Of a stretch of DNA of 64,000 nucleotides, positions 1 to 64,000 are shown in pieces; the first letter of the stretch is position 1, and each line of letters starts with the position of its first letter. The translations under genes were made by a program, and so were the position numbers. The notes beneath the pieces were generated by a model, which was not told where the DNA came from, searched no databases, and saw only the letters and a list, made by a program, of their open reading frames with translations. The DNA is from Theionarchaea archaeon. Lineage in GTDB: Archaea > Methanobacteriota_B > Thermococci > Methanofastidiosales > SZ-28-30. Location: NCBI GenBank assembly GCA_018992685.1, contig JACVGT010000018.1, forward strand, positions 256,001 to 320,000, written 5' to 3'.

Positions 1-225
1 CTTCCGAGGTGAAAACCCTCGGGCAACAGCCTTGATGATGTCTCTCCCCTTCCAGACAGCAAGTGGGTCTTCCGTCTCCTGTTCACCCTGTATGTGGACC
101 TCCCCTGTCTCTGTATTAATATCCAGTTTGACCTGTAATCGTTCCTCAATTCTGCGTTTCGTTTCTCCATCTTTGCCAATGACGACCCCAATTCTGGCCT
201 GTGGGACTCTCACATATTCTTCCAT
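1..225 (-). CDS. KH-domain pre-rRNA processing protein (Dim2/Pno1-like), N-terminal part, runs off the window edge
   Basis: Not in ORF track. Manual translation MEEYVRVPQARIGVVIGKDGETKRRIEERLQVKLDINTETGEVHI...AVARGFSP has the KH GxxG loop. SD GGAGGTGA; directly downstream of rio1 as in the conserved archaeal order. Confidence 0.9.
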   Translation of the reverse strand, partial: MEEYVRVPQARIGVVIGKDGETKRRIEERLQVKLDINTETGEVHIQGEQETEDPLAVWKGRDIIKAVARGFSPRK

Positions 226-938
226 TCCTTCACCTCCCTTAGAAGGTCCTCTGTTTCTGGAACATCACAATACCTTGAAAAAAAATGACGCACATTCTCT
301 AAATCTCTGAGGAGAAACTCCTCAGCCCGGGGATCATCCAGGATGGCGGCCTGGGCAAAATCAATGAAATACAGCGTATCATACACCAGGATATTATACT
401 CACTCAAGTCAGCATGTACAATTCCCTCTCTGTACATGGTCTTAACGGTATTCATGACAACTTCAAAGTCCTTTTCTGGATCTTCAGGTCCCGTGTCTTT
501 CAAAAGGGGATACGAAAGTCCATTCTTGCCCAGAAACTCCATGACGACCACATTGTTAAGAACAACAAATGGTTCGGGCAGCTTTATTTTAGGGAATAAA
601 GATTTCAAGGTGGAAAATTCCCGCTGCGCCCACATGTGGACTACCTTTCGCGGGTTCTTCGTTACGTGACGATACCTTGGATCAGAAATCAAGTACGACC
701 ACTTGGTCCTGAATTCTGAAGTAGCGACCCTGTAAATCTTGACGGCAATCTCCCTGTTGTCTTCATTTATGCCGTGAAACACATTAGCCTCTTTGCCCGT
801 GGAGATGGCTCCATGAACTTCATCTATGTACCCCTTGTTGATGAGGGTGTACAGAGTGAGCAGGGTAGAACGATCAAACACTTCCTTGTATATCTTGAAC
901 GCTTCCTGCCCTTTCTTCAATCTCTTTTCTTCTGCCAC
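210..938 (-). CDS. rio1: RIO1 family atypical Ser/Thr kinase
   Basis: STGKEANVF, AVKIY, VHADLSEYNIL and FIDFAQ motifs; between aIF-1A and the KH gene. Confidence 0.93.
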   Translation of the reverse strand: MAEEKRLKKGQEAFKIYKEVFDRSTLLTLYTLINKGYIDEVHGAISTGKEANVFHGINEDNREIAVKIYRVATSEFRTKWSYLISDPRYRHVTKNPRKVVHMWAQREFSTLKSLFPKIKLPEPFVVLNNVVVMEFLGKNGLSYPLLKDTGPEDPEKDFEVVMNTVKTMYREGIVHADLSEYNILVYDTLYFIDFAQAAILDDPRAEEFLLRDLENVRHFFSRYCDVPETEDLLREVKEWKNM

Positions 939-950
939 ATAACCACCGGG

Positions 951-1256
951 CTACAGACGAATTTTCTTTTTCTTTTCAAGCCATTGAGCCTGGGCTCTCG
1001 AATATCGATAAATAATATCCCCTCGTTCATCTTCAGCAAGCTCCCAGGGCTTCACCAGGACTATGTTGTTTACCCGTATCCACAGCCTGTTTCGAAACCG
1101 CCCTGGAATCCTGCATAATCGCACCTTTCCATCTGTGCATTTCACAGTCATTTTTCCGTAGCCCATCATCTGGACTACCTTGCCAATGACTTCATCTCCC
1201 TTGGGGAGTCTGATTCTCCCAATCTGTTCAGATTCCGATTGTTGATTCTTTGCCAG
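951..1256 (-). CDS. eif1a: Translation initiation factor aIF-1A (probable CTG start)
   Basis: RIRLPKGDEVIGKV...MMGYGKMTVKCTDGKVRLCRIPGRF...IIYRY. The track ORF (1169) lacks the conserved N-terminus. An in-frame CTG at 1256 follows SD GAGGTGA and gives 101 aa. Confidence 0.9.
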   Translation of the reverse strand: MAKNQQSESEQIGRIRLPKGDEVIGKVVQMMGYGKMTVKCTDGKVRLCRIPGRFRNRLWIRVNNIVLVKPWELAEDERGDIIYRYSRAQAQWLEKKKKIRL

Positions 1257-1260
1257 ATTC

Positions 1261-2343
1261 TCACCTCGTTACAGTCTGTTCTCGGAATACCTCCAGGTAT
1301 TCAGGATGATCCTCAAAGTATCTCCTGCACGGAGCAATCAGGGAATTGAGCTCTGCTGATACCTTGTTCTTCAAATCCTGGGGGTGCAAATTACTCTCTG
1401 CGAAATCCTTTTTCAATTCTTCATACCGCCAGTAGGTTACGTCCCCACCGAACTTTGCAGGACGTTCAATGGTGAACTCCCGCTCAATGCCTCTAAAGAG
1501 TATGTGGTCCACAATCTCCATGACAGGATTTCCCTCCACTTCTCCTGCAGGGCAGTACGCCTTCTGTATTTTCTCCTTTAGCTCTTTTTCCGAATCATGG
1601 GCGAAGACGCAGGTTTCCGGGTGTGACTTGGCCATTTTGGACGAAATCTCCAGGTCGATTGTCTCGTCCTCGTCAAATCCACCCATTTTGATGGGTCCTT
1701 GCAGCCCTGCAAGCAAGTGATAGTGGACCGCCACCGGCTTGGGAAGCCCCAGTTTGGGCCCCACATCCCTGGCCAGCATGTGTGCTTTTCTCTGGTCCAT
1801 TCCTGAACAGGCAATATCAAGTCCCATCTGGTAGATATCAGATACCTGCATGGCGGGGTAGATATACTGGGCAGCTTCTTGCAGTTCAGCTTCTTTTCTA
1901 CCCATGATGGTGAGACAGCGAGTAATCCTAGCCACGGTTGACTCTTTCAGCACTTTGATGATTCTTCCCCAGTAGTCAGAATCATCAACGAATTCGCTGC
2001 TCCACACGAACTCGACTGTATCAGGGACTCCAAGAGATAGCCATACCTTCTGGAAATACTCGCCTACCTTCCGAATAGCCTCAAGGTCACCGCCCATCTT
2101 GTTGTTGATCCACGCATGCCATTCAGCCAGGAACAACTTGAATTCTATCCCCGCTTCCATGAGATCCTTAGTTTTCAGCGCAGCCACTATCCCTGTTCCC
2201 AGGTGGGCCTTCCCTGAGGGTTCGAATCCCTGATAAGCTACAGGATGTTCCTTTGTCTCCAAGAGGTTGCGTAGCTCATCTCGGGTCACGATTTCCTCCG
2301 CAGGTTTCCTGCAGATCAGGTCGAGTCTTTCTTCTATGTCCAT
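1261..2343 (-). CDS. tyrS: Tyrosyl-tRNA synthetase (archaeal type)
   Basis: AYQGFEPSGKAHLG (HIGH-like), YPAMQVSDI, GMDQRKAH, KMAKS; start placed at MDIEERL. Confidence 0.93.
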   Translation of the reverse strand: MDIEERLDLICRKPAEEIVTRDELRNLLETKEHPVAYQGFEPSGKAHLGTGIVAALKTKDLMEAGIEFKLFLAEWHAWINNKMGGDLEAIRKVGEYFQKVWLSLGVPDTVEFVWSSEFVDDSDYWGRIIKVLKESTVARITRCLTIMGRKEAELQEAAQYIYPAMQVSDIYQMGLDIACSGMDQRKAHMLARDVGPKLGLPKPVAVHYHLLAGLQGPIKMGGFDEDETIDLEISSKMAKSHPETCVFAHDSEKELKEKIQKAYCPAGEVEGNPVMEIVDHILFRGIEREFTIERPAKFGGDVTYWRYEELKKDFAESNLHPQDLKNKVSAELNSLIAPCRRYFEDHPEYLEVFREQTVTR

Positions 2344-2347
2344 GATA

Positions 2348-3337
2348 TCACATCCAGTAGGCGTATTCCTGAAAGAAAAGGATACTGTACCAGTTTCCAA
2401 CTTTTACTTTTATATCTTTTGGTCTTTTCAAATATCTCGTTTCAAAGTCGGGAAGCATAACCAGAACCTGAGAGGGGGTGACATCAATAACCTGGCAGTC
2501 TTTCACTGTGTACTTGGAAGAGGACAGTGCCTGGAGTTGGTTCTCACTTTCCAGGTACTCCACTTTCTTCCAAGGGAATACCTTTTCTGAATAACCATTC
2601 TTGAGGTGCAGTTTCTGTGAGGAACTTATCACTTTAAAAACCTCATTCTGGCACAGCAGTATGTCACCCGGCTTATACTTGTGCAGTAAGAAGAGAATAG
2701 TCCCTCTCTTTATGTCAGTCCCTTTCTGCCTGTCCATGCCCACAGTCGTGTATGATTCCTTCACAACTCCGCCCAGTTGCTTTCTCAGGATGTGAGCCGC
2801 CCTTAAGGCAGCTTTAGACGTTGAAAAGTAGAAATCTGTTCCTTCTTTTCGTTCTTTGATCTGTGATATAAAGTCCTTCTCTCTCAAATTTGAGACCACG
2901 ATAGAATCGATGAGTGCTCTTTCCTCTTCAGTAAGGAGGTGGTCTTGCCGTCTCACCTGGAGAACAGCCTGGTAGTATCCAGATAGCATCTTTGAGCACT
3001 GGTCACACAATGAGGGTCTCACATGGATTGTAAACTGGGTCTGCTGGACGAAAGCATGAGTCTGGTTCTCGTGGAACCACTGTCTGGCTACCACAGAGAC
3101 GGTGACTACCATGTCACGTTGTTCAATACGGTAGTCGAAATCATCCACAGGAACATGCTCTTCAACCACCTTCTCCAGGGAAATATCCCTCCACGAACCA
3201 TAGTGTAGAGCACCGCATTCCTTGCACTTTGAGAGTTTCAAATTTCTGATGAATAGAGGAGGCTGTCCTTCCAGAAAACATGGTTCGCACAGTCCCTCGA
3301 TGCGGGCCTTCCTCTTACCACACTGAAAGCACATCAT
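2348..3337 (-). CDS. Nmd3-like ribosome biogenesis protein (Zn ribbons)
   Basis: Four CxxC pairs and GYYQAVLQVR motif; conserved neighbourhood. Confidence 0.88.
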   Translation of the reverse strand: MMCFQCGKRKARIEGLCEPCFLEGQPPLFIRNLKLSKCKECGALHYGSWRDISLEKVVEEHVPVDDFDYRIEQRDMVVTVSVVARQWFHENQTHAFVQQTQFTIHVRPSLCDQCSKMLSGYYQAVLQVRRQDHLLTEEERALIDSIVVSNLREKDFISQIKERKEGTDFYFSTSKAALRAAHILRKQLGGVVKESYTTVGMDRQKGTDIKRGTILFLLHKYKPGDILLCQNEVFKVISSSQKLHLKNGYSEKVFPWKKVEYLESENQLQALSSSKYTVKDCQVIDVTPSQVLVMLPDFETRYLKRPKDIKVKVGNWYSILFFQEYAYWM

Positions 3338-3630
3338 AGTCTGACCATTTGGGCGTGCACAGTCTCTCCAATTTGAAGGACATTTTCTGGGTCAACAAGT
3401 CCCAGCTCAACAGCTTTTCCCACAATTTTCTCACCCACTAAATTCAGAATGGTGGCCCTAAGCAGGAAAGCTCCGGAAGCATCCAGTGTTATGCACTCAC
3501 CGCAGTAGAAATCCTCCTTCACCTCCAGATACAGATCATCTTCCTGGAATGTTCTTCCTGCAAGCTCAGCATCACACCCTGCCACCAGTGTTTCGGTGCC
3601 TGTCCTGAACATTCTCACGAAGACATCCAT
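3334..3630 (-). CDS. DUF424 family protein
   Basis: LVAGCDAELAG...V.EDFY.G...ATILNLVGE..V..A; between aIF-2beta and Nmd3; TAATG coupling. Confidence 0.85.
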   Translation of the reverse strand: MDVFVRMFRTGTETLVAGCDAELAGRTFQEDDLYLEVKEDFYCGECITLDASGAFLLRATILNLVGEKIVGKAVELGLVDPENVLQIGETVHAQMVRL

Positions 3631-4046
3631 TAGATCGACCTGACAGAGTGCCTGGCACCACATGCTTCACACTGCAAGAACACAATTCTGCCTTCCCTGA
3701 AGAGACGGGTATCAGGTTTTCCACACTCGTGACACAGCACATAAATGGCAGCATACTTCTCTACTTTTTCATTGATCTGATAACTGGAGAACCGCCCCTG
3801 AAATACAGCACCCCTGCTCTCGAAGTTACCTGATGTAGCCAGTTCGCCAGAGAGGAATTTCATGAGATGGCTGGGATCGCGGCTCATTCTCTGAGCAATC
3901 TCCTGGAAATTCTTGATAATTGTCCGATTACCCATGGTGAAGGAATCAGATTTAGGTATCTCAAACCTGCTCTTCTCAAAGACTTTTTCCGGCAGTTTGG
4001 AAAGAGCACGATCCAGCATATTTTCATAAGCATACGTGAATTCCAT
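3630..4046 (-). CDS. eif2b: Translation initiation factor aIF-2 beta subunit
   Basis: RFEIP...GNRTIIKNF, ELATSG, and C-terminal CHECGKPDT...CEACGA zinc ribbon. Confidence 0.95.
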   Translation of the reverse strand: MEFTYAYENMLDRALSKLPEKVFEKSRFEIPKSDSFTMGNRTIIKNFQEIAQRMSRDPSHLMKFLSGELATSGNFESRGAVFQGRFSSYQINEKVEKYAAIYVLCHECGKPDTRLFREGRIVFLQCEACGARHSVRSI

Positions 4047-4252
4047 GAAGTGATTTCATTTGTATGTTTATAAACCTGGTGGTAGATTGTCGCTTGCTAG
4101 AAGCGAATTTTCAGACAGGAGAAGTGATCTCATTGAGGTAAGACACCCATGCCCGCCACTTTTTGAGAGATAACTTCCACACCAAACAAAACAGAGGCAA
4201 AAGGAGAAAAAAGATTCACCGGAAGAATGAATATCTCAGGGAGGTGGGTCAT

Positions 4253-4429
4253 CTGGCGCGAATCCCAAGAGGTCCCAGAACATCATCGCATTCAACGCAC
4301 CTCCGGGCACCAGACGTTCTGTGCTGCGCTGTGGTGCTGCTCATAGCCACAATGCTGATGGTTTCTCTACTTGCAGAACATCTTTCTCTATTTGCCTTTT
4401 CCACCCTTACCCAGTTCAGTGGACACTGA
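4253..4429 (+). CDS. Possible small single-TM protein (CTG start after a strong SD)
   Basis: GGGAGGTG then in-frame CTG; hydrophobic stretch LCCAVVLLIATMLMVSLLA. No recognised family. Confidence 0.3.
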   Translation: MARIPRGPRTSSHSTHLRAPDVLCCAVVLLIATMLMVSLLAEHLSLFAFSTLTQFSGH

Positions 4430-4600
4430 GCACTGTCTTCTCAGTTCCACCAGATGACCCATGGGTGGTAATGTCCACTACTTATTTGGAGGTCAGGATT
4501 AATAAAGATTTCCCTTGTATCACATAAGCAGGTTTAGACCTCGATGGTGTGGATGACTTTCTTCTCATTTTTCCTGATTCATAGATACAACACCATGAGT

Positions 4601-5926
4601 CTAGAGTACTTGAATTCTCTTCCACCCGCCTCTCTTGAACCTGAGCGCTACAAAGAAGGCCCTTGCAGCATATTCCACGACCATGGCAATCCAGGCTCCA
4701 ACAACTCCCCAACCGAGGCTAAACCCAAGTGCCATGGCAAGAGGGATTCTAAACCCGTACAACCCTACTGTGGACGCATATAATGGCCACTTCGTATCCC
4801 CTGCACCCCGCAATGCACCTCCAAGAGTAAAATGAGTTGCTATTCCCGGCATTCCGAAAGCAAGAAGCCTGATGAATATCACCGCCCTGTCAATGACCGC
4901 TTCCTCTCTCACAAATATCACGGCAATGTCCCTGGCAAAGATGAAAATGAGAATACCCACAATTCCCATGAGCACCAAGGAAAGTCTACATGCTTCCCAT
5001 CCACTTTTCTCTGCTTCTGCGGGCTTTCCTGCGCCCAGATTCTGACCCACCAGCGCAGTTGCAGCAATTGCAAATCCAAATCCAGGCATGAAGGCAAAGC
5101 TTTGTATCCTGATTCCAATCTGGTGAGCAGCAATACTTTCTGTCCCGAAAGATGTGATGATCACCATGTACGCCAGAAACCCTATCTGAATCACCAGTTG
5201 TTCCAAGGCTGCGGGAGTGCCAACATTCAGGACTTTTCTAACCGTGGAAGAATCCAGTGAAAATCTCCTGAAAGACACGTATAGTTTCAGCTTTCTCTGC
5301 TTGAGGAGCACCAAATATATGCTGGCACCCACGACGAAAGAAATCGTTGTCCCCAATGCAGCCCCCTTCACACCCATGGGCTCAAATCCCAATTTCCCGA
5401 AGATCAGTATGTAGTTCAATCCTACATTGGTCACATTGATGAGGGAACTAATGATCAGAGGGGTCTTCGTGTCACCTGCTCCTCTCAGAGCCTGAGCTGA
5501 AGCAAGACATATAAAAATAAACCCGATACCCAAGGCAGCGATCTCAAGATACTGGGAACCCAGAGCCAGGACTTCTTTTTCTGCCTGATATATCTGCAGG
5601 AGACCACCTGCAAAGAAGTACAGGAAAGGTGTTAGGAGGAAGGCTCCCGCGGCACCTGAAACCAGTGATTGTTCCAGAACGTGCCTGGCCTGTTCTATGT
5701 TTTCTTCTCCAATACTCCTGGCCACCATGGCTACAGTCCCTGCTGTCACTGCAATCATCAGGGATTGAAAGATAAACACAACCTGGCCGCCCAGCCCGAC
5801 GGAAGCAAGGTAGTCTGCTCCCAGACTTCCCACCATAATCATGTCTGCTGTAAGGGTTAACGTGTGAAGAAGATTGTCAATGACTGCGGGCCATGCAAGT
5901 GCCAGAATATCTCTCCTTGTTTGCAT
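4601..5926 (-). CDS. MATE family efflux transporter
   Basis: About 12 TM; LRGAGDTKTPL, GVKGAALGT, LVGQNLGAG motifs. Confidence 0.93.
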   Translation of the reverse strand: MQTRRDILALAWPAVIDNLLHTLTLTADMIMVGSLGADYLASVGLGGQVVFIFQSLMIAVTAGTVAMVARSIGEENIEQARHVLEQSLVSGAAGAFLLTPFLYFFAGGLLQIYQAEKEVLALGSQYLEIAALGIGFIFICLASAQALRGAGDTKTPLIISSLINVTNVGLNYILIFGKLGFEPMGVKGAALGTTISFVVGASIYLVLLKQRKLKLYVSFRRFSLDSSTVRKVLNVGTPAALEQLVIQIGFLAYMVIITSFGTESIAAHQIGIRIQSFAFMPGFGFAIAATALVGQNLGAGKPAEAEKSGWEACRLSLVLMGIVGILIFIFARDIAVIFVREEAVIDRAVIFIRLLAFGMPGIATHFTLGGALRGAGDTKWPLYASTVGLYGFRIPLAMALGFSLGWGVVGAWIAMVVEYAARAFFVALRFKRGGWKRIQVL

Positions 5927-6201
5927 TATGGTGCAGATATACCATCAGCTTATAAAGACTTCGGTCTCGCATGGGAAAAGACGCTGGAAAGACAAATTCC
6001 TATGTTTAGAGGAGAAAGCAGCTAGGTTTCCGCATTAAAACTTTGAACAAGAGGGTACACCAAGAAATCCGGTTTTGAATAAATGAGGAAAAATATTTAA
6101 AGATCACAACTATTGTATCTTTGGCAAGAACCTGGAAATAGTAAGTCCTTCATGTCATCAGGACGTATCCATTCCAGAACAATACTAAAGGAGGTATTAT
6201 T

Positions 6202-6363
6202 ATGGATAAATACGAGTGTAGTGTGTGTGGCTATGTCTATGATCCAGAAAAAGGTGATCCTGATTCTGGTATAGACCCTGGAACACCTTTTGAAGACCTG
6301 CCTGAAGACTGGGTGTGCCCTGTATGTGGGGCACCACGAGAGGTCTTTAAGAAGGTGAACTAA
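6202..6363 (+). CDS. Rubredoxin (53 aa)
   Basis: Not in track. [53 protein letters not shown]; SD GGAGG; stop overlaps the fprA start. Confidence 0.97.
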
Positions 6364-7538
6364 TGACAATAAGGAAAATAAAAGAAGGCATATACTGGGC
6401 TGGGTCCCTGGATTGGGATCGCAGGCTTTTCGATGAATTGATCCCTCTTCCGGATGGTACTACCTACAATTCGTATATTGTAGAAGGTGAGAAGACTGCG
6501 CTCATTGATACTGTCGATCCAACCAAAGGGCAAGAGCTGGTGGACAACCTCACTGCATGGGGAGGTTCCATCGATTTCGTTGTGGCAAACCATGCAGAAC
6601 AGGACCATTCAGGGTCTATACCAAGAGTACTGACGCTTTTCCCCCACGCCAAGGTAGTAACGAATTCCAAGTGCAAGAACATGCTCATGGATCTGTTGTT
6701 AATCCCTGAGGAAAAATTCTTGACAGTCAATGATGGTGAGACGCTCTCTCTGGGGAACAGGACGCTGCAGTTCTTTATGACTCCCTGGGTCCACTGGCCA
6801 GAAACGATGGTCACTTACCTGAAGGAGGAAAGAATCTTATTCAGTTGTGATTTCCTTGGCTCCCACCTGGCAGCCAGCCACCTATTCGCTCGAGACAAGG
6901 AAAAGGTGTTTGAATCTGCCAAGAGGTACTATGCTGAGATCATGATGCCCTTCAGAACCAGCATTAGAAGTCACCTGGAGAAACTTGATGCTCTCACAGT
7001 TAATATTGTTGCGCCCAGCCACGGTCCTCTGCATGATGAACCGCACTTCATCCTGGACTGCTACAGGGAATGGGTTTCCGACACGGTGAAGAACGAAGTT
7101 GTCCTCCCTTTTGTGTCCATGCATCAGAGCACCCGGGCCATGGTGGACTATTTAGTTGACGCACTCATTGATCGAAACATCACCGTTAAACCTTTCAATC
7201 TGATCCAAACAGACATCGGAGAGCTGGCCAAGGCGCTGGTCGATGCCGCCACCCTGGTGATCGCATGCCCAACAGTCCTTGCAGGACCTCACCCTGCAGC
7301 TGTGTATGCTGCATACCTGGCCGGCGCGCTCCGGCCCAAGACCAGGATCGTAGGTATTATTGGATCCTATGGGTGGGGAGGAAAGTCAGTGGAAACCCTC
7401 AGCCAACTGATTCAGAATCTCACAGTTGAAGTCCTCGATCCTGTGCTGATAAAGGGCTATCCTGAGCAGGAGGACTTCAGATTGCTGGAAAATCTGGCAG
7501 ACGAAATCCTTAAAAAGCACAAAGCACTAAATATATGA
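6363..7538 (+). CDS. fprA: Flavodiiron protein (FprA family)
   Basis: GTTYNSY, NHAEQDHSG, VHWPETM, FSCDFLGSH, PSHG, plus flavodoxin domain with GSYGWGG. Confidence 0.93.
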   Translation: MTIRKIKEGIYWAGSLDWDRRLFDELIPLPDGTTYNSYIVEGEKTALIDTVDPTKGQELVDNLTAWGGSIDFVVANHAEQDHSGSIPRVLTLFPHAKVVTNSKCKNMLMDLLLIPEEKFLTVNDGETLSLGNRTLQFFMTPWVHWPETMVTYLKEERILFSCDFLGSHLAASHLFARDKEKVFESAKRYYAEIMMPFRTSIRSHLEKLDALTVNIVAPSHGPLHDEPHFILDCYREWVSDTVKNEVVLPFVSMHQSTRAMVDYLVDALIDRNITVKPFNLIQTDIGELAKALVDAATLVIACPTVLAGPHPAAVYAAYLAGALRPKTRIVGIIGSYGWGGKSVETLSQLIQNLTVEVLDPVLIKGYPEQEDFRLLENLADEILKKHKALNI

Positions 7539-7550
7539 GGAGAAAAGAAT

Positions 7551-7890
7551 ATGGAAGAGAAAATGCCTTTGATTGGGGATACCTTCCCTCAGGTAGAAGT
7601 GGCGACGACACGTGGTAGAAAAACTTTACCTGATGCATATTCAGGTAGGTGGGAGGTCTTTTTCAGTCACCCTGCTGATTTTATACCAGTGTACACTGCT
7701 GAATTCGTGGCTTTTCAGAAGAAATGTAACCAGTTCAACCCTCTGAATCGTGGATTTATTGGGCTGAGAGTGAATCAGGTATTTTCTCACCTCAGATGGG
7801 TCGGATGGATCAATCAGATGAAGAAACTGCCCTGAAGAGAACCAGGGAGTACCAGTAGCATGACTGGTCCCGCCATAAGAAGCAAAAAGG
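7551..7890 (+). pseudogene. Degenerate archaeal-type peroxiredoxin (internal deletion, catalytic Cys lost)
   Basis: MPLIGDTFP...[16 protein letters not shown] versus canonical FTPVCTTEF. The C-terminal tail remnant [22 protein letters not shown] follows in another frame. Confidence 0.85.
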
Positions 7891-7899
7891 AGGTATATT

Positions 7900-8277
7900 A
7901 TGACAAAAAGACTGCAGGTGTATAAGTGTAATGTATGTGGGAATATTGTGGAAGTCCTGCACGAAGGTGTGGGACAGTTGGTCTGTTGTGGACAGCCCAT
8001 GGAGTTGATGGTACCAAAGACTGAAGACGTGGGAAAGGAAAAACACGTTCCCGTTATACAGAAAGAGAAAGACAGTATCACAGTGAAGGTGGGCTCTGTT
8101 CCTCATCCCATGGAGGAAAACCATTATATTGAGTGGATTGAGGTCATTGCGGATGGTCGGGCGTATCGTAAATTCTTAACCCCCGGTGACAGCCCAGAGG
8201 CGGAATTCACGATTACATTTGGGACTCTTGAAGTGAGGGAGTACTGTAACGTCCATGGATTGTGGAAGACCGTGTGA
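7900..8277 (+). CDS. dfx: Desulfoferrodoxin (superoxide reductase, class I)
   Basis: [12 protein letters not shown]...[32 protein letters not shown]. Confidence 0.96.
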
Positions 8278-8286
8278 GGTGCTGTC

Positions 8287-8808
8287 ATGATAGGAAAAGC
8301 GGTAGAGAAGGCCCTTAACACTCAGTTAAATGCTGAGTTGTATTCTTCGTACCTGTATCTGTCCATGTCATCCTGGTTCAGTTTTCAGAACCTAGATGGA
8401 TTCGCCAATTGGATGCGGGTGCAGGCACAGGAGGAGTTAGTTCACGCCATGAAATTCTATGACTACCTCATTCAAAGGAATGGACGAGTGCTCCTCCTTG
8501 CTGTGGATGCCCCGCCTACGGAGTGGGACTCCCCTGACGCAGTATTTGAACACACATATCAGCATGAGCAGAAGGTCACTGGACTGATCAACGAATTGGT
8601 TGACCTGTCCATTTCAGAAAAAGACCACGCCACCCACATGGTTCTCCAGTGGTTTGTGGATGAACAGGTAGAGGAAGAATCATCAGCAGCTGAAATCCTA
8701 GGAAAAATCAGGATGCTGAAAGAAAGTAAGAGCGGGATATATATTTTGGACAGAGAACTCAATCAGAGGGTATTCACACCTCCTCCTGCCCAGCAACCTG
8801 TGGAGTAG
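8287..8808 (+). CDS. Non-heme ferritin
   Basis: [38 protein letters not shown]. Confidence 0.95.
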
Positions 8809-8828
8809 CACCATTGAGAGGTGTGCAA

Positions 8829-9320
8829 ATGGACCTGAGTAAGTACAGCCTGAAGGACTTGCTGCTTGCTGCACTGAAAAGCGAGGTTGAAAGCAGGACT
8901 GTGTATGAAACACTCGCTCACAGAGTGAAGAACGCATTTCTCAAAGATCGTCTCGTATTCCTGGCCAGTGAAGAAAAGAAGCATGGGACTTTTATTGAAG
9001 GAGTGTACAAGAAGATGTTCCCGCAAGATACCCTCGCTCTACCTGACGAGACTCCCGTCCCATTGCCTCTGGTAAGGATTCCCACGGAAGACATCCCCCT
9101 AAGTGTGGTCTTTGAGCAAGCCATGGAAGCAGAAAAAGCCTCCAGTCAGTTCTATCAAGGGCTAGTACATCAATTCCAGGACATCAGGATGCAGAAGACG
9201 TTGGATGCTTTTGGGGCCATGGAAATGGATCATTACAGAATTCTTGAAGCTGAACTCAAGACAGTGAAGCGGTTTGAAACCTTCGACTCAGAGTGGCCCA
9301 TGATGAACGTAGGGCCATAG
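8829..9320 (+). CDS. Rubrerythrin-like/ferritin-like diiron protein
   Basis: ALKSEVE...LASEEKKH...AMEAEKAS..FY...EMDHY (paired ExxH motifs). Confidence 0.85.
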   Translation: MDLSKYSLKDLLLAALKSEVESRTVYETLAHRVKNAFLKDRLVFLASEEKKHGTFIEGVYKKMFPQDTLALPDETPVPLPLVRIPTEDIPLSVVFEQAMEAEKASSQFYQGLVHQFQDIRMQKTLDAFGAMEMDHYRILEAELKTVKRFETFDSEWPMMNVGP

Positions 9321-9384
9321 ATTCAAAGGAACAAGACAGGTGCAGGTCACCTACCTGATGGAATTTCCAAAAAGATGTGATATC

Positions 9385-9957
9385 ATGAATGTGAAAGGGA
9401 CTCAAACGGAAAAGAATGTGCTTATCGCCTTCGCTGGCGAATCTCAAGCACGCAATCGCTACACCTTCTTTGCCTCTCAGGCAAAGAAAGAAGGATATGA
9501 ACAGATCAATAACATTTTTCTGGAGACTGCAGATAACGAGAAAGAGCATGCAAAAAGGCTGTTCAAGTTCTTGGAAGGCGGAGAGGTGGAAATTAGTGCC
9601 TCATATCCGGCCGGAATTATTGGCAGCACCAAGGAGAACTTGAAAGCAGCAGCAGAGGGAGAGCATCACGAATACACCACCATGTACCCTCAGTTCGCTG
9701 ATATTGCCCAGAAAGAGGGGTTTCCAGAGATTGCCAATGCCATGAAATCCATAGCAGTGGCAGAAAAACAGCACGAAAAACGATATCTCGCTCTGCTTGA
9801 GAACCTGGAGAAAGGGCGGACATTCAAGAGAGGAGAGCCTGTGAAGTGGAGATGTGGGAATTGTGGATACATCCATGAAGGAACAGAGCCTCCTGAACAA
9901 TGCCCTGCCTGTGAACACAGTAAGGCATATTTTGAACTGCTTGCCGAAAATTGGTGA
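9385..9957 (+). CDS. rbr: Rubrerythrin
   Basis: AFAGESQARNRY, ENEKEH-like NEKEHAK, GEHHEYTTMYP, C-terminal WRCGNCGY...CPAC. Confidence 0.96.
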   Translation: MNVKGTQTEKNVLIAFAGESQARNRYTFFASQAKKEGYEQINNIFLETADNEKEHAKRLFKFLEGGEVEISASYPAGIIGSTKENLKAAAEGEHHEYTTMYPQFADIAQKEGFPEIANAMKSIAVAEKQHEKRYLALLENLEKGRTFKRGEPVKWRCGNCGYIHEGTEPPEQCPACEHSKAYFELLAENW

Positions 9958-9958
9958 A

Positions 9959-9984
9959 TTTTTCTTTTTTTTCTTTCTTTCTTC
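9959..9984 (+). terminator. T-rich archaeal terminator of the oxidative-stress operon
   Basis: TTTTTCTTTTTTTTCTTTCTTTCTT immediately after the rbr stop. Confidence 0.6.
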
Positions 9985-10101
9985 ACGAATCTCCCACTAA
10001 CTGATAAATATATTCTGGAGTATTGAGACAAATAGGCGGAATGTGTTACCAACAATTGGGTAGATTGGCAACTTTTTTATAGGGCTTCTTGAAAGGGTAA
10101 T

Positions 10102-10965
10102 ATGCACCTTCGAGATTGGTATGACCTGACCAGACTGGATCATGGAATTCTGTGGGGGGCTGCTGTGGTGGTGGGAGAAATTCTGGCATACAGAGGGTTC
10201 CCGCCTCTGCAATACATCATTCTTGGATTTTTCGCTCCACTTCTTGTGGAAATCGGTGTGTTCTCTTTGAATGATTACATGGATAGAGAAAGTGATATTC
10301 TAAATAATCGGGTCGATCGGCCTCTTGTTCGTGGCGCAATCCCCCGGCAGTACCCACTATATATCGCAGTGGTGATGCTGCCTGGAGCAGTAATTCTGGG
10401 ATTCGTTTCCAGTCTCGCAATTCCTTTTGTTCTGGTGATCTTGTTTTCAGCACTAGGTGTTCTTTACAATGTAAAATTGAAAGGAGTACCTTGCGTCAAG
10501 AACTGTATCATGGGTGTGTGCATAGCAGCACCCCTGCTGGGAGGAAACCTGATCGTAGAGGATGAGATTCTTCCCGTGGTTGCCCTCTTTGCTACTGCAG
10601 CCTTCTTATTGGGAACTGGAAGAGAAATACTGAAGGACATGATGGACACTGCAGGAGACCAGGCTACAGGGTGTAAGACGCTCCCCCTGATGGTCGGTTC
10701 GAAAAACTCAGCCAGAATCGTCTTCTCGCTCTTCCTGGTGTCATGCATTATAATCCTGGTTCCATATGCTTATCCTCTTGACAGTCTCTATTTCCATGAC
10801 ACCGTGTACCTGATTTCTGCCTGCGCAACGTGTGGGCTCACGATCTATTGTGCACGATCTATTATGAAGGACTGGTCCAGATCCAGTGTAGCCATATTGA
10901 GAAAAAGGACATTTCACATCCTTGAACTGGGTGTTCTTACCTTCCTGGTGGGAGTGCTCTTCTGA
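10102..10965 (+). CDS. UbiA-family prenyltransferase, probable digeranylgeranylglyceryl phosphate synthase
   Basis: NDYMDRESDILNNRVDRPL and GREILKDMMDTAGD..G..TLP motifs; multi-TM. Confidence 0.85.
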   Translation: MHLRDWYDLTRLDHGILWGAAVVVGEILAYRGFPPLQYIILGFFAPLLVEIGVFSLNDYMDRESDILNNRVDRPLVRGAIPRQYPLYIAVVMLPGAVILGFVSSLAIPFVLVILFSALGVLYNVKLKGVPCVKNCIMGVCIAAPLLGGNLIVEDEILPVVALFATAAFLLGTGREILKDMMDTAGDQATGCKTLPLMVGSKNSARIVFSLFLVSCIIILVPYAYPLDSLYFHDTVYLISACATCGLTIYCARSIMKDWSRSSVAILRKRTFHILELGVLTFLVGVLF

Positions 10966-10967
10966 GA

Positions 10968-11846
10968 TCACTCATTTCTGATTCGTTTTAATTTGGTGAT
11001 CATTACCACCCCGATCAAGGAGATACAGGACAGCATGATAAAGTACACATAATATCGAGACAGCGGAGGCTGGACAGAAGCTGCATTGACGTGGACCTTT
11101 CTTACCTCAAAAGCAGAATAATCGGGCTTGATGACTTCAATCGGCTTCTCCTTCTCTTCAATGAGAATTCTCACCAGAAATGTTTTTTCATATTCTCTCC
11201 CGAACCGATCTTCGTACGTTATCCTGACAGACCCTGTGTATTCTCCCGGATCTCCGTACACCAGGATTTCCTTGGATCCCCTGGTGAGCAGGTAGCCTAT
11301 ATAACTCTCATATTGCAGCTTGAGATCAGACATGATTTCAAACTGAAAATCAATGGCAACCTCATCAGAGTTCTTGAATCCAATAGTCGTTCTGTTGTCC
11401 ACAACAACCAGGGTGCCAGATTCCAAACTGATGGATGGTTCTCCATTCTTGATTCTGATATTGTAACTCTTCTTGTCCTCAAGCGTCTGACATACCCCGC
11501 CCTGACACGTCTTCGAGGTCACCAGACACGTGTACGATATGGTAACTGGGTATTCCCCATCTTCAAGGGACCTGCAATGGAATGTAAAACTCACAGTCTG
11601 CGAACCATAGGGAATGCTCTCAATCCGTGCCTTTTTGCTGTAGAACATGAGGTCAGTGCTGCTGACGCGTACTTCAATTCCTTCCACCATCTGTCCTGAG
11701 TTGTTGGTAAAGGTCACATTCATTGTTCCCTTGTCCTGCGATTCATACACTGCCTTGTCTGTCGCTACCTTGAGTGTAAGAATGTCTTCTGCCAGCACTG
11801 GTCCGAGAGATCCTAGAATCAGGATCACCAGAAGGAACCACCTCAT
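10968..11846 (-). CDS. Secreted, C-terminally anchored Ig/CARDB-like (COG1361-type) surface protein
   Basis: Signal peptide MRWFLLVILILGSLGPVLA, beta-rich body, ITYEDRFG, C-terminal TM plus basic tail. Confidence 0.6.
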   Translation of the reverse strand: MRWFLLVILILGSLGPVLAEDILTLKVATDKAVYESQDKGTMNVTFTNNSGQMVEGIEVRVSSTDLMFYSKKARIESIPYGSQTVSFTFHCRSLEDGEYPVTISYTCLVTSKTCQGGVCQTLEDKKSYNIRIKNGEPSISLESGTLVVVDNRTTIGFKNSDEVAIDFQFEIMSDLKLQYESYIGYLLTRGSKEILVYGDPGEYTGSVRITYEDRFGREYEKTFLVRILIEEKEKPIEVIKPDYSAFEVRKVHVNAASVQPPLSRYYVYFIMLSCISLIGVVMITKLKRIRNE

Positions 11847-11967
11847 ATTGATGGAATGGGACCCTTGGTTTAAAAGACTTGTGGTCATGATTAAAAGGTC
11901 GAATTTGCGGTTTCCTTAGAAATCAAACACCGCAAGTCTGACATGGACAAGGAGGATAAATGGTTTC

Positions 11968-12126
11968 CTAGCGAGATTCCGACCACGGAAATATCTTTCT
12001 GACCAGCCATACAATAAATGCAGGGACAGCTCCCCCATGGGCCCCAGTAAGTACTATGGGCATAATGTTGAGAATCTGTTCCTCCTCTTTTTGTTTGGAA
12101 GCAGATCGCGTCTTTTCAGACTGCAC
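11968..12126 (-). CDS. Small hypothetical membrane protein (52 aa, GTG start)
   Basis: SD GAGGTGA just after the preceding ORF; MQSEKTRSASKQKEEEQILNIMPIVLTGAHGGAVPAFIVWLVRKIFPWSESR. Confidence 0.45.
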   Translation of the reverse strand: MQSEKTRSASKQKEEEQILNIMPIVLTGAHGGAVPAFIVWLVRKIFPWSESR

Positions 12127-12137
12127 TAAAATCACCT

Positions 12138-12266
12138 CTATTCTTTTCTGGATTTCCTCTTCAGCCGGATTTTCTTCTTCACTCGAACCCACTTTTTCTT
12201 GGGCCTGACCTTTACATTGGGTGATTTCCTGAAAGGTCTGCGTTTTCTGTCCTTTCGTGATCCCAT
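12138..12266 (-). CDS. Highly basic 42-aa peptide, eL41/eS32 ribosomal protein-like
   Basis: Not in track. MGSRKDRKRRPFRKSPNVKVRPKKKWVRVKKKIRLKRKSRKE; TATA (TTTATAT) about 25 nt upstream; KKWxxxKxxIRLKRK resembles the eL41 core. Confidence 0.6.
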   Translation of the reverse strand: MGSRKDRKRRPFRKSPNVKVRPKKKWVRVKKKIRLKRKSRKE

Positions 12267-12684
12267 GAACCCCCTTTTCTCGAAACCATATAAAGGTTAT
12301 GTAGACCTTTTCCAAAGGAGTTATATCGACTCACCCGATTGCAACCCAATAATAGAGAAGGATAGAAACGATTTGAGGAAATTACAACGATAGCAAGAAA
12401 AAACAATTTTGCAGAGCTTTACTTTCTGATTCAACCTATCTGCACGGAGATTTTCATCGTTCCATCAGTTGACGTGATGAGGGTTACACGCATGATGCCT
12501 TCAAGTCAAGGGCTAATCCATCTCGGCTGCTCCTGCTGCAATGATTCAGCATATTCTTCTGATTTTCAACGATCTCTCGTCTCTTGCCTGCTGGATTCTG
12601 GCAAATCAGTGGCGATTCTTTAATCGTCCTGAAACGTATGCAGGATGTAACTCAGAAGAAGCCTGAAATCTAATTATCCATCAC

Positions 12685-13158
12685 CTATTGCTGCTTTGCA
12701 GAGATTTCTGTCCTGCGGTTAAAGAAATCTTCCCTAAATTTCTTTGCCCTTTTGATTTCGGCAACAAATGATTCATCAGGAAAGAACCCAGACGATTTCG
12801 CTTCTGCATTTCTCGCCTCAGTCATCATCTCAGACAGTTTCACAGGCTCAAGAAGTAGATACTCACCATTGATGTCCTTGGCTATCTTCATTTCTGTTTC
12901 TGTGAAAGATCTCTGTTCCACCTCGAATCGTTCAATTTCCTGGTAGAGCATGTTATCTAGCGAACTGTCTCCCTTGATGCTATAGTAGCCTATCAAGATC
13001 CCATTCTCAAATAGAAGGAATGAGATGTTCCAGGCTGTTCCTCTTTCAAAAAAGCGTATAACACCAGAGAACTCAGAATTCACCTTGGACAGATAGTCCA
13101 GAGGTTGAGCGTGTTCCCACTCTTCAGTGCTCTCTAGCTTTCCTCGGGGCAAGTTCAT
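12685..13158 (-). CDS. DUF2226-like archaeal protein
   Basis: Start MNLPRGK after SD AGGTG; FSGVIRF...LLFENGILIG pattern. Confidence 0.55.
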   Translation of the reverse strand: MNLPRGKLESTEEWEHAQPLDYLSKVNSEFSGVIRFFERGTAWNISFLLFENGILIGYYSIKGDSSLDNMLYQEIERFEVEQRSFTETEMKIAKDINGEYLLLEPVKLSEMMTEARNAEAKSSGFFPDESFVAEIKRAKKFREDFFNRRTEISAKQQ

Positions 13159-13576
13159 GTCAACACCTTTCAGATTGAGAATTGATGTCACAAATTCATT
13201 GAAAGAGAACTTTATAAAGATATGTGTTAATATAAATCTTAACTGCGAGAGTGTATCTTAATCGTTGCCCTCTTTAGAAAATCGATCCATTTTGGAAAGC
13301 CATTCTCTGATTTCCATTGACTGAAGACACGTTTCTTCACAATTCACATTTTCTCTCATGGATCAAGATAGGAGAAATACGTATTTCAGAAAGATATACT
13401 TTCTGGACTATCCCATGGACAACCTTCCTAGATGCAAGAAGAACCTTAAAAGAAGAATGACTCAATCCTTGATTTTCGGTGGATAAATGTGCCCAGAATC
13501 CAGAATATCCACAACCCTGCTCAAGAACGCTACAGCATCAGAAAAGGATATAAGGTGTTGCTAAAATATAAAGGAA

Positions 13577-14131
13577 TTGATGTTATTGGAAAAGCTTCAA
13601 GAGACTATAAGAGGAATTAATGGTGCTTTCATCCTAACGGATGGAACAATCGCGGAAAATAATCTAAAGGAAGATTTGAAATTTATAACTTATAATATTT
13701 CATATCTGAGGCAAGCAATAACAGAGAGAAGAACCTGTGAAGGACTTCTTATTTTCGGAGAAAGATACAATTTCGTGGTATATTTCTCTCACGATAGGAC
13801 GATTGGGATTCTCCTGGATCACACTACAAACCTTCCCCTTCTCCAATATGTGGTTCGAAGAATGCTGGAATCGCCGCCTTCACCTGAAGAAGCATTTGTA
13901 CCCCCCTCTCTGGAAGATCAGATCCCGTATCTTGACAAACCAAGAGAGCAGATCTTGCCCAATGTATCTCAGTACGCACGGCAGGTACTGCAGTTCGTGG
14001 ATGGAATCCGCACCATTAGAGAAATCATTGACAAATCAAACCTTCCACCAGAGGTAGTGATGGACGTTATCCTGGCCCACAGGCGATCATCTGTGCTCCA
14101 TTACAGAGAAAAGACGGAATCATCCAGTTAG
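13577..14131 (+). CDS. Roadblock/LC7-like domain plus C-terminal winged-helix protein
   Basis: LQETIRGINGAFILTDGTI..., TNLPLL..VVRR; C-terminal VLQFVDGIRTIREII. Confidence 0.55.
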   Translation: MMLLEKLQETIRGINGAFILTDGTIAENNLKEDLKFITYNISYLRQAITERRTCEGLLIFGERYNFVVYFSHDRTIGILLDHTTNLPLLQYVVRRMLESPPSPEEAFVPPSLEDQIPYLDKPREQILPNVSQYARQVLQFVDGIRTIREIIDKSNLPPEVVMDVILAHRRSSVLHYREKTESSS

Positions 14132-14200
14132 AGCCAAGTGTGGTCAGGAAACACTTCTCTGGGGAATAAGGTTTAAATACCCGAAAAATCACTTTTTTCT

Positions 14201-14482
14201 ATGGTACTATTTGGAGAGGTTTTTAGAATTGGGGAAATGATTGCCCTACTCACCATGATTTTTTCCCTCTTGTTCATCTACAGAATGTGCTGGAAAAGGA
14301 AAGCCTTCCGAAAAATGGTGTTTGCATACTTTTTCTTCCTGCTTTCTGCTGGGTTTGCCGTCCTGAGAGAATACCTGTTGTATGACCTCATGAGGGAGAT
14401 AGAACACCTTTCACTGGTCATCTCATCTTCCATGTTCCTGTATATCGCCTATGTGGCGTACAAGAATCTGGGAGGTGGATGA
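14201..14482 (+). CDS. Small 3-TM membrane protein
   Basis: Three hydrophobic helices; ATGA-coupled to the next gene; TTTAAATA promoter upstream. Confidence 0.7.
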   Translation: MVLFGEVFRIGEMIALLTMIFSLLFIYRMCWKRKAFRKMVFAYFFFLLSAGFAVLREYLLYDLMREIEHLSLVISSSMFLYIAYVAYKNLGGG

Positions 14483-15510
14483 TGGACATCCTGGTAGTCG
14501 TTCTGAAAGGTATTATTACTGTGAATTTTCTCGGGGCTCTATACTTTGGGGTGAAAAACTACAGGATGACACGGTCCTACAGCTGGCTCTTCCTGGGTCT
14601 TGCGCTGGGTTCAGCATTCACCCTCTCTCTGGTTCGATTGGTCAAGGAATTCTTTTACACAGACTTTCAGCAGTTTGAATCCGTTATTGTGGTCCTGGAA
14701 GTGATAAAAGTAAACCTGATACCTTTTGTCACGGCGTTCTTACTGGCATCTGCCATTGCCATTAGGAGAGAACGGATATCTGCTGTGATGCCCATTGGGA
14801 AGGAAGAGGAGATACGTCCCCGATGCGGGATAGAAAGGGGGATTACCTACCTGGTAACAAAGGAGACTCCCATGCAAGGATATCAGGTCTTTCTGGATCT
14901 ATTGTCTAGAGGATACCGTGGACTGCTCATATTGAGGACCCACCCAGATGAGGTGCGGAAGGAATATGATATTGATGTTCCCATTCTATGGATGAGCAGG
15001 CTTCAGGTGGGAGACAATGCAGTCTATCCTAATGTAACAGTCATTGAGCAGATAATTGAGGAATTCCTGGAATGCAAGGGAGACCACGTAGTTTTTATTG
15101 AGCGGCTGGACTATCTCATTTCCCAGCAGGGATTTGAAAAGACTCTCCAGTTCATTCAGAAACTGTCCAGCCTGGTGTATATTACCAAGTCCGTGGCCAT
15201 TGTACACATCGACTCTCTGACTATTGGTGAAAGGGAGCTGATGCTCATAGAAAAGGAAACCAGACAGTTCAAGGAGAAGGCGGAGGATCTGGAAGAAGAA
15301 CTTGCAGAGATGCTACTTTACTTCTATGAAAAAAACAGGCGGGGCAGAAAGCCCAACCTCACAGAGGTCACCCAGGATCTGGGATTGAGCAGAAACACCG
15401 CCAAGAAAAGGATGAATATGTTACGACTGAAAAGTCTCATTATCTTGAAGAAAAAAGGCAGGGAAAAGGTGGTGGAAATTACCCGATGGGGAGAGGATTT
15501 AGTCCGCTAA
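14479..15510 (+). CDS. Membrane-anchored DUF835 (KaiC-like inactive ATPase) protein with C-terminal wHTH
   Basis: N-terminal 3 TM; GLLILRTHP...ILWMS...VVFIERLDYLI..QGFE..L.F (DUF835); PNLTEVTQDLGLSRNTAKKRMNML HTH. Confidence 0.75.
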   Translation: MMDILVVVLKGIITVNFLGALYFGVKNYRMTRSYSWLFLGLALGSAFTLSLVRLVKEFFYTDFQQFESVIVVLEVIKVNLIPFVTAFLLASAIAIRRERISAVMPIGKEEEIRPRCGIERGITYLVTKETPMQGYQVFLDLLSRGYRGLLILRTHPDEVRKEYDIDVPILWMSRLQVGDNAVYPNVTVIEQIIEEFLECKGDHVVFIERLDYLISQQGFEKTLQFIQKLSSLVYITKSVAIVHIDSLTIGERELMLIEKETRQFKEKAEDLEEELAEMLLYFYEKNRRGRKPNLTEVTQDLGLSRNTAKKRMNMLRLKSLIILKKKGREKVVEITRWGEDLVR

Positions 15511-15515
15511 TTGTA

Positions 15516-15543
15516 TTTGACAATAGTTGACAGGTTGTGACAC
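15516..15543. promoter_or_regulatory. Three TGACA (TGTCA) direct repeats at 10-nt period upstream of the pst operon
   Basis: TGACA at 15518, 15528 and 15538. Confidence 0.4.
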
Positions 15544-15665
15544 TTTTTTTCACACAATCCACTTAAGCAGTGATCACAAGATGCAGGTAATGCAACAGAA
15601 CAGAAAACTGCCGCAGTTTGCAGGATATGAATCTGGCGATTCGATTGCGGGAAAAGGTGGTTCTC

Positions 15666-15818
15666 ATGTGGATTGCAGTTAGGGTAGGTGAGGATACTGT
15701 CTTGTTCAATAGTGGCAGTGAAGAAACTCTGTCTTGGCTCAAAGAAACTCATGGGATTGGCCAGACAAGGGAAGAAGCAATCATTGATCTGGAAAGGAGG
15801 TTATCTCACGAAAAGTAG
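15666..15818 (+). CDS. Small 50-aa protein preceding pstS
   Basis: SD AAGGTGG; MWIAVRVGEDTVLFNSGSEETLSWLKETHGIGQTREEAIIDLERRLSHEK; contains a GxTxEEA motif. Confidence 0.45.
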   Translation: MWIAVRVGEDTVLFNSGSEETLSWLKETHGIGQTREEAIIDLERRLSHEK

Positions 15819-16752
15819 AACAGCAAGAATCTTCTCTTCAGTAGTTGTGATAGCTGCTTTGGTTTCGTCGTGCTGTATTACGCAAGAGAGTGAAACCATA
15901 AATGTCTCAGGTGCATGGGCTTTGTATCCGCTCATGGTTAAATGGTCAGAAGAATATACCAAGCTCCATCCTGACATAAGGATAGATGTCTCTGCGGGAG
16001 GAGCTGGGAAAGGGATGGCAGATGTTTTGGGAGGCCTGGTTGATATTGGAATGGTATCAAGAGAGATATATCCTGAAGAAATCGAGAAAGGGGCCTTCTG
16101 GATTGCCGTGGCAAAAGATGCTGTTGTTCCAGTTTTCAACAAGGACAACCCCTACGCTGAGGATATTCTCAATCATGGAGTTAGCCGTCAGGTGTTCACA
16201 GACATTTTCATAACAGGAAAGGTAACAACCTGGGGAGAAGTTCTCGGAAAGCCTGAAATCACAGAGAAACTTCATGTTTATACCCGCAGTGATGCCTGTG
16301 GGGCTGCTCAAACCTGGGCCCAGTATCTGGGATTTGCCCAAGAAGACTTGCTGGGAGTTGGTGTGTATGGTGATCCGGGGATTGTGGAAGCAGTGGGCAG
16401 CGATGAGGTTGGCATTGGGTACGGAAATCTGAACTTTGTATATGATGCGAGCACAGGTGTACCCTCACCGGGAGTATTTGCACTGCCCCTTGATCTCGAT
16501 GGGAATGGTGCAATTGAATCCCGCGAGAGGGTGTATGACACGAAATCTGATGTCATTGTGGCCATTGAGCAGGGAATCTACCCCTCACCGCCAGCACGGG
16601 CACTGCATCTGGTGACCAAAGGGTCTCCTGAAGGTGTAGTGAAAGAGTTCATGATATGGATTCTCACCGAAGGACAACAATATGTGTCTGAAACCGGGTA
16701 CATAGGGTTGGGGGAAAGGATCCAGGAGGAACTCAAGAACCTGGAGGGATAA
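15808..16752 (+). CDS. pstS: Phosphate ABC transporter substrate-binding lipoprotein (start uncertain, possibly ACG)
   Basis: SGAWALYPL, SAGGAGKG, DIGMVSR, YTRSDACGA; lipoprotein-like signal ending LVSSCC; SD GGAGGT precedes ACG at 15808. Confidence 0.9.
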   Translation, partial: TKSRTARIFSSVVVIAALVSSCCITQESETINVSGAWALYPLMVKWSEEYTKLHPDIRIDVSAGGAGKGMADVLGGLVDIGMVSREIYPEEIEKGAFWIAVAKDAVVPVFNKDNPYAEDILNHGVSRQVFTDIFITGKVTTWGEVLGKPEITEKLHVYTRSDACGAAQTWAQYLGFAQEDLLGVGVYGDPGIVEAVGSDEVGIGYGNLNFVYDASTGVPSPGVFALPLDLDGNGAIESRERVYDTKSDVIVAIEQGIYPSPPARALHLVTKGSPEGVVKEFMIWILTEGQQYVSETGYIGLGERIQEELKNLEG

Positions 16753-16753
16753 C

Positions 16754-17632
16754 GTGAGGGTGAGGAAGGTCATCGACGGGGTTTCTGAAAAGGTGATGTG
16801 CTCTGTCACCGCTGCTGTCTCATTCCTGGTGGTACTTATTGCAGCAGGACTCTATCTCAAAGCACGACCCATCATGGAGATTACCCCAATAAAGGAGTTA
16901 CTGACCTCCTCATCTTGGCATCCTCTCAAGGGCGAATTTGGATTCTACCCTTTCTTGATGGGCACCTTCTGGGTAACATTCCTGGCCATGATCTTTGCCA
17001 TTCCTATCTGCTTGTTGTGCTCAATCTATATATCAGAATATGCACCCCGGAAGATGAGAGATGTAATAAAGCCGTTGATTGATCTTCTAGCGGGAATACC
17101 GTCTGTGGTGTATGGAGTGTTTGGTGTTCTGGCAGTGGTCCCCCTCATACGGGATACTGCCCACAGGATCAACATTTCCACCACAGGATATTCAGTTCTG
17201 GCAGGTGGAATTGTTCTTGCCATCATGGTGTTTCCTATTATAATATCTGTATCTGTGGAGGTGATTCAAAGTGTGCCCTATGAGGCACGAGAATCGTCTC
17301 TTTCGCTGGGAGCTACTCAATGGCAAACAGTGAAGAAGGTAGTGCTCAAGAAAGCTTTCCCGGGAATTGTAGCAGCCATTATACTGGGGTTTTCGCGGGC
17401 TTTCGGGGAGACTATGGCAGTTTTGATGGTAGTGGGGAACGTTCCTCAAGTTCCCCACTCCATTTTTGAAGAAGCATATCCTCTCACTGCCTTGATCGCC
17501 AACAACTACGGCGAAATGCTGTCTGTTCCACTCTATGATTCAGCCCTGTTGCTTGGTGCTCTCATTTTACTTCTTATAGTACTGCTGTTCAGCATGGCAG
17601 CCAGGCTCATACTCATGAGGGGGGGTAGATAG
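16754..17632 (+). CDS. pstC: Phosphate ABC transporter permease PstC
   Basis: LAGIPSVVYG, SRAFGETMAVLMVVGN. Confidence 0.95.
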   Translation: MRVRKVIDGVSEKVMCSVTAAVSFLVVLIAAGLYLKARPIMEITPIKELLTSSSWHPLKGEFGFYPFLMGTFWVTFLAMIFAIPICLLCSIYISEYAPRKMRDVIKPLIDLLAGIPSVVYGVFGVLAVVPLIRDTAHRINISTTGYSVLAGGIVLAIMVFPIIISVSVEVIQSVPYEARESSLSLGATQWQTVKKVVLKKAFPGIVAAIILGFSRAFGETMAVLMVVGNVPQVPHSIFEEAYPLTALIANNYGEMLSVPLYDSALLLGALILLLIVLLFSMAARLILMRGGR

Positions 17633-18480
17633 TGAACCTGCGTCACGTTGAAGAGAGATGCTTCAAGGTGCTCATGATAGCTGCCACCTTCATCATTCTG
17701 GGGAGTCTCTTTGCTGTAATCGGTGTGATCCTGGTAAAGGGAGCTGGAGCCTTAAGCCTCTCAATGATCACCCAGACTTCCAAAGGCGGGTACTACCTGG
17801 GCAAGGAAGGAGGTGTTCTCAACGCCATTGTGGGTTCTCTGTACCTCGCTTTTGGTGCCACTGCAACTTCTCTCTTGGTTTCTCTCCCAATTGCCTTCTG
17901 TCTGCAGAGAGAGTATGTGAAGGCACGCACAGCAAATGTGGTTCGCTTATCTCTAGATGTCCTGTGGGGCGTTCCTTCAATTATATATGGTGTATTCGGG
18001 TTCACCATTATGCTCTTGTTGGGATTGAGAGCCTCGCTTCTGGGAGGTATCGTGGCTCTGACCCTCCTGGAATTGCCCATCATGGTGAGAGCCATCGATG
18101 AGGTTCTGCAGATGGTTCCCAGAGAGCTGAAAGAAGCCTCCTACACCTTGGGGGCTACCCGGTACGAAACCATGTTTAAAGTCGTTACCAGACAGATACT
18201 GCCTGGCATCATCAGTGCCATTATCCTGGCCTTTGGAAGAGGCATTGGAGACGCAGCCTCAATCCTGTTCACTGCGGGGTACACTGATCACATTCCGAGT
18301 TCGTTGCTTGACCCTGTGGCTTCCTTGCCACTTGCCGTCTTCTTCCAGATGGGCACTCCCTTCCCGGAGGTCCAGGAACGTGCATACGCTTCTGCACTGA
18401 TTCTTCTGATCATCGTTCTTCTCTTGACTGTATCATCCCGTCTTTTCAGTAGAAGATTCGCAAAATTCGTGATAAGGTGA
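17632..18480 (+). CDS. pstA: Phosphate ABC transporter permease PstA
   Basis: GGVLNAIVGS, GVPSIIYG, EASYTLGAT. Confidence 0.93.
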   Translation: MNLRHVEERCFKVLMIAATFIILGSLFAVIGVILVKGAGALSLSMITQTSKGGYYLGKEGGVLNAIVGSLYLAFGATATSLLVSLPIAFCLQREYVKARTANVVRLSLDVLWGVPSIIYGVFGFTIMLLLGLRASLLGGIVALTLLELPIMVRAIDEVLQMVPRELKEASYTLGATRYETMFKVVTRQILPGIISAIILAFGRGIGDAASILFTAGYTDHIPSSLLDPVASLPLAVFFQMGTPFPEVQERAYASALILLIIVLLLTVSSRLFSRRFAKFVIR

Positions 18481-18481
18481 T

Positions 18482-19240
18482 ATGATGTACCACATAACTA
18501 TCAAGGGATTGAATGTCTCATATGGAAATCATCACGTTCTCAAGAACGTCAGCCTGGAAATTCCTCGCAACAAGATAACGGTCATCATTGGCCCTTCTGG
18601 ATGTGGAAAGACAACGCTCTTGAAAAGTCTCAATCGACTGCTGGAACTGCAAGAAGGAGTCCGGATATCTGGATCTGTATTGGTGGATGATGAATCAGTG
18701 TATGATCCCAAAGTTGATGTAACAGAACTGCGAAAGAAAATGGGACTGCTTTCTCAAAGACCATATCCTCTCCCCATGTCTATTTTCGATAATGTGGCCT
18801 ATGGTCCTCGTATTCACGGGACAAGAAAAAGGAAGAAACTGAATGAAATTGTAGAAAAGAACTTGAGAGCTGCTGGACTGTGGGAAGAAGTGAAAGACAG
18901 GCTCAAAAGTCCTGCGGCTTCCCTGTCCATTGGGCAGCAGCAACGGCTGTGCCTGGCAAGGTGCCTGGCAGTTTCCCCCGAAATCATCTTGTGTGATGAA
19001 CCAACCTCTGCTCTGGACCCTTTTTCTGCCCAGAAAATCGAGGAAACCCTGTCCGAATTGAAAACTGACTATACCATCGTCGTGGTGACTCATAATCTGA
19101 GGAGAGCTCGCAGATTGGCTGATTATGTGGGATTCATCTTCCTCGGAGAGTTGATTGAACACGGGGGGAAGAAGGACATATTCGAGAACCCAAAAGACGA
19201 AAGAACCAGACGATACATCTCTGGGGAAAGCTACCTGTGA
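18482..19240 (+). CDS. pstB: Phosphate ABC transporter ATPase PstB
   Basis: GPSGCGKTT, LSIGQQQRLC, DEPTSALDP, VTHN. Confidence 0.95.
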   Translation: MMYHITIKGLNVSYGNHHVLKNVSLEIPRNKITVIIGPSGCGKTTLLKSLNRLLELQEGVRISGSVLVDDESVYDPKVDVTELRKKMGLLSQRPYPLPMSIFDNVAYGPRIHGTRKRKKLNEIVEKNLRAAGLWEEVKDRLKSPAASLSIGQQQRLCLARCLAVSPEIILCDEPTSALDPFSAQKIEETLSELKTDYTIVVVTHNLRRARRLADYVGFIFLGELIEHGGKKDIFENPKDERTRRYISGESYL

Positions 19241-19380
19241 AGGATTCCTGGAATTCATGCTGCCTGTGAATTCTCAATCTTTCTGGTGCAGCAACGTAAG
19301 AAATGTCCAAGGAAAACTATTTAAGGCGATTTGTATGGGAAGTGGTAGACCCCAACGTCTAATCAATGAGGAGGATTACT

Positions 19381-21318
19381 ATGGATGATAAAACTGATAC
19401 AGTGATGGTGCCCCCCCAGGTAAAGGCTTTCCTAAAGCGGGGGGAAGATTTCGAATCATTCTGGGAACATGCTGCTGTCGCAGCCCAGGATGAGGTTCAC
19501 TGGTTCAAGCCATGGGACAAGGTAATCGACTGGACTGGACCCACTTTTTCCTGGTACCCTGGCGGAATTACCAACATCTGCTACAACTGTGTGGATGTGA
19601 ATGTGCTCAAAGGAAGGGCAGGGAGAGCTGCTTTTATCTATGAGAGTGGAGAAAAGAATGAGACCTGTGTAATCACCTATGGGCAGCTTTTGAAGATGGT
19701 TAACCAGTATGCTGCGTGTCTCCGGGGAATGGGTGTGAAAAAAGGTGACCCTGTTGCCATCTACATGCCCATGCGTCTTGAATCCGTGGTTTCCATGCTG
19801 GCATGCGCTCGCATAGGTGCCATTCATGTGGTGATCTTTGCTGGGTTTTCTGCCAAGGCGGTGGCCGATCGGATCAAGATCTCTGACACAAAATATGTCT
19901 TGACCCAGGATGAAGGATCCCGGAGAGGAAACCCTGTTCCTTTGAAGCCCACGGTTGATGAGGCTTTGAGACAGGTATCTGATCAGGTCGAAAAGGTTGT
20001 GGTGCTGCGAGCGAATCCTGATAACGGATACTCCATGAAAAAGGGAAGAGACATTTCATGGGAGGAGTTTCTCGCCCTTGGAGACGGTTCAAAAGGTGAT
20101 GTGGAGTATATGGAGGCAAATGAACCTCTTTTCATGCTGCCGACTTCGGGGACCACAGCTCTGCCAAAGGTCACTGTCCAGAATCATGGTGGATACCAGG
20201 TATATGTGTATTCCATGGGGAAATGGATCTACAAAATGAGAGAGAATGACGTGTGGTTCTGCACGTCGGATATCGGCTGGATTGTGGGCCACAGTTACAA
20301 TGTCTATGGCCCGCTGCTAGCAGGGTGCACTTCTGTCTTATACGAGGGAACCCCAGATTATCCCAAAAAGGACATGTGGTGGGACGTGCTTGACAGAAAC
20401 AAAGCAACAGCCTGGTGGGTCTCACCTACTGGAGTCAGAGGACTAATGCGATTGGGCAATGAACACGCCATTGCTCATGATATTTCCAGTGTAGAACGGG
20501 TCTTTTGTGCAGGTGAAGTGCTCAACCCTGCGGCATGGAGATGGCTGCAGGAGGAAGTGTTCCATGGAGAGATCCCGGTTATCGACCATATGTGGCAGAC
20601 AGAGACCTCAGGCCCCTTGATTGCCAATCCTTATGGACTAGGAATGTTACCCATAAAATCAGGATCTTCGGGGCTTCCTGTTCCGGGTGTAACGGTGGAC
20701 ATTGTTGATGAAATGACAGGAGAGTCGCTTCCTCGCGGGACCAAGGGAGTTCTGGTGGCCAAGAACCCGTTTCCTGGATTAACCCCCACGTTGTGGAGAA
20801 ACGAGGAAAGATATCTGGAAGAATACTGGAAAAAATTCGACCAGAAAAAGGTGTACTACTCGGGCGACGCTGCCTATGTTGACGAGGATGGGTACATCTG
20901 GTTTGTGGGTCGATCTGACGAGGTCATCAAGATCGCGTCTCACCGGATTGGAACAATTGAAATTGAGAATGCCTTGATATCCCACCCTGCAGTGGTGGAA
21001 GTTGGTGTCAGCGGCGTTCCTGATGAACTGCGGGGAGAGGTGGCCTGTGCTTTTGTGGTGCTGAGAAATGATGTGGATCCCCGTGAAGACCTGAAGAAAG
21101 AGCTTATTCAGCATGTCCGAAATACTATGGGTCCTATTGTAGTAATAAAGGATATTGAATTTGTTAATCAGCTACCCAAGACACGGAGCGGTAAGATTTT
21201 GCGGAGGGTCATGAAAGCACTATGGGTTTCCAAAGACCTGGGTGACTTGTCCACAATAGAAGAAGAAGCCTCTATCAAGGAAATTCGAGAAGCTGTAGAG
21301 AAAATGAGAGATCTCTAG
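19381..21318 (+). CDS. acs: AMP-forming acetyl/propionyl-CoA synthetase
   Basis: NICYNCVD, DIGWIVGHSY, DHMWQTET, YYSGD, GRSDEVI, LPKTRSGKILRR. Confidence 0.88.
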   Translation: MDDKTDTVMVPPQVKAFLKRGEDFESFWEHAAVAAQDEVHWFKPWDKVIDWTGPTFSWYPGGITNICYNCVDVNVLKGRAGRAAFIYESGEKNETCVITYGQLLKMVNQYAACLRGMGVKKGDPVAIYMPMRLESVVSMLACARIGAIHVVIFAGFSAKAVADRIKISDTKYVLTQDEGSRRGNPVPLKPTVDEALRQVSDQVEKVVVLRANPDNGYSMKKGRDISWEEFLALGDGSKGDVEYMEANEPLFMLPTSGTTALPKVTVQNHGGYQVYVYSMGKWIYKMRENDVWFCTSDIGWIVGHSYNVYGPLLAGCTSVLYEGTPDYPKKDMWWDVLDRNKATAWWVSPTGVRGLMRLGNEHAIAHDISSVERVFCAGEVLNPAAWRWLQEEVFHGEIPVIDHMWQTETSGPLIANPYGLGMLPIKSGSSGLPVPGVTVDIVDEMTGESLPRGTKGVLVAKNPFPGLTPTLWRNEERYLEEYWKKFDQKKVYYSGDAAYVDEDGYIWFVGRSDEVIKIASHRIGTIEIENALISHPAVVEVGVSGVPDELRGEVACAFVVLRNDVDPREDLKKELIQHVRNTMGPIVVIKDIEFVNQLPKTRSGKILRRVMKALWVSKDLGDLSTIEEEASIKEIREAVEKMRDL

Positions 21319-24300
21319 CTTTCCTTTTTCCCTGATTGTTCATCTTCAGGGTGACTGGAAAGGAAGTGATCTGCACCTTGTAAAGCTACTAGGAGTTCCC
21401 TCACCACTGCGGTACGGGGATGTTCCTCACCAAGAACTCCTTTGAAGATACGATATGCCTCTTGAAAACATTCATGTGCCGCCCCGGGATTGCCCAGATC
21501 TCCGTAGACCATTCCAAAGTTTCTCAGATCTCGTGCTACCTTTGGATGTGTCTCTCCGTAGATCCTCTTATCAATGGACAGTGCTTCTTCGATATACTCT
21601 CGAGCCTTCTGAAGATCACCAAGATCACGCCAAACAGAGCCCATGTTGCTGAGCCTTAGAGCAACCTTTGGATGATTCTCACCGTATGTCACTCGGTCAA
21701 TGGCGAGGGCTTTCTCACCGCACGCAATTGCTTCCTCCAATTTCCCCACATCCTTCCAGACTGACCCTATGTTATTGAAAGCCGTCGCAATCCTAGGATG
21801 ATCTTCTCCATATACCTCTTTAGTAATAGACAGGGACTCTTCAAAGTAGTGTAGAGCTTTCTGCGGATTGCCAAGGCTTCTCCAGGCAAGGCCGAGACTG
21901 TTGAGTGCAAGGGCAATACTGGGATGCCTCTCATGGTATGTCTCTTGAACAATTGATAGTGCTCTTTCGTAGTATTCGAGGGCTCTTTTTGGATTGCCAA
22001 GATCTCTCAAAGCTCCTCCAATGTTATTGAGCCTTGATGCCACCCTGGGATGCTTCTTCCCGTAAACCTCTTCATCAATTGACAGTGCTCTTTCGTAGTA
22101 TTCGAGGGCTCTTTTTGGATTGCCAAGATCTCTCAAAGCTCCTCCAATGTTATTGAGCCTTGATGCCACCCTTGGATGCTTCTTACCATATATTGCTTCA
22201 TCGATTGATAGAGCGCTCTCGAAGTAGTGTAGAGCTTTCTGTGGATTGCCAAGGCTTCTCCATGCAAGGCCGAGATTGTTGAGTGCATGGGCAATAGCGG
22301 GATGCCTCTCATAGTATGTCTCTTGAACAATTGACAGAGCCTTTTCATGGTATTCGAGGGCTCTTTTTGGATTGCCAAGATCTCTCAAAGCTCCTCCAAT
22401 GTTATTGAACCTCAGAGCTACCCTGGGATGCTTCTTCCCGTAAACCTCTTCATCAATTGACAGTGCTCTTTCGTAGTATTCGAGGGCTCTTTTTGGATTG
22501 CCAAGACCCTTCAAAGCTCCTCCAATGTTATTGAGCCTTGATGCCACCCTTGGATGCTTCTTACCATATATTGCTTCATCGATTGATAGAGCCTTTTCGT
22601 AATACTCAAGGGCTTTCTGCTGATTGCCGAGGCTCTTCAAAGCTGCACCAATGTTGTTGATGAGTGTTGCTACTTTGGGATGCCTTTCCCCGTACATCTC
22701 TCTATCGATTTCCAGTGCCTTCTCATAATACTCAAGGGCTTTCCTCGAGTCACCCAAGATCCTCCAGATCAGTCCCAAGCTATTATAAAGTGATGGAATC
22801 TGTTCTTTTCCCGCTTCACCTTCTTCTTCTGCGATGGAGAGCGCTTCTACTAGATACAGGAGAGCTTTCTGTGACCTACCAAGATTTCTCCAGACAGAGG
22901 CCAAGTCCTGAAGGTCTTTTCCCACTTCAAGATGCCTTTCTCCATATATCTCTTTGTCAATGGAGAGAGCTTTTTCATAGTATTCAAGGGCTTTTTTCAG
23001 ATTGCCGAGATCCATCCAAGCTCCTCCAAGACCACTGTATGCAAGAGCCGTTTCTGAGTGCTTTTCTCCATATAGCCCAAGGGCAATGGCAAGAGCTTGT
23101 TCAAAATGCTCAATCGCCTTTTTCGGGTTCCCCGTATCTCCATATACCTCGCCGAGTTCGCACAAGAAAACTGCAAAGTGACCGTCTCTTTTTGGTGATG
23201 ACAGTCCAGAGAGAATAGAAGTCCCTTCACTGAGGGCTTTCTCAAAGGCAAAGGAGTCTCTCAACTGTGATAAGAGTTTCCCTCCCTCTTCAACAGCAAT
23301 GTCCTGCATCCCACTTTCAAGAGCATGATGAACGAGTTCTGAAGCGCATATTGCATCAAAATGGTCTCTTGATGACAGAATCTTCTTGTAGTATTCTACA
23401 GCAAGCTGATGACAGGATCTTCTTTCCTGGTTCGAGATATCAGAAAAAATCCTGCCACGGAGAAGAGGTGACACCCAGTAGTACAGTGAGTCTTCAGCCC
23501 CCCGTCTATCTTGCTCCATCAGACTGAGTTCGACGCCTAACCTCAAAAACGAATCCCATCCGCTTATGCTCCTGCACACAATCCCTATCCCTTCCTTTGT
23601 AACAGGGACACCATACACGGATGAATATTTCACTGTTTGCTGGAATCCTTCGGACTGCTTGTTCATTATTTCCTCCAAGAGTAATCCCTGGACAAATTCG
23701 TCTTCCTTGTCTTTGACTGCCAAAAGCAGGGGTTCCACATCCAGGTTTTTCTCTACTTCCAGTAGCATGTCCAAAGCTTCCATGAGTCGGGGGTTTCCTC
23801 TTCCGGTTTCTATTAGCATTTCACGGGTTTTCAGATCAGGATAACTGGCTATGGACTTTAGTCCTGCGATCTTCTTTTTCTCGTCAGCTCCCCTGAAACT
23901 TGTCAATCCAATCAGCTCCAGCTGTTCCTGTACCAGGTCTCGGTCATTGTCCACCAAAGGGAACACGTATCGACAGGTGATGACGATCTGACTCATTTTG
24001 GAAGCATACGGCAGATTCCTGAGCAGCGCCCTCAGAATAGGAGCTGCTTCGCAGGAAATGACAGCTCCTTGTCCAATCCTTTTCAGATTCTTCTCAAAGT
24101 CGTCGAGCAATATGAAGTAATTATTGTCCTGAAAAGAAGAAAAGCACAGTCTCATGACCTTGTCCAGAAAGTCCTCTTTTTCTCGTAATATTTTCAGCCC
24201 ATTCTTGTCTTCTGCTCTCATGAAGCCATGTTTCACAGCTTCCAGAAAAGTCAATTCGTTGAGGTTCCCATGGACAACGATGAGGACGTGATCTTTGAGC

Positions 24301-25430
24301 CTTTCGCACAACTTGCCTGCGAGGCAGCTCTTTCCCAATCCCCCAGTCCCATGCAGCAAGAGCCCAATTTTTTCCTCATTCTCCCTCAAACATCTGATTC
24401 CTCTCTGGATTTGTCTCCTCCTTCCAATGAACCCTTTTTTCAGGACTCTTACTTGACTGTTCTCCAGATACCTGTACTGAATCTCCCGTTTTCTCGTTCT
24501 TCGCTTTTGGCCCTTTTTCACTACTGGAATATCCAGTGGAGTTCCGTCAGAAAAGAGCCTAAGCAAAGGCCAATCCGGCAATCCCCGTCGGAACAGCTCA
24601 CGACGAATAGAAAATGCTGCATCAAGGACAGATCTTCCTCTGGACAATTCAAAGTACAATTTCTCTGCAGCAAGAATTGCCCCAGCATCTGACACTGGTC
24701 GTGCCCAGCCCAGAACAAGTGAACTGTGATCCAGGACAAGTTGATGAGCAAAAGATGCACTTGTATAATATGACATCTCTGCTGTATGACATGCAGAAAG
24801 AAAAATCAATCGAGGCTGGCTGAAACTCTGGGACAGCGCATTCCATAAATCCGAGGGGTACACCTTGTCCGGGCATCCCACTTCATCCTCCATCCAGAAA
24901 AAAGGCCCTCTGTCATCAATTCCGGCATGTCCAGAGAGATGGATGACGTCATACTCGGTTCTGCTGCAACACTCCCTGAATCCTTCCAGAGAGCCTGTAT
25001 CCTCCACATCCATGACAATGGGGAGCATCTTGGTAACTTCAAAGATCGTTTCCTCCTCTTTCTCAAATTCCAGGACAGGCAGTATGCCATCAGGAGAACA
25101 CGCCATGAATAAAGTCCTGAGAGGACGATTCTGTGACCTCAGTCTCTTCTTTTTTCCCCAATCTGAAACTCTATAGACGAGGTCGATCTTGGAAGGAACC
25201 AGGAATTCAGAATCATACAACAACTCAAAGGGTAATCGGGGAAGATCTCCTGTCCTCACAGAAAGCTGAAGATGCTCGCCACGAGCATCTGCATCATCTA
25301 GAGCACATTCCAGTGTGTTGTCACAGTTCAGAAGACTGAACATGGCCTCACCCAACTCGCGGGAAACACGTTCAGATTCGTGCCACGCGGTGTACTGACA
25401 CAGACTTTCGATGTGAGAAATCTCTTCCAA
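21315..25430 (-). CDS. CHAT (caspase-like) protease + P-loop NTPase + long 42-aa TPR array (start may be ATA at 25523)
   Basis: VIHLSGHA and IFLSACHT (His/Cys dyad), Walker A GTGGLGKS, Walker B ILLDDFE, GRGNPR, and many kinesin-light-chain-type TPRs. Confidence 0.88.
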   Translation of the reverse strand: MEEISHIESLCQYTAWHESERVSRELGEAMFSLLNCDNTLECALDDADARGEHLQLSVRTGDLPRLPFELLYDSEFLVPSKIDLVYRVSDWGKKKRLRSQNRPLRTLFMACSPDGILPVLEFEKEEETIFEVTKMLPIVMDVEDTGSLEGFRECCSRTEYDVIHLSGHAGIDDRGPFFWMEDEVGCPDKVYPSDLWNALSQSFSQPRLIFLSACHTAEMSYYTSASFAHQLVLDHSSLVLGWARPVSDAGAILAAEKLYFELSRGRSVLDAAFSIRRELFRRGLPDWPLLRLFSDGTPLDIPVVKKGQKRRTRKREIQYRYLENSQVRVLKKGFIGRRRQIQRGIRCLRENEEKIGLLLHGTGGLGKSCLAGKLCERLKDHVLIVVHGNLNELTFLEAVKHGFMRAEDKNGLKILREKEDFLDKVMRLCFSSFQDNNYFILLDDFEKNLKRIGQGAVISCEAAPILRALLRNLPYASKMSQIVITCRYVFPLVDNDRDLVQEQLELIGLTSFRGADEKKKIAGLKSIASYPDLKTREMLIETGRGNPRLMEALDMLLEVEKNLDVEPLLLAVKDKEDEFVQGLLLEEIMNKQSEGFQQTVKYSSVYGVPVTKEGIGIVCRSISGWDSFLRLGVELSLMEQDRRGAEDSLYYWVSPLLRGRIFSDISNQERRSCHQLAVEYYKKILSSRDHFDAICASELVHHALESGMQDIAVEEGGKLLSQLRDSFAFEKALSEGTSILSGLSSPKRDGHFAVFLCELGEVYGDTGNPKKAIEHFEQALAIALGLYGEKHSETALAYSGLGGAWMDLGNLKKALEYYEKALSIDKEIYGERHLEVGKDLQDLASVWRNLGRSQKALLYLVEALSIAEEEGEAGKEQIPSLYNSLGLIWRILGDSRKALEYYEKALEIDREMYGERHPKVATLINNIGAALKSLGNQQKALEYYEKALSIDEAIYGKKHPRVASRLNNIGGALKGLGNPKRALEYYERALSIDEEVYGKKHPRVALRFNNIGGALRDLGNPKRALEYHEKALSIVQETYYERHPAIAHALNNLGLAWRSLGNPQKALHYFESALSIDEAIYGKKHPRVASRLNNIGGALRDLGNPKRALEYYERALSIDEEVYGKKHPRVASRLNNIGGALRDLGNPKRALEYYERALSIVQETYHERHPSIALALNSLGLAWRSLGNPQKALHYFEESLSITKEVYGEDHPRIATAFNNIGSVWKDVGKLEEAIACGEKALAIDRVTYGENHPKVALRLSNMGSVWRDLGDLQKAREYIEEALSIDKRIYGETHPKVARDLRNFGMVYGDLGNPGAAHECFQEAYRIFKGVLGEEHPRTAVVRELLVALQGADHFLSSHPEDEQSGKKES
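21830..22740 (-). repeat. Near-identical 126-bp TPR units with a 378-bp higher-order duplication
   Basis: GTAGAGCTTTCTG.GGATTGCCAAGGCTTCTCCA at 21851 and 22229 (378 bp apart); YGKKHPRVA.R.NNIGGAL repeated four times. Confidence 0.9.
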
Positions 25431-25776
25431 ATCAAGAGGGATTGTTGAATGGCTGCTGTCAGGCAGACCCCAGGTTAAGAACAGGTTCCCATTCTCACGA
25501 TGAAAGACAGCTTCATATCCTATGACTATCCCCTCCTCCTACCGATACTATTCGTTCAGGTCGTCCTCTGCGGCTCTATTTTCCTAAAATCGCTCCGCAA
25601 GTCTCTGTATTTCGCTGCACATTGAATATTGTGATTATAGTAAGAACGTGTCTTTTAAGGTTTATGGAAGAGAAAGAACAGGGACAGAGATGTGCTTCTC
25701 TCTCCCGGTGCGGAACCTACGTTGTTTGCGAACATTCAGATGAAGAGTACAGGTCAGATTCATACAGGACGAAGTA

Positions 25777-26934
25777 TCATAACCCTCTTTCTTTGTAGAT
25801 TTCCCTCTGTATCAGGAAGCGAAGAATCTCAGCAGTTCCTCCTCCAATCATCATCAATCGGGAATCTCTCAGGAACTGTTCTGTTCGGTAGTTCTTGGTG
25901 TACCCATTTCCGCCCAGAACCTGCAATGCCTTGTGTGCAACCTCAAAAGAGGCTTCCGTTGCAAAGATCTTGGCCATTGCAGCCTCCTTGGTGATTTTCA
26001 TGCCCCTATCATACATGCGGGCAGCTTTCAGTGTCAGCAAGCGGGCAGCCTCAATCACCGTGGCCATCTCTGCAATCTTGAAGGAAACACCTTCAAAGTA
26101 CTTTATTGGCCTGTCAAACTGGATTCGTTCAGTGGACCACTTCACTGATTCTTCAAAAGGAACTCTACAGTATCCCACAGCCTCTGCAGCTATTGCTGTC
26201 CTTTCAGAGTCCAGTTCATCCATCAACACTCTGAATCCTCTGTTTTCTTCGCCTATCAGGTTCTCTGCAGGAATCCGGCAGTTTTCAAACTTCAACTGAG
26301 AAACTCTGGCGCCTGCCATTCCCAGCATCCAGTGGTCCTCAACTACACTGAACCCTGTTGTATCTGTGGGAAACAGAAAAGCCGACATGCCATCCTTGGG
26401 ATGCACATCAGGGTTTGTGATGGCAAATAAGCAGATGTAGTCTGCCTGGGAACCATTAGTTATGAACTTCTTCTGTCCATTGATGACATACTCATCCCCT
26501 TCTTTCACCGCCCTGGTTTTCATTCCTGCAGTATCTGATCCCACGTCAGGCTCTGTAATGCCAATTGCACCGATCTTCTCACCTCTGATCACAGGTGCCA
26601 GGTATGTCTGCTTCTGTTCTTCTGTGGCAAATCGTCTCATGGGCGCACCAAACAAGGTTACAGATGCCATCCTGCCCATATCCATGGCAGGACTGACGGC
26701 CGAAAGCTCTTCGCAGACTATAATCTCCGTTGATAGTCCCTTGCCGGAACCACCATATTCAGGAGGATGAAAAACAGCCAGATATCCAGCATCGCCCATT
26801 TTCTTGATTAAATCCCTAGGATACCGATTATTCTCTTCGATATCTCGCGCATGAGGGGCAATTTCCGCATCGATAAATTCTCTCAACTCCTTGCGGAATG
26901 CATTTTCTTCTTCAGTGAAAAAGACGTCATTCAT
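25777..26934 (-). CDS. Acyl-CoA dehydrogenase
   Basis: GITEPDVGSD, INGQKKFITNG, RIQFDRPI, QVLGGNGY, IGGGTAEI. Confidence 0.95.
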   Translation of the reverse strand: MNDVFFTEEENAFRKELREFIDAEIAPHARDIEENNRYPRDLIKKMGDAGYLAVFHPPEYGGSGKGLSTEIIVCEELSAVSPAMDMGRMASVTLFGAPMRRFATEEQKQTYLAPVIRGEKIGAIGITEPDVGSDTAGMKTRAVKEGDEYVINGQKKFITNGSQADYICLFAITNPDVHPKDGMSAFLFPTDTTGFSVVEDHWMLGMAGARVSQLKFENCRIPAENLIGEENRGFRVLMDELDSERTAIAAEAVGYCRVPFEESVKWSTERIQFDRPIKYFEGVSFKIAEMATVIEAARLLTLKAARMYDRGMKITKEAAMAKIFATEASFEVAHKALQVLGGNGYTKNYRTEQFLRDSRLMMIGGGTAEILRFLIQREIYKERGL

Positions 26935-27054
26935 AATCTCACCCATTCTTCCTGTTGAAATCGCCTTAAATAGGTTTGGGATACTCTGTCTACAGTAGAA
27001 ATTCATCCGATGTCGCTCGCTACACACCCTTCCACACCACAAGGGGCACAGTCA

Positions 27055-27798
27055 TCATTTTTTCCCGATAAAAATAGCATATCCAACTTTTTTCTCCTCA
27101 ATCAACCGTTCTCCTTCTTTAATCAGATCAGTAAACTCCTTCTCGTCCACGATAGTATCCTGCAGAAATATCTTTGAAAAAAATCTCAACTTAGACCATT
27201 TCTTCTTCAACTTGTCGTATTGTTCCTCTGCAATCTCTGATCTATCAATACCTTTGACTGATTTAAATCCTGCTTCCTGGAATAATTCTACATATTCAGG
27301 GATCGAAGGGGAACTGAACAAACAGGTTAATTCTCGAAATTTCCTCTCCGTCTGCTTAGGAATATCATGAATAATCACTCCAGAGAAAACCACTGTCCCA
27401 TGGGGACGCAACACTCGATACACTTCTTTCAACACGTTCAGTCGATCAGGAAAAAGACAGATGGTCATCTCGCACAGGACAACATCAAACATGTCTTCCA
27501 GAAAGGGTAGGTCATAGGCAGAGGCATTCTTGAAGAAGACCCTTTTCAGCAGACGGAGCTTTCGGGCCTTTTTTGTGCCTTCCCTTATTTTTTCGGGGGA
27601 AATGTCTACAGCGTACACCTTGGCCCCAGATTCTTGAGCCAGGAAAATGACACTGTCTCCTTCTTCGCATGCCAAGATTAGAACATCAGTATCCCTGTCA
27701 ATGCCTGCCAGTTGAGCAAGTTCAGATGTGAGTTTCAACCCGCCTGGATGGAACACATCTCCGAGCACCTTGTCTATGAATCCTTTTCCTACACCCAT
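27055..27798 (-). CDS. Class I SAM-dependent methyltransferase
   Basis: HPGGLKLT, VYAVDIS, LPF...FDVV, EVYRVLRPHG; motif I is degenerate (LACEEG). Confidence 0.8.
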   Translation of the reverse strand: MGVGKGFIDKVLGDVFHPGGLKLTSELAQLAGIDRDTDVLILACEEGDSVIFLAQESGAKVYAVDISPEKIREGTKKARKLRLLKRVFFKNASAYDLPFLEDMFDVVLCEMTICLFPDRLNVLKEVYRVLRPHGTVVFSGVIIHDIPKQTERKFRELTCLFSSPSIPEYVELFQEAGFKSVKGIDRSEIAEEQYDKLKKKWSKLRFFSKIFLQDTIVDEKEFTDLIKEGERLIEEKKVGYAIFIGKK

Positions 27799-27863
27799 GA
27801 CGATCTCCTTCCTATTAGAATATAACTATATTAACCTTTTCCCTCATTTTAGGTTTCTTGTGT

Positions 27864-28529
27864 CTACCATTGCTCTCTTCGTCTCTTTCTAAAGACAAAC
27901 ACCAGAATTGCTCCTGCAACAAAGCCTCCAATATGAGCAAAGAACGCTACCCCACCTGAGCTGGTATCTCCCAGAGATAAGACTCCACTGAAAAATTGGA
28001 GCACAAACCAGGAAACCAGGACAAGGACAGCGGGCACTCTCACATACATGTACCCCAGTAAAGCATCAATACGTTCACGGGGATACAGCACCAGGTAGGC
28101 TCCCAGTACGCCAGCGATGGCACCCGAAGCTCCCAGGTTGGGGATCTGAGAAGAGGGATCCCTAAGAATCTGGGCAAAAGAAGCTATCAACCCACATAAG
28201 ACGTAGAATCCAATAAACCGCATGTGTCCTATACTGTCTTCCACATTGTTCCCGAAAATATGAAGGTACAGCATATTGAACAGAATGTGGGCAACCCCTC
28301 CATGTATGAACATGGCTGTCAGCAGGGTATACAACCTGTCTCCCCTCACGATATAGTACGGTACAATGGCGAAATTCTCATAGAACCATTCAAGATTCCC
28401 GGTAAAATCCAGGTACAGTTCCAGGATGAAGACCACAATATTCACAGCAATTATGCCATACGTAATGGCAGGAAAAATTCTCGTAGGGCGAAAATCGCGA
28501 ATCGGGAGCATACGATACTTTGGCGACAA
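27864..28529 (-). CDS. Rhomboid intramembrane serine protease
   Basis: HILFNMLYL, GASGAIAG, AHIGGF. Confidence 0.95.
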   Translation of the reverse strand: MSPKYRMLPIRDFRPTRIFPAITYGIIAVNIVVFILELYLDFTGNLEWFYENFAIVPYYIVRGDRLYTLLTAMFIHGGVAHILFNMLYLHIFGNNVEDSIGHMRFIGFYVLCGLIASFAQILRDPSSQIPNLGASGAIAGVLGAYLVLYPRERIDALLGYMYVRVPAVLVLVSWFVLQFFSGVLSLGDTSSGGVAFFAHIGGFVAGAILVFVFRKRRREQW

Positions 28530-28530
28530 C

Positions 28531-29184
28531 CTATTTAAACATTTTGGATTCCAATATCCTACGAGAAAACTGGAAAAGACTTATATGGACTCCACCGGTT
28601 GCACAGACTCCTTCCCTGATTCTGGCTATAACTTCGTGTGGGGTAGAGGCTTCAACCTCGGTATAAGCCTTTCCCACGAAGTTGATGGTATGGGCATCGC
28701 TCCCCCCGATTCCGGGAATGTGTAATGTTGCAGCTGCAGCATGTGCGCTCCTGTTGGCAAAGGGGAACACAGTAGACCCGTTGAAGGTCTCAACGGCAGT
28801 CCAGGTGTAGTCAAAGACATGATCACCTATCCCGTGCCTGAAATGATCAAAGGGGTGGGCGGGCGAAAGTACAACATCTGCGGATTGAGCTTTGGAGATG
28901 TAGTATGACAGCGGCTTGAGAATATCGAACTCTCCCAGTACGGTGCTGTTTTCAGGCGTTGTATACATGAGCAAGTGGCCCACCTGGGACGTAACCTCAA
29001 TTCCAGGAATATATACCATCCCATATTTTCCTGCAAGTGTTTCATAATCTTCAGCACTGCCAGGTGTATCATGGTCTGTTATGGAAAATCCGTCCATCCC
29101 TCGTCGAGACATGACAGCCACCATCTCTTCAGGAGATGCTGTGCCATCACTGACAGTAGTATGAACGTGAAGATCAAGCTTCAT
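28531..29184 (-). CDS. PHP-domain metal-dependent phosphoesterase
   Basis: DLHVHTTVSDG, ITDHD, PAHPF, GGSDAH. Confidence 0.92.
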   Translation of the reverse strand: MKLDLHVHTTVSDGTASPEEMVAVMSRRGMDGFSITDHDTPGSAEDYETLAGKYGMVYIPGIEVTSQVGHLLMYTTPENSTVLGEFDILKPLSYYISKAQSADVVLSPAHPFDHFRHGIGDHVFDYTWTAVETFNGSTVFPFANRSAHAAAATLHIPGIGGSDAHTINFVGKAYTEVEASTPHEVIARIREGVCATGGVHISLFQFSRRILESKMFK

Positions 29185-29840
29185 GAGATCACGAAGATTG
29201 TCATTATCAGCCCTGAAAGCACGGGTACAAAGAAATTGTCATCTATGATGGCTCTCCTGACAATGGAACCCCCTCTTGACTTTTCAAACGGTAGCGTCTC
29301 AACGAGTGCGCCACAGACACACCCCAGGAGCGCAATGGTACCCAGGTACCCGGGAGCAGTACTTTTCAATCCGGTAAAGGTTATATAGTGAGTAAGGATC
29401 ATCAGGACAACGAGCGTGCTCAGGAAACTGCATGCGATAAACCCTGCAGTACCTTCAATGGATTTTTCTGAGAACGGGTACTTGTGCCTTCCCACATTTC
29501 TACCCACAATAGTTGCAAATCCATCGCCAAAAGCCATGATAGCAAAGGAAGCTGCCGCGATATACGGTGGATAAAACCCTACACACACCATTACTGACAG
29601 AATGTAGATCAAGGGTCCCATCAAATATCCGTGGGTGTAGTCTTCCTGTCTGGCCATGGCATCGAAAGCAGCTTTCCATCGATGCTCTCTGAATACAAAG
29701 AGAACCAGTAACAGGAAAATCAGACAGATGAACAGAGCAGAATAGCGGGTGACAACCAGGGGGAAAAATGCCCATAGACCCATGCAAATGTGGATGGCTT
29801 TCCTCTTGTATTCTTCTCGTTCCATGCATGGAAATTTCAA
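29181..29840 (-). CDS. Phytol/dolichol kinase-like (CTP-dependent) membrane protein
   Basis: RKAIHI, AFGDGFATIVG, KSIEGT, DDNFFVP. Confidence 0.82.
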   Translation of the reverse strand: MKFPCMEREEYKRKAIHICMGLWAFFPLVVTRYSALFICLIFLLLVLFVFREHRWKAAFDAMARQEDYTHGYLMGPLIYILSVMVCVGFYPPYIAAASFAIMAFGDGFATIVGRNVGRHKYPFSEKSIEGTAGFIACSFLSTLVVLMILTHYITFTGLKSTAPGYLGTIALLGCVCGALVETLPFEKSRGGSIVRRAIIDDNFFVPVLSGLIMTIFVIS

Positions 29841-30005
29841 ATGGCTATTTAAGTGTTATGGGTGTCAAACATGGTAATAGGTCAATCGAAGTGAAATGAG
29901 GGGGTAAATAATTCTTTCTCTAAAAAATGACTGAGGAGGAAATAAGTACAAAGTTTCATGGGCCTTTGAAAGGTCATCTTTCTCAAGAGTGAGTGTGAGA
30001 AAAGG

Positions 30006-31313
30006 TCATACCTCTACGCGTTTCCACTTTTTCTCCATGAGGGAAAGATCAAGGTTACGCCACGCTGAATAGCGCCTGGTTCTCAGGTAGGGTGTCACCT
30101 GCTCATTCCCTGTAGAGATGGCCCACTGGATAAATCCACTTCTGGCAGGAGGGCCTGAAAACCGAATACGATTCTTCAAGTAGGACAACGCCTTCTCCAC
30201 TGTCTTTGTACTATATTCATGGTCCGCACACGGAGTGTGTGGTTTGGGAACAAAGGGAGAAATTGTGACCTTGGTACGCATTATCCTGGAAACCTGACGG
30301 GTCAGATCTACGATGTCTTGCAGGTCCCGGGATGTTTCTCCAGGCAGGCCCACCATGAAGTACAGCTTTATCCAGTGAGCATGCTCTGAACACAATCGAA
30401 CCTTTTTCAGGATTTCTTCATCTGTTATTCTCTTTCCCAGTGAGATTCGCAGCCTTTCACTCGATTCAGGAGCTATCGTCACTGTCCTCAAATCCGCAGA
30501 TCTGAGAATCTCTTCAGAAATCTGTTCAATTCTCAAAGAGGGGAGACTTATCCGATAGGGATGGCATATGTCTATGATTTCCAGAAGGTTGGAATGAGAG
30601 TCTGGTCCAATCAGTGACACTGTTTCAAACTTGGTGCACGTCTCAGCCTCCTCCAGAATCCCCTGTATATGGTCCAGGGGACGCTCCCTCTTCCTTCCTA
30701 TGCAATGGGAGACCATGCAGAATGAACACTGTCTCGAACATCCTCGCGACACCTCAAGTAAGAAGCTTCTGTAAAAAGCTTGAGTATATTCGCCCCACTG
30801 GATAGGTTGGTGCACAGGGTGATACTCCAGCTGAGAGAATCCTGCCTTCACTCTGTCTTCACATCCGGTAAACACCCCCTCAATATCTGAGAGCTCACCG
30901 TCCCTGTACTGATTCAAAAACTCTTCCAGGGACTGCTCAGCATCCCCCACAAATATATAGTCAATCACTCCCTTCAGTGGGAACGGGTTGTACGCAGACC
31001 TCCCTCCCAATATCTTCATCTTGTCTGGAAATTTCTGTGCTATCTCATAAACAGTAAAATAGTCCATTTCAAAACTGCAGGAAAAAGCAATAATATCAAA
31101 ATCAGCCAGAATAGAGTTAGATTCAATACTTTTCGGGAAATCCGTAAAAAATCGCTCACACTGGAATCCTTCCTGTTCATTGATAAAATTGTAGGCGAAG
31201 AGGAATCCTAGATTGCTGTTACCTGCTTTGTACACATTAGGATATACGAGAGCTATTCGGTGCTCTCCCTTCTTCCTTATGACACCGTACTCCAGAAAGT
31301 GCATGCTCCACAT
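30006..31313 (-). CDS. Radical SAM protein with B12-binding-like N-terminal domain
   Basis: YPNVY..GNSNLG, EVSRGCSRQCSFC, IKLYFMVGLPGET, PFVPKPHTP. Confidence 0.85.
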   Translation of the reverse strand: MWSMHFLEYGVIRKKGEHRIALVYPNVYKAGNSNLGFLFAYNFINEQEGFQCERFFTDFPKSIESNSILADFDIIAFSCSFEMDYFTVYEIAQKFPDKMKILGGRSAYNPFPLKGVIDYIFVGDAEQSLEEFLNQYRDGELSDIEGVFTGCEDRVKAGFSQLEYHPVHQPIQWGEYTQAFYRSFLLEVSRGCSRQCSFCMVSHCIGRKRERPLDHIQGILEEAETCTKFETVSLIGPDSHSNLLEIIDICHPYRISLPSLRIEQISEEILRSADLRTVTIAPESSERLRISLGKRITDEEILKKVRLCSEHAHWIKLYFMVGLPGETSRDLQDIVDLTRQVSRIMRTKVTISPFVPKPHTPCADHEYSTKTVEKALSYLKNRIRFSGPPARSGFIQWAISTGNEQVTPYLRTRRYSAWRNLDLSLMEKKWKRVEV

Positions 31314-31393
31314 GTGCCTCTATCCATAAAAACTCCCCTGTTGCAATATCGATTACCGAAAAGTTTATATACTATTGATTAGCAATATTGATT

Positions 31394-31483
31394 AGACCTC
31401 AGTTGTCTCCTACCTCAGGGGTCTTGCCGGGGCTTCGGCCCCGGTTCACACTCTCCAAGAGCATCACTCTCTTTTTTCTTTTT
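31394..31483 (+). ncRNA. Candidate small non-coding RNA (two hairpins plus U-tract)
   Basis: BRE/TATA GAAAAGTTTATATA at 31358-31371; hairpin AGACCTC/GGGGTCT; hairpin CCGGGGC-TTCG-GCCCCGG; T-tract at 31472-31483; no ORF. Confidence 0.5.
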
Positions 31484-31550
31484 GAAGAAAAGAAGAACTA
31501 GATTCTCCTGGATCCGCGTCACTGACCTCTTGAAGAAGGCGCGAATTCTC

Positions 31551-31991
31551 TCACCTCTTCTTTCTGAAGAAAAGCCAATTCTTGTCCGGTCTGAAAGCGA
31601 TGAGGCAGTACAGCCCTTTCAGCTTTTCACCCATGATGTTAATAACGATTTCCTTTTCTTCCCATTTCTCAGTGATATATGTACCGCTATCCCAGATTAC
31701 CACTGTTCCTGCCCCGTATTCTCCTTCAGTTATCGTTCCTTGAAATGTTGCATATGCTACAGGATGGTCCTCTGTTTGTACAGCCAATCGTCTGACACCT
31801 GATACGAGAGGCGGTTCCTTGGGGATGGCCCAGCTCTTGAGGACACCCTCCTTTTCCAGCCGCAAATCGTAATGGAGATGAGAAGCCTCGTGTCTTTGAA
31901 TGACGTACGTATTCCCTCTCCGTGCAGAGTTCCCTAAAGGTTCAGGCGTTTTCCTGAAATCCCGTTTTCTCTTGTGCTCTTCTAGACTCAT
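31551..31991 (-). CDS. Stand-alone LigD 3'-phosphoesterase (PE) domain
   Basis: [51 protein letters not shown]...WD.G. Confidence 0.93.
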
Positions 31992-32407
31992 GTGATCACA
32001 GCGTTCTCACTTCTTGTTCAGGTACACTCTCATGGGCACCCAAGTATTTACACGTTTTGAATGTCATACAACAAATGAGCTGGGAGGGAGCGTTCCTGAA
32101 CAGGTTCTTTGAGGGGGGCTGCTGTGTCATTGCAGCGCAGCTTCTGCAGTCGGGACATGAGAGAACCTCGTCCAGTTTTCAATCATATTGAAAATACTGG
32201 AATCCATACAGAAGTTCTACAATCTGACGCTAGAGCAATGAATGATTCCTTACCGAGACTCTCAATGACATTACGTTGTGCAGAAGTGGAAGAAAACCCT
32301 TATAAAGTACTTTCTGCATTAAAAACACGAGGAAAAGGATGAGAGACGGGTGTCTTCAGAATGTGAGACTGGAGACGCTTCTGCCTCTCCTCAAGGGAGG
32401 TGTGAAG

Positions 32408-32506
32408 ATGAGTAAAAGAGAACACAACCCGGGCATGAAGCACTTTCTGATCGAAGTGCTTGTCATTGTTCTGGCGTTATGGCGTGGGAATACACATTTA
32501 GCCTGA
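32408..32506 (+). CDS. Small hydrophobic 32-aa peptide
   Basis: Not in track. SD GGGAGGTG; MSKREHNPGMKHFLIEVLVIVLALWRGNTHLA; own TATA (CTTATAA about 32299) and terminator. Confidence 0.55.
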   Translation: MSKREHNPGMKHFLIEVLVIVLALWRGNTHLA

Positions 32507-32531
32507 TGGCTAGGTGTTTTCTTTTTTTTTA
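32494..32531 (+). terminator. Hairpin plus T-tract terminator
   Basis: ACATTTAGCC-TGAT-GGCTAGGTGT followed by TTTCTTTTTTTTT. Confidence 0.65.
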
Positions 32532-33023
32532 TATTGATGATTCTTCAGAGGTTTCTTGCAGCTCATGAAAAGGCTGCGCCAGGTTCAGGAGAGAATGCCC
32601 CTCTTACACCCTCCCAGCAAGACAAATAAAACCCCGTAACCAATTCTGCAGCTTCATATTGTACAAGAATAAGCAAGACTGAGAAAACACAACAAATTCG
32701 AAAGAATGTGTATAAAAATCTCATTCTCAAGCCCGTTTTAACATGGTTATAAAATTCGCACATGAAAACATTTATATGAGGGAGGAGGTATGCAGCAGTA
32801 GAAAGTGCATCGTGTCGCAAGAGGGCATAATCAACAGATCGAATTCCGAGAACATGAAGAAAGATCGTTTTTTCGATCCGGATGTAAAAGGAGAGGGTAC
32901 AAGGAAGGGGATTTTGTCAGGAAAAGCTTAAGGATGGTAGGGAGGTGACGTTCCACTTCCCTATCAACAAGCTGCTGCAGGAACTTCCACTCTCACTAGC
33001 CCCGTGCGTGCCTGGATCAACAG

Positions 33024-33818
33024 TTATTCAGCCTTAATCTCAACCCTGATTTCTTCCCGGTCGAGGACAATTTCATATCCATCTGTCCTCCAAACGAGCT
33101 TTATCACCAGTACAAAAGTGACCTCGTTGGCCCCCTGGGGAAGCGCAGCATCCAGAGTGAATCCCTTTGCCAGCAGGTCATTCAACCACAGTACGTCAGT
33201 TATTGCATATTCAAAACAGTTCCCCACTGGTTCGATATCCACCCTGTAAACTTCAACATGTTCATAATCTGTGCAGAATAGAATGTAGAGATTTTCCATC
33301 TTTCTGCTTTCTTCATTTTTTATGTATACACTGATAGGGACTTTTTCATGCTCCTTTGCAGAAATCTTGCCTGGGAGCAGCCCCGCCTCTATTTTGTCAA
33401 TGTTCACCACAGGCTTTCGCAGGACAAATTGAAATGAGGTCTTGGCTGTCTTCTGATTCTCATCTGCATCGAAGTACTTCACCTTTATCACCGCCTCTAC
33501 CTCATCATAGGTTCGCGTTTCTTTGAGGATATCGACAGCCTCAAGAGTCGCCTTAATCTCCTTAGCCATGCCCTTCTTTATTTCGGACAGTTCTTGCTGC
33601 TCAAAGGTGAGCATGGCAGGTATGTTGCTCTCCAGTTTCACCTGGAAAGCCGTGGCACTTCCTTCATTGGTTACAGTTATTGAGAGCTCATAAACATCTG
33701 AGACAATGAGCTCTTCAGGGGGACTTTCCACACTGACAGCGATTTCGGGGGAATCTCCCTGGAACACACACCCTGACAAGAGGACTGCAATGATGAGTGT
33801 AACACCTAGCCATTTCAT
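33024..33818 (-). CDS. Lipoprotein with CARDB/Ig-like domains
   Basis: Lipobox LLSGC; LSITVTNEGSATA beta-sandwich pattern. Confidence 0.7.
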   Translation of the reverse strand: MKWLGVTLIIAVLLSGCVFQGDSPEIAVSVESPPEELIVSDVYELSITVTNEGSATAFQVKLESNIPAMLTFEQQELSEIKKGMAKEIKATLEAVDILKETRTYDEVEAVIKVKYFDADENQKTAKTSFQFVLRKPVVNIDKIEAGLLPGKISAKEHEKVPISVYIKNEESRKMENLYILFCTDYEHVEVYRVDIEPVGNCFEYAITDVLWLNDLLAKGFTLDAALPQGANEVTFVLVIKLVWRTDGYEIVLDREEIRVEIKAE

Positions 33819-33936
33819 GTCCCGTAGTATGCTGGAACGTATAAAAAGCTTTCACCCGTCAGTCCACCCACCGGAGGTAGCATCTGCTCTCAGAGTCCAT
33901 GACAAATGATTTAAAGCATGACCCATCCACCATACT

Positions 33937-34617
33937 GTGACAGAAACAGTCCTGGGCGTCGTGGCCCATCCAGATGATGAAATCGGAATGGTAGGCACGT
34001 TGAAAAATCATGCAGACCGTGGAGACACTGTGGTCCTGGCCTGGATGACAGCAGGAGAGAACACCACCATGCTAAAAGGGACACCTGAAGAAAAGGCTGC
34101 AATTCGAAAAGACCAGGCAGCACGTGTCTCTTCTATTCTGGGAGTACGAACACGCTTTCTGGGATTCCCAGACTCGCAGGTTCCCCATACGGTGGAGGCT
34201 TCCAAGCAAGTCGCAGAGTTTATCAGGGAGATTAGGCCCTCTATCGTCATAACCTGGAACGATTTCTGGCAGTCAGGAGCTGGACATCCGGATCACCGGA
34301 ATACCTGTTGTGTGGTGAGAGATGCAATTACCTATGCACGATTCCCCGGCCAGCAGGACGCGTACAGGGATTTTATCAGCCTGTACCTGTACTACAGTCC
34401 ACGGTGTCCTCTTCCAGAAGTTTATGTAGATGTCACCCGCCAGGAAGGAATCTTTGAACAGGTAGTGGATGTATACTCCAACGTATATGGGGGGTGGCCA
34501 GTCACAGAATGGAAATACCTCAACCTAAAATTCTTTGGCATTCAGGCAGGATGCATGCTGGCTGAAGTATTCAATGTAGTGCAGAACAGGAAGTCTGCTT
34601 CAGAATACCTTGAGTAA
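33937..34617 (+). CDS. PIG-L/LmbE family deacetylase
   Basis: VAHPDDE and GHPDH motifs. Confidence 0.9.
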   Translation: MTETVLGVVAHPDDEIGMVGTLKNHADRGDTVVLAWMTAGENTTMLKGTPEEKAAIRKDQAARVSSILGVRTRFLGFPDSQVPHTVEASKQVAEFIREIRPSIVITWNDFWQSGAGHPDHRNTCCVVRDAITYARFPGQQDAYRDFISLYLYYSPRCPLPEVYVDVTRQEGIFEQVVDVYSNVYGGWPVTEWKYLNLKFFGIQAGCMLAEVFNVVQNRKSASEYLE

Positions 34618-34687
34618 TCAACAGATCACATCCCGGAGTCTCTCTGGTTCATGAATAACCTTTAAAATGTCCAGTGGAAACCCTACT

Positions 34688-35917
34688 ATGGAGACAGTCC
34701 GTCGTGTGGGAAAGGATGAGACTCTGCAAGTTGCAGGCCCAGCGCGAGTCACCGTAAGAACAGGCAGGATTCGCATCAATGGGGCCGAAAGAAGTAAGTA
34801 CATCGTGAGAGAGGGCCGTTCCTGTGTCGTGGAAGGCGTTCTGGAATCAGAAGTTAGTATTGTACTGGGTTCGGGGGCACGGGTGGAAAGATGTAGTCCC
34901 ACGGCAGCTCCTCGCATCTGGCTCAAACATGCTCATGAGATACTCCAAAGAAAAGGAGTAGTCATGATTATAGGAGCTCCTGACACCGGCAAAACTACAT
35001 TTGCCTCTTTTCTGGCCAATCAAGCACTGGAAAAGGGGATATCAGTCGCTGTCATTGATTCTGATATTGGCCAGTCTGACATTGGTCCTCCCTCAACGAT
35101 TGGGCTGGCCTTTGTAAGAGCCAGCATTACTCACCTTTCAGATGTTCCCGCTGATGAATTCTACTTCGTGGGTACCACATCAGTGAAGAACGTCTGTGAC
35201 ATGGTTGTGGGGCTACAAAGAATGGTGGAAAAGGCCAGGAGGGAGGCTGATGTGGTGGTCATCGATACCTGTGGATATGTTTCTGGTGACACGGGAAGAC
35301 GGCTCAAGGACCTGAAGCTTCAGGCCATCTGTCCAGACTTTGTAGTTGCACTGCAGCGAAACAGAGAGTTGCACCCAATCCTGAGGAGCTGGAGAGGGAG
35401 TGTGATAGAGGCAGAAATCCCCAGAGAAGTACGAAGAGTTCCCAGACACATTCGAAAGGAGATAAGAGAATCCAAATGGAAAACAGCATTTGAAGGCGCC
35501 CAGGAACGCAACATTGACCTGGAAGAAAAGATGTTGCACAACACGTATTTGCTGTCAGGGACCCCCACCGACACCAGGATATTCCAGAAACTGCTGCAGT
35601 GTCAGGTCATTCATGCAGAAGAGATTCCTGAGGGGTTCTTGATCGTCAAGGAGGATATGTTCCATGAGTATCAATCACCTTCCGTGTCGGTGACAGCTGA
35701 CACGCTGCGTGTCCTGGACGCTGGATGGGAAGAAAACCTGGTAGTGGGGCTGATGGATAGAGGGAGATTTGTAGATTTAGGCATTATGAAAAAGATCAAC
35801 TACAAGACCATGATGGCAGTCATTTCCTGCAGGGAACACTCATTCGATGCTATTAAATTCGGCAGAATAAAGGTGGATGAATCGGGACGTGAAATAGGGT
35901 TTATACCCTGGTGTTAG
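34688..35917 (+). CDS. Clp1/Grc3-family polynucleotide 5'-hydroxyl kinase
   Basis: GAPDTGKTT, DSDIGQSDIGPP, VIDTCG. Confidence 0.9.
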   Translation: METVRRVGKDETLQVAGPARVTVRTGRIRINGAERSKYIVREGRSCVVEGVLESEVSIVLGSGARVERCSPTAAPRIWLKHAHEILQRKGVVMIIGAPDTGKTTFASFLANQALEKGISVAVIDSDIGQSDIGPPSTIGLAFVRASITHLSDVPADEFYFVGTTSVKNVCDMVVGLQRMVEKARREADVVVIDTCGYVSGDTGRRLKDLKLQAICPDFVVALQRNRELHPILRSWRGSVIEAEIPREVRRVPRHIRKEIRESKWKTAFEGAQERNIDLEEKMLHNTYLLSGTPTDTRIFQKLLQCQVIHAEEIPEGFLIVKEDMFHEYQSPSVSVTADTLRVLDAGWEENLVVGLMDRGRFVDLGIMKKINYKTMMAVISCREHSFDAIKFGRIKVDESGREIGFIPWC

Positions 35918-35924
35918 AGAGTCT

Positions 35925-36983
35925 TTATGCAGAATTGGAGACCTGCTGCATCCTGCTGCTGACCTCATCCAGTTCAGCTACGTCTGTCCTGGTAAGACTC
36001 CATCCCAGAGCTCCTGCGTTTTCTAGAGCCTGCTTTTCGTTCTTTACGCCTACAATGGGGACTGCTCCCTTGCATATGACCCAGTTCAAAGCCACTTGTG
36101 CAGGCGTCTTGTGATGTGCTGCGGCAATGTCCCTCAGCACGTCCACGAGATGTTGAATCTGAATGATCTCGTGAGGTCCATACTGGCATGCCTTTGCTGC
36201 AGAACACGATGGCATGGCCAGAGAATATGCGTAAAGGGCCAGGCGCTCTCTCAGACTGAACTTGTGCACAGGAGGGTTTTCTGCAGTATATTTGCCTGTC
36301 AAGACTCCCATTGCCAAAGGACTGTAAGCGATGAGAGTGATACCCTGCCGGCGGGCCACGTTGAGCAACTCCGTGTACTCTGGCTCACGACTGAGGAGGC
36401 TGAATTCCACCTGGTTCGAAGAAAGACTCATTCCTCGTTCTGAGAACAAATCTGCAGCCTGGAGCATCTGATGCTGGCCACAGTTAGAAATGCCCACGGC
36501 TCTGGCTTTTCCCATCTCCAGAGCCTCAATCAGTGAATCCATCCAGGCCTCAAAAGAAACTGGAGGAAAGTGTTTATGAAACTGATAGAGATCAACCCTC
36601 TCCATATCTAATCGATTCAGACTATTCTCCAGGGCCGCAAGCAGGCTGGACCTTCGCAATCGCCAGGGAGATGGCAAGAACTTTGTACCAATCACTAGTG
36701 GCTCAGGACATGTGTGTGCGAACTGTCCCAGCAGCCGTTCTGCCTGTCCCCATCCATAGGCTTCTGCTGTATCAAAGAAGGTAATACCCTTTTCCACACA
36801 CACCCTGAATGCAGTCTCCAGGTCCTGTCTGGTATAGCTCTGGCCGTATCCCCAGATCATGTGGTCACCCCAGGACCAGGTTCCAATGCCCAGTGGAGAC
36901 ATTACAATGTCAGTCCTACCGAGCTGGACACAAGGAACGTCTGGTTTCCCAGGTTGACTCCTTTCGGCTGGTGTCGTCCTCAT
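35925..36983 (-). CDS. Aldo/keto reductase
   Basis: GIGTWSWG, FDTAEAYG, AVGISN, AYSPLAMG, TPAQVALNW. Confidence 0.93.
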   Translation of the reverse strand: MRTTPAERSQPGKPDVPCVQLGRTDIVMSPLGIGTWSWGDHMIWGYGQSYTRQDLETAFRVCVEKGITFFDTAEAYGWGQAERLLGQFAHTCPEPLVIGTKFLPSPWRLRRSSLLAALENSLNRLDMERVDLYQFHKHFPPVSFEAWMDSLIEALEMGKARAVGISNCGQHQMLQAADLFSERGMSLSSNQVEFSLLSREPEYTELLNVARRQGITLIAYSPLAMGVLTGKYTAENPPVHKFSLRERLALYAYSLAMPSCSAAKACQYGPHEIIQIQHLVDVLRDIAAAHHKTPAQVALNWVICKGAVPIVGVKNEKQALENAGALGWSLTRTDVAELDEVSSRMQQVSNSA

Positions 36984-37014
36984 TTCTTGTCCCTCCTTCT
37001 AACAGGATCTCTTC

Positions 37015-37653
37015 CTAGGTTCTTTCAACAGGGACTTTGGGAACTCTGAACACGTCGAACTTGTCTCCCATGGCCCGACACTCGATTTCCTGTATATCAA
37101 AGGTGTGTCCAGTAATCCACTCCATAAGGTACTGAAGTCTTCCCACACACGTTGCACACATGGGTGTATCAGACGTAATCCCTTTGCTCTCAAAATTGTC
37201 CTTATCGATGAGCAGGAAGCAGGTTTCCTCTTCTCTGACCTCCATACGGGGGCTGTACTCTGGAGAAGGCTGCCTTCGATCATATTCCTCTGCGAATTTT
37301 CCCAGGGCAAGACTGATACGCTTCTTCCCAGGGACAAAGCGAGTGGAAAGTTTGAGTGCTTTCGAAATGGTGGGGCGTTTTGTGACACCGATACGAATGA
37401 ATTCTTTCCCGATACGCAGCTGAAGGCTGCGGGCACCTTTTCGACCAAAGAGTTCAAGAAGAGCAAGATATAATCCGTGAAGATCCTCAAGAGGAATCTC
37501 AAGGTTGTCATTGTCCGGTGGAGGAGATGTAATATACTGTTCCAGGTGGGCAAAGTTCAATAATGATTTTACCCCATTGACTCCAATAACACTCTCCAGC
37601 GTTTCCAGCCACAGCTTTAGAGTTATGTTATCAGTTTTTGCTTCTTCGGGCAC
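37015..37653 (-). CDS. V4R (4-vinyl reductase) domain protein
   Basis: PMCATCVG...EW.TG....QEIECRAMGD...F. Confidence 0.8.
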   Translation of the reverse strand: MPEEAKTDNITLKLWLETLESVIGVNGVKSLLNFAHLEQYITSPPPDNDNLEIPLEDLHGLYLALLELFGRKGARSLQLRIGKEFIRIGVTKRPTISKALKLSTRFVPGKKRISLALGKFAEEYDRRQPSPEYSPRMEVREEETCFLLIDKDNFESKGITSDTPMCATCVGRLQYLMEWITGHTFDIQEIECRAMGDKFDVFRVPKVPVERT

Positions 37654-38072
37654 AGATTTTCACCTCGTTAATGCTTCTGGCTCATGACCCTGTTGAAGAG
37701 ATGAGCTCCTATTCCGTCTGACCGCTCGTCCCATGTCCTTCCTCCTCCCAAGATGACCAAGCGATCGACCTGTGCTATTGTTACGCAATAACATAAAAGG
37801 TTATCTATCAAACGACAGGTTGATGCTAAGATTTCGTCCTCTTGCCGTAGATATCTGAGCTACACGAAAGAAAATCCAGTTTCTCCGGAAACTCATGGAA
37901 CTACGACGATTTCTGATCTGTTCACTTCATTGCCTGAAATATTGCCCGGAATTCAACAGGGAGATGGCCCTAGTTCATCAGTGTTCCCCCTCAGGGATAC
38001 GATGTCACCTGAGCTTCACGTTCAGAGCAGTCTTATGACATTACGTGCATCTCATGAAGATCAAGAACTGGA

Positions 38073-39206
38073 CTACTGGCTTGCAGCAGTCAAGATCTCC
38101 AGGCACCCTTGAATATCAACTTTTCGAGGATTTGAATCATTAGAATTGTTTTGAACAGATCTCCGGGCAATCTCTGGAAAATCATCCTCGGGAATATGCA
38201 GACTGGAAAAGGGAGGAATACACAATTCCTGTGACAGGGATTGTATCTTCTGGACAAGAGCTCTTGCAGCACGTGTGTCATTGGGATCTGTGACTCCTAA
38301 TGCTCGAGCAATAGATGCATATCTTTCTTCTGAGACAGAAAGGTTGTATCCCATTACCACAGGGAGGAACATGGAATTCGCCACACCATGAGGTACATCA
38401 TACAGCCCGCCAATTGTTTCAGCTATGCAGTGTACTGCTCCCACGTCACTGTTCCCGAAGGCCATCCCTGCCAGCGTACTTCCCATCATCATGGATTCTC
38501 GTCCTTCTCTCTGAGATTGGTTCCTGTAGACAGCAAGAAGAGAACCAGAGATGAGAGTTATGGCTTCCAAGGCCAACGCATCTGTGATTACCGTCCGCGG
38601 AATCACTGTGTACGCTTCCACCGCATGGGTTAGGGCATCCATTCCAGTGGAGGCAATGAGTGGCTGAGGGAGAGAACACAGCACGTCAGGATCAACAAGG
38701 GCTATCCCGGGATACATGTCAGGACCCTTTATGCTCATTTTGAACCGTCTCCTGACGTCAGTGATAACAGATACCCATGTCACTTCGCTTCCTGTGCCGC
38801 AGGTTGTGGGAATGGCTATCATGGGGAGAGGAGGATTCTTGTATTTCTGTCTGCCTTCATAGTCTTCAATTGAACCAGGGTTGGTACCAAGCAGAGCAAC
38901 AGCTTTGGCTGCATCCAGGGAACTTCCTCCGCCCATTCCAATGACAAGGTCAGGGTGGAGCGAGCGGACTACTTCACCTCCTGCGTTGATGGTGGTGGAT
39001 TTGGGATTCGGTTCTACAGAGTCGAATGTATCCACATGAAAGGAATTCTCGAGTTGGGAAAAGACGGGTTCTGCAATGCCAGAGGAGATTATTCCTTTGT
39101 CTGTCACAATCAGAAGAGTAGAAGCACTCATATCTTTGATAATGGCGTTCAGTTGAGAAAGAACTCCACATCCGAACACAATCTTTGTTGGCATATGGAA
39201 CTGCAT
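38073..39206 (-). CDS. Iron-containing alcohol dehydrogenase
   Basis: GGGSSLDAAK, IPTTCGTGSE, DALTHAVEA, HGVAN. Confidence 0.95.
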   Translation of the reverse strand: MQFHMPTKIVFGCGVLSQLNAIIKDMSASTLLIVTDKGIISSGIAEPVFSQLENSFHVDTFDSVEPNPKSTTINAGGEVVRSLHPDLVIGMGGGSSLDAAKAVALLGTNPGSIEDYEGRQKYKNPPLPMIAIPTTCGTGSEVTWVSVITDVRRRFKMSIKGPDMYPGIALVDPDVLCSLPQPLIASTGMDALTHAVEAYTVIPRTVITDALALEAITLISGSLLAVYRNQSQREGRESMMMGSTLAGMAFGNSDVGAVHCIAETIGGLYDVPHGVANSMFLPVVMGYNLSVSEERYASIARALGVTDPNDTRAARALVQKIQSLSQELCIPPFSSLHIPEDDFPEIARRSVQNNSNDSNPRKVDIQGCLEILTAASQ

Positions 39207-39380
39207 GCGCGTCACCTCATCTAGTAACCCTGGGATACTAAAGAAAGTTTCTCTCCACTACAGGAATGAACGAGAAAGGGGTGCCCGGTTGGATAGTGTA
39301 GGGAGTCATAGAAGTGAATAAGGAAAAAAAAGGATCAGCAGGTTGAGTGCTGGTGGTTTCCCAAGAACACCAGAATCCTG

Positions 39381-39782
39381 CTAGGTTCCCTTTTTCAGAA
39401 ATTTCGACCTTTTGAGATACAGGAAGCCAATCGATATGACAGGCACAACGAAGCCGATGGCTGCTGTTTTCTGTATTGTGTAACCCCAGATATCAAAGAC
39501 GATCGTTACAGCACCGATCAAGAGGATCGCCCAGAATCCCCACTTTTTTCCCCGCCACAGTCCATATGCTGCAAAAAGCCCTGAAATTCCCAAAAAGAAG
39601 AACATCGCATGGAGCACAAGAGCTGTCGCCGCAGAAACAGGTACATCCAGAAATTGGTCAATTCCTCCTGAGAGACCGGCACCTGCAAATAGGAGCCTGC
39701 CGCAAGCCTGCAGAAAATTGAGAAGAGAGACCAAGAGACGGCTTTTCCCTGTGTTTTCAACGTTTTTCACATTTGTTTTCAT
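39381..39782 (-). CDS. Small 4-TM membrane protein
   Basis: Hydrophobic helices; AYGLWRGKKWG motif. Confidence 0.7.
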   Translation of the reverse strand: MKTNVKNVENTGKSRLLVSLLNFLQACGRLLFAGAGLSGGIDQFLDVPVSAATALVLHAMFFFLGISGLFAAYGLWRGKKWGFWAILLIGAVTIVFDIWGYTIQKTAAIGFVVPVISIGFLYLKRSKFLKKGT

Positions 39783-40060
39783 TCACGTCACCCTGTGTGT
39801 CTTTCAACAGTAGGTGTAAGGGAATCCATCTTTAAAAGGATTCGTGGAACGGGGGTCGGCGACGATTTCTTGTACAGGAGAACCCTCCTTCATGATATCA
39901 CGACTTTGGGCAGCCCGAGATAAGAAAGAAAAGGGAAAATAGTGAAAGAGAACAAGGCGGCTCTAGTCGATCTAGTGGCTGCTTCTGCCTCGGACTGGAA
40001 CCCTGCAGCGGTCTGAACGTAGCTGAACCCCACAGCGTAAGATCAGCTCTGGAGGGACTG

Positions 40061-41689
40061 TCAGGTGAGCATTTTGATCTTGTTGTCAAATACTTCTTCA
40101 AAAAAGGCAAGTGGCATGGTTCCTTCGTACAACATAGTGTCATGGAAGAACTTGTCAGTAAATGATGAACCCATCTTGGCTTTCACTCGTCCTTTCAGGT
40201 CCTTCAAAAGGTTCTTTCCAAGGAGGTACGATAAGGGATACGTGGGTAACATTGAGTACCATGTGACTTCACCCTGCGCTGCTGGCCGTTCCATACCAAA
40301 GTCCATCAGAAAAGCTACTGCCTCATCAAATCCCATCTCACCACGTGACAGGCTCACATCAACAATGATGCGGACAGCCCTCCACAGGACATCCCTCGAC
40401 TGAATGAATTGGAGTTCTAGTGTGTCACAGAATCCCAGGTTCATCATCAATTCTTCACAATAGTGTGCCCAACCCTCAACCATTTCAGGACCGCTACATA
40501 CCATTTTTGCATCGAACCCTGAAATCAGGGCCCATCTTACTTTGTCAGGATGCGTGCAGCTGGAAAACAGCTGGACATGATGGCCAGGATATCCCTCATG
40601 GACACACCCATTAACTATGAATGGTTCATTATGCTCTCTCAGAAACGCTGGATCATCATGAGGGGTAACACGCAGATATCCCACGCGTTCATCTCCAACC
40701 ACAGGAGCCGGGAAACATGCTGCCAAAGGAAGGATGTGTCTCATATGGACAGGCATGACATCGACTTCGTATTGTTCGCCTTCAGGAAGGGTTAGAACGT
40801 CATTATCGACAATGAACTGTCTGCTCTTTTTCACGTACGTACGGTACAGTTCCAGGATATCCTCGAACGTGGGAGGATGTCCCTCTTTTATGAAATTCGT
40901 TACATATTCACTGGATTCTCCTGGAGCGATTCTTGATGCCAGTTCAGCCAGTCTGTTCTTCTCCTCGTGGTACCATTTCCAGCCGAGGGCTAGAATTTGA
41001 TCTCCTGTATAAGGCAGCTTCCGCAGTGATAATAGGGTATCATAGTCTTTCCTACTGATAACCCAGGATGCTCCTGATGGCGACAATCCTTTCAGGAAGG
41101 CACTGTGTTCTCCGATATGTTCTTCAACGGTACGTGCCCGTTCTTCTATCTCTTCAGCATCTCGTGAAGGAATTTCTTTTGAGGCTGCCTCGATAATATT
41201 CTGTAAGAGTAGGATGAGTCTTTCTGCTGACTTAACGGCCACATCCTGCCAGAAGGGGACGGGCGTAATGACACGCGTTCTGAATTCGGTTATGAACTGA
41301 GGAGATCTCTCTAACCTGGCCAGTATGGGGTAGAACCGGTCGGGGGTTCTCCTTGTGAACAGAGCAGTCAGGGCATCAGAGACCTGAAGGGCACAATCGG
41401 GATTTTTCTTGTAGTGCTGTAACACTTCATCTATGAAAAGAGATATCTTCAGTTGATGAATAGCCAATCTCCTGGTTATTCTGTCATCAAAGCTCATCTG
41501 AGACTCATTAAGATCCTCAAATTGATGTAAAAATTCTCTATCCTGTTCAATATGTTTCTCATAGTCAGTAAGTGTTCCAGAAGGCATTAGTGTATCGTAT
41601 TCAGTATATCCCAGGAGGGATGCTGAGAAGGGAAATCGCTCAAGGCGGGTCTTGAAAAAACCTTCCTCGATTTCTTTGAGATGATTCAT
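40061..41689 (-). CDS. DUF885 family protein (putative metallopeptidase)
   Basis: HEGYPGHHVQ, EGWAHYCE, WRAVRIIVD, YPLSYLLG. Confidence 0.88.
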   Translation of the reverse strand: MNHLKEIEEGFFKTRLERFPFSASLLGYTEYDTLMPSGTLTDYEKHIEQDREFLHQFEDLNESQMSFDDRITRRLAIHQLKISLFIDEVLQHYKKNPDCALQVSDALTALFTRRTPDRFYPILARLERSPQFITEFRTRVITPVPFWQDVAVKSAERLILLLQNIIEAASKEIPSRDAEEIEERARTVEEHIGEHSAFLKGLSPSGASWVISRKDYDTLLSLRKLPYTGDQILALGWKWYHEEKNRLAELASRIAPGESSEYVTNFIKEGHPPTFEDILELYRTYVKKSRQFIVDNDVLTLPEGEQYEVDVMPVHMRHILPLAACFPAPVVGDERVGYLRVTPHDDPAFLREHNEPFIVNGCVHEGYPGHHVQLFSSCTHPDKVRWALISGFDAKMVCSGPEMVEGWAHYCEELMMNLGFCDTLELQFIQSRDVLWRAVRIIVDVSLSRGEMGFDEAVAFLMDFGMERPAAQGEVTWYSMLPTYPLSYLLGKNLLKDLKGRVKAKMGSSFTDKFFHDTMLYEGTMPLAFFEEVFDNKIKMLT

Positions 41690-42188
41690 GCTTCTGTGTG
41701 CCTTGTTTCAACATTTAAAGGTACCTTTTGAGATTCATGTAATTCCAGTTGCAGGAGAATATCTCAAAGACACTCTTGAACCTTTACGTTTGATGAACGT
41801 TAAACCCAAAGTCTTTTTCAATCTGAACCTCGTATCAACCACGTGTACCCCTCTATTTTGACATCTCCATGCACGATCTAACGATATGAAAAGCACGGAA
41901 TGTGGCTATCCGATCGATGTAGCTTAAGAATATCGGTCATTCAAACGCTTTCGGGTGAGATACTGCAAGACCGAGCGAATATACTAATACAATCTAATGA
42001 AAGAGCTCGCTGAACGCGGTTTACTTCTAAATCAATGCAATGCATCTTTTTGGAGAAGGTTACAAAAATTCTCATCCCAAATTACTTATAATTTGCCACA
42101 AGAGAAAAGGATGACAATCCAGAAGCGAAATTGTCCCAAGAGATGAAGAGAACGTGAAATAGTGAGATCACATGAGCAGGTGAGTCAA

Positions 42189-43172
42189 ATGGGAATGAAG
42201 GAATATATCATAAAAAGGATACTATTGGTAATTCCCATTGTGATGGGAATCTCATTCATCGTTTTTGTGTTAATGTATTCTTTGCCGGGAGATCCCATCG
42301 ATGTCATTTATGGGATAACACGTGGAATGAGTCGTGAGCAGATACTTCATATCAAGGAAATCTACGGATTTGATAGACCATGGTATATCCAGTATTTGTG
42401 CTGGCTCAGGGAATTTGCATCAGGAAACCTCGGGTTCTCACTCTTATCGGGAAGACCTGCCTCTGAAGAAATCATGATGAGAATCCCCAATACTTTAGCA
42501 TATCAAGTGAGTGCTTTGATTCTTTCTATAGCTCTGGCTGTACCAGCAGGTGTTGTATCTGCGGTTAAGCAGTACTCGAAAATCGACAACGTTGTCATGA
42601 CAGGTGCTCTGCTGGGTGTTTCATTTCCCATATTCTTTTTGGGGTTGCTGCTGATCTTTCTGTTTGCCTTGGTACTGAAATGGTTTCCCAGTGGAGGGGC
42701 GCACTCGGTACAATACCTGGGAAAAGACGTTCCACAGACTTTCAGCTACTATCTCGACTACCTCAAACACATGACATTACCCACCCTTACACTAGCTGTT
42801 GCGACAACTGCATATACTGCACGACTGGTGAGGTCCTCAATGCTCAGCGTCTTACGGGAGGATTACATAATAACGGCACGCTCAAAAGGGCTGAAAGAAC
42901 GAATAGTAATCTATAAGCATGCATTGAAAAATGCAATGCTTCCGGTCATCACTGTCATTGGATTGAGGCTTGCATTTACCATTGCTGGAGCACCCATAAC
43001 TGAAACAGTGTTTTCCTGGCCTGGGCTCGGCAAGTATTTTGTCTACGCTATACAGCGCAGAGAGTACTTCATCGTTATTGGAGTGACTATTGTCTTGGCA
43101 ATTCTTATCATGGTGGCGAACATTCTAATTGACATCTCCTATAGATGGTTGGACCCGAGGGTAACGCTTTAG
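42189..43172 (+). CDS. Dipeptide/oligopeptide ABC transporter permease (DppB/OppB), orphan
   Basis: PGDP, G.D.P...QY..W, RSSML.VL.EDYIITARSKGL, HALKNA, ETVFSWPGLG, LDPR. Confidence 0.92.
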   Translation: MGMKEYIIKRILLVIPIVMGISFIVFVLMYSLPGDPIDVIYGITRGMSREQILHIKEIYGFDRPWYIQYLCWLREFASGNLGFSLLSGRPASEEIMMRIPNTLAYQVSALILSIALAVPAGVVSAVKQYSKIDNVVMTGALLGVSFPIFFLGLLLIFLFALVLKWFPSGGAHSVQYLGKDVPQTFSYYLDYLKHMTLPTLTLAVATTAYTARLVRSSMLSVLREDYIITARSKGLKERIVIYKHALKNAMLPVITVIGLRLAFTIAGAPITETVFSWPGLGKYFVYAIQRREYFIVIGVTIVLAILIMVANILIDISYRWLDPRVTL

Positions 43173-43214
43173 ATACAGATGCTGACTCCTCAAAATGTTG
43201 GTTTCATGAGGTGT

Positions 43215-44156
43215 TCACCTGTCTATATAGTCAATGGGGCAGTAGAAAATGCCATGTCCATCATGGTAATCACTGATAATTCCCTGTTCTTTCAAATAGG
43301 ACATTATTTTAAACATTCTAAATTCTTTTGCAGGGTCTTTTGGATATCTGACATCTGCCAATAGGTAGTTTCCTATTTTGAAGAAAAGCGTAGAAGTAGG
43401 GAGATGAGAAAACAGGCCTACGATGTATTTTTCGTAGTGCGTTTGAAAACACATGGTAATGCTGCTGTAAATATCATATCCTCGGGGATAATAGCATGAC
43501 AGTATGGTACAATAGTCTCTTAGAGTTTTTTTCCATTCCAAATATTTTCTCCAGCTTATCGGAAATCTCTTTCTCAGGTTGCTGAAATTCTTCCTCAAGT
43601 CTTCGTAGAAGTAATGATACAGAATCCAATCTTCTTCATCCCATTGAGGGGATTGGGGTGTCACATCTAGGCAGGATCTTTCGATAGTTCCTCTCTGCTT
43701 CAATAGGGTGTCGATTGAATGAAAGGATTTTTCCCATGTAGTATTTTTGATGATGGGCGTAAAGATTTGTCCCAGGAGCCCTTCTCCTACTGTTCGTATG
43801 TATCCGGGGAATTCTCTAAAATCTGTTGGTTCATCGTATAGTGCAAGAACGTTCCAATCCCCCTGATAGACGGATAGATACGTTAATCCGGGATAGTCTG
43901 AACATTCGTTGAAGATTCTGTATTTGTCTTCGAACAAGAGAAGTGCCCCTCTTTTTTCTGAACTAGGCTTCAGGCGCGGTTTTGAGGGTGTGATCACCCC
44001 TTCTTCTTCAGCCTTGTGTGCATAGTTACTCACTGAGGTTACTGGACGGTTAACGAGCTTTGCCACTCTCTTGTTGGAAATCCAGGGATCATCGTATCTC
44101 AACTGGTAGATCTGATGCTTCAGATTTTGTATTTCCTCTTCGGAGAGTCTCGTCAT
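43215..44156 (-). CDS. Hypothetical protein with N-terminal HTH (Lrp/AsnC-like duplicated architecture)
   Basis: DPWISNKRVAKLVNRPVTSVSNY HTH-like segment; second HTH-like region at DLRKNFSNLRKRFPISWR. Confidence 0.55.
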   Translation of the reverse strand: MTRLSEEEIQNLKHQIYQLRYDDPWISNKRVAKLVNRPVTSVSNYAHKAEEEGVITPSKPRLKPSSEKRGALLLFEDKYRIFNECSDYPGLTYLSVYQGDWNVLALYDEPTDFREFPGYIRTVGEGLLGQIFTPIIKNTTWEKSFHSIDTLLKQRGTIERSCLDVTPQSPQWDEEDWILYHYFYEDLRKNFSNLRKRFPISWRKYLEWKKTLRDYCTILSCYYPRGYDIYSSITMCFQTHYEKYIVGLFSHLPTSTLFFKIGNYLLADVRYPKDPAKEFRMFKIMSYLKEQGIISDYHDGHGIFYCPIDYIDR

Positions 44157-44445
44157 AATATCACCATGTAAGGTTGTGATGAGTTCCTAATCAAGTATTC
44201 TACAGCAAAAGGTAAAAAAGGGTTTGGTAAATCCCACTTGATGTGCCACACACTCTCATGCAATAGCGAATCTGGCTGATGTAGTTCCATCACTCTATTT
44301 CTTGAACTCTCATTCTGGTAAGATGTAATTCTCGAGCGACGTTAGAACTAAAGACTCATGAACTACAACCTGACTTTGAAGCAGGTCCATTTCTCACAGC
44401 AGGAGTACGTCTGATCACTAATACATCACGCTTCTCAAGCTGTGG

Positions 44446-44952
44446 TTAGCACTGCATAGACTCCGCAATCTTGATCATCTCAACCATTACTGCTTCTTTA
44501 CCGCCCGAAAGATCAGCAATGAGAGAGATGGCCACGTTATCACAGTCCCAGCGAAGACTGTATGGGCCGGGAATTGAAAACCAGCCTTTGATCCCGTTCA
44601 CAGTGACTACTGTTTCGCCCGGATAAGGGTGATGCTCCTGTTCATCATTGTGCCATTCCGATAAGGTGATCCTTCTTCCATTCGAATCTTCATATATCAA
44701 TGTTATCTTGTCTTTACTCACATGAGCGCCCAGAAATGTGAAATCAGCGGGCAGATATTCTGGTTCAATTATTTCAAATGGAATCCCTTCCTGGGCCCTT
44801 TCGACACTTATGAGTTCATCCCGCATGACCAGCGATGGAGACGGTGTGTAACATGGCGCCAGAGAAGACTCTGGCATTCTCTTCACCAGTAAAGAGATAC
44901 TCACGATCAGGAAAATGCTAATTAGTCCAACGAACATCCATTTTACTTTCAT
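44446..44952 (-). CDS. Membrane-anchored DUF4367-like protein (start uncertain)
   Basis: N-terminal TM; PEYLPADF..., V.VNG..G, L.W, EMIKIAESM. Confidence 0.7.
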   Translation of the reverse strand: MKVKWMFVGLISIFLIVSISLLVKRMPESSLAPCYTPSPSLVMRDELISVERAQEGIPFEIIEPEYLPADFTFLGAHVSKDKITLIYEDSNGRRITLSEWHNDEQEHHPYPGETVVTVNGIKGWFSIPGPYSLRWDCDNVAISLIADLSGGKEAVMVEMIKIAESMQC

Positions 44953-45015
44953 GTCATACATCTCATGTCTTGATAACTCTTTGCTGCCGGTGGCTTCCAC
45001 ATGCAAGAAGGCATG

Positions 45016-45598
45016 TCAGTAAGGCCAATAAACGACCACTGCTTGTCCTTCCACATCATATCGTTGACCTACACAGTCGTTAAAGCCAGAATAGAAATCC
45101 ACTCCACAGTAGTACCAGTCTGTTGACGTTGGAAAGTCGTCGTAATCTGATCGCAAGTGGAAAACTCCATCTGACGGTGGACACGTGGGAGTTGAACTGC
45201 ATTCAGCATTAAACATTATCGAAACGTATCTATCATTGGCATCATCCCAGGCGAGGTGTTCTTGGTGAATGTCCGCGTAAATGCTACAGGAGGGATTGGT
45301 TTGTGTACATCCCGTTTCAGCACAGTCGTTGTCAGGATTTAGTGCCCAGTACCATGTATAACTACCGGTCCACACGTAAAACCAGGCATAGTAAGTCCCC
45401 TTCACTTTCAGACGTTCCTTGAACTTCCGATATTCTGGATCCAGGTGCCCCCCCGCCTGGCTTCACTTTCAGAATCTCCATTCTGGGATCGAGAGGTTCT
45501 GGTACATATATTGGCTTCATTTCCATGATTCTATGAATATTTTCATGAATCAATGCCTCAGGAACTTCTGCACGGATGATCATTCTTATCGCCTCCAT
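45016..45598 (-). pseudogene. Cys/Trp/Tyr-rich hypothetical gene split by a frameshift at a G7 tract
   Basis: Track ORFs 45362-45598 and 45016-45405 join into one 193-aa frame if the C7 run at 45448-45454 loses one base. Confidence 0.55.
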
Positions 45599-45675
45599 TT
45601 CTCTTATATTTATACTATTTAGTTAATGAAATATATAAACTTTGCGGATAGGATCTGAAATGTGGAATTCTAAAG

Positions 45676-45934
45676 CGGAATGATCGAGATAAGATACAGT
45701 TTCAGGAATTCAAGCATAATTTGAGGAAGTCAGTCAATCCAATTGCAAAAAAAGTATCATATGGGGGTACACAAAGCGTATGAATGGCTGGAAAGACTCC
45801 ATGAGTGCTTTACAGTGTTCACAGAATATTTCCCTAATAGGCTTCCCATGTATGATTCTTTCCTCTTCATGTTTGAAACTGATTACGAGGATTTTTTGTT
45901 GACTGTTCAACCTTCTGGGAGAGGGTATCAGTAG
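45676..45934 (+). pseudogene. Fragment paralogous to the C-terminal half of 43215-44156
   Basis: HNLRKSVNPI.../YEWLERLHECFTVFTEYFP..L..YDSFLFMFETDYEDF aligns by eye with DLRKNF.../YLEWKKTLRDYCTILSCYYP.GY..YSS..MCFQTHYEKY; frameshift at A7 45747-45753. Confidence 0.6.
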
Positions 45935-45950
45935 ATGGCTCAAAAATTGT

Positions 45951-46069
45951 AATGGCACGGTGCCACTCATTGAGTAATTTCACATCAAAATGAGCCCAAA
46001 TTCCAAGAAAATACAGCCAAGTGAATGGCACTGTGCCAAAATATACACAAAATCAATGGCACTGTGCCA
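45951..46069. repeat. Three copies of the palindrome AATGGCACNGTGCCA
   Basis: TGGCAC-N-GTGCCA at 45953, 46026 and 46057. Confidence 0.85.
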
Positions 46070-46201
46070 ATCAAAATTCTTTAGATAACTGAATTCAAAA
46101 GTTTTAACAATTCAAATTATCGTGCGAGCTTTTGCAGGAGCAGAGTTACTGAAAGTGAGAATGAAAAGAGGAAAAGTTGTTAGGGATCAAAACAAGTTAA
46201 A

Positions 46202-46278
46202 TGGAGCCCCGAGCGGGATCCGAACCCGCGACCTCCCGCTTACCAAGCGGGCGCTATACCAGGCTAAGCCATCGGGGC
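46202..46278 (-). tRNA. tRNA-Thr(GGT), CCA encoded, no intron
   Basis: GCCCCGATGGCTTAGCCTGGTATAGCGCCCGCTT-GGT-AAGCGGGAGGTCGCGGGTTCGGATCCCGCTCGGGGCTCCA folds as a cloverleaf; TTTAAATA upstream. Confidence 0.97.
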
Positions 46279-46383
46279 GTATCTCCTTCTTCACCTAAAG
46301 ACTATTTAAACATTGTGTTCCGAAAGCAAGTATCGTATGGAGCTCACCTCAAGCAATAGGCATCAAACCCCAATCACCATTTC

Positions 46384-47655
46384 TCAATGGCCCATTCTCT
46401 CTCTGATCTCATCGATATACAACTGCAGTTTTCTGTACTGGAGTGGTTCCAGCGGTTTCGGATGAGCCAGATCATTTCTGATCTCGTTCATTTCTATTAA
46501 TCGTCCCTTTATCCATCCAATGCTGACAAAATATTGCTCAAATAAATCCCAATTGTTAAATCTCTGAGCCCGGTGTAAGATTATAGACAAGTAATTAGGA
46601 AAATCAGTGTAGTGCAGCAGCGAATAAACTGTTTTTTTCCTGATTCGAGCATCATGCTGACGTGCCTTTAACCGTTCTAGAGTATCAGGTGGAATGCGCT
46701 CCTCCCATTGTTCAGATCCTTTCTGCAGCACGTTTTCCAGAAATGCCCTGAATTCTTCCTCAAACTCGGCCAGAACAGTATAGGCCTGCGGGTTGCTGTG
46801 AATACCCTGCTGCACATTCTCAGCAAACTCCTCTAGAACCGGAGCCAAAACATATTCCCGTAAGAATCGCTTGTACGCCTTTCTATCCTCAACGGTAAAG
46901 TGAAGTGGATCTCTATAATACTTGATGATGCTTTTTTCCTTCATTTCTTCCAGGATCCCGGAAATATCTTCCAAGGATATACCGCATTCCCTCAACTTGC
47001 GGAAAAAGATCCTCTCCTCCCTGGGTTCATGCAGCAGCAGTACCCGAAATATGTTCAACTCCTTGGAAATACCTCCCAGATACTTATCAAAGGACAGAAT
47101 ACGTTCTTCATTCATGTAATACTTCTCAAAATAAACATACACGTCAGGTGGAGTGACCACCGCCCAGTTCACGGGACCTGAAGCTGTATATTGATGGACC
47201 TTCCTGGCAAATCCAGCGTCCATCAGGAGAGACTTTAAGACCACCACGAGGTCTTGGATCACAGGAAGCGGTGCCACCAGTCTAACCTCTGGATGAACTG
47301 AAGGAAGATGCCTCCCCTGTGATAGCAGGTGTCCCAGGTATTTCAGGACCACATATGAGCCTTCCACGTTGAGCTTCTTGCAGTGCTCAAAAATGTCCCC
47401 AGCCCTCTCATGCAGCAGGTCAGCTGCGATCTGCTCCCCCTTTGCCGTACATCTCAGTACCTGTACTTTCCCCCACGTGTCCTTCTCCAGCAAATCATAG
47501 CCGTGCAGTATGCCTGTTGGCCCTGAAACATCTGCAGCGAGGACGCCTTTTCCAGATACATTCTGTTTAACAAACACATCTACCAGGCAGTCAAGCACCT
47601 TATCAGTATCAAACCCGTACCTGTCGAGCGTCTTCCGCAGCGTTCTGAGGTTCAC
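46384..47655 (-). CDS. Protein with C-terminal Swt1-like HEPN domain
   Basis: Y..L..FE...R.F...L, LLHYTDF..Y..II...NW..F..YF, and RNDLAH (RxxxxH) motif. Confidence 0.75.
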   Translation of the reverse strand: MNLRTLRKTLDRYGFDTDKVLDCLVDVFVKQNVSGKGVLAADVSGPTGILHGYDLLEKDTWGKVQVLRCTAKGEQIAADLLHERAGDIFEHCKKLNVEGSYVVLKYLGHLLSQGRHLPSVHPEVRLVAPLPVIQDLVVVLKSLLMDAGFARKVHQYTASGPVNWAVVTPPDVYVYFEKYYMNEERILSFDKYLGGISKELNIFRVLLLHEPREERIFFRKLRECGISLEDISGILEEMKEKSIIKYYRDPLHFTVEDRKAYKRFLREYVLAPVLEEFAENVQQGIHSNPQAYTVLAEFEEEFRAFLENVLQKGSEQWEERIPPDTLERLKARQHDARIRKKTVYSLLHYTDFPNYLSIILHRAQRFNNWDLFEQYFVSIGWIKGRLIEMNEIRNDLAHPKPLEPLQYRKLQLYIDEIRERMGH

Positions 47656-47746
47656 GGACTGGAAACTGAATCACAGGTTATAAGGATTTCCCTGTACGCC
47701 TCCCGATTACACCTTTACTTGTAAACTGCCTGCAAAACCTCTGCCA

Positions 47747-47764
47747 TGACAAATTTTTTTGTCA
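47747..47764. promoter_or_regulatory. Palindromic operator TGACAAA-N4-TTTGTCA
   Basis: Perfect inverted repeat just upstream of the promoter of the wHTH gene. Confidence 0.5.
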
Positions 47765-47821
47765 AAAAATCAGAGAAATTAGTCAAAAAAGCTTTTATTC
47801 TTCCATTTCGTACTGGATACC

Positions 47822-48370
47822 ATGAAAGATAGAGAGGACATCATGCTGAATTCCCTGAATCACCGTGTGAGAAGAGATATTCTTCGACTCATCAAAGGCA
47901 AAGGGAGTGCCACCTACACGCAAATCCTGGACAGAGTGGAATCACCCACAGGAAAGCTCAATTATCATCTCAAACAGCTGGCAGGGCTCATTGAAAAGAC
48001 AGCATCTGACGAATATGAACTGACACCACTCGGGGAGAAAGCAGTGGAAATCCTGGAGGCCATCCAGACAGACGGGCTGGATGAATACTTCAGCGAGGTC
48101 AGTGAGGCACAGACCCAGAGCATATCTCCTCTGATGAAGGGATTGTTCAGGGGAGGTATTGCAGTAGCTGTCTTCTTACTGGGATTCTGGACGTTCATGG
48201 GGTACCTCATGTATACCACAGGTGCACCGCTTGCAGTGTGGGTTATCCTGGTCATTCTGTATGCCCTGGGAGTTGCACTGCTCTTGTTCTTGGTTACCGT
48301 GTACAAGACTGCTCCTGAATACATTGAACGGGTAGAATCCCGTATATTCAGGGGAAACCATGAGAAATAG
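47822..48370 (+). CDS. Membrane-tethered winged-helix (ArsR-like) transcription regulator
   Basis: L.H.VRRDIL.LI...SATYTQI......TGKLNYHLKQL.GLI......Y.LT..GEKA, followed by 2 TM. Confidence 0.8.
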   Translation: MKDREDIMLNSLNHRVRRDILRLIKGKGSATYTQILDRVESPTGKLNYHLKQLAGLIEKTASDEYELTPLGEKAVEILEAIQTDGLDEYFSEVSEAQTQSISPLMKGLFRGGIAVAVFLLGFWTFMGYLMYTTGAPLAVWVILVILYALGVALLLFLVTVYKTAPEYIERVESRIFRGNHEK

Positions 48371-49070
48371 CTCTCTTTTCAATATGGTTGTAGTACTGGT
48401 AATGGTCACAGCAGCAGCTCCTGGGTTGACCTTCATCACGGTATTTGCACATGAAGGAGGACATGGACTCCTCATAGTTCCTGCCATCATACTCAATGGT
48501 CAGATACCTGATATACCAGCAGAAGAAAGTGAGCAGAACTGGAATCCTTTTCTAAATTTCCCGGCAGGAGTACTCTTGTTCCTCCTGAGTTTTCCTCTTG
48601 GGGTTGTGGCAAATGGGCTCATTTCGTGGCGTGCTTATGAGAATGCCCGCCCTTTCAGGATTCTGAGTCAATCTTTGCCCAGGACTCTTGTCATGGGTGT
48701 TTTCCTTTCTTTGTGCATCATGAACTTCAAGAGCGTGCTCAGCAATGTCTTTGGACAGGATTTTTCCTTCGTGTGGGAATTCCTTCACGTCCCCTATCAG
48801 GAGGATGTATTCAGATTCTTCCTCAAAGCAGGAGCATTTCTGGGGCTTCCAGCATACATGGTGATAAAAGAGAAGGCTAACAGTACGTTTGTGACAGCTG
48901 TATCTGCAGGCACGTTTTCTGGGTCATATCTAACTGGCAGACTGCTCTTTGAACCGTTGCAGGACGAGATGATGGCCCATTTCTGGTGGTTGTTTATTGC
49001 AGGGCTGCCCGTATTCGTGGTAACGGCTATCGTCCTGTGGATTCGGATCAGGACCCAGAGGTGTCCTTAA
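48360..49070 (+). CDS. Multi-TM protein with HExxH motif (M50/S2P-like?)
   Basis: ITVFAHEGGHGL within the first TM region; overlaps the regulator stop. Confidence 0.55.
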   Translation: MRNSSLFNMVVVLVMVTAAAPGLTFITVFAHEGGHGLLIVPAIILNGQIPDIPAEESEQNWNPFLNFPAGVLLFLLSFPLGVVANGLISWRAYENARPFRILSQSLPRTLVMGVFLSLCIMNFKSVLSNVFGQDFSFVWEFLHVPYQEDVFRFFLKAGAFLGLPAYMVIKEKANSTFVTAVSAGTFSGSYLTGRLLFEPLQDEMMAHFWWLFIAGLPVFVVTAIVLWIRIRTQRCP

Positions 49071-50706
49071 GGAATTCATGAACTCTCAAAGCCATGTTCC
49101 TGTTTCTCAGGACAGCCTGCAGTTCCTCCACCGAAGATGTTCTCATGTTCTCCACAGAGCCGAAGTGCTTCATCAACATTTTCTTTCTCTTTTCTCCAAT
49201 TCCTTTGATATCATCCAGGATGGATCTTTTCATCTTCTTTCGCCGTAGCGTCTTGTGATAGGTGATGGCAAATCGATGCGCTTCATCTCGCACCTTTATC
49301 AGCAGTTTCTTGGACACCTGTGACACTTTCCCCTGGGGAGTGAATACCTCCTCTTCCTTCTTGGCCAGAGCCACCACAGGAATGTCCAGTCCCAGGTCTC
49401 TCAGGGTCCTCAACGCGACACTCAGATGCCCCTTCCCTCCATCTATCAACAGTAAGTCCGGCAGAACTGTGGTATCCTTGAACCGTCTCTGCAGCACTTC
49501 CTCAATCATGGCATAATCATCAATCCCTGGAACCTGGATTTTGTAATGCCGGTAGTCCTTCTTTGACGGGTTCCCATTCAAAAAGCATACCTGAGACGCT
49601 GTGGCCTCCTGTCCCATAATGTTGGAAACATCATACCCCTCAATTCGCTCAGGAACCTTACTCAGTCCCAGTTCGTCCCGCAGAAGTTCAAGTTCGCCAT
49701 ACACGTACTTCAGATGGATTTCAGCATCCTTTTCCACCATTCGTAATAGCCTCTTTCTTTTCCCCCTCTTGGGTGTAAGAATCCTCACTCTTTTACCTCT
49801 CTTCCTTTCAAGAAAGTCCACGAAAGCCGGGTCCAGTCCTGTCTGCAGCACGATCTCGTCGGGGACGAGCCTGCTGGCATAAAACTCACTCAGGAACTCT
49901 TCAATGTCTGATTCCAGAACATACTGGTGCTTACCAATAATTCTCCCTTTTCTCATAACCATGACAGTGAAACATTTCGTCTTTTCACCTCTGACTGCAA
50001 TGACATCAATGTCTCCCAGAAAAGGATGGTTGATGTACTGGGTCAGCCGGGATTTCTCCAGAGCAGAAATTCTGTCTCTGATCAGGGCGGCCTTCTCAAA
50101 GTCCAATTCCTGGGAAGCATGTTGCATCTCTATTTCCAGTTCTGCTGTCAAATCGTCGATTCGCCCTTCTAAGAACATGATCAACCGCTTGACGTTCTGA
50201 GCATATTCCTCACGAGTGATTTTGTTTGTGCAGGGGGCAGGACACAGCCCAAGGTGATATTCAAGACATTCTCTCTTCTTGTGGGTCTTGCACGTTTTTA
50301 ATGGAAAGAGCCTTCTCATGAACTTCATGGTCTTCCGCAAGGCCTTGGCACTCTGAAACGGCCCAAACACTTTCCCATCGGTGACATCCCTGGTCACCAT
50401 GACGCGGGGGAATTCTTCATTGGTGACCTTCAGGTAGGGATACATAGTGTCATCTTTTAGTCTAATGTTAAACCGCGGTTTATACTCCTTTATGAGGTTG
50501 GCTTCCAGAAGCAGGGCATCTACCTCGTTTTCGCAGACTATGAACTCAGTGGCTGTGGTGTGGGCGACGATGTCTTGTGTTCTGGTGTCCGGGTTCTTCT
50601 GGGAGTACATGGTGAGTCTGTTCTTCAATGATTTGGCCTTCCCGATATAGATGACTGTGTCCTTCTCTTTCATCAGGTACACGCCCGGCCTGTCTGGATA
50701 ATCCAT
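49048..50706 (-). CDS. uvrC: Excinuclease ABC subunit C
   Basis: PGVYLM..YIGKAKSL (GIY-YIG), IEGYDVSN, LLIDGGKGH, RDEAHRFAI, HhH IKGIGEK. Confidence 0.96.
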   Translation of the reverse strand: MDYPDRPGVYLMKEKDTVIYIGKAKSLKNRLTMYSQKNPDTRTQDIVAHTTATEFIVCENEVDALLLEANLIKEYKPRFNIRLKDDTMYPYLKVTNEEFPRVMVTRDVTDGKVFGPFQSAKALRKTMKFMRRLFPLKTCKTHKKRECLEYHLGLCPAPCTNKITREEYAQNVKRLIMFLEGRIDDLTAELEIEMQHASQELDFEKAALIRDRISALEKSRLTQYINHPFLGDIDVIAVRGEKTKCFTVMVMRKGRIIGKHQYVLESDIEEFLSEFYASRLVPDEIVLQTGLDPAFVDFLERKRGKRVRILTPKRGKRKRLLRMVEKDAEIHLKYVYGELELLRDELGLSKVPERIEGYDVSNIMGQEATASQVCFLNGNPSKKDYRHYKIQVPGIDDYAMIEEVLQRRFKDTTVLPDLLLIDGGKGHLSVALRTLRDLGLDIPVVALAKKEEEVFTPQGKVSQVSKKLLIKVRDEAHRFAITYHKTLRRKKMKRSILDDIKGIGEKRKKMLMKHFGSVENMRTSSVEELQAVLRNRNMALRVHEFLKDTSGS

Positions 50707-50779
50707 GTGATATGCTTTGCTTTGCACCAGATAAATACTCGGTTGTCAGCGCATGAACCCTGAGAAATTCAAACGGCAG

Positions 50780-51556
50780 CTACAGTTCTTTCTGCTGACA
50801 GCATTCAACAAGTGTTTCAGCTGCCTGCATAGGATTGTCTGTCCTGAATTCTGACGAAAAGAGTCGGAACAAAAGCTGTACATACCTTTCCATTTCTGTG
50901 AGTTGCTCTTGCTCAGATATATCCTGATTGAGCTGAGGGATCTGAAAATCTGTCTTTAAAGAATGGGAGACAATCCAGGAGGCTGCAACAAAAATGAAGG
51001 CGTGCTGGATGAGGAACCTGCTCTGGGAAGACAGTCTCTGTATGGTGAAAACGATGCTTAGATATCGCCATATGGATTGAGGATTGTCACTCTCCGTGGT
51101 GCGGTGCAGTATTTCATGGGTGAGGAGTTCCAGCACCTTCTGATCAGATTGGTGCCCAAGTGGAATGCTGAGTGGAGTGCTTCTGGGCCATGGACGAAAG
51201 AAGGACATCACAGGAAACACGTCCAGAATCCCATCATAGAAGATCCACAACTCTTCCATCAAGGAAATGATTCTCTTCTGGTTGGAATCCCACACTCGTT
51301 CAAGGTGTTGTTTGAATTCACGCAACTCTTCACTGAAGGCAGGCCACTCTGCAGAAAAAGAGTCCCGAAAAGAGGTTACTTCCCGTCGGATGGGAAGGGA
51401 AATGCTGGAGAGCACAGCATCCAGGGATGTGCTGGAGACGAAAAGGCTTTCTACCTCTCTTGACCACAGATGGGATTTCTCTGATGAGAGCTGGTTTCTG
51501 GCATATCCCAGAAAATTGAGTGGTTCTGATACGTGAAAGATCAGTCGTAGTGTCAT
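50780..51556 (-). CDS. HExxH-motif protein, putative metallopeptidase of the RiPP cluster
   Basis: ELLTHEILHR; co-oriented directly downstream of the methyltransferase; start placed at MTLRLIF. Confidence 0.55.
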   Translation of the reverse strand: MTLRLIFHVSEPLNFLGYARNQLSSEKSHLWSREVESLFVSSTSLDAVLSSISLPIRREVTSFRDSFSAEWPAFSEELREFKQHLERVWDSNQKRIISLMEELWIFYDGILDVFPVMSFFRPWPRSTPLSIPLGHQSDQKVLELLTHEILHRTTESDNPQSIWRYLSIVFTIQRLSSQSRFLIQHAFIFVAASWIVSHSLKTDFQIPQLNQDISEQEQLTEMERYVQLLFRLFSSEFRTDNPMQAAETLVECCQQKEL

Positions 51557-51611
51557 GGTATCATCACATTGGAGGTACGAACTGAACCCTCGTCTTTGTT
51601 GTTGGGCCAGT

Positions 51612-52406
51612 CTATCGTTTTCGAGCAATGGCCTGTAGATGGTTTCCAACTGGACCGAACCCTTCTTCATTCAGGGTGATCTCGTAGGTCAGGATCTTTC
51701 TCCTGAATTCTGCATCGGTTTCAAGTCTCTCTCCCAAGTCTTCAAAATACGCTGCCCCGAGCGTGAGAAACACAGGTTTTCCCACCACTTTTACGAGATC
51801 CGCACCTGCTCTGTCAAATTCCTCCTTGAAAACTCGTGGAGTAAAGGTATACGTGCGCGTACCCCTCTTATCCACTGCAACTCCTTTGTCCAGAATGGTT
51901 TCTCCTTCACCAAAGCCATGGAGAACAGATTGTCTCATGAAAAACATATATCTATTGTCTACCCCAATTTCAATGTAGGAACCGGGCCTGGCCACTCTCA
52001 CCAGCTCTTTTATTGCCTGGAAGTGATTTTCTGCACAGTAGGAGACAGGGTCACCCTCTGACAACACGAAGTCAAAGTGGTCTGAAGGGAAGTCCAGAGC
52101 CGTGATGTCCCCTTCTGTTACAAAGATGCGGTCAGTCAGTCCTTCCTTCTCGATTTTTTCAGAGGCTTCTGAAAGCATTTCCGGAGAAACGTCCACCAGG
52201 TACACAGTATATCCTTCCCTGGCAAGCTGTATACTCCATTTGCCCGTTCCTCCTCCTGCATCAAGAATAACACCCTGTTCGGGAAGATAGTCCGTGATGT
52301 ACTTCCAGGTAAGGGCATCATAGATCCCCCAGGATCCTCCAGAAAACATCTTGTCATATGACTCGGCCAGTCGACTGTAGGTTTCTCTTGCATTCTCTCC
52401 TTTCAT
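51612..52406 (-). CDS. Class I SAM-dependent methyltransferase (RiPP cluster)
   Basis: ILDAGGGTG, VDVSPEML, FDFV, ELVRVARPG; starts 4 nt after the PqqD stop. Confidence 0.9.
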   Translation of the reverse strand: MKGENARETYSRLAESYDKMFSGGSWGIYDALTWKYITDYLPEQGVILDAGGGTGKWSIQLAREGYTVYLVDVSPEMLSEASEKIEKEGLTDRIFVTEGDITALDFPSDHFDFVLSEGDPVSYCAENHFQAIKELVRVARPGSYIEIGVDNRYMFFMRQSVLHGFGEGETILDKGVAVDKRGTRTYTFTPRVFKEEFDRAGADLVKVVGKPVFLTLGAAYFEDLGERLETDAEFRRKILTYEITLNEEGFGPVGNHLQAIARKR

Positions 52407-52410
52407 GCCA

Positions 52411-52665
52411 TCACTCCAAGAGCTTTAACTCCCTGAATCTGGACAACGTTTTCTCGACGTCCTCCTCCACAGTACTTCTGTCACTCTCCTCATCTGTGAG
52501 CATGTCCAGAAGGTCTCCTTCTGTCATCCCTTGCTGACAGGCTTCCATGATGGCAAGAGCTGTCTCATTAAATCTGTAGATTTTACCTGTTCCCATGTGA
52601 ATGATGTATGTCTCATCAGGTTCCTGCCTGATCAACACCTGGGAACTAACCTTGGGCAGACTCAT
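52411..52665 (-). CDS. PqqD family / RiPP recognition element (RRE)
   Basis: G.IYRFNETA..I...C..G.T...L...L.......EEDV...L..F.ELKLL is the typical PqqD pattern; overlaps the rSAM stop. Confidence 0.88.
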   Translation of the reverse strand: MSLPKVSSQVLIRQEPDETYIIHMGTGKIYRFNETALAIMEACQQGMTEGDLLDMLTDEESDRSTVEEDVEKTLSRFRELKLLE

Positions 52666-53956
52666 GGGCATTCCTCCTTTCATACATATACTCTAAATAG
52701 GGCGTCACAAGTTGCTTTATGTCAATACATGCCGGAGTAGAGAGATCCTCATTGACCAGCAGTGATTGATATCCGCAACCGCCTCCGCAGACCAGTGCCA
52801 GTTCACATTCCCTGCAGGTATCCATAGAGAAGATTGTCCTGTCTCTCCATTTCTGCATGTTCCCATTGAATGACAATTCCGGCGTATACACTCCAATACG
52901 ATGTTCTTTCCAGCCCAGCATGGCTCGACAGGGGTACACATCTCCAAACGGGTCGAATACGTACCGGTTGGTTACTGCAGCGCAATTCCAGAAGGATGGC
53001 CAAAACCGGGGGCGCTCAGTGTACAGAGACGCCAGTTTCACATAAGGTGACGCCTCGAAAAACTGGAGGTCTTCCTGCAGTGCCACATCCAAGACCTGCC
53101 TGTAAATCGAAAACAGCTTCTCAGAATTCTCAATATCCGGAATCTGATCACACAAGTGGATCATGGCAAAGTGGACGGTGGGGTCATCAATCCACCCCCT
53201 CTCTCTGTAAAAGAGGGCAAGCTCGTGTATCTGTGATAGAACCTCTGGATCGCTGTTGGTTCGAAGTAGTAATGTGATCCCCATATCCCTGGCTTTCTCT
53301 ATGTTCCTGACAATAATGTCGAAAGTCCCCTTTCCACTTCTTGAAATGCGTCGCCCATCATGAACAGATCGAGGGCCATCCAGCGTGATCTGAACAAATT
53401 CTATGTTCAATGACGAAATCTCGGGGAGAAAAGAATGTAACTCCACACCATTGGTGAAAAGTGTGAACTTATACCCCAGATCATCCCCTTTGCGTAATAT
53501 GTATTTTACAATATCAGCATTCTTCATCATCAGGGGCTCTCCCCCTGTCAGGGTCAGAGGTTTCTCCCGTGAACATTGTGCATTCAGCTCTTCCATGGCG
53601 GTAAATGCCTTGTCCACTGTGGATTCATCTATCACCGTGTTCATCATCTGAGGGCTCTTTACCCATACTTCATAGCAGTAGGGGCACCGTAGATTACAGT
53701 CATATGTTACCGCAATCGTGCTGTCTGCACACAGGGCTGTCTTCTTCATCAAGAAACTGCAAAAAGCCTGGGCTTTCTCTGCCTCCTCTTCCGGACGTAA
53801 ATTCGTAAAAAAGGGTTTCAACTCCTCAGTGACTGTACCTTCAAGTAATTGTTCTCCAGTTTTCTTATCCACAAAAAAGACTGCACCTGACAATCCATTG
53901 AGCAGTACGTACTTGTCCTTCACTGCAAATACCATGGTATACTGGCTCTTTCTGAT
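52646..53956 (-). CDS. Radical SAM/SPASM peptide maturase (start possibly ATC at 53956; first ATG at 53935)
   Basis: CNLRCPYC, TGGEP, QITLDG...HD.RR; SPASM C..(x)..DPFGDVYPC...CRECELALVCGGGC...C; N-terminal RKSQY...Y.L.N.LSG. Confidence 0.92.
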   Translation of the reverse strand: MRKSQYTMVFAVKDKYVLLNGLSGAVFFVDKKTGEQLLEGTVTEELKPFFTNLRPEEEAEKAQAFCSFLMKKTALCADSTIAVTYDCNLRCPYCYEVWVKSPQMMNTVIDESTVDKAFTAMEELNAQCSREKPLTLTGGEPLMMKNADIVKYILRKGDDLGYKFTLFTNGVELHSFLPEISSLNIEFVQITLDGPRSVHDGRRISRSGKGTFDIIVRNIEKARDMGITLLLRTNSDPEVLSQIHELALFYRERGWIDDPTVHFAMIHLCDQIPDIENSEKLFSIYRQVLDVALQEDLQFFEASPYVKLASLYTERPRFWPSFWNCAAVTNRYVFDPFGDVYPCRAMLGWKEHRIGVYTPELSFNGNMQKWRDRTIFSMDTCRECELALVCGGGCGYQSLLVNEDLSTPACIDIKQLVTPYLEYMYERRNAHESAQG

Positions 53957-54153
53957 GGACTCACCTCCTTTCTGTTCTGGCAGCCCGTCTTAAAAAGGTT
54001 TTCTCAATCCCTCAATTCCTGTCGCGTCCTCCATGACTGCGACTGCCACAGAGACTGCTTCCACCACGAGTCCACGTTTAATAGTCCAAAAATCTCTTCA
54101 AAAAAAGTAAAAAGAATAGGAAATGTTTGCGCCTTTGTAGTGCTGTATCACGC

Positions 54154-54231
54154 CTAATCTGCGATGAAAGCGCAGCACATGCACTGGTCGATCTCTACAG
54201 AAATCTCTTCAATCTTAGCGTTCGTGTACAT
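54154..54231 (-). CDS. Putative RiPP precursor peptide A (25 aa)
   Basis: Not in track. MYTNAKIEEISVEIDQCMCCAFIAD; SD AGGTGA; BRE/TATA at 54264-54278; T-rich tract downstream. Confidence 0.85.
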   Translation of the reverse strand: MYTNAKIEEISVEIDQCMCCAFIAD

Positions 54232-54263
54232 GGATATCACCTGCTCTCCCTATTTTTTCTTTT

Positions 54264-54278
54264 CTTATAAACTTTTCG
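54264..54278 (-). promoter_or_regulatory. BRE/TATA promoter of precursor A
   Basis: CGAAAAGTTTATAAG; the TATA ends 33 nt before the ATG. Confidence 0.7.
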
Positions 54279-54475
54279 GATAAGAATAGATAGGCTAAAG
54301 GACGCATAAGACACTTTGAATTTTCCAAGAGATATATAATCCAGGCCCAGAATAGCCTAAAAGGCAGTACAATATCCTGATAGCGTAACTGTCTGGCTTT
54401 GCCCCACTTGAACATCACGTCCGTTGACTTTCATCAGCTTGCCCTGACAGTACCGATCATTGAACTTGGAACCAC

Positions 54476-54518
54476 AAAAAAGAAAGAAGGAAAGAGAAAG
54501 AAAGAGAAAGAAAAAAAG
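54476..54518 (-). terminator. Pyrimidine/T-rich terminator of precursor B
   Basis: About 40 nt of T/C on the minus strand right after the stop. Confidence 0.6.
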
Positions 54519-54537
54519 TGAAGAAAATCGGAAAAGC

Positions 54538-54636
54538 TTATGCAACGACTCCGATGTTGTCTATGGGGGCAGCAGCGCAGCACATGCACTGGTCGATCTC
54601 CATAGAAATCTCTTTGATTTCAGCTTTTGTGTACAT
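54538..54636 (-). CDS. Putative RiPP precursor peptide B (32 aa)
   Basis: Not in track. MYTKAEIKEISMEIDQCMCCAAAPIDNIGVVA; same SD/start context AGGTGATATCCATGTACAC as peptide A. Confidence 0.85.
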   Translation of the reverse strand: MYTKAEIKEISMEIDQCMCCAAAPIDNIGVVA

Positions 54637-54668
54637 GGATATCACCTACTCCCTTTTCCCCCTTGAGA

Positions 54669-54683
54669 CTTATAAATCTTTCG
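54669..54683 (-). promoter_or_regulatory. BRE/TATA promoter of precursor B
   Basis: CGAAAGATTTATAAG; same 33-nt spacing to the ATG as in precursor A. Confidence 0.7.
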
Positions 54684-54843
54684 CTTAAGTTTAACGAAGG
54701 CGAGTGGTGTAGCAGTAGATGGTAATATGAATACGGATATTTCATTTGAGGTTATACCACGCTGATTCCCAGACACATTCTCCTTTTCAATCTGGACAAG
54801 GCTTCTAGTGGCGTAAAAACTCTTGAAAGGGTTGCCAGAAAAG

Positions 54844-56085
54844 TTATTCTCCGATCTTCATGCCCTCTTTTATCAAGAGCATGGCTGCCAATACTGCTGC
54901 AACAAGGCACACTGACGTGATCTGGAAAGTCATCCTTATGTTGAATAACTCTGCAGCATACCCATAAATCAAAGGAGCCACGATGCTGGCCACCCCTCGC
55001 ACTGATCCCAGTGTCCCGAAATATGTGCCGCGCAGTTCTGCTGGAACGATATCCACAATCAAAGCGCTCATGACCGGGCGAAACATCCCATCACCAACTC
55101 CAATCAAGGCCCACAGGACTATCATCCAAATCAGTGTGGGAGAATACGCCATGGCCGTGTTGAAGACAATGATGAGCGTCAATCCTAGACCGATGAAAGC
55201 TTTTCTTTTCCCCAGCTTGTCTGAAATCCATCCTCCAAAAGGCTGGACGACGGCAAAGGTAATCCAGGAAACGGCAACGATGGGCCCCAGCAGTTCATTT
55301 CCCGCCCCAAACACCTGGGTCGCAAACAGGGGAACATACACAGGGTAGACACGCAGGGCAAACGTAAAGAAGAATGAGTAAACCATCAATCCTAGGGTGC
55401 TTTTCTGTAATGCCATGGTACGGGCGCTCTTTATGAATCTTTGAAATCTGGTTGCAGATGAGGCAGGCAGTGGTTTTTCCTCTTTTCGTTCAACAGTTTC
55501 CTTGAGGAAGAATGCAAGCACCAAAGAGGAGACAAAGAAGCACGCAGATGTAATGTAGAACAGCTCTCTGAACCCAAATCCCCACGATATGATCGCGCCT
55601 CCTCCAAAGAGAGCTGCAGAATACACAATGCTCTCTACTGAGGAATAGAACCCAAACAGGGTTGCTCGCCCCTTTTCAGGAGCAACATCTCCCAGCATAG
55701 CACTGAGAACAGGCTGAGAGCTTTCAGAAACAACCGTACGAGCAGAATGAATGACTGCCAGTCCCAGAGCATTACGAATGGCAAGATAAAACGGGGTCAG
55801 AAAACTCACCAGGAAAGACAGGCCTACAATGAGCTTTTTCCTTCCATATCGGTCTGACGTATGTCCCATGAAGGGGCGCAATACCAGCGAACCCAGGCTG
55901 GCCAGCGAGAAAATGATTCCCAAGTTTCGGAAGCTGATACCTTGCTCCACAAAATAGACTGCGAATATTGGATTCAAGAACCCTGCGCCAACCATGGAAA
56001 CTCCGCCCGCCAGGAGAAGGGCCGGGATATTCGTTGATTGGGAGAGCAATTTCCAGACTTTCTTGATTTCCAGGAATGCTGACAT
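54844..56085 (-). CDS. MFS transporter (possible peptide exporter)
   Basis: 12 TM; GHTSDRYGRK and GWISDKLGKRK loop motifs. Confidence 0.92.
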   Translation of the reverse strand: MSAFLEIKKVWKLLSQSTNIPALLLAGGVSMVGAGFLNPIFAVYFVEQGISFRNLGIIFSLASLGSLVLRPFMGHTSDRYGRKKLIVGLSFLVSFLTPFYLAIRNALGLAVIHSARTVVSESSQPVLSAMLGDVAPEKGRATLFGFYSSVESIVYSAALFGGGAIISWGFGFRELFYITSACFFVSSLVLAFFLKETVERKEEKPLPASSATRFQRFIKSARTMALQKSTLGLMVYSFFFTFALRVYPVYVPLFATQVFGAGNELLGPIVAVSWITFAVVQPFGGWISDKLGKRKAFIGLGLTLIIVFNTAMAYSPTLIWMIVLWALIGVGDGMFRPVMSALIVDIVPAELRGTYFGTLGSVRGVASIVAPLIYGYAAELFNIRMTFQITSVCLVAAVLAAMLLIKEGMKIGE

Positions 56086-56374
56086 GTGAGTTCCTCCTTC
56101 GATGTCCCTTCTCTATGAGGATTTCTTTATAAGGTTTGCCCCCTACTTTTCATTCATTCTGACTTCTCTCAGAATACCTGCACTTTCAGAAGGACTTTAA
56201 TGAAATGAGAGCGTGGTCTGAGTTCATCGTGGTAGCGCGTGATGACACGTTCTCTGGTCATGGTGTCATCAATCCGAACCTGGAAGTATGACCCACCCTG
56301 TTCTGATGTCTGGAATAAAGAATCTGAAAAAGAATGAAAAACTCATATCAAATAGATGCGAATAAGTGAGGGTC

Positions 56375-57412
56375 TTACCATGATGAAAGAGGATCCGGGT
56401 CACCAGTTCTGCCTGATGCTGCATATGCATCTGCTCTGCATCCTCCGGTGCACAGTGAAAGATAGCCACAGTCACAGCATTGCTGGGGGACATGTGAGAA
56501 TGTCCTGCATTTCCAGATGAAATCTGATGTGCTCCAAATGGTTCTCAGTGACACTTTTTTTAGGTCACCTTCTTCTTTGCCCATGGCCCCACATGTACGC
56601 ACCGTTCCCTGGGGGGAGACTGCACACCATGTTATCCCTCCCTGGCAGCCTACTACATCAAATTTCTGGTAGATTTCGAGCATGGAAGGAATCCCCTCAT
56701 CTCCAAGACAACACAGGGGGAAAGGAGACTGTATGGACGCTCTTTTCACATCGCAGTGAAGGAGGAAGTCCATCAACTCAGAAATATTCTGGCTGTTAAA
56801 CTGCAGTGTTCGGTCAGCACATCTGCCCGTGAGAACCAGGCGAGTCATGCTGAGACTTGCTTTCAGTGATTGTGCGACTTCATCAACATGAGACAACTCC
56901 TTGAAATTCAGGCGGGTTAGTGCCAGGTTAATATTGGTGGGAACTCTGTGCTCTGCCAGCTCCTGGAGTCCCTTCACAGCTTTCCGGTAGGCTCCTGGAA
57001 CACCTGCGAGAACATCATGTGTTTTCTCAGTCCCGTGGAGCGAAACCTGCACTGAGGTATTCAGATGATGCAGCATCTGTGCTTTCTCTTCGGTCAGAAG
57101 GGTCCCATTGGTGACTACACACGTCTTCATCTTGCAGGTTCGTGCATATTCTATGAGCTCGAATATATCTTTCCGCAACAGGGGCTCTCCCCCGGTGAAA
57201 AAAAGCATCTTGACATCAGCTTCTCTCAGGCGGTCCAGAATTACCGTCATGTTAGTATCATGGTGGCTCTTGTGGTTCTTATCCCACACATTATAGCAGA
57301 ACTGACACAAATTATTGCATCGGGACGTCACTTCCAGTTCCACCGTTATGGGGGAGGAAAGAGCCCTACCCAGCTCATGAGACCCCTTTCTGAACTCATC
57401 GGGAGACTTCAT
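56375..57412 (-). CDS. Radical SAM/SPASM protein
   Basis: Start MKSPDEF after SD GGAGG; CNNLCQFC, TGGEPLLR; SPASM CQGG...G.VRTC...CCDCGYLSLCTGGCRA. Confidence 0.9.
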   Translation of the reverse strand: MKSPDEFRKGSHELGRALSSPITVELEVTSRCNNLCQFCYNVWDKNHKSHHDTNMTVILDRLREADVKMLFFTGGEPLLRKDIFELIEYARTCKMKTCVVTNGTLLTEEKAQMLHHLNTSVQVSLHGTEKTHDVLAGVPGAYRKAVKGLQELAEHRVPTNINLALTRLNFKELSHVDEVAQSLKASLSMTRLVLTGRCADRTLQFNSQNISELMDFLLHCDVKRASIQSPFPLCCLGDEGIPSMLEIYQKFDVVGCQGGITWCAVSPQGTVRTCGAMGKEEGDLKKVSLRTIWSTSDFIWKCRTFSHVPQQCCDCGYLSLCTGGCRADAYAASGRTGDPDPLSSW

Positions 57413-58250
57413 GCAGAACCTCCTGATACTGTGATGCGTCAGCACGTGCTCTGTCAGCATTTGTATACCGATGCTTGAACAGTACGCGGTTGTTTCGAAT
57501 GAAATATAAGGACATGTAACCAGAGAGGGGCTGCTCTTTGATACATGGCGTGCCGCCGATTTCTGAGATATCCGGGGAGGTTTTTTGAGATTTCGAGGAT
57601 TCGTGTTCATCAGTGGGCACCAGGACAAATACGTCACCTGCATCAGGAATGTAATCAAGAAGATGACACAGATCACGTTGTGCCCGCACGTGGGTGAGAT
57701 TTTCAATCTGAGAGCTGTGGCTTTCAAATGTGTGAGGAAGTGTTGTCTTCAAAGCAGAAAACATACTTGTGACGTAATGCAGATGGACTGCTTCGGTCCT
57801 GTACTTGTGCAGGCTGAAAGGAATCAAGAACGTCGGTACCTGGATGGAATTCTCTTGAGAAAAGACTTCGAGGGCATGTATCTTGGCTTGCACAGCCTCA
57901 ACCCTCCCATGGGAAATCCACCCGTCAGGAGAAAACATGCACCCTGTAGAGAATACGTTCTTGGGCAGCTCTTCCCCCGTTACTGCACTGGATAGGAGTA
58001 AGAATAGAGGGACTGAGGTACTCCATCCATCTACAGCGTCGCTATCCACTGAGACCAAGAAATCGTAATCATTACAGTCAAAAACCTTCCCAATCAATTG
58101 AGAAACTGCGCGCAGTTGGAATTGCCATTCCGGATAGAAAATGGTGGACGCATCCAGGAAGATCTTCCCATCACCTGTCATTCTCTGCACAGAGAGAGTC
58201 CGAGGAATTCCTCTATTCTCAGCTAGTACAAAAATGACTGTAGAGGTCAT
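57396..58250 (-). CDS. Stand-alone Lon-type (S16) Ser-Lys protease-like domain protein
   Basis: VDGWSTS (cf. DGPSAG), TG..SPDG.I..., QAKI; no AAA+ module; ATGA-coupled between two rSAM genes. Confidence 0.65.
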   Translation of the reverse strand: MTSTVIFVLAENRGIPRTLSVQRMTGDGKIFLDASTIFYPEWQFQLRAVSQLIGKVFDCNDYDFLVSVDSDAVDGWSTSVPLFLLLSSAVTGEELPKNVFSTGCMFSPDGWISHGRVEAVQAKIHALEVFSQENSIQVPTFLIPFSLHKYRTEAVHLHYVTSMFSALKTTLPHTFESHSSQIENLTHVRAQRDLCHLLDYIPDAGDVFVLVPTDEHESSKSQKTSPDISEIGGTPCIKEQPLSGYMSLYFIRNNRVLFKHRYTNADRARADASQYQEVLHEVSR

Positions 58251-59314
58251 CCAAGTTCCCCCGGATTGTACCAGCACTGAGGATCAGGCTGATTGTAGTC
58301 TTCAAAGTAGCCGTAAGCAATGCATGCTGCACCCCCGTTACAGAGCCCTTGATGCTGCATGAATTTACAGGACTGACATTTTCCCTTCAAGAGTGATCGA
58401 CGTCTTCTGAAATCCCACAGGACATCATGCTTAAACCATATATCCAGAAAGGACTGCTCAAGAAGAGAACCGAGTGCGATGGGTAATCTCCTGCAGGGAA
58501 CAGCAGTTCCATCTGCCAGAACGGTAAAAGTAGATGATGCTACAGCACACGCATTTCCCAGCCGCTCTTCTCTACCGTTGTAGCGTCTCACAGCTTCTTC
58601 CGGATCAGTCAAATGAAAGAGACACCTGTTCTCCGCAATGTGAGGAGTTCCTTTCCGGGACAATTCCTGGTTCTTCTGATGGAGATACATGAGAATGTCT
58701 CTGGTTTCTTCAGGTGTCAGGACAGCATCCAGCATCTTTCCTCTCCCGATGGGAACTAGTCGGGTTAAGTACAGCGTATCCACACCCAGTTTTTTTCCCA
58801 GAGCAATAAGAGATGGAATATCCTCCTTGTTGTGAGCATGAAAGGTGTAGCTTATCGTGGTCTTGAGAGATGTACTGGCTATGATGGAGGTCAGTCCAGA
58901 TACAGCCTTTCTGAATGCTCCTTCTCCTCGTATAGAATCATTCACTGAAGGCACACTCCCGTCAAGACTCACCTGAATGGTGGTTATAGGAGGGTGAAGC
59001 TCATTCAGGTTCTCAATAATCTGCGGGGTGATGAGAGTCCCATTTGTCTCAAGAAGAACCTGGGTAACGCCTTTTGAATACAAATAGCGTACAAGTCGAA
59101 AGAGATCCTGGCGGAGAAACGGTTCTCCTCCGCTTAAGGCAAAACAGGGTGTTACTTCAAGAACTTTTAACCCTTCTATGAGCGTATCAGCAATCGTCGT
59201 GAGCTTCTCAAAGGGAAGATCCTGCATCTTTTCGTCCCTGTAACAATGCGTGCAGTGCAGGTTGCAGCGATCAGTGATGTGCCACTGCAACGTAAATCCT
59301 CGGGTTGTCTGCAT
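58247..59314 (-). CDS. Radical SAM/SPASM protein
   Basis: QWHITDRCNLHCTHCY, SGGEPF, QVSLDG; SPASM CAVA...DG...PCRRL...KCQSC...C.GG..C.A......PDPQC. Confidence 0.92.
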   Translation of the reverse strand: MQTTRGFTLQWHITDRCNLHCTHCYRDEKMQDLPFEKLTTIADTLIEGLKVLEVTPCFALSGGEPFLRQDLFRLVRYLYSKGVTQVLLETNGTLITPQIIENLNELHPPITTIQVSLDGSVPSVNDSIRGEGAFRKAVSGLTSIIASTSLKTTISYTFHAHNKEDIPSLIALGKKLGVDTLYLTRLVPIGRGKMLDAVLTPEETRDILMYLHQKNQELSRKGTPHIAENRCLFHLTDPEEAVRRYNGREERLGNACAVASSTFTVLADGTAVPCRRLPIALGSLLEQSFLDIWFKHDVLWDFRRRRSLLKGKCQSCKFMQHQGLCNGGAACIAYGYFEDYNQPDPQCWYNPGELG

Positions 59315-59486
59315 GGATGTTCACCCACACGAGTATTACGTGAGGTTATATAAGTCTTTTCTCGAGAATGGATTTTCCCGTCAGCAAGGTGTGATATTCT
59401 GAAGGAGCTTTACAGGGACAAGGATTGACGTGATAGCTCCCGATACCTTCAACAACTCTATGAGAAATAGAAAGAAAAAAAAGAAA

Positions 59487-59822
59487 TTACTGTGTGAAAG
59501 CTTTCTTCCCAGTTGCACCGATAAGAGCTCCCAGCAATGAGAGAATACCTCCAATAACCAGGATCAATGGAAGCGCTGGAAGACCTGCCACAGTATTGAT
59601 AAAAGATAGAACAGCTCCGAAATGACTGGAAATCGCAAACCTGGAAATCAAGAGCAGCCAGGCCAGTATCCCTCCTACAAATCCAAGAAGAGCTGATTTC
59701 TTGATGTCTTCGATAAGATAGCCACCCAGAATTCCAGCTATCACCACGAGAACCCAGTGGACCAAGGTCAGAGCAGCTCCCAGGACAACGATCACCACAA
59801 ATCCCAGAATGTCTTTTCTCAT
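59487..59822 (-). CDS. Small multi-TM membrane protein
   Basis: MRKDILGF...; Gly-rich TM helices; SD GGAGGGG; follows the acylase gene. Confidence 0.7.
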   Translation of the reverse strand: MRKDILGFVVIVVLGAALTLVHWVLVVIAGILGGYLIEDIKKSALLGFVGGILAWLLLISRFAISSHFGAVLSFINTVAGLPALPLILVIGGILSLLGALIGATGKKAFTQ

Positions 59823-59823
59823 G

Positions 59824-62163
59824 TTACCCCCTCCGTAGTATGAGCACAGATTCCGTGGTGTACTCTTCCAGTTCCCAAGGCAGATACTGGCTCTCCTTCC
59901 ACAATTCCACAAAATCCGCATAGTGCCTGGAGAAGGGGTTCCCGCTCTGTCCTCCAGGGTAGATGCACAGATCATGGTCGAAGTCGATGATCTCTCTCCA
60001 GGAGGGACCGCCTCTTGAGGTCCAGCCCCAGGCGACATTCACCGTGTTATTCGAGCCACCACGGGGGAACTGAGGATAGTTCAGGGCAGTAACAACAGAG
60101 CCAATCAGATGCTCCAGAGAGAATGTGTGTCTCTGACCGTAGGACCAGGCGGCGATATCTTCTGTGAATTGCTCTTTCAGTTGTTCTACAGTCTCGTGGA
60201 AGCTCTTCTGGATGATGTCGTCTCTCGTTTCCACGTCCGAGGTAGAGACGTCGTCAAAGAAGTCAGTTCTTTCGCACGTTTTCAGCATATTCTCAAGAGT
60301 TTCTGTGGTAGGATAGGGTGCATCAGGAATGCCTGCCTTCAGGTATTCATCATGAAAGGTATTCTCCCAGAGGTTGTCCATAAAGGTGTGGAAAATCAAG
60401 GGGGCCACCTGCGTATGGTCGTCATAGTAATCCCATGTTTTCAGGTAGTGCACGGCTTCTTCTTCCAAGTCGTCCTGAGGAATGACGACCTCTGTCATCA
60501 TGGGTACTATGATGGAAGCGGGAATATCGTAGACATCAGACTGGATTGTGACCATGTCCTCCATGGTGAGGAGATCTTTTTCTCGCAGCAAGGTGTTAAT
60601 TCGCTCTGCTCTGTATCGATCTGCCCAGATGAATCCCAGGTAGTAGGGATAATCAGAAGGAGCGGGAATCTGGTTTGCTGATGCGAGGTATCCTTGGTCG
60701 GGATTAAAAGCGTTCGGTAATTCTTCAAAGGGAATATACCCTGTCCAGTCATAGTCCCCAGATGCTCCATCCACAGGGGTTCTACCTGTGCCATTCTTTC
60801 TTATGGGTATTCGACCGGTGGATCTGATGGCAATGTTCCCGTGGATATCTGCGTATACGAAGTTCTGGGCTGCTACGGAAAACAGTCTAAGGCCTTGTTC
60901 GTATTCCTGGTAATTCGCAGCTTTGTTAATGAGGAGGAGGGCCTCAAATTCGGCGGTGGGCTGGAGGCCTGTCCAGCAGACGGCAAATTGTTTTCCATCT
61001 CGTTCCAAGATAGGGCCGTGGGTAGTGATATTGACGGTGAGGGTTTTGGAGTCACTTCCTTTAATATTGATGACTTCTTCTACCTGAGTCACATCATGCC
61101 AGGTGCCCTGGTGGAGGTACTGAGTTCCGTCTTCAGAAAAGGTTTCTACGTAAAAATCAATGACATCTGCACCTGTGTTGGTGAGACCCCAGGCGATAGA
61201 TTGGTTTCTCCCGATGAGGACACAGGGCGTCCCAGGGAGAGTTACACCTGCCACATTGTAGCTGGGTGAAACCACATGGACCTGGTACCAGAGGGAAGGT
61301 AGGGTTGTAGAAAGATGGGGATCATCGCACAGCATTGGCCTGCCTGACTGGGATTTCTGTGGCGAGACTGCCCAGTTGTTGCTACCGACCTGGAGAGGAA
61401 TTCTGACGGTTTGATTACTCCATAAGAGGATTTGCTTGCATGCTTCTGATAATCCGGGTATTATTGGTATTTCTATGGGTCTTTGCGAAGGGAACAATTC
61501 TTGTACTGCTTCTGGGCCCAGAGCTTCTTCCACCTTCTGGACTTCTAGATCATAGAAGGAGCCTGACAGCTCCCATCCCATCATTTTTCCAAATGTTATG
61601 GCATCTACGGGGGTATATTCTTCAGGTTTCGTTTGCAGCAGAGTGTACTCTATGGGATACCTCTTGGTGGTCTTGATGAAGTAATTAACTCCTGCGCAGT
61701 ACGCATCTGCAATCTCCTTTGACCATTGGCTCATCTGGGAGTAGGTTTCTTCAGCTGCTCTGTGCATGCCGAGAGTCCGGTAGAAAGTGTCTGACTCGTA
61801 GGCATCTTCTCCCACGATTTCTGAGAGGCGGCCTGAAGGAAGCCTCCTCTGAAGATCCATCTGGAAGAGTCTGTCCTGAGCGTGAACATATCCAAGTGTG
61901 AAGAACAGATCGAGGTCATTCTTGGCATAGATGTGAGGAATACCGTTAGAGTCTCGTTCGATGCGCACATCGTCATTGAGGCCTTGTACTGTGATTTCTT
62001 CTGTTGCGGGATGTTCAACGAATTGACTGTATTGCCAAAGTCCAGATGCGGGAGTAAGATATGGCATGATGGAGGAAACTGCATAAAAGAGAATGAGTGT
62101 TGAAGCAACGAATATTGCTAGAATTGCTTTTTGGTTCATGATATATGGATTTTCCTTTCTCAT
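59824..62163 (-). CDS. Penicillin acylase family Ntn-hydrolase (S45), secreted or anchored
   Basis: GIPHIYA, GYVHAQDRLFQM, GSNNWAV (N-terminal nucleophile Ser), DPHL, PGGQSGNP.S.HY.D. Confidence 0.93.
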   Translation of the reverse strand: MRKENPYIMNQKAILAIFVASTLILFYAVSSIMPYLTPASGLWQYSQFVEHPATEEITVQGLNDDVRIERDSNGIPHIYAKNDLDLFFTLGYVHAQDRLFQMDLQRRLPSGRLSEIVGEDAYESDTFYRTLGMHRAAEETYSQMSQWSKEIADAYCAGVNYFIKTTKRYPIEYTLLQTKPEEYTPVDAITFGKMMGWELSGSFYDLEVQKVEEALGPEAVQELFPSQRPIEIPIIPGLSEACKQILLWSNQTVRIPLQVGSNNWAVSPQKSQSGRPMLCDDPHLSTTLPSLWYQVHVVSPSYNVAGVTLPGTPCVLIGRNQSIAWGLTNTGADVIDFYVETFSEDGTQYLHQGTWHDVTQVEEVINIKGSDSKTLTVNITTHGPILERDGKQFAVCWTGLQPTAEFEALLLINKAANYQEYEQGLRLFSVAAQNFVYADIHGNIAIRSTGRIPIRKNGTGRTPVDGASGDYDWTGYIPFEELPNAFNPDQGYLASANQIPAPSDYPYYLGFIWADRYRAERINTLLREKDLLTMEDMVTIQSDVYDIPASIIVPMMTEVVIPQDDLEEEAVHYLKTWDYYDDHTQVAPLIFHTFMDNLWENTFHDEYLKAGIPDAPYPTTETLENMLKTCERTDFFDDVSTSDVETRDDIIQKSFHETVEQLKEQFTEDIAAWSYGQRHTFSLEHLIGSVVTALNYPQFPRGGSNNTVNVAWGWTSRGGPSWREIIDFDHDLCIYPGGQSGNPFSRHYADFVELWKESQYLPWELEEYTTESVLILRRG

Positions 62164-62448
62164 ATATAATTTTCTCTGATTTCAGATCGAGGGGCAGGAG
62201 AAAGAACATGATCTCAAAAGGATAGAACACATAGGATAGGAGATCATGGGAATAGAGTACGATATTAGCTGTCATTGCGGATACTATGAGTTGTATCTAA
62301 TATATAATCACAATAAGAATGGTATAGTAATTGTATGAACCGAAAAACTTATATAGCGTGACGTCGTAGTGCTAAGTGAACTGACCCAAGTGAACAGTGG
62401 CGAGAACACATGCCTTGGATGACCAGAGAATCAGGAGGAGGTTCGAAA

Positions 62449-62709
62449 ATGAAAAAGCAAAAAAAAGATATATCAGTACAAGATCTCAGGAGCCTTGATT
62501 TTGGGATGTCTGTAACGAAAAACGCAGGGAATGTAGTCATAAAAATTGTGTACAAGACTGAGATAATGAACAAATTTGCCCTTTTTGCCTCCATTCTTCT
62601 GTTTTTGTACCTTTGTTACACATTAAAAGTGGTGGGTGCCATCGAGAGTATTATCGGAGACATGATCGCTGCTCTTCTTATCTATCTGAAGAAAGACTCC
62701 AAGAATTAG
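62449..62709 (+). CDS. Small membrane protein (86 aa)
   Basis: SD GGAGGAGG; own TATA (CTTATATA about 62348); 1-2 TM. Confidence 0.55.
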   Translation: MKKQKKDISVQDLRSLDFGMSVTKNAGNVVIKIVYKTEIMNKFALFASILLFLYLCYTLKVVGAIESIIGDMIAALLIYLKKDSKN

Positions 62710-62794
62710 ATGCTCCCGTGACTCTCACAAGGGAGGAGATCGTGTAGATGGACAGCAATCTCCAGAAGCTGTTTCAATCGAAAAAACGGCCTTC

Positions 62795-63790
62795 CTATGT
62801 GTGTTCTTTAATGAATGCTTCAAAGGATGGGCAGAATATTCTAGTCCTATCTTCTGTTAGGAGACTTCTTCTGTCAAAATTATCGGAGACTGGCTTTGGT
62901 ATATCATAGTCGTATGAGGCAAGTTTCTTGAGTGCTTCTTTTTCACTTGAGTCTGAATGCTGCCAGAGGTAACTAAAGAACTCTTCTGTCTGATCAGCGA
63001 ATTCCTTTAAGATTTTTTCTTGATTGATATCGGAGGACCTCTTATGATTAAAAACGATACTGGAAAGTGTTTGAAGAAGGAAAGGATGGTAGTAGGCTTG
63101 TTCAAGAATGAAATCCACATGATCTACAAGATCTACACCTGCCCTCCTAGAGGGCTCAATTACCAGTCTCTTAGCTTCGGATTCTTCCAAGAACTTAAGA
63201 TAGGATATATTGAGAGCATTGAAGAAAGGTGAAGAGAACGTGCTTCTGAATTTTTCTTCTCTTAAAAGATGTTGAAGTGGTGTTCTTGAAAAAAGGATGA
63301 ACGATATGTCGTAATTCTGCGTCAGAGCTCGTATGAATTCGAAAAATCCTCGGTCAATATTCTTGTTAGAAGCGGTAGCTTCAAATTCATCTAGGAGGAT
63401 GATAATCTTGAGGCCAGTTTCAGTAACATCTCTGACAAAGGTTCTGAAATTCATGTATCCCGGTTCTGTGAGCACAGTTCCTGAGGTCTTCGATACAGCT
63501 TTTGCCCACTCATCAAAGAAGGCTGCTGGAGGCGCATTAGGGAAAAGAGTCACATCTGTCCCTACAAAGACAAAGGATTCAATATTGGCATCAATGTATT
63601 TCTTCTTGACATCTCTGGTCAATAGCTGATTGAGAAGCGATGTCTTTCCTATTCTCCTCTCTCCAATTATGCAGTGAGACTGCATCTGTTTTCGTGCAGT
63701 GTCCTCAAAAATCCTTTTCATGATACCCTCTCTTCCATAAAAGCCTTCAGGGTCTTTCACCGGAGTCCGTGTAATGTAGGGGTTTTCCAT
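62795..63790 (-). CDS. Archaeal-ATPase/STAND-like P-loop ATPase
   Basis: NPY...P......FYGRE, GERRIGKTS, ILLDEF, SPFFN, HPFLLQ. Confidence 0.85.
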   Translation of the reverse strand: MENPYITRTPVKDPEGFYGREGIMKRIFEDTARKQMQSHCIIGERRIGKTSLLNQLLTRDVKKKYIDANIESFVFVGTDVTLFPNAPPAAFFDEWAKAVSKTSGTVLTEPGYMNFRTFVRDVTETGLKIIILLDEFEATASNKNIDRGFFEFIRALTQNYDISFILFSRTPLQHLLREEKFRSTFSSPFFNALNISYLKFLEESEAKRLVIEPSRRAGVDLVDHVDFILEQAYYHPFLLQTLSSIVFNHKRSSDINQEKILKEFADQTEEFFSYLWQHSDSSEKEALKKLASYDYDIPKPVSDNFDRRSLLTEDRTRIFCPSFEAFIKEHT

Positions 63791-63791
63791 C

Positions 63792-64000
63792 TTACTCACC
63801 TGTGAAGCTCCCATTTTCTGTTATCCAATCTTCTAATAAGAGGATACTGAAATCATAGAAGGCTGAAGGCCCCCCTGATCTTGTTACAATGCCTTTTTCC
63901 CTTAGATTGCCAAGCAGATTTATCAACTCCCATGTCTTCATTTTCATGCCCCTCTCCTTCAGAGAGATCTCAAGTTCTCTCAACTCGACGGACCGCATAT
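63792..64000 (-). CDS. C-terminal wHTH-like end of an upstream protein (probably another ATPase), partial
   Basis: L..L...GIV......YDFSI.LL.DWI; open to the window edge. Confidence 0.55.
   Translation of the reverse strand, partial: MRSVELRELEISLKERGMKMKTWELINLLGNLREKGIVTRSGGPSAFYDFSILLLEDWITENGSFTGE

Follow-up and report, generated by a model that had tools for sequence, protein, structure and literature searches.

Short CMCC peptides encoded beside a radical SAM/SPASM enzyme as probable precursors of a new archaeal RiPP family

Two small genes in the window, by which we mean the whole stretch of 64,000 nucleotides analyzed here (positions 256,001 to 320,000 of contig JACVGT010000018.1 of a Theionarchaea archaeon), are best explained as precursors of a new archaeal RiPP family that is probably cross-linked by thioethers, and on the sequence comparisons given below we consider this reading reasonably likely. 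The peptides are very likely precursors since they always lie beside one dedicated radical SAM (rSAM) enzyme, and it is from family resemblance alone that we infer the thioether chemistry. The original prediction had placed two short ORFs containing EIDQCMCCA next to genes for an rSAM/SPASM protein, a PqqD protein, and a methyltransferase, with an HExxH protein on one side and an MFS transporter on the other, and this neighborhood is as it claimed (Table 1). Both ORFs are likewise present on the minus strand, and pairwise comparison of the two loci shows them to be alignable from the ribosome-binding site (RBS) to CMCCA, downstream of which the sequences part ways into differing tails. The ORF listing also gives GTG-started forms, 54154..54240 for gene A and 54538..54645 for gene B. 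The core and tail of gene B recur identically at locus L101 of the sister genome. Across the 3.03 Mb of the assembly, EIDQC, DQCMCC, and CMCCA are confined to genes A and B, save for one CMCCA. This single occurrence, at C7:38058, is unrelated.

Table 1. Features of the locus, in positions of the window
Feature	Coordinates	Strand	Description	Basis
HExxH protein (membership doubtful)	50780..51556	minus	258 aa, zincin-like predicted fold	start taken from conserved Met39
Class I SAM-dependent methyltransferase (accessory)	51612..52406	minus	264 aa	same 4 loci as PqqD
Stand-alone PqqD/RRE protein (accessory)	52411..52683	minus	likely start 52665, 84 aa	PF05402
Radical SAM/SPASM peptide maturase	52646..53935	minus	429 aa	sole enzyme always accompanying the peptides
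Oligo-T tract, gene A	54100..54118	minus	likely terminator (inferred function)	3′ of gene
Precursor gene A	54154..54231 (stop codon included)	minus	25 aa, MYTNAKIEEISVEIDQCMCCAFIAD	ORF listing and homologue alignment
RBS, gene A	54232..54241	minus	GGTGATATCC	immediately 5′ of ATG
BRE/TATA-like promoter element, gene A	54264..54278	minus	CGAAAAGTTTATAAG	pattern matches in window
Pyrimidine/oligo-T tract, gene B	54476..54530	minus	likely archaeal terminator (inferred function)	3′ of gene
Precursor gene B	54538..54636 (stop codon included)	minus	32 aa, MYTKAEIKEISMEIDQCMCCAAAPIDNIGVVA	ORF listing and homologue alignment
RBS, gene B	54637..54646	minus	GGTGATATCC	immediately 5′ of ATG
BRE/TATA-like promoter element, gene B	54669..54683	minus	CGAAAGATTTATAAG	pattern matches in window
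MFS transporter (membership doubtful)	54844..56085	minus	413 aa	adjacency

Fourteen homologous ORFs of 24–35 aa were gathered from seven loci or contigs, and in their alignment M1, Y2, E9, C17, M18, C19, and C20 are invariant throughout. Each peptide begins with an acidic, conserved N-terminal part of 16 residues (M1, Y2, I/V7, E9, E/D13, D/E15), continues with CMCC at residues 17–20, and ends in a hydrophobic, freely variable tail of 4–15 residues, with no conserved acceptor residue common to the tails of the 14 aligned peptides. Within the first 20 codons, 11, 7, and 17 of 20 sites are variable at codon positions 1, 2, and 3, respectively, and synonymous codons alternate at E9 (GAG/GAA, 7/7), C19 (TGC/TGT, 11/3), and C20 (10/4). 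From ATG-TAY onward, all 14 copies have an open sense frame, and two often-open antisense frames meet stops within the conserved block in 1/14 and 3/14 copies; because the antisense frame with coinciding wobble positions has nearly the same synonymous share (347/898) as the sense frame (371/949), the strand was assigned from starts, stops, and signals and not from substitution ratios. Four family members had no match to any family, curated precursor models included, in Pfam and NCBIfam at E-values up to 10, in keeping with the earlier remark that the motif was not recognized from any described class. Two of eight queried peptides were found in a collection of 15 billion proteins, and CMCC precursors are thus largely invisible to standard annotation.

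Every precursor gene is, as its predicted promoter, RBS, and T-tract indicate, a separate small transcription unit. The promoter pattern CGAAANNTTTAWAAG has two matches in the 64-kb window, each about 32 nt 5′ of a precursor ATG, where 100 shuffles lead one to expect none. The signals were surveyed in 12 of the 14 copies (the two L110 copies were left out), and all 12 possess a CGAAA-TTTA(A/T)A element about 30–47 nt upstream, a GGTGA-type RBS, and T-runs 3′ of the stop codon; from established knowledge of archaeal promoters, we take the CGAAA/TTTA element to be BRE/TATA. These observations bear on whether the small ORFs could instead be regulatory upstream peptides, sensing Cys, Met, or SAM, or non-functional conserved DNA, which we hold to be scarcely probable. 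The ORFs contain many Cys and Met codons and lie 5′ of the rSAM gene on the same strand in five of the six assessable loci, as a regulatory role would have it, but each copy has a promoter-like element, RBS, and T-tract to itself, loci differ in copy number (1 to 5), and in locus L022 all five copies are downstream of the rSAM gene, up to 3.7 kb away. Conservation at the protein level, variation at third positions, and tails of free length moreover fit a product and not an attenuator, and leader-peptide attenuation is, to our knowledge, not an established mechanism in archaea.

Judged from the comparison of loci, the conserved unit is the peptide or peptides together with the rSAM. Orthologues of the enzyme (≥53% identity to that of the window) occur at eight loci, two of which begin within the rSAM gene and were left out of the peptide count. 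All six loci with usable flank (the window, L101, L102, L021, L022, and L034) have between one and five genes for CMCC peptides, on the same strand as the rSAM gene, in a narrow sample drawn from three genomes of a single genus and from contigs mostly of one metagenome assembly, whose loci are not independent of each other; the proposed tie between the small ORFs and the rSAM/SPASM gene was favored by this comparison. Ninety-two loci with more distant rSAM paralogues (≤38% identity) yielded no CMCC peptide. Among 185,579 species genomes, a 60-nt degenerate peptide pattern met three stretches only, all from two Theionarchaea/Thermococci-labelled assemblies, and the distribution of the system is patchy, comprising one genus and some metagenome contigs.

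By its domains and Cys motifs, the window enzyme is a radical SAM/SPASM peptide maturase. It scores 57.9 bits against PF04055 (cut-off 29.5) and 52.9 bits against the SPASM model TIGR04085 (cut-off 27, residues 318–400), with no match to PF13186 of Pfam, and the CxxxCxxC motif (C80, C84, C87) is invariant in 19 orthologues, as are the seven SPASM cysteines (C318, C336, C374, C377, C383, C387, and C403) that two auxiliary clusters would call for, and also G331. All 19 match the CefB, PapB, geopeptide, TIGR04463, and Clo7bot models at E ≤1e-20, and the E-values of the named maturase families against all or most of the orthologues are typical of a superfamily relation. The window enzyme stays below every named-family cut-off, namely those of CefB (NF038107, 145.6 bits against 600), TIGR04463 (CrpC, 124.4 against 525), PapB (NF047865, 105.7 against 340), SCIFF (TIGR03974, 94.3 against 425), and geopeptide (TIGR04280, 118.7 against 400). 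SPASM enzymes also catalyze C-C and C-O links, epimerization, and oxidation, and the peptides might be genuine rSAM substrates for a C-C or C-O cross-link, an epimerization, an anSME-like Cys oxidation, or a Met18-centered reaction; we regard such chemistry as unlikely. Its case is made by the scores below all family cut-offs, by matches to models other than those for thioethers (DynA 97.3 bits, YhhB cyclophane 78.8, anaerobic sulfatase maturase 66.5), by the anaerobic sulfatase maturase structures among the PDB matches, and by Met18, as invariant as the three cysteines, which a pure thioether model leaves unexplained. The strongest model and structure matches, however, are maturases named for Cys-rich peptides (CefB, TIGR04463/CrpC, PapB, and SCIFF/CteB), three invariant cysteines within four residues suggest Cys as the reactive group, and the other Cys-rich short ORFs that adjoin paralogous maturases, putative precursors themselves, also point to Cys. 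Paralogous maturases number 14 in this genome, which also has 20 matches to the PqqD domain (16 above the cut-off).

Among known systems, the closest solved relative is 5wgg/5why (E 1.1e-20, profile 70–400 to chain 97–429), given in a recent study as CteB, the thioether maturase of SCIFF (thermocellin) (PMC13692751). An rSAM core with a full SPASM domain and a short Cys-containing peptide substrate are found in both, whereas the window enzyme is far below the SCIFF cut-off given above, is about 27 residues shorter ahead of the rSAM core, and has a separate PqqD in its cassette. Its precursors, of 24–35 aa with one CMCC box, also differ from the six-Cys SCIFF peptide. The archaeal counterpart is CrpC of Methanococcus voltae, a SPASM rSAM of the TIGR04463 family with a predicted RRE, which according to the same study installs ranthionine links in CrpA, a large, Cys-rich protein with a conserved N-terminal “leader-like” part, a 17-residue motif occurring 10 times, and C-X-X-Q/D motifs (PMC13692751). 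Among NCBIfam models, TIGR04463 ranks second for the window enzyme, which its score nevertheless places outside that family. The study left out proteins <100 aa, so that CMCC-type peptides lay beyond its scope (PMC13692751). A donor-acceptor pattern like that of CrpA is not evident C-terminal to the cysteines, because the tails have no conserved acceptor. CefB (“Cys-every-fifth”) is the best and the PapB ranthipeptide maturase a consistent NCBIfam match in 19/19 orthologues, and both families, to go by the model names, presumably modify Cys-rich short peptides; the scores are far under their cut-offs, and the window precursors have no periodic Cys repeat. In sactipeptides the Cys sulfur is joined to an alpha carbon and in ranthipeptides to a beta or gamma carbon, and the gene layout of these pathways is found here, with a Cys-containing short precursor beside rSAM/SPASM in 6/6 loci and PqqD in 4/8.

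The PqqD protein and the methyltransferase are, from their occurrence across loci, accessory to the peptide and rSAM unit. PqqD scores 43.7 bits against PF05402 (cut-off 23.4) and 20.6 against the equivalog TIGR03859 (cut-off 46), its ORF begins before the rSAM gene has ended, and the methyltransferase starts 4 nt past the PqqD stop. The two adjoin four of the eight orthologous rSAMs, the other four loci being rSAM-only, and their presence does not track the rSAM tree; their predicted place in the pathway has the support of this conservation with the rSAM at four loci but is not universal. A leader-RRE complex had also been suggested, and prediction with PqqD and the peptide gave 0.43 over 0.00 for the best of three controls, albeit in the range (≤0.60) of weak support, where a passing score misleads more often than not unless the pairing is likely beforehand: the pass mark was met by 58/80 solved complexes and 2/110 mismatched pairs, and at ≤0.60 by 7/80 solved complexes and both mismatches. 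These runs, on custom alignments, had contact agreement of at least 84% and partner pLDDT of at least 53.

The PQQ and mycofactocin pathways (PqqA/D/E, MftA/B/C) likewise combine a short peptide with a chaperone of the PqqD type and an rSAM/SPASM enzyme, and by the same logic the invariant part could give rise to a small cofactor or chaperone with a redox or metal-binding role, the tail being discarded. We think this quite improbable. The gene logic matches (25–35 aa peptide, PqqD, rSAM/SPASM), the N-terminal block and CMCC are invariant next to a freely variable tail, three thiols and a Met thioether within four residues may form a soft-metal ligand set, and the source runs are labelled sediment metagenomes; yet several divergent precursor copies per genome (two in the window, five in L022, and at least three in the sister genome) are typical of diversifying RiPPs and not of a single cofactor, and the system is patchy, not being found in 37 other searched genomes of the same order and class. 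The peptides match no PqqA or MftA model, PqqE and MftC are not among the 25 best rSAM matches listed, and PqqD is under the TIGR03859 cut-off. Conservation falls on Cys and Met here, whereas the key residues of the PQQ and mycofactocin precursors are Glu/Tyr and Val-Tyr, respectively.

Whether the MFS and HExxH genes on either side belong to the system is doubtful. The HExxH ORF is open to 51670 (span 50780–51670), and its conserved start is Met39 (~51556), as in homologues, which leaves about 55 nt between the methyltransferase stop and this gene and no overlap. HE[IVL]LH is kept in 6/6 covering sequences and 7/7 share a His further downstream, and zincin peptidases fill almost all of the top 50 VIA-align rows for the AF2 model (pLDDT 86.5), led by 9daz_C (Z 8.5, rmsd 3.9, 165 aligned), where Z 7–8 is typical of models without a clear match. 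The protein has no Pfam family match, and Foldseek with the model gave none at E ≤0.001. In the sister genome, whose cassette lies elsewhere, the MFS gene overlaps the HExxH gene and no cassette separates the two, and neither gene was found near other cassettes; HExxH-mediated leader removal and MFS export, both proposed from adjacency alone, are hence unsupported.

In the thioether-forming pathway that we favor, the maturase would use its own N-terminal domain, which has three strands and helices in the predicted model at pLDDT of only 51–74, to recognize the conserved start of the peptide, and in a cassette of the window type the stand-alone PqqD/RRE would assist in this recognition. By 5′-deoxyadenosyl radical chemistry, the maturase would link the CMCC cysteines to carbons of other residues in sactionine- or ranthionine-type thioethers, the acceptors being either tail residues or the conserved acidic trio that precedes CMCC, and the co-transcribed class I methyltransferase may add a methyl group to a leftover thiol, a carboxylate, or a tail Asp. 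The product may serve in antagonism, signalling, or metal binding. On a reading that we hold to be unlikely, the N-terminal block could itself be retained in the product, with the CMCC cysteines linked back to E9, E/D13, and D/E15 or kept as a thiol/thioether metal site. If so, a very small scaffold, knotted or metal-chelating, would carry a free tail of variable sequence; the family would be a RiPP class of new structure restricted to sediment archaea of the Theionarchaea type, and its rSAM would do without a separate RRE in half the cassettes.

Few archaeal radical SAM-dependent RiPPs have been studied so far, and the only archaeal case we found in print, CrpC (2026), acts on a large protein (PMC13692751). 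The system described here is compact, clearly delimited, and directly testable, consisting of a CMCC peptide of 24–35 residues and one dedicated enzyme, and it offers natural variants with and without the PqqD chaperone and the methyltransferase. It could therefore reveal the chemistry of an as yet uncharted branch of SPASM maturases, show whether a stand-alone RRE is dispensable, and show the use that is made of such peptides by uncultured archaea of anoxic sediments, which have 14–29 paralogous maturases per genome.

The two small ORFs that the original prediction had taken for precursor genes (genes A and B) are present on the minus strand and encode short putative precursors with a Cys-Met-Cys-Cys box, here called CMCC peptides; the neighbours that it had listed, namely a radical SAM/SPASM maturase (rSAM), a PqqD protein, a methyltransferase, an HExxH-motif protein, and an MFS transporter, are all as described.

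Coordinates of the CMCC peptide genes, the maturase, and neighbouring genes in the window
Feature	Coordinates	Strand	Remarks
HExxH-motif protein	50780-51670	-	ORF; homologues begin at Met39
Class I methyltransferase	51612-52406	-	Start 4 nt past PqqD stop
PqqD protein	52411-52683	-	PF05402, 43.7 bits (cut-off 23.4); overlaps end of rSAM gene
Radical SAM/SPASM protein (rSAM), 429 aa	52646-53935	-	PF04055, 57.9 bits (cut-off 29.5); TIGR04085, 52.9 (27)
CMCC peptide gene A	54154-54231	-	ORF, 25 aa
CMCC peptide gene B	54538-54636	-	ORF, 32 aa
MFS transporter	54844-56085	-	Upstream flank

Genes A and B can be aligned from the ribosome-binding site to the CMCCA codons and are divergent beyond, and within the 3.03-Mb assembly the peptide motif is confined to them. 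The exact pattern CGAAANNTTTAWAAG occurs twice in the window, only at these two genes, with 0 occurrences expected by chance. Fourteen homologous ORFs, taken from the window, from two sister genomes, and from metagenome contigs, all encode a Met-Tyr start and invariant E9, C17, M18, C19, and C20, with variation at position 7 (I/V), 13 (E/D), and 15 (D/E), followed beyond C20 by 4–15 freely variable residues. Of the first 20 codons, 11 vary among the 14 copies at position 1, 7 at position 2, and 17 at position 3, and invariant residues switch between synonymous codons (E9 GAG/GAA 7/7, C20 TGC/TGT 10/4). Since the antisense frame that shares the wobble position has a synonymous share similar to that of the sense frame, the strand of these genes cannot be read from substitution ratios alone. 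It is fixed by the sense frame being open in 14/14 copies, always from the same ATG, by stops that break two frequently open antisense frames inside the conserved block (in 1/14 and 3/14 copies), and by upstream and downstream signals: all 12 copies listed carry a CGAAA-TTTA(A/T)A element 30–47 nt upstream, a GGTGA-type Shine-Dalgarno sequence, and T runs after the stop. From general knowledge of archaeal promoters, we take the upstream element to be a BRE/TATA box. With this element, the Shine-Dalgarno sequence, and the T runs, each CMCC peptide gene seems to form a small transcription unit by itself. That the ORFs are open merely by chance was rejected on the strength of these signals, the residue conservation, the distribution of variation over codon positions, and the consistently open sense frame.

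Two antisense ORFs in the window, 54164-54283 (+) and 54518-54688 (+), mirror the conservation of the peptide genes and most likely arise only as a side effect of conservation on the sense strand, because stops break them in some homologous loci. CMCCA occurs a third time in the genome, at C7 about 38058 (+), in a different Cys-rich open frame that has no obvious Met start and is not near any listed rSAM or PqqD match; this occurrence is probably due to chance. A scan of the window for bacterial-type promoters and terminators was uninformative, the host being archaeal, and base composition gave no island signature.

The peptides are linked to one narrow branch of maturases. Paralogues of rSAM, often in tandem, number 14 in this genome (G000) and 29 in its sister genome G001 (matches at E ≤1e-20), and the orthologues form a sharply separate group, with 29 clusters at 53–84% identity in a set of 5.8 billion proteins and the next at ≤37%; where their source is named, these clusters come from Theionarchaea or a Candidatus Methanofastidiosia archaeon. 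Eight loci with an orthologue (at least 53% identical to rSAM) were compared, six of them with usable flanks; the contigs L026 and L103 start within the rSAM gene and were left out of the count of peptide presence. The original prediction had named homologous rSAM loci lacking similar peptides as evidence against itself, and the comparison speaks in its favour: CMCC peptide genes were found in 6/6 assessable loci, always on the rSAM strand. They lie upstream of rSAM in the window (two genes), L101 (two), L102, L021, and L034 (one each), and all five of those in L022 lie downstream, while L110, another contig of the genome of L103, ends with two, possibly three, further CMCC peptide genes. Around more distant rSAM relatives (≤38% identity), CMCC peptides are absent from all 92 loci, and a search of 185,579 species genomes with a degenerate 60-nt peptide pattern retrieved only three stretches, from two assemblies. 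In four DNA runs, short contigs cover only the leader- and CMCC-coding segments, about 54168-54247 and 54572-54646, with 3–20 letters different from the window, and then continue unlike it; these contigs, seen in DNA runs only, hint at further diverged copies in sediments. In L022 a peptide gene and a DUF362 gene each occur in two copies (7284-7514 and 8369-11000), flanking a DDE transposase gene, with one DUF362 copy a mere fragment, and their position on both sides of the transposase gene suggests amplification of precursor genes by a transposon.

PqqD and the methyltransferase are optional parts of the cassette. The order rSAM-PqqD-methyltransferase is found in four of the eight orthologous loci (window, L101, L102, and L026), and in the other four rSAM stands without either gene and is followed by unrelated ones. 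A tree of the eight rSAM orthologues does not split cassettes with PqqD and methyltransferase from those without, L026 grouping with L022, which has neither. The methyltransferase orthologues form a tight group (23 clusters at 54–87% identity, then ≤43%), and the closest solved relative is 2avn, an uncharacterised UbiE-like protein. One Asp is present in the tail of each of the five peptides from methyltransferase-linked cassettes and in none of the seven peptides of L021, L022, and L034, two of which have Glu; this correlation was rejected as evidence because it comprises two lineages only.

The roles that the original prediction had assigned to the flanking genes, leader removal by the HExxH protein and export by the MFS transporter, are not supported. 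The cassette lies between these two genes in the window and in L101, a close relative; however, at L106, a locus of a third genome of the genus, they overlap each other downstream of the neighbouring gene rSAM2 with no cassette between, and the cassettes of that genome sit elsewhere, beside a large ORF and beside a nucleotidyl transferase. The HExxH protein is tied to the CMCC peptides only by adjacency in two close relatives. An overlap of its ORF with the methyltransferase gene was rejected, since the homologues start at Met39, which leaves a gap of ~55 nt between the two genes. Its family is very small (five representatives at E ≤0.001 among 1.84 billion proteins), has no named counterpart in Atlas, and keeps the HExxH motif and a downstream His. 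The structural model (pLDDT 86.5) resembles zincin peptidase domains; a Foldseek search against the PDB returned nothing at E ≤0.001, and in a fold comparison, whose best match reached Z 8.5, zincins made up almost all of the 50 best rows. Given the kept residues and the zincin-like model, the protein is probably a metallohydrolase. A second copy of this rare protein (42% identity) is encoded in the sister genome at L107 (G002:C68), 1019-1819, beside a large ORF and away from any cassette. No export or protease gene consistently accompanies the cassettes among the loci compared; of those with rSAM only, L034 has a divergent MatE transporter gene adjoining the peptide gene, and L021 a subtilase gene 1.8 kb from the cassette. 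At 56375-59314 (-) the window holds an apparent second operon with overlapping reading frames, encoding two more rSAM/SPASM proteins, whose best NCBIfam matches are NirJ2/AhbD-like and all below cut-off, and between them a 293-aa protein that neither Pfam nor NCBIfam matches. Because this operon is directly followed in L106 by the MFS and HExxH genes, these two may be part of it and not of the CMCC cassette.

Hence the original reading of the locus as a RiPP cluster stands for the precursors and their link to rSAM, and not for the protease and exporter. We consider it likely that the CMCC peptides are RiPP substrates of rSAM, with probable thioether chemistry. The maturase would recognise the conserved N-terminal block of the peptide, PqqD may assist it, and the CMCC cysteines would be altered by radical chemistry. 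All cluster-binding Cys are invariant among the rSAM orthologues. The first 65 residues of rSAM are predicted as three strands and two helices, which tentatively, and at low confidence, resembles an RRE; the AF2 model of the protein is poor (pLDDT 64.1, below 50 in the SPASM part). Prediction of a PqqD-peptide complex scored 0.43 vs. 0.00 for the best control. In calibration, 58 of 80 solved complexes reached this mark, as did 2 of 110 mismatched pairs; at or below 0.60, only 7 of those 80 solved complexes and both mismatched pairs did so. The model weakly supports binding.

Thioether formation on the CMCC cysteines is our leading guess, by analogy with known maturases. All 19 rSAM orthologues match best the CefB, PapB, geopeptide, TIGR04463, and Clo7bot maturase models, named for Cys-rich peptides, and among solved structures the best relative is 5wgg/5why. 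This structure is identified as CteB in a study which also showed that CrpC, an archaeal TIGR04463 member, installs ranthionine links (PMC13692751). No acceptor residue is common to the tails of the 14 peptides. The block just upstream of the CMCC box keeps three acidic residues (E9, E/D13, and D/E15), and because their number equals that of the cysteines, the “leader” is possibly part of the product. Why Met18 is invariant is not explained by the thioether reading.

The maturase repertoire of G000 and G001 is unusually large, and in 37 genomes outside the genus (same family, order, and class) there are mostly no rSAM matches. PqqD-domain matches in G000 number 20, of which 16 exceed the Pfam cut-off, several beside rSAM paralogues. 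Further short Cys-rich ORFs lie beside tandem rSAM paralogues of G000, at C18:10930-11088(-), C10:13962-14156(+), and C2:35882-36109(-); one repeats the nonamer CALEVQPTF about six times and the other two end in dense Cys/Gly clusters. These ORFs appear to encode precursors of additional RiPP families of this organism.

The CMCC system would work like sactipeptide and ranthipeptide clusters and has a three-part logic in common with the PQQ and mycofactocin pathways. In line with the original prediction, which recognised the precursor motif from no described class, the CMCC peptides (four family members compared) match no Pfam or NCBIfam models at E up to 10; only two of eight CMCC peptides looked up are present, both nameless, in a collection of 15 billion proteins. 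Every NCBIfam maturase model lies far below its cut-off for rSAM, which belongs to none of these named families. The published literature (subscription journals being outside coverage) yielded nothing on CMCC-type peptides, this rSAM clade, or RiPPs of Theionarchaea, and the only archaeal study found left out proteins below 100 aa (PMC13692751). The DNA runs that hold the window stretch are labelled as marine, estuary, or other sediment metagenomes. In a comparative sample that is small and phylogenetically narrow, the system is so far restricted to Theionarchaea-like archaea, and what appears to be new here is a precursor family together with an unassigned enzyme branch, within the already known kind of rSAM/SPASM RiPP systems.
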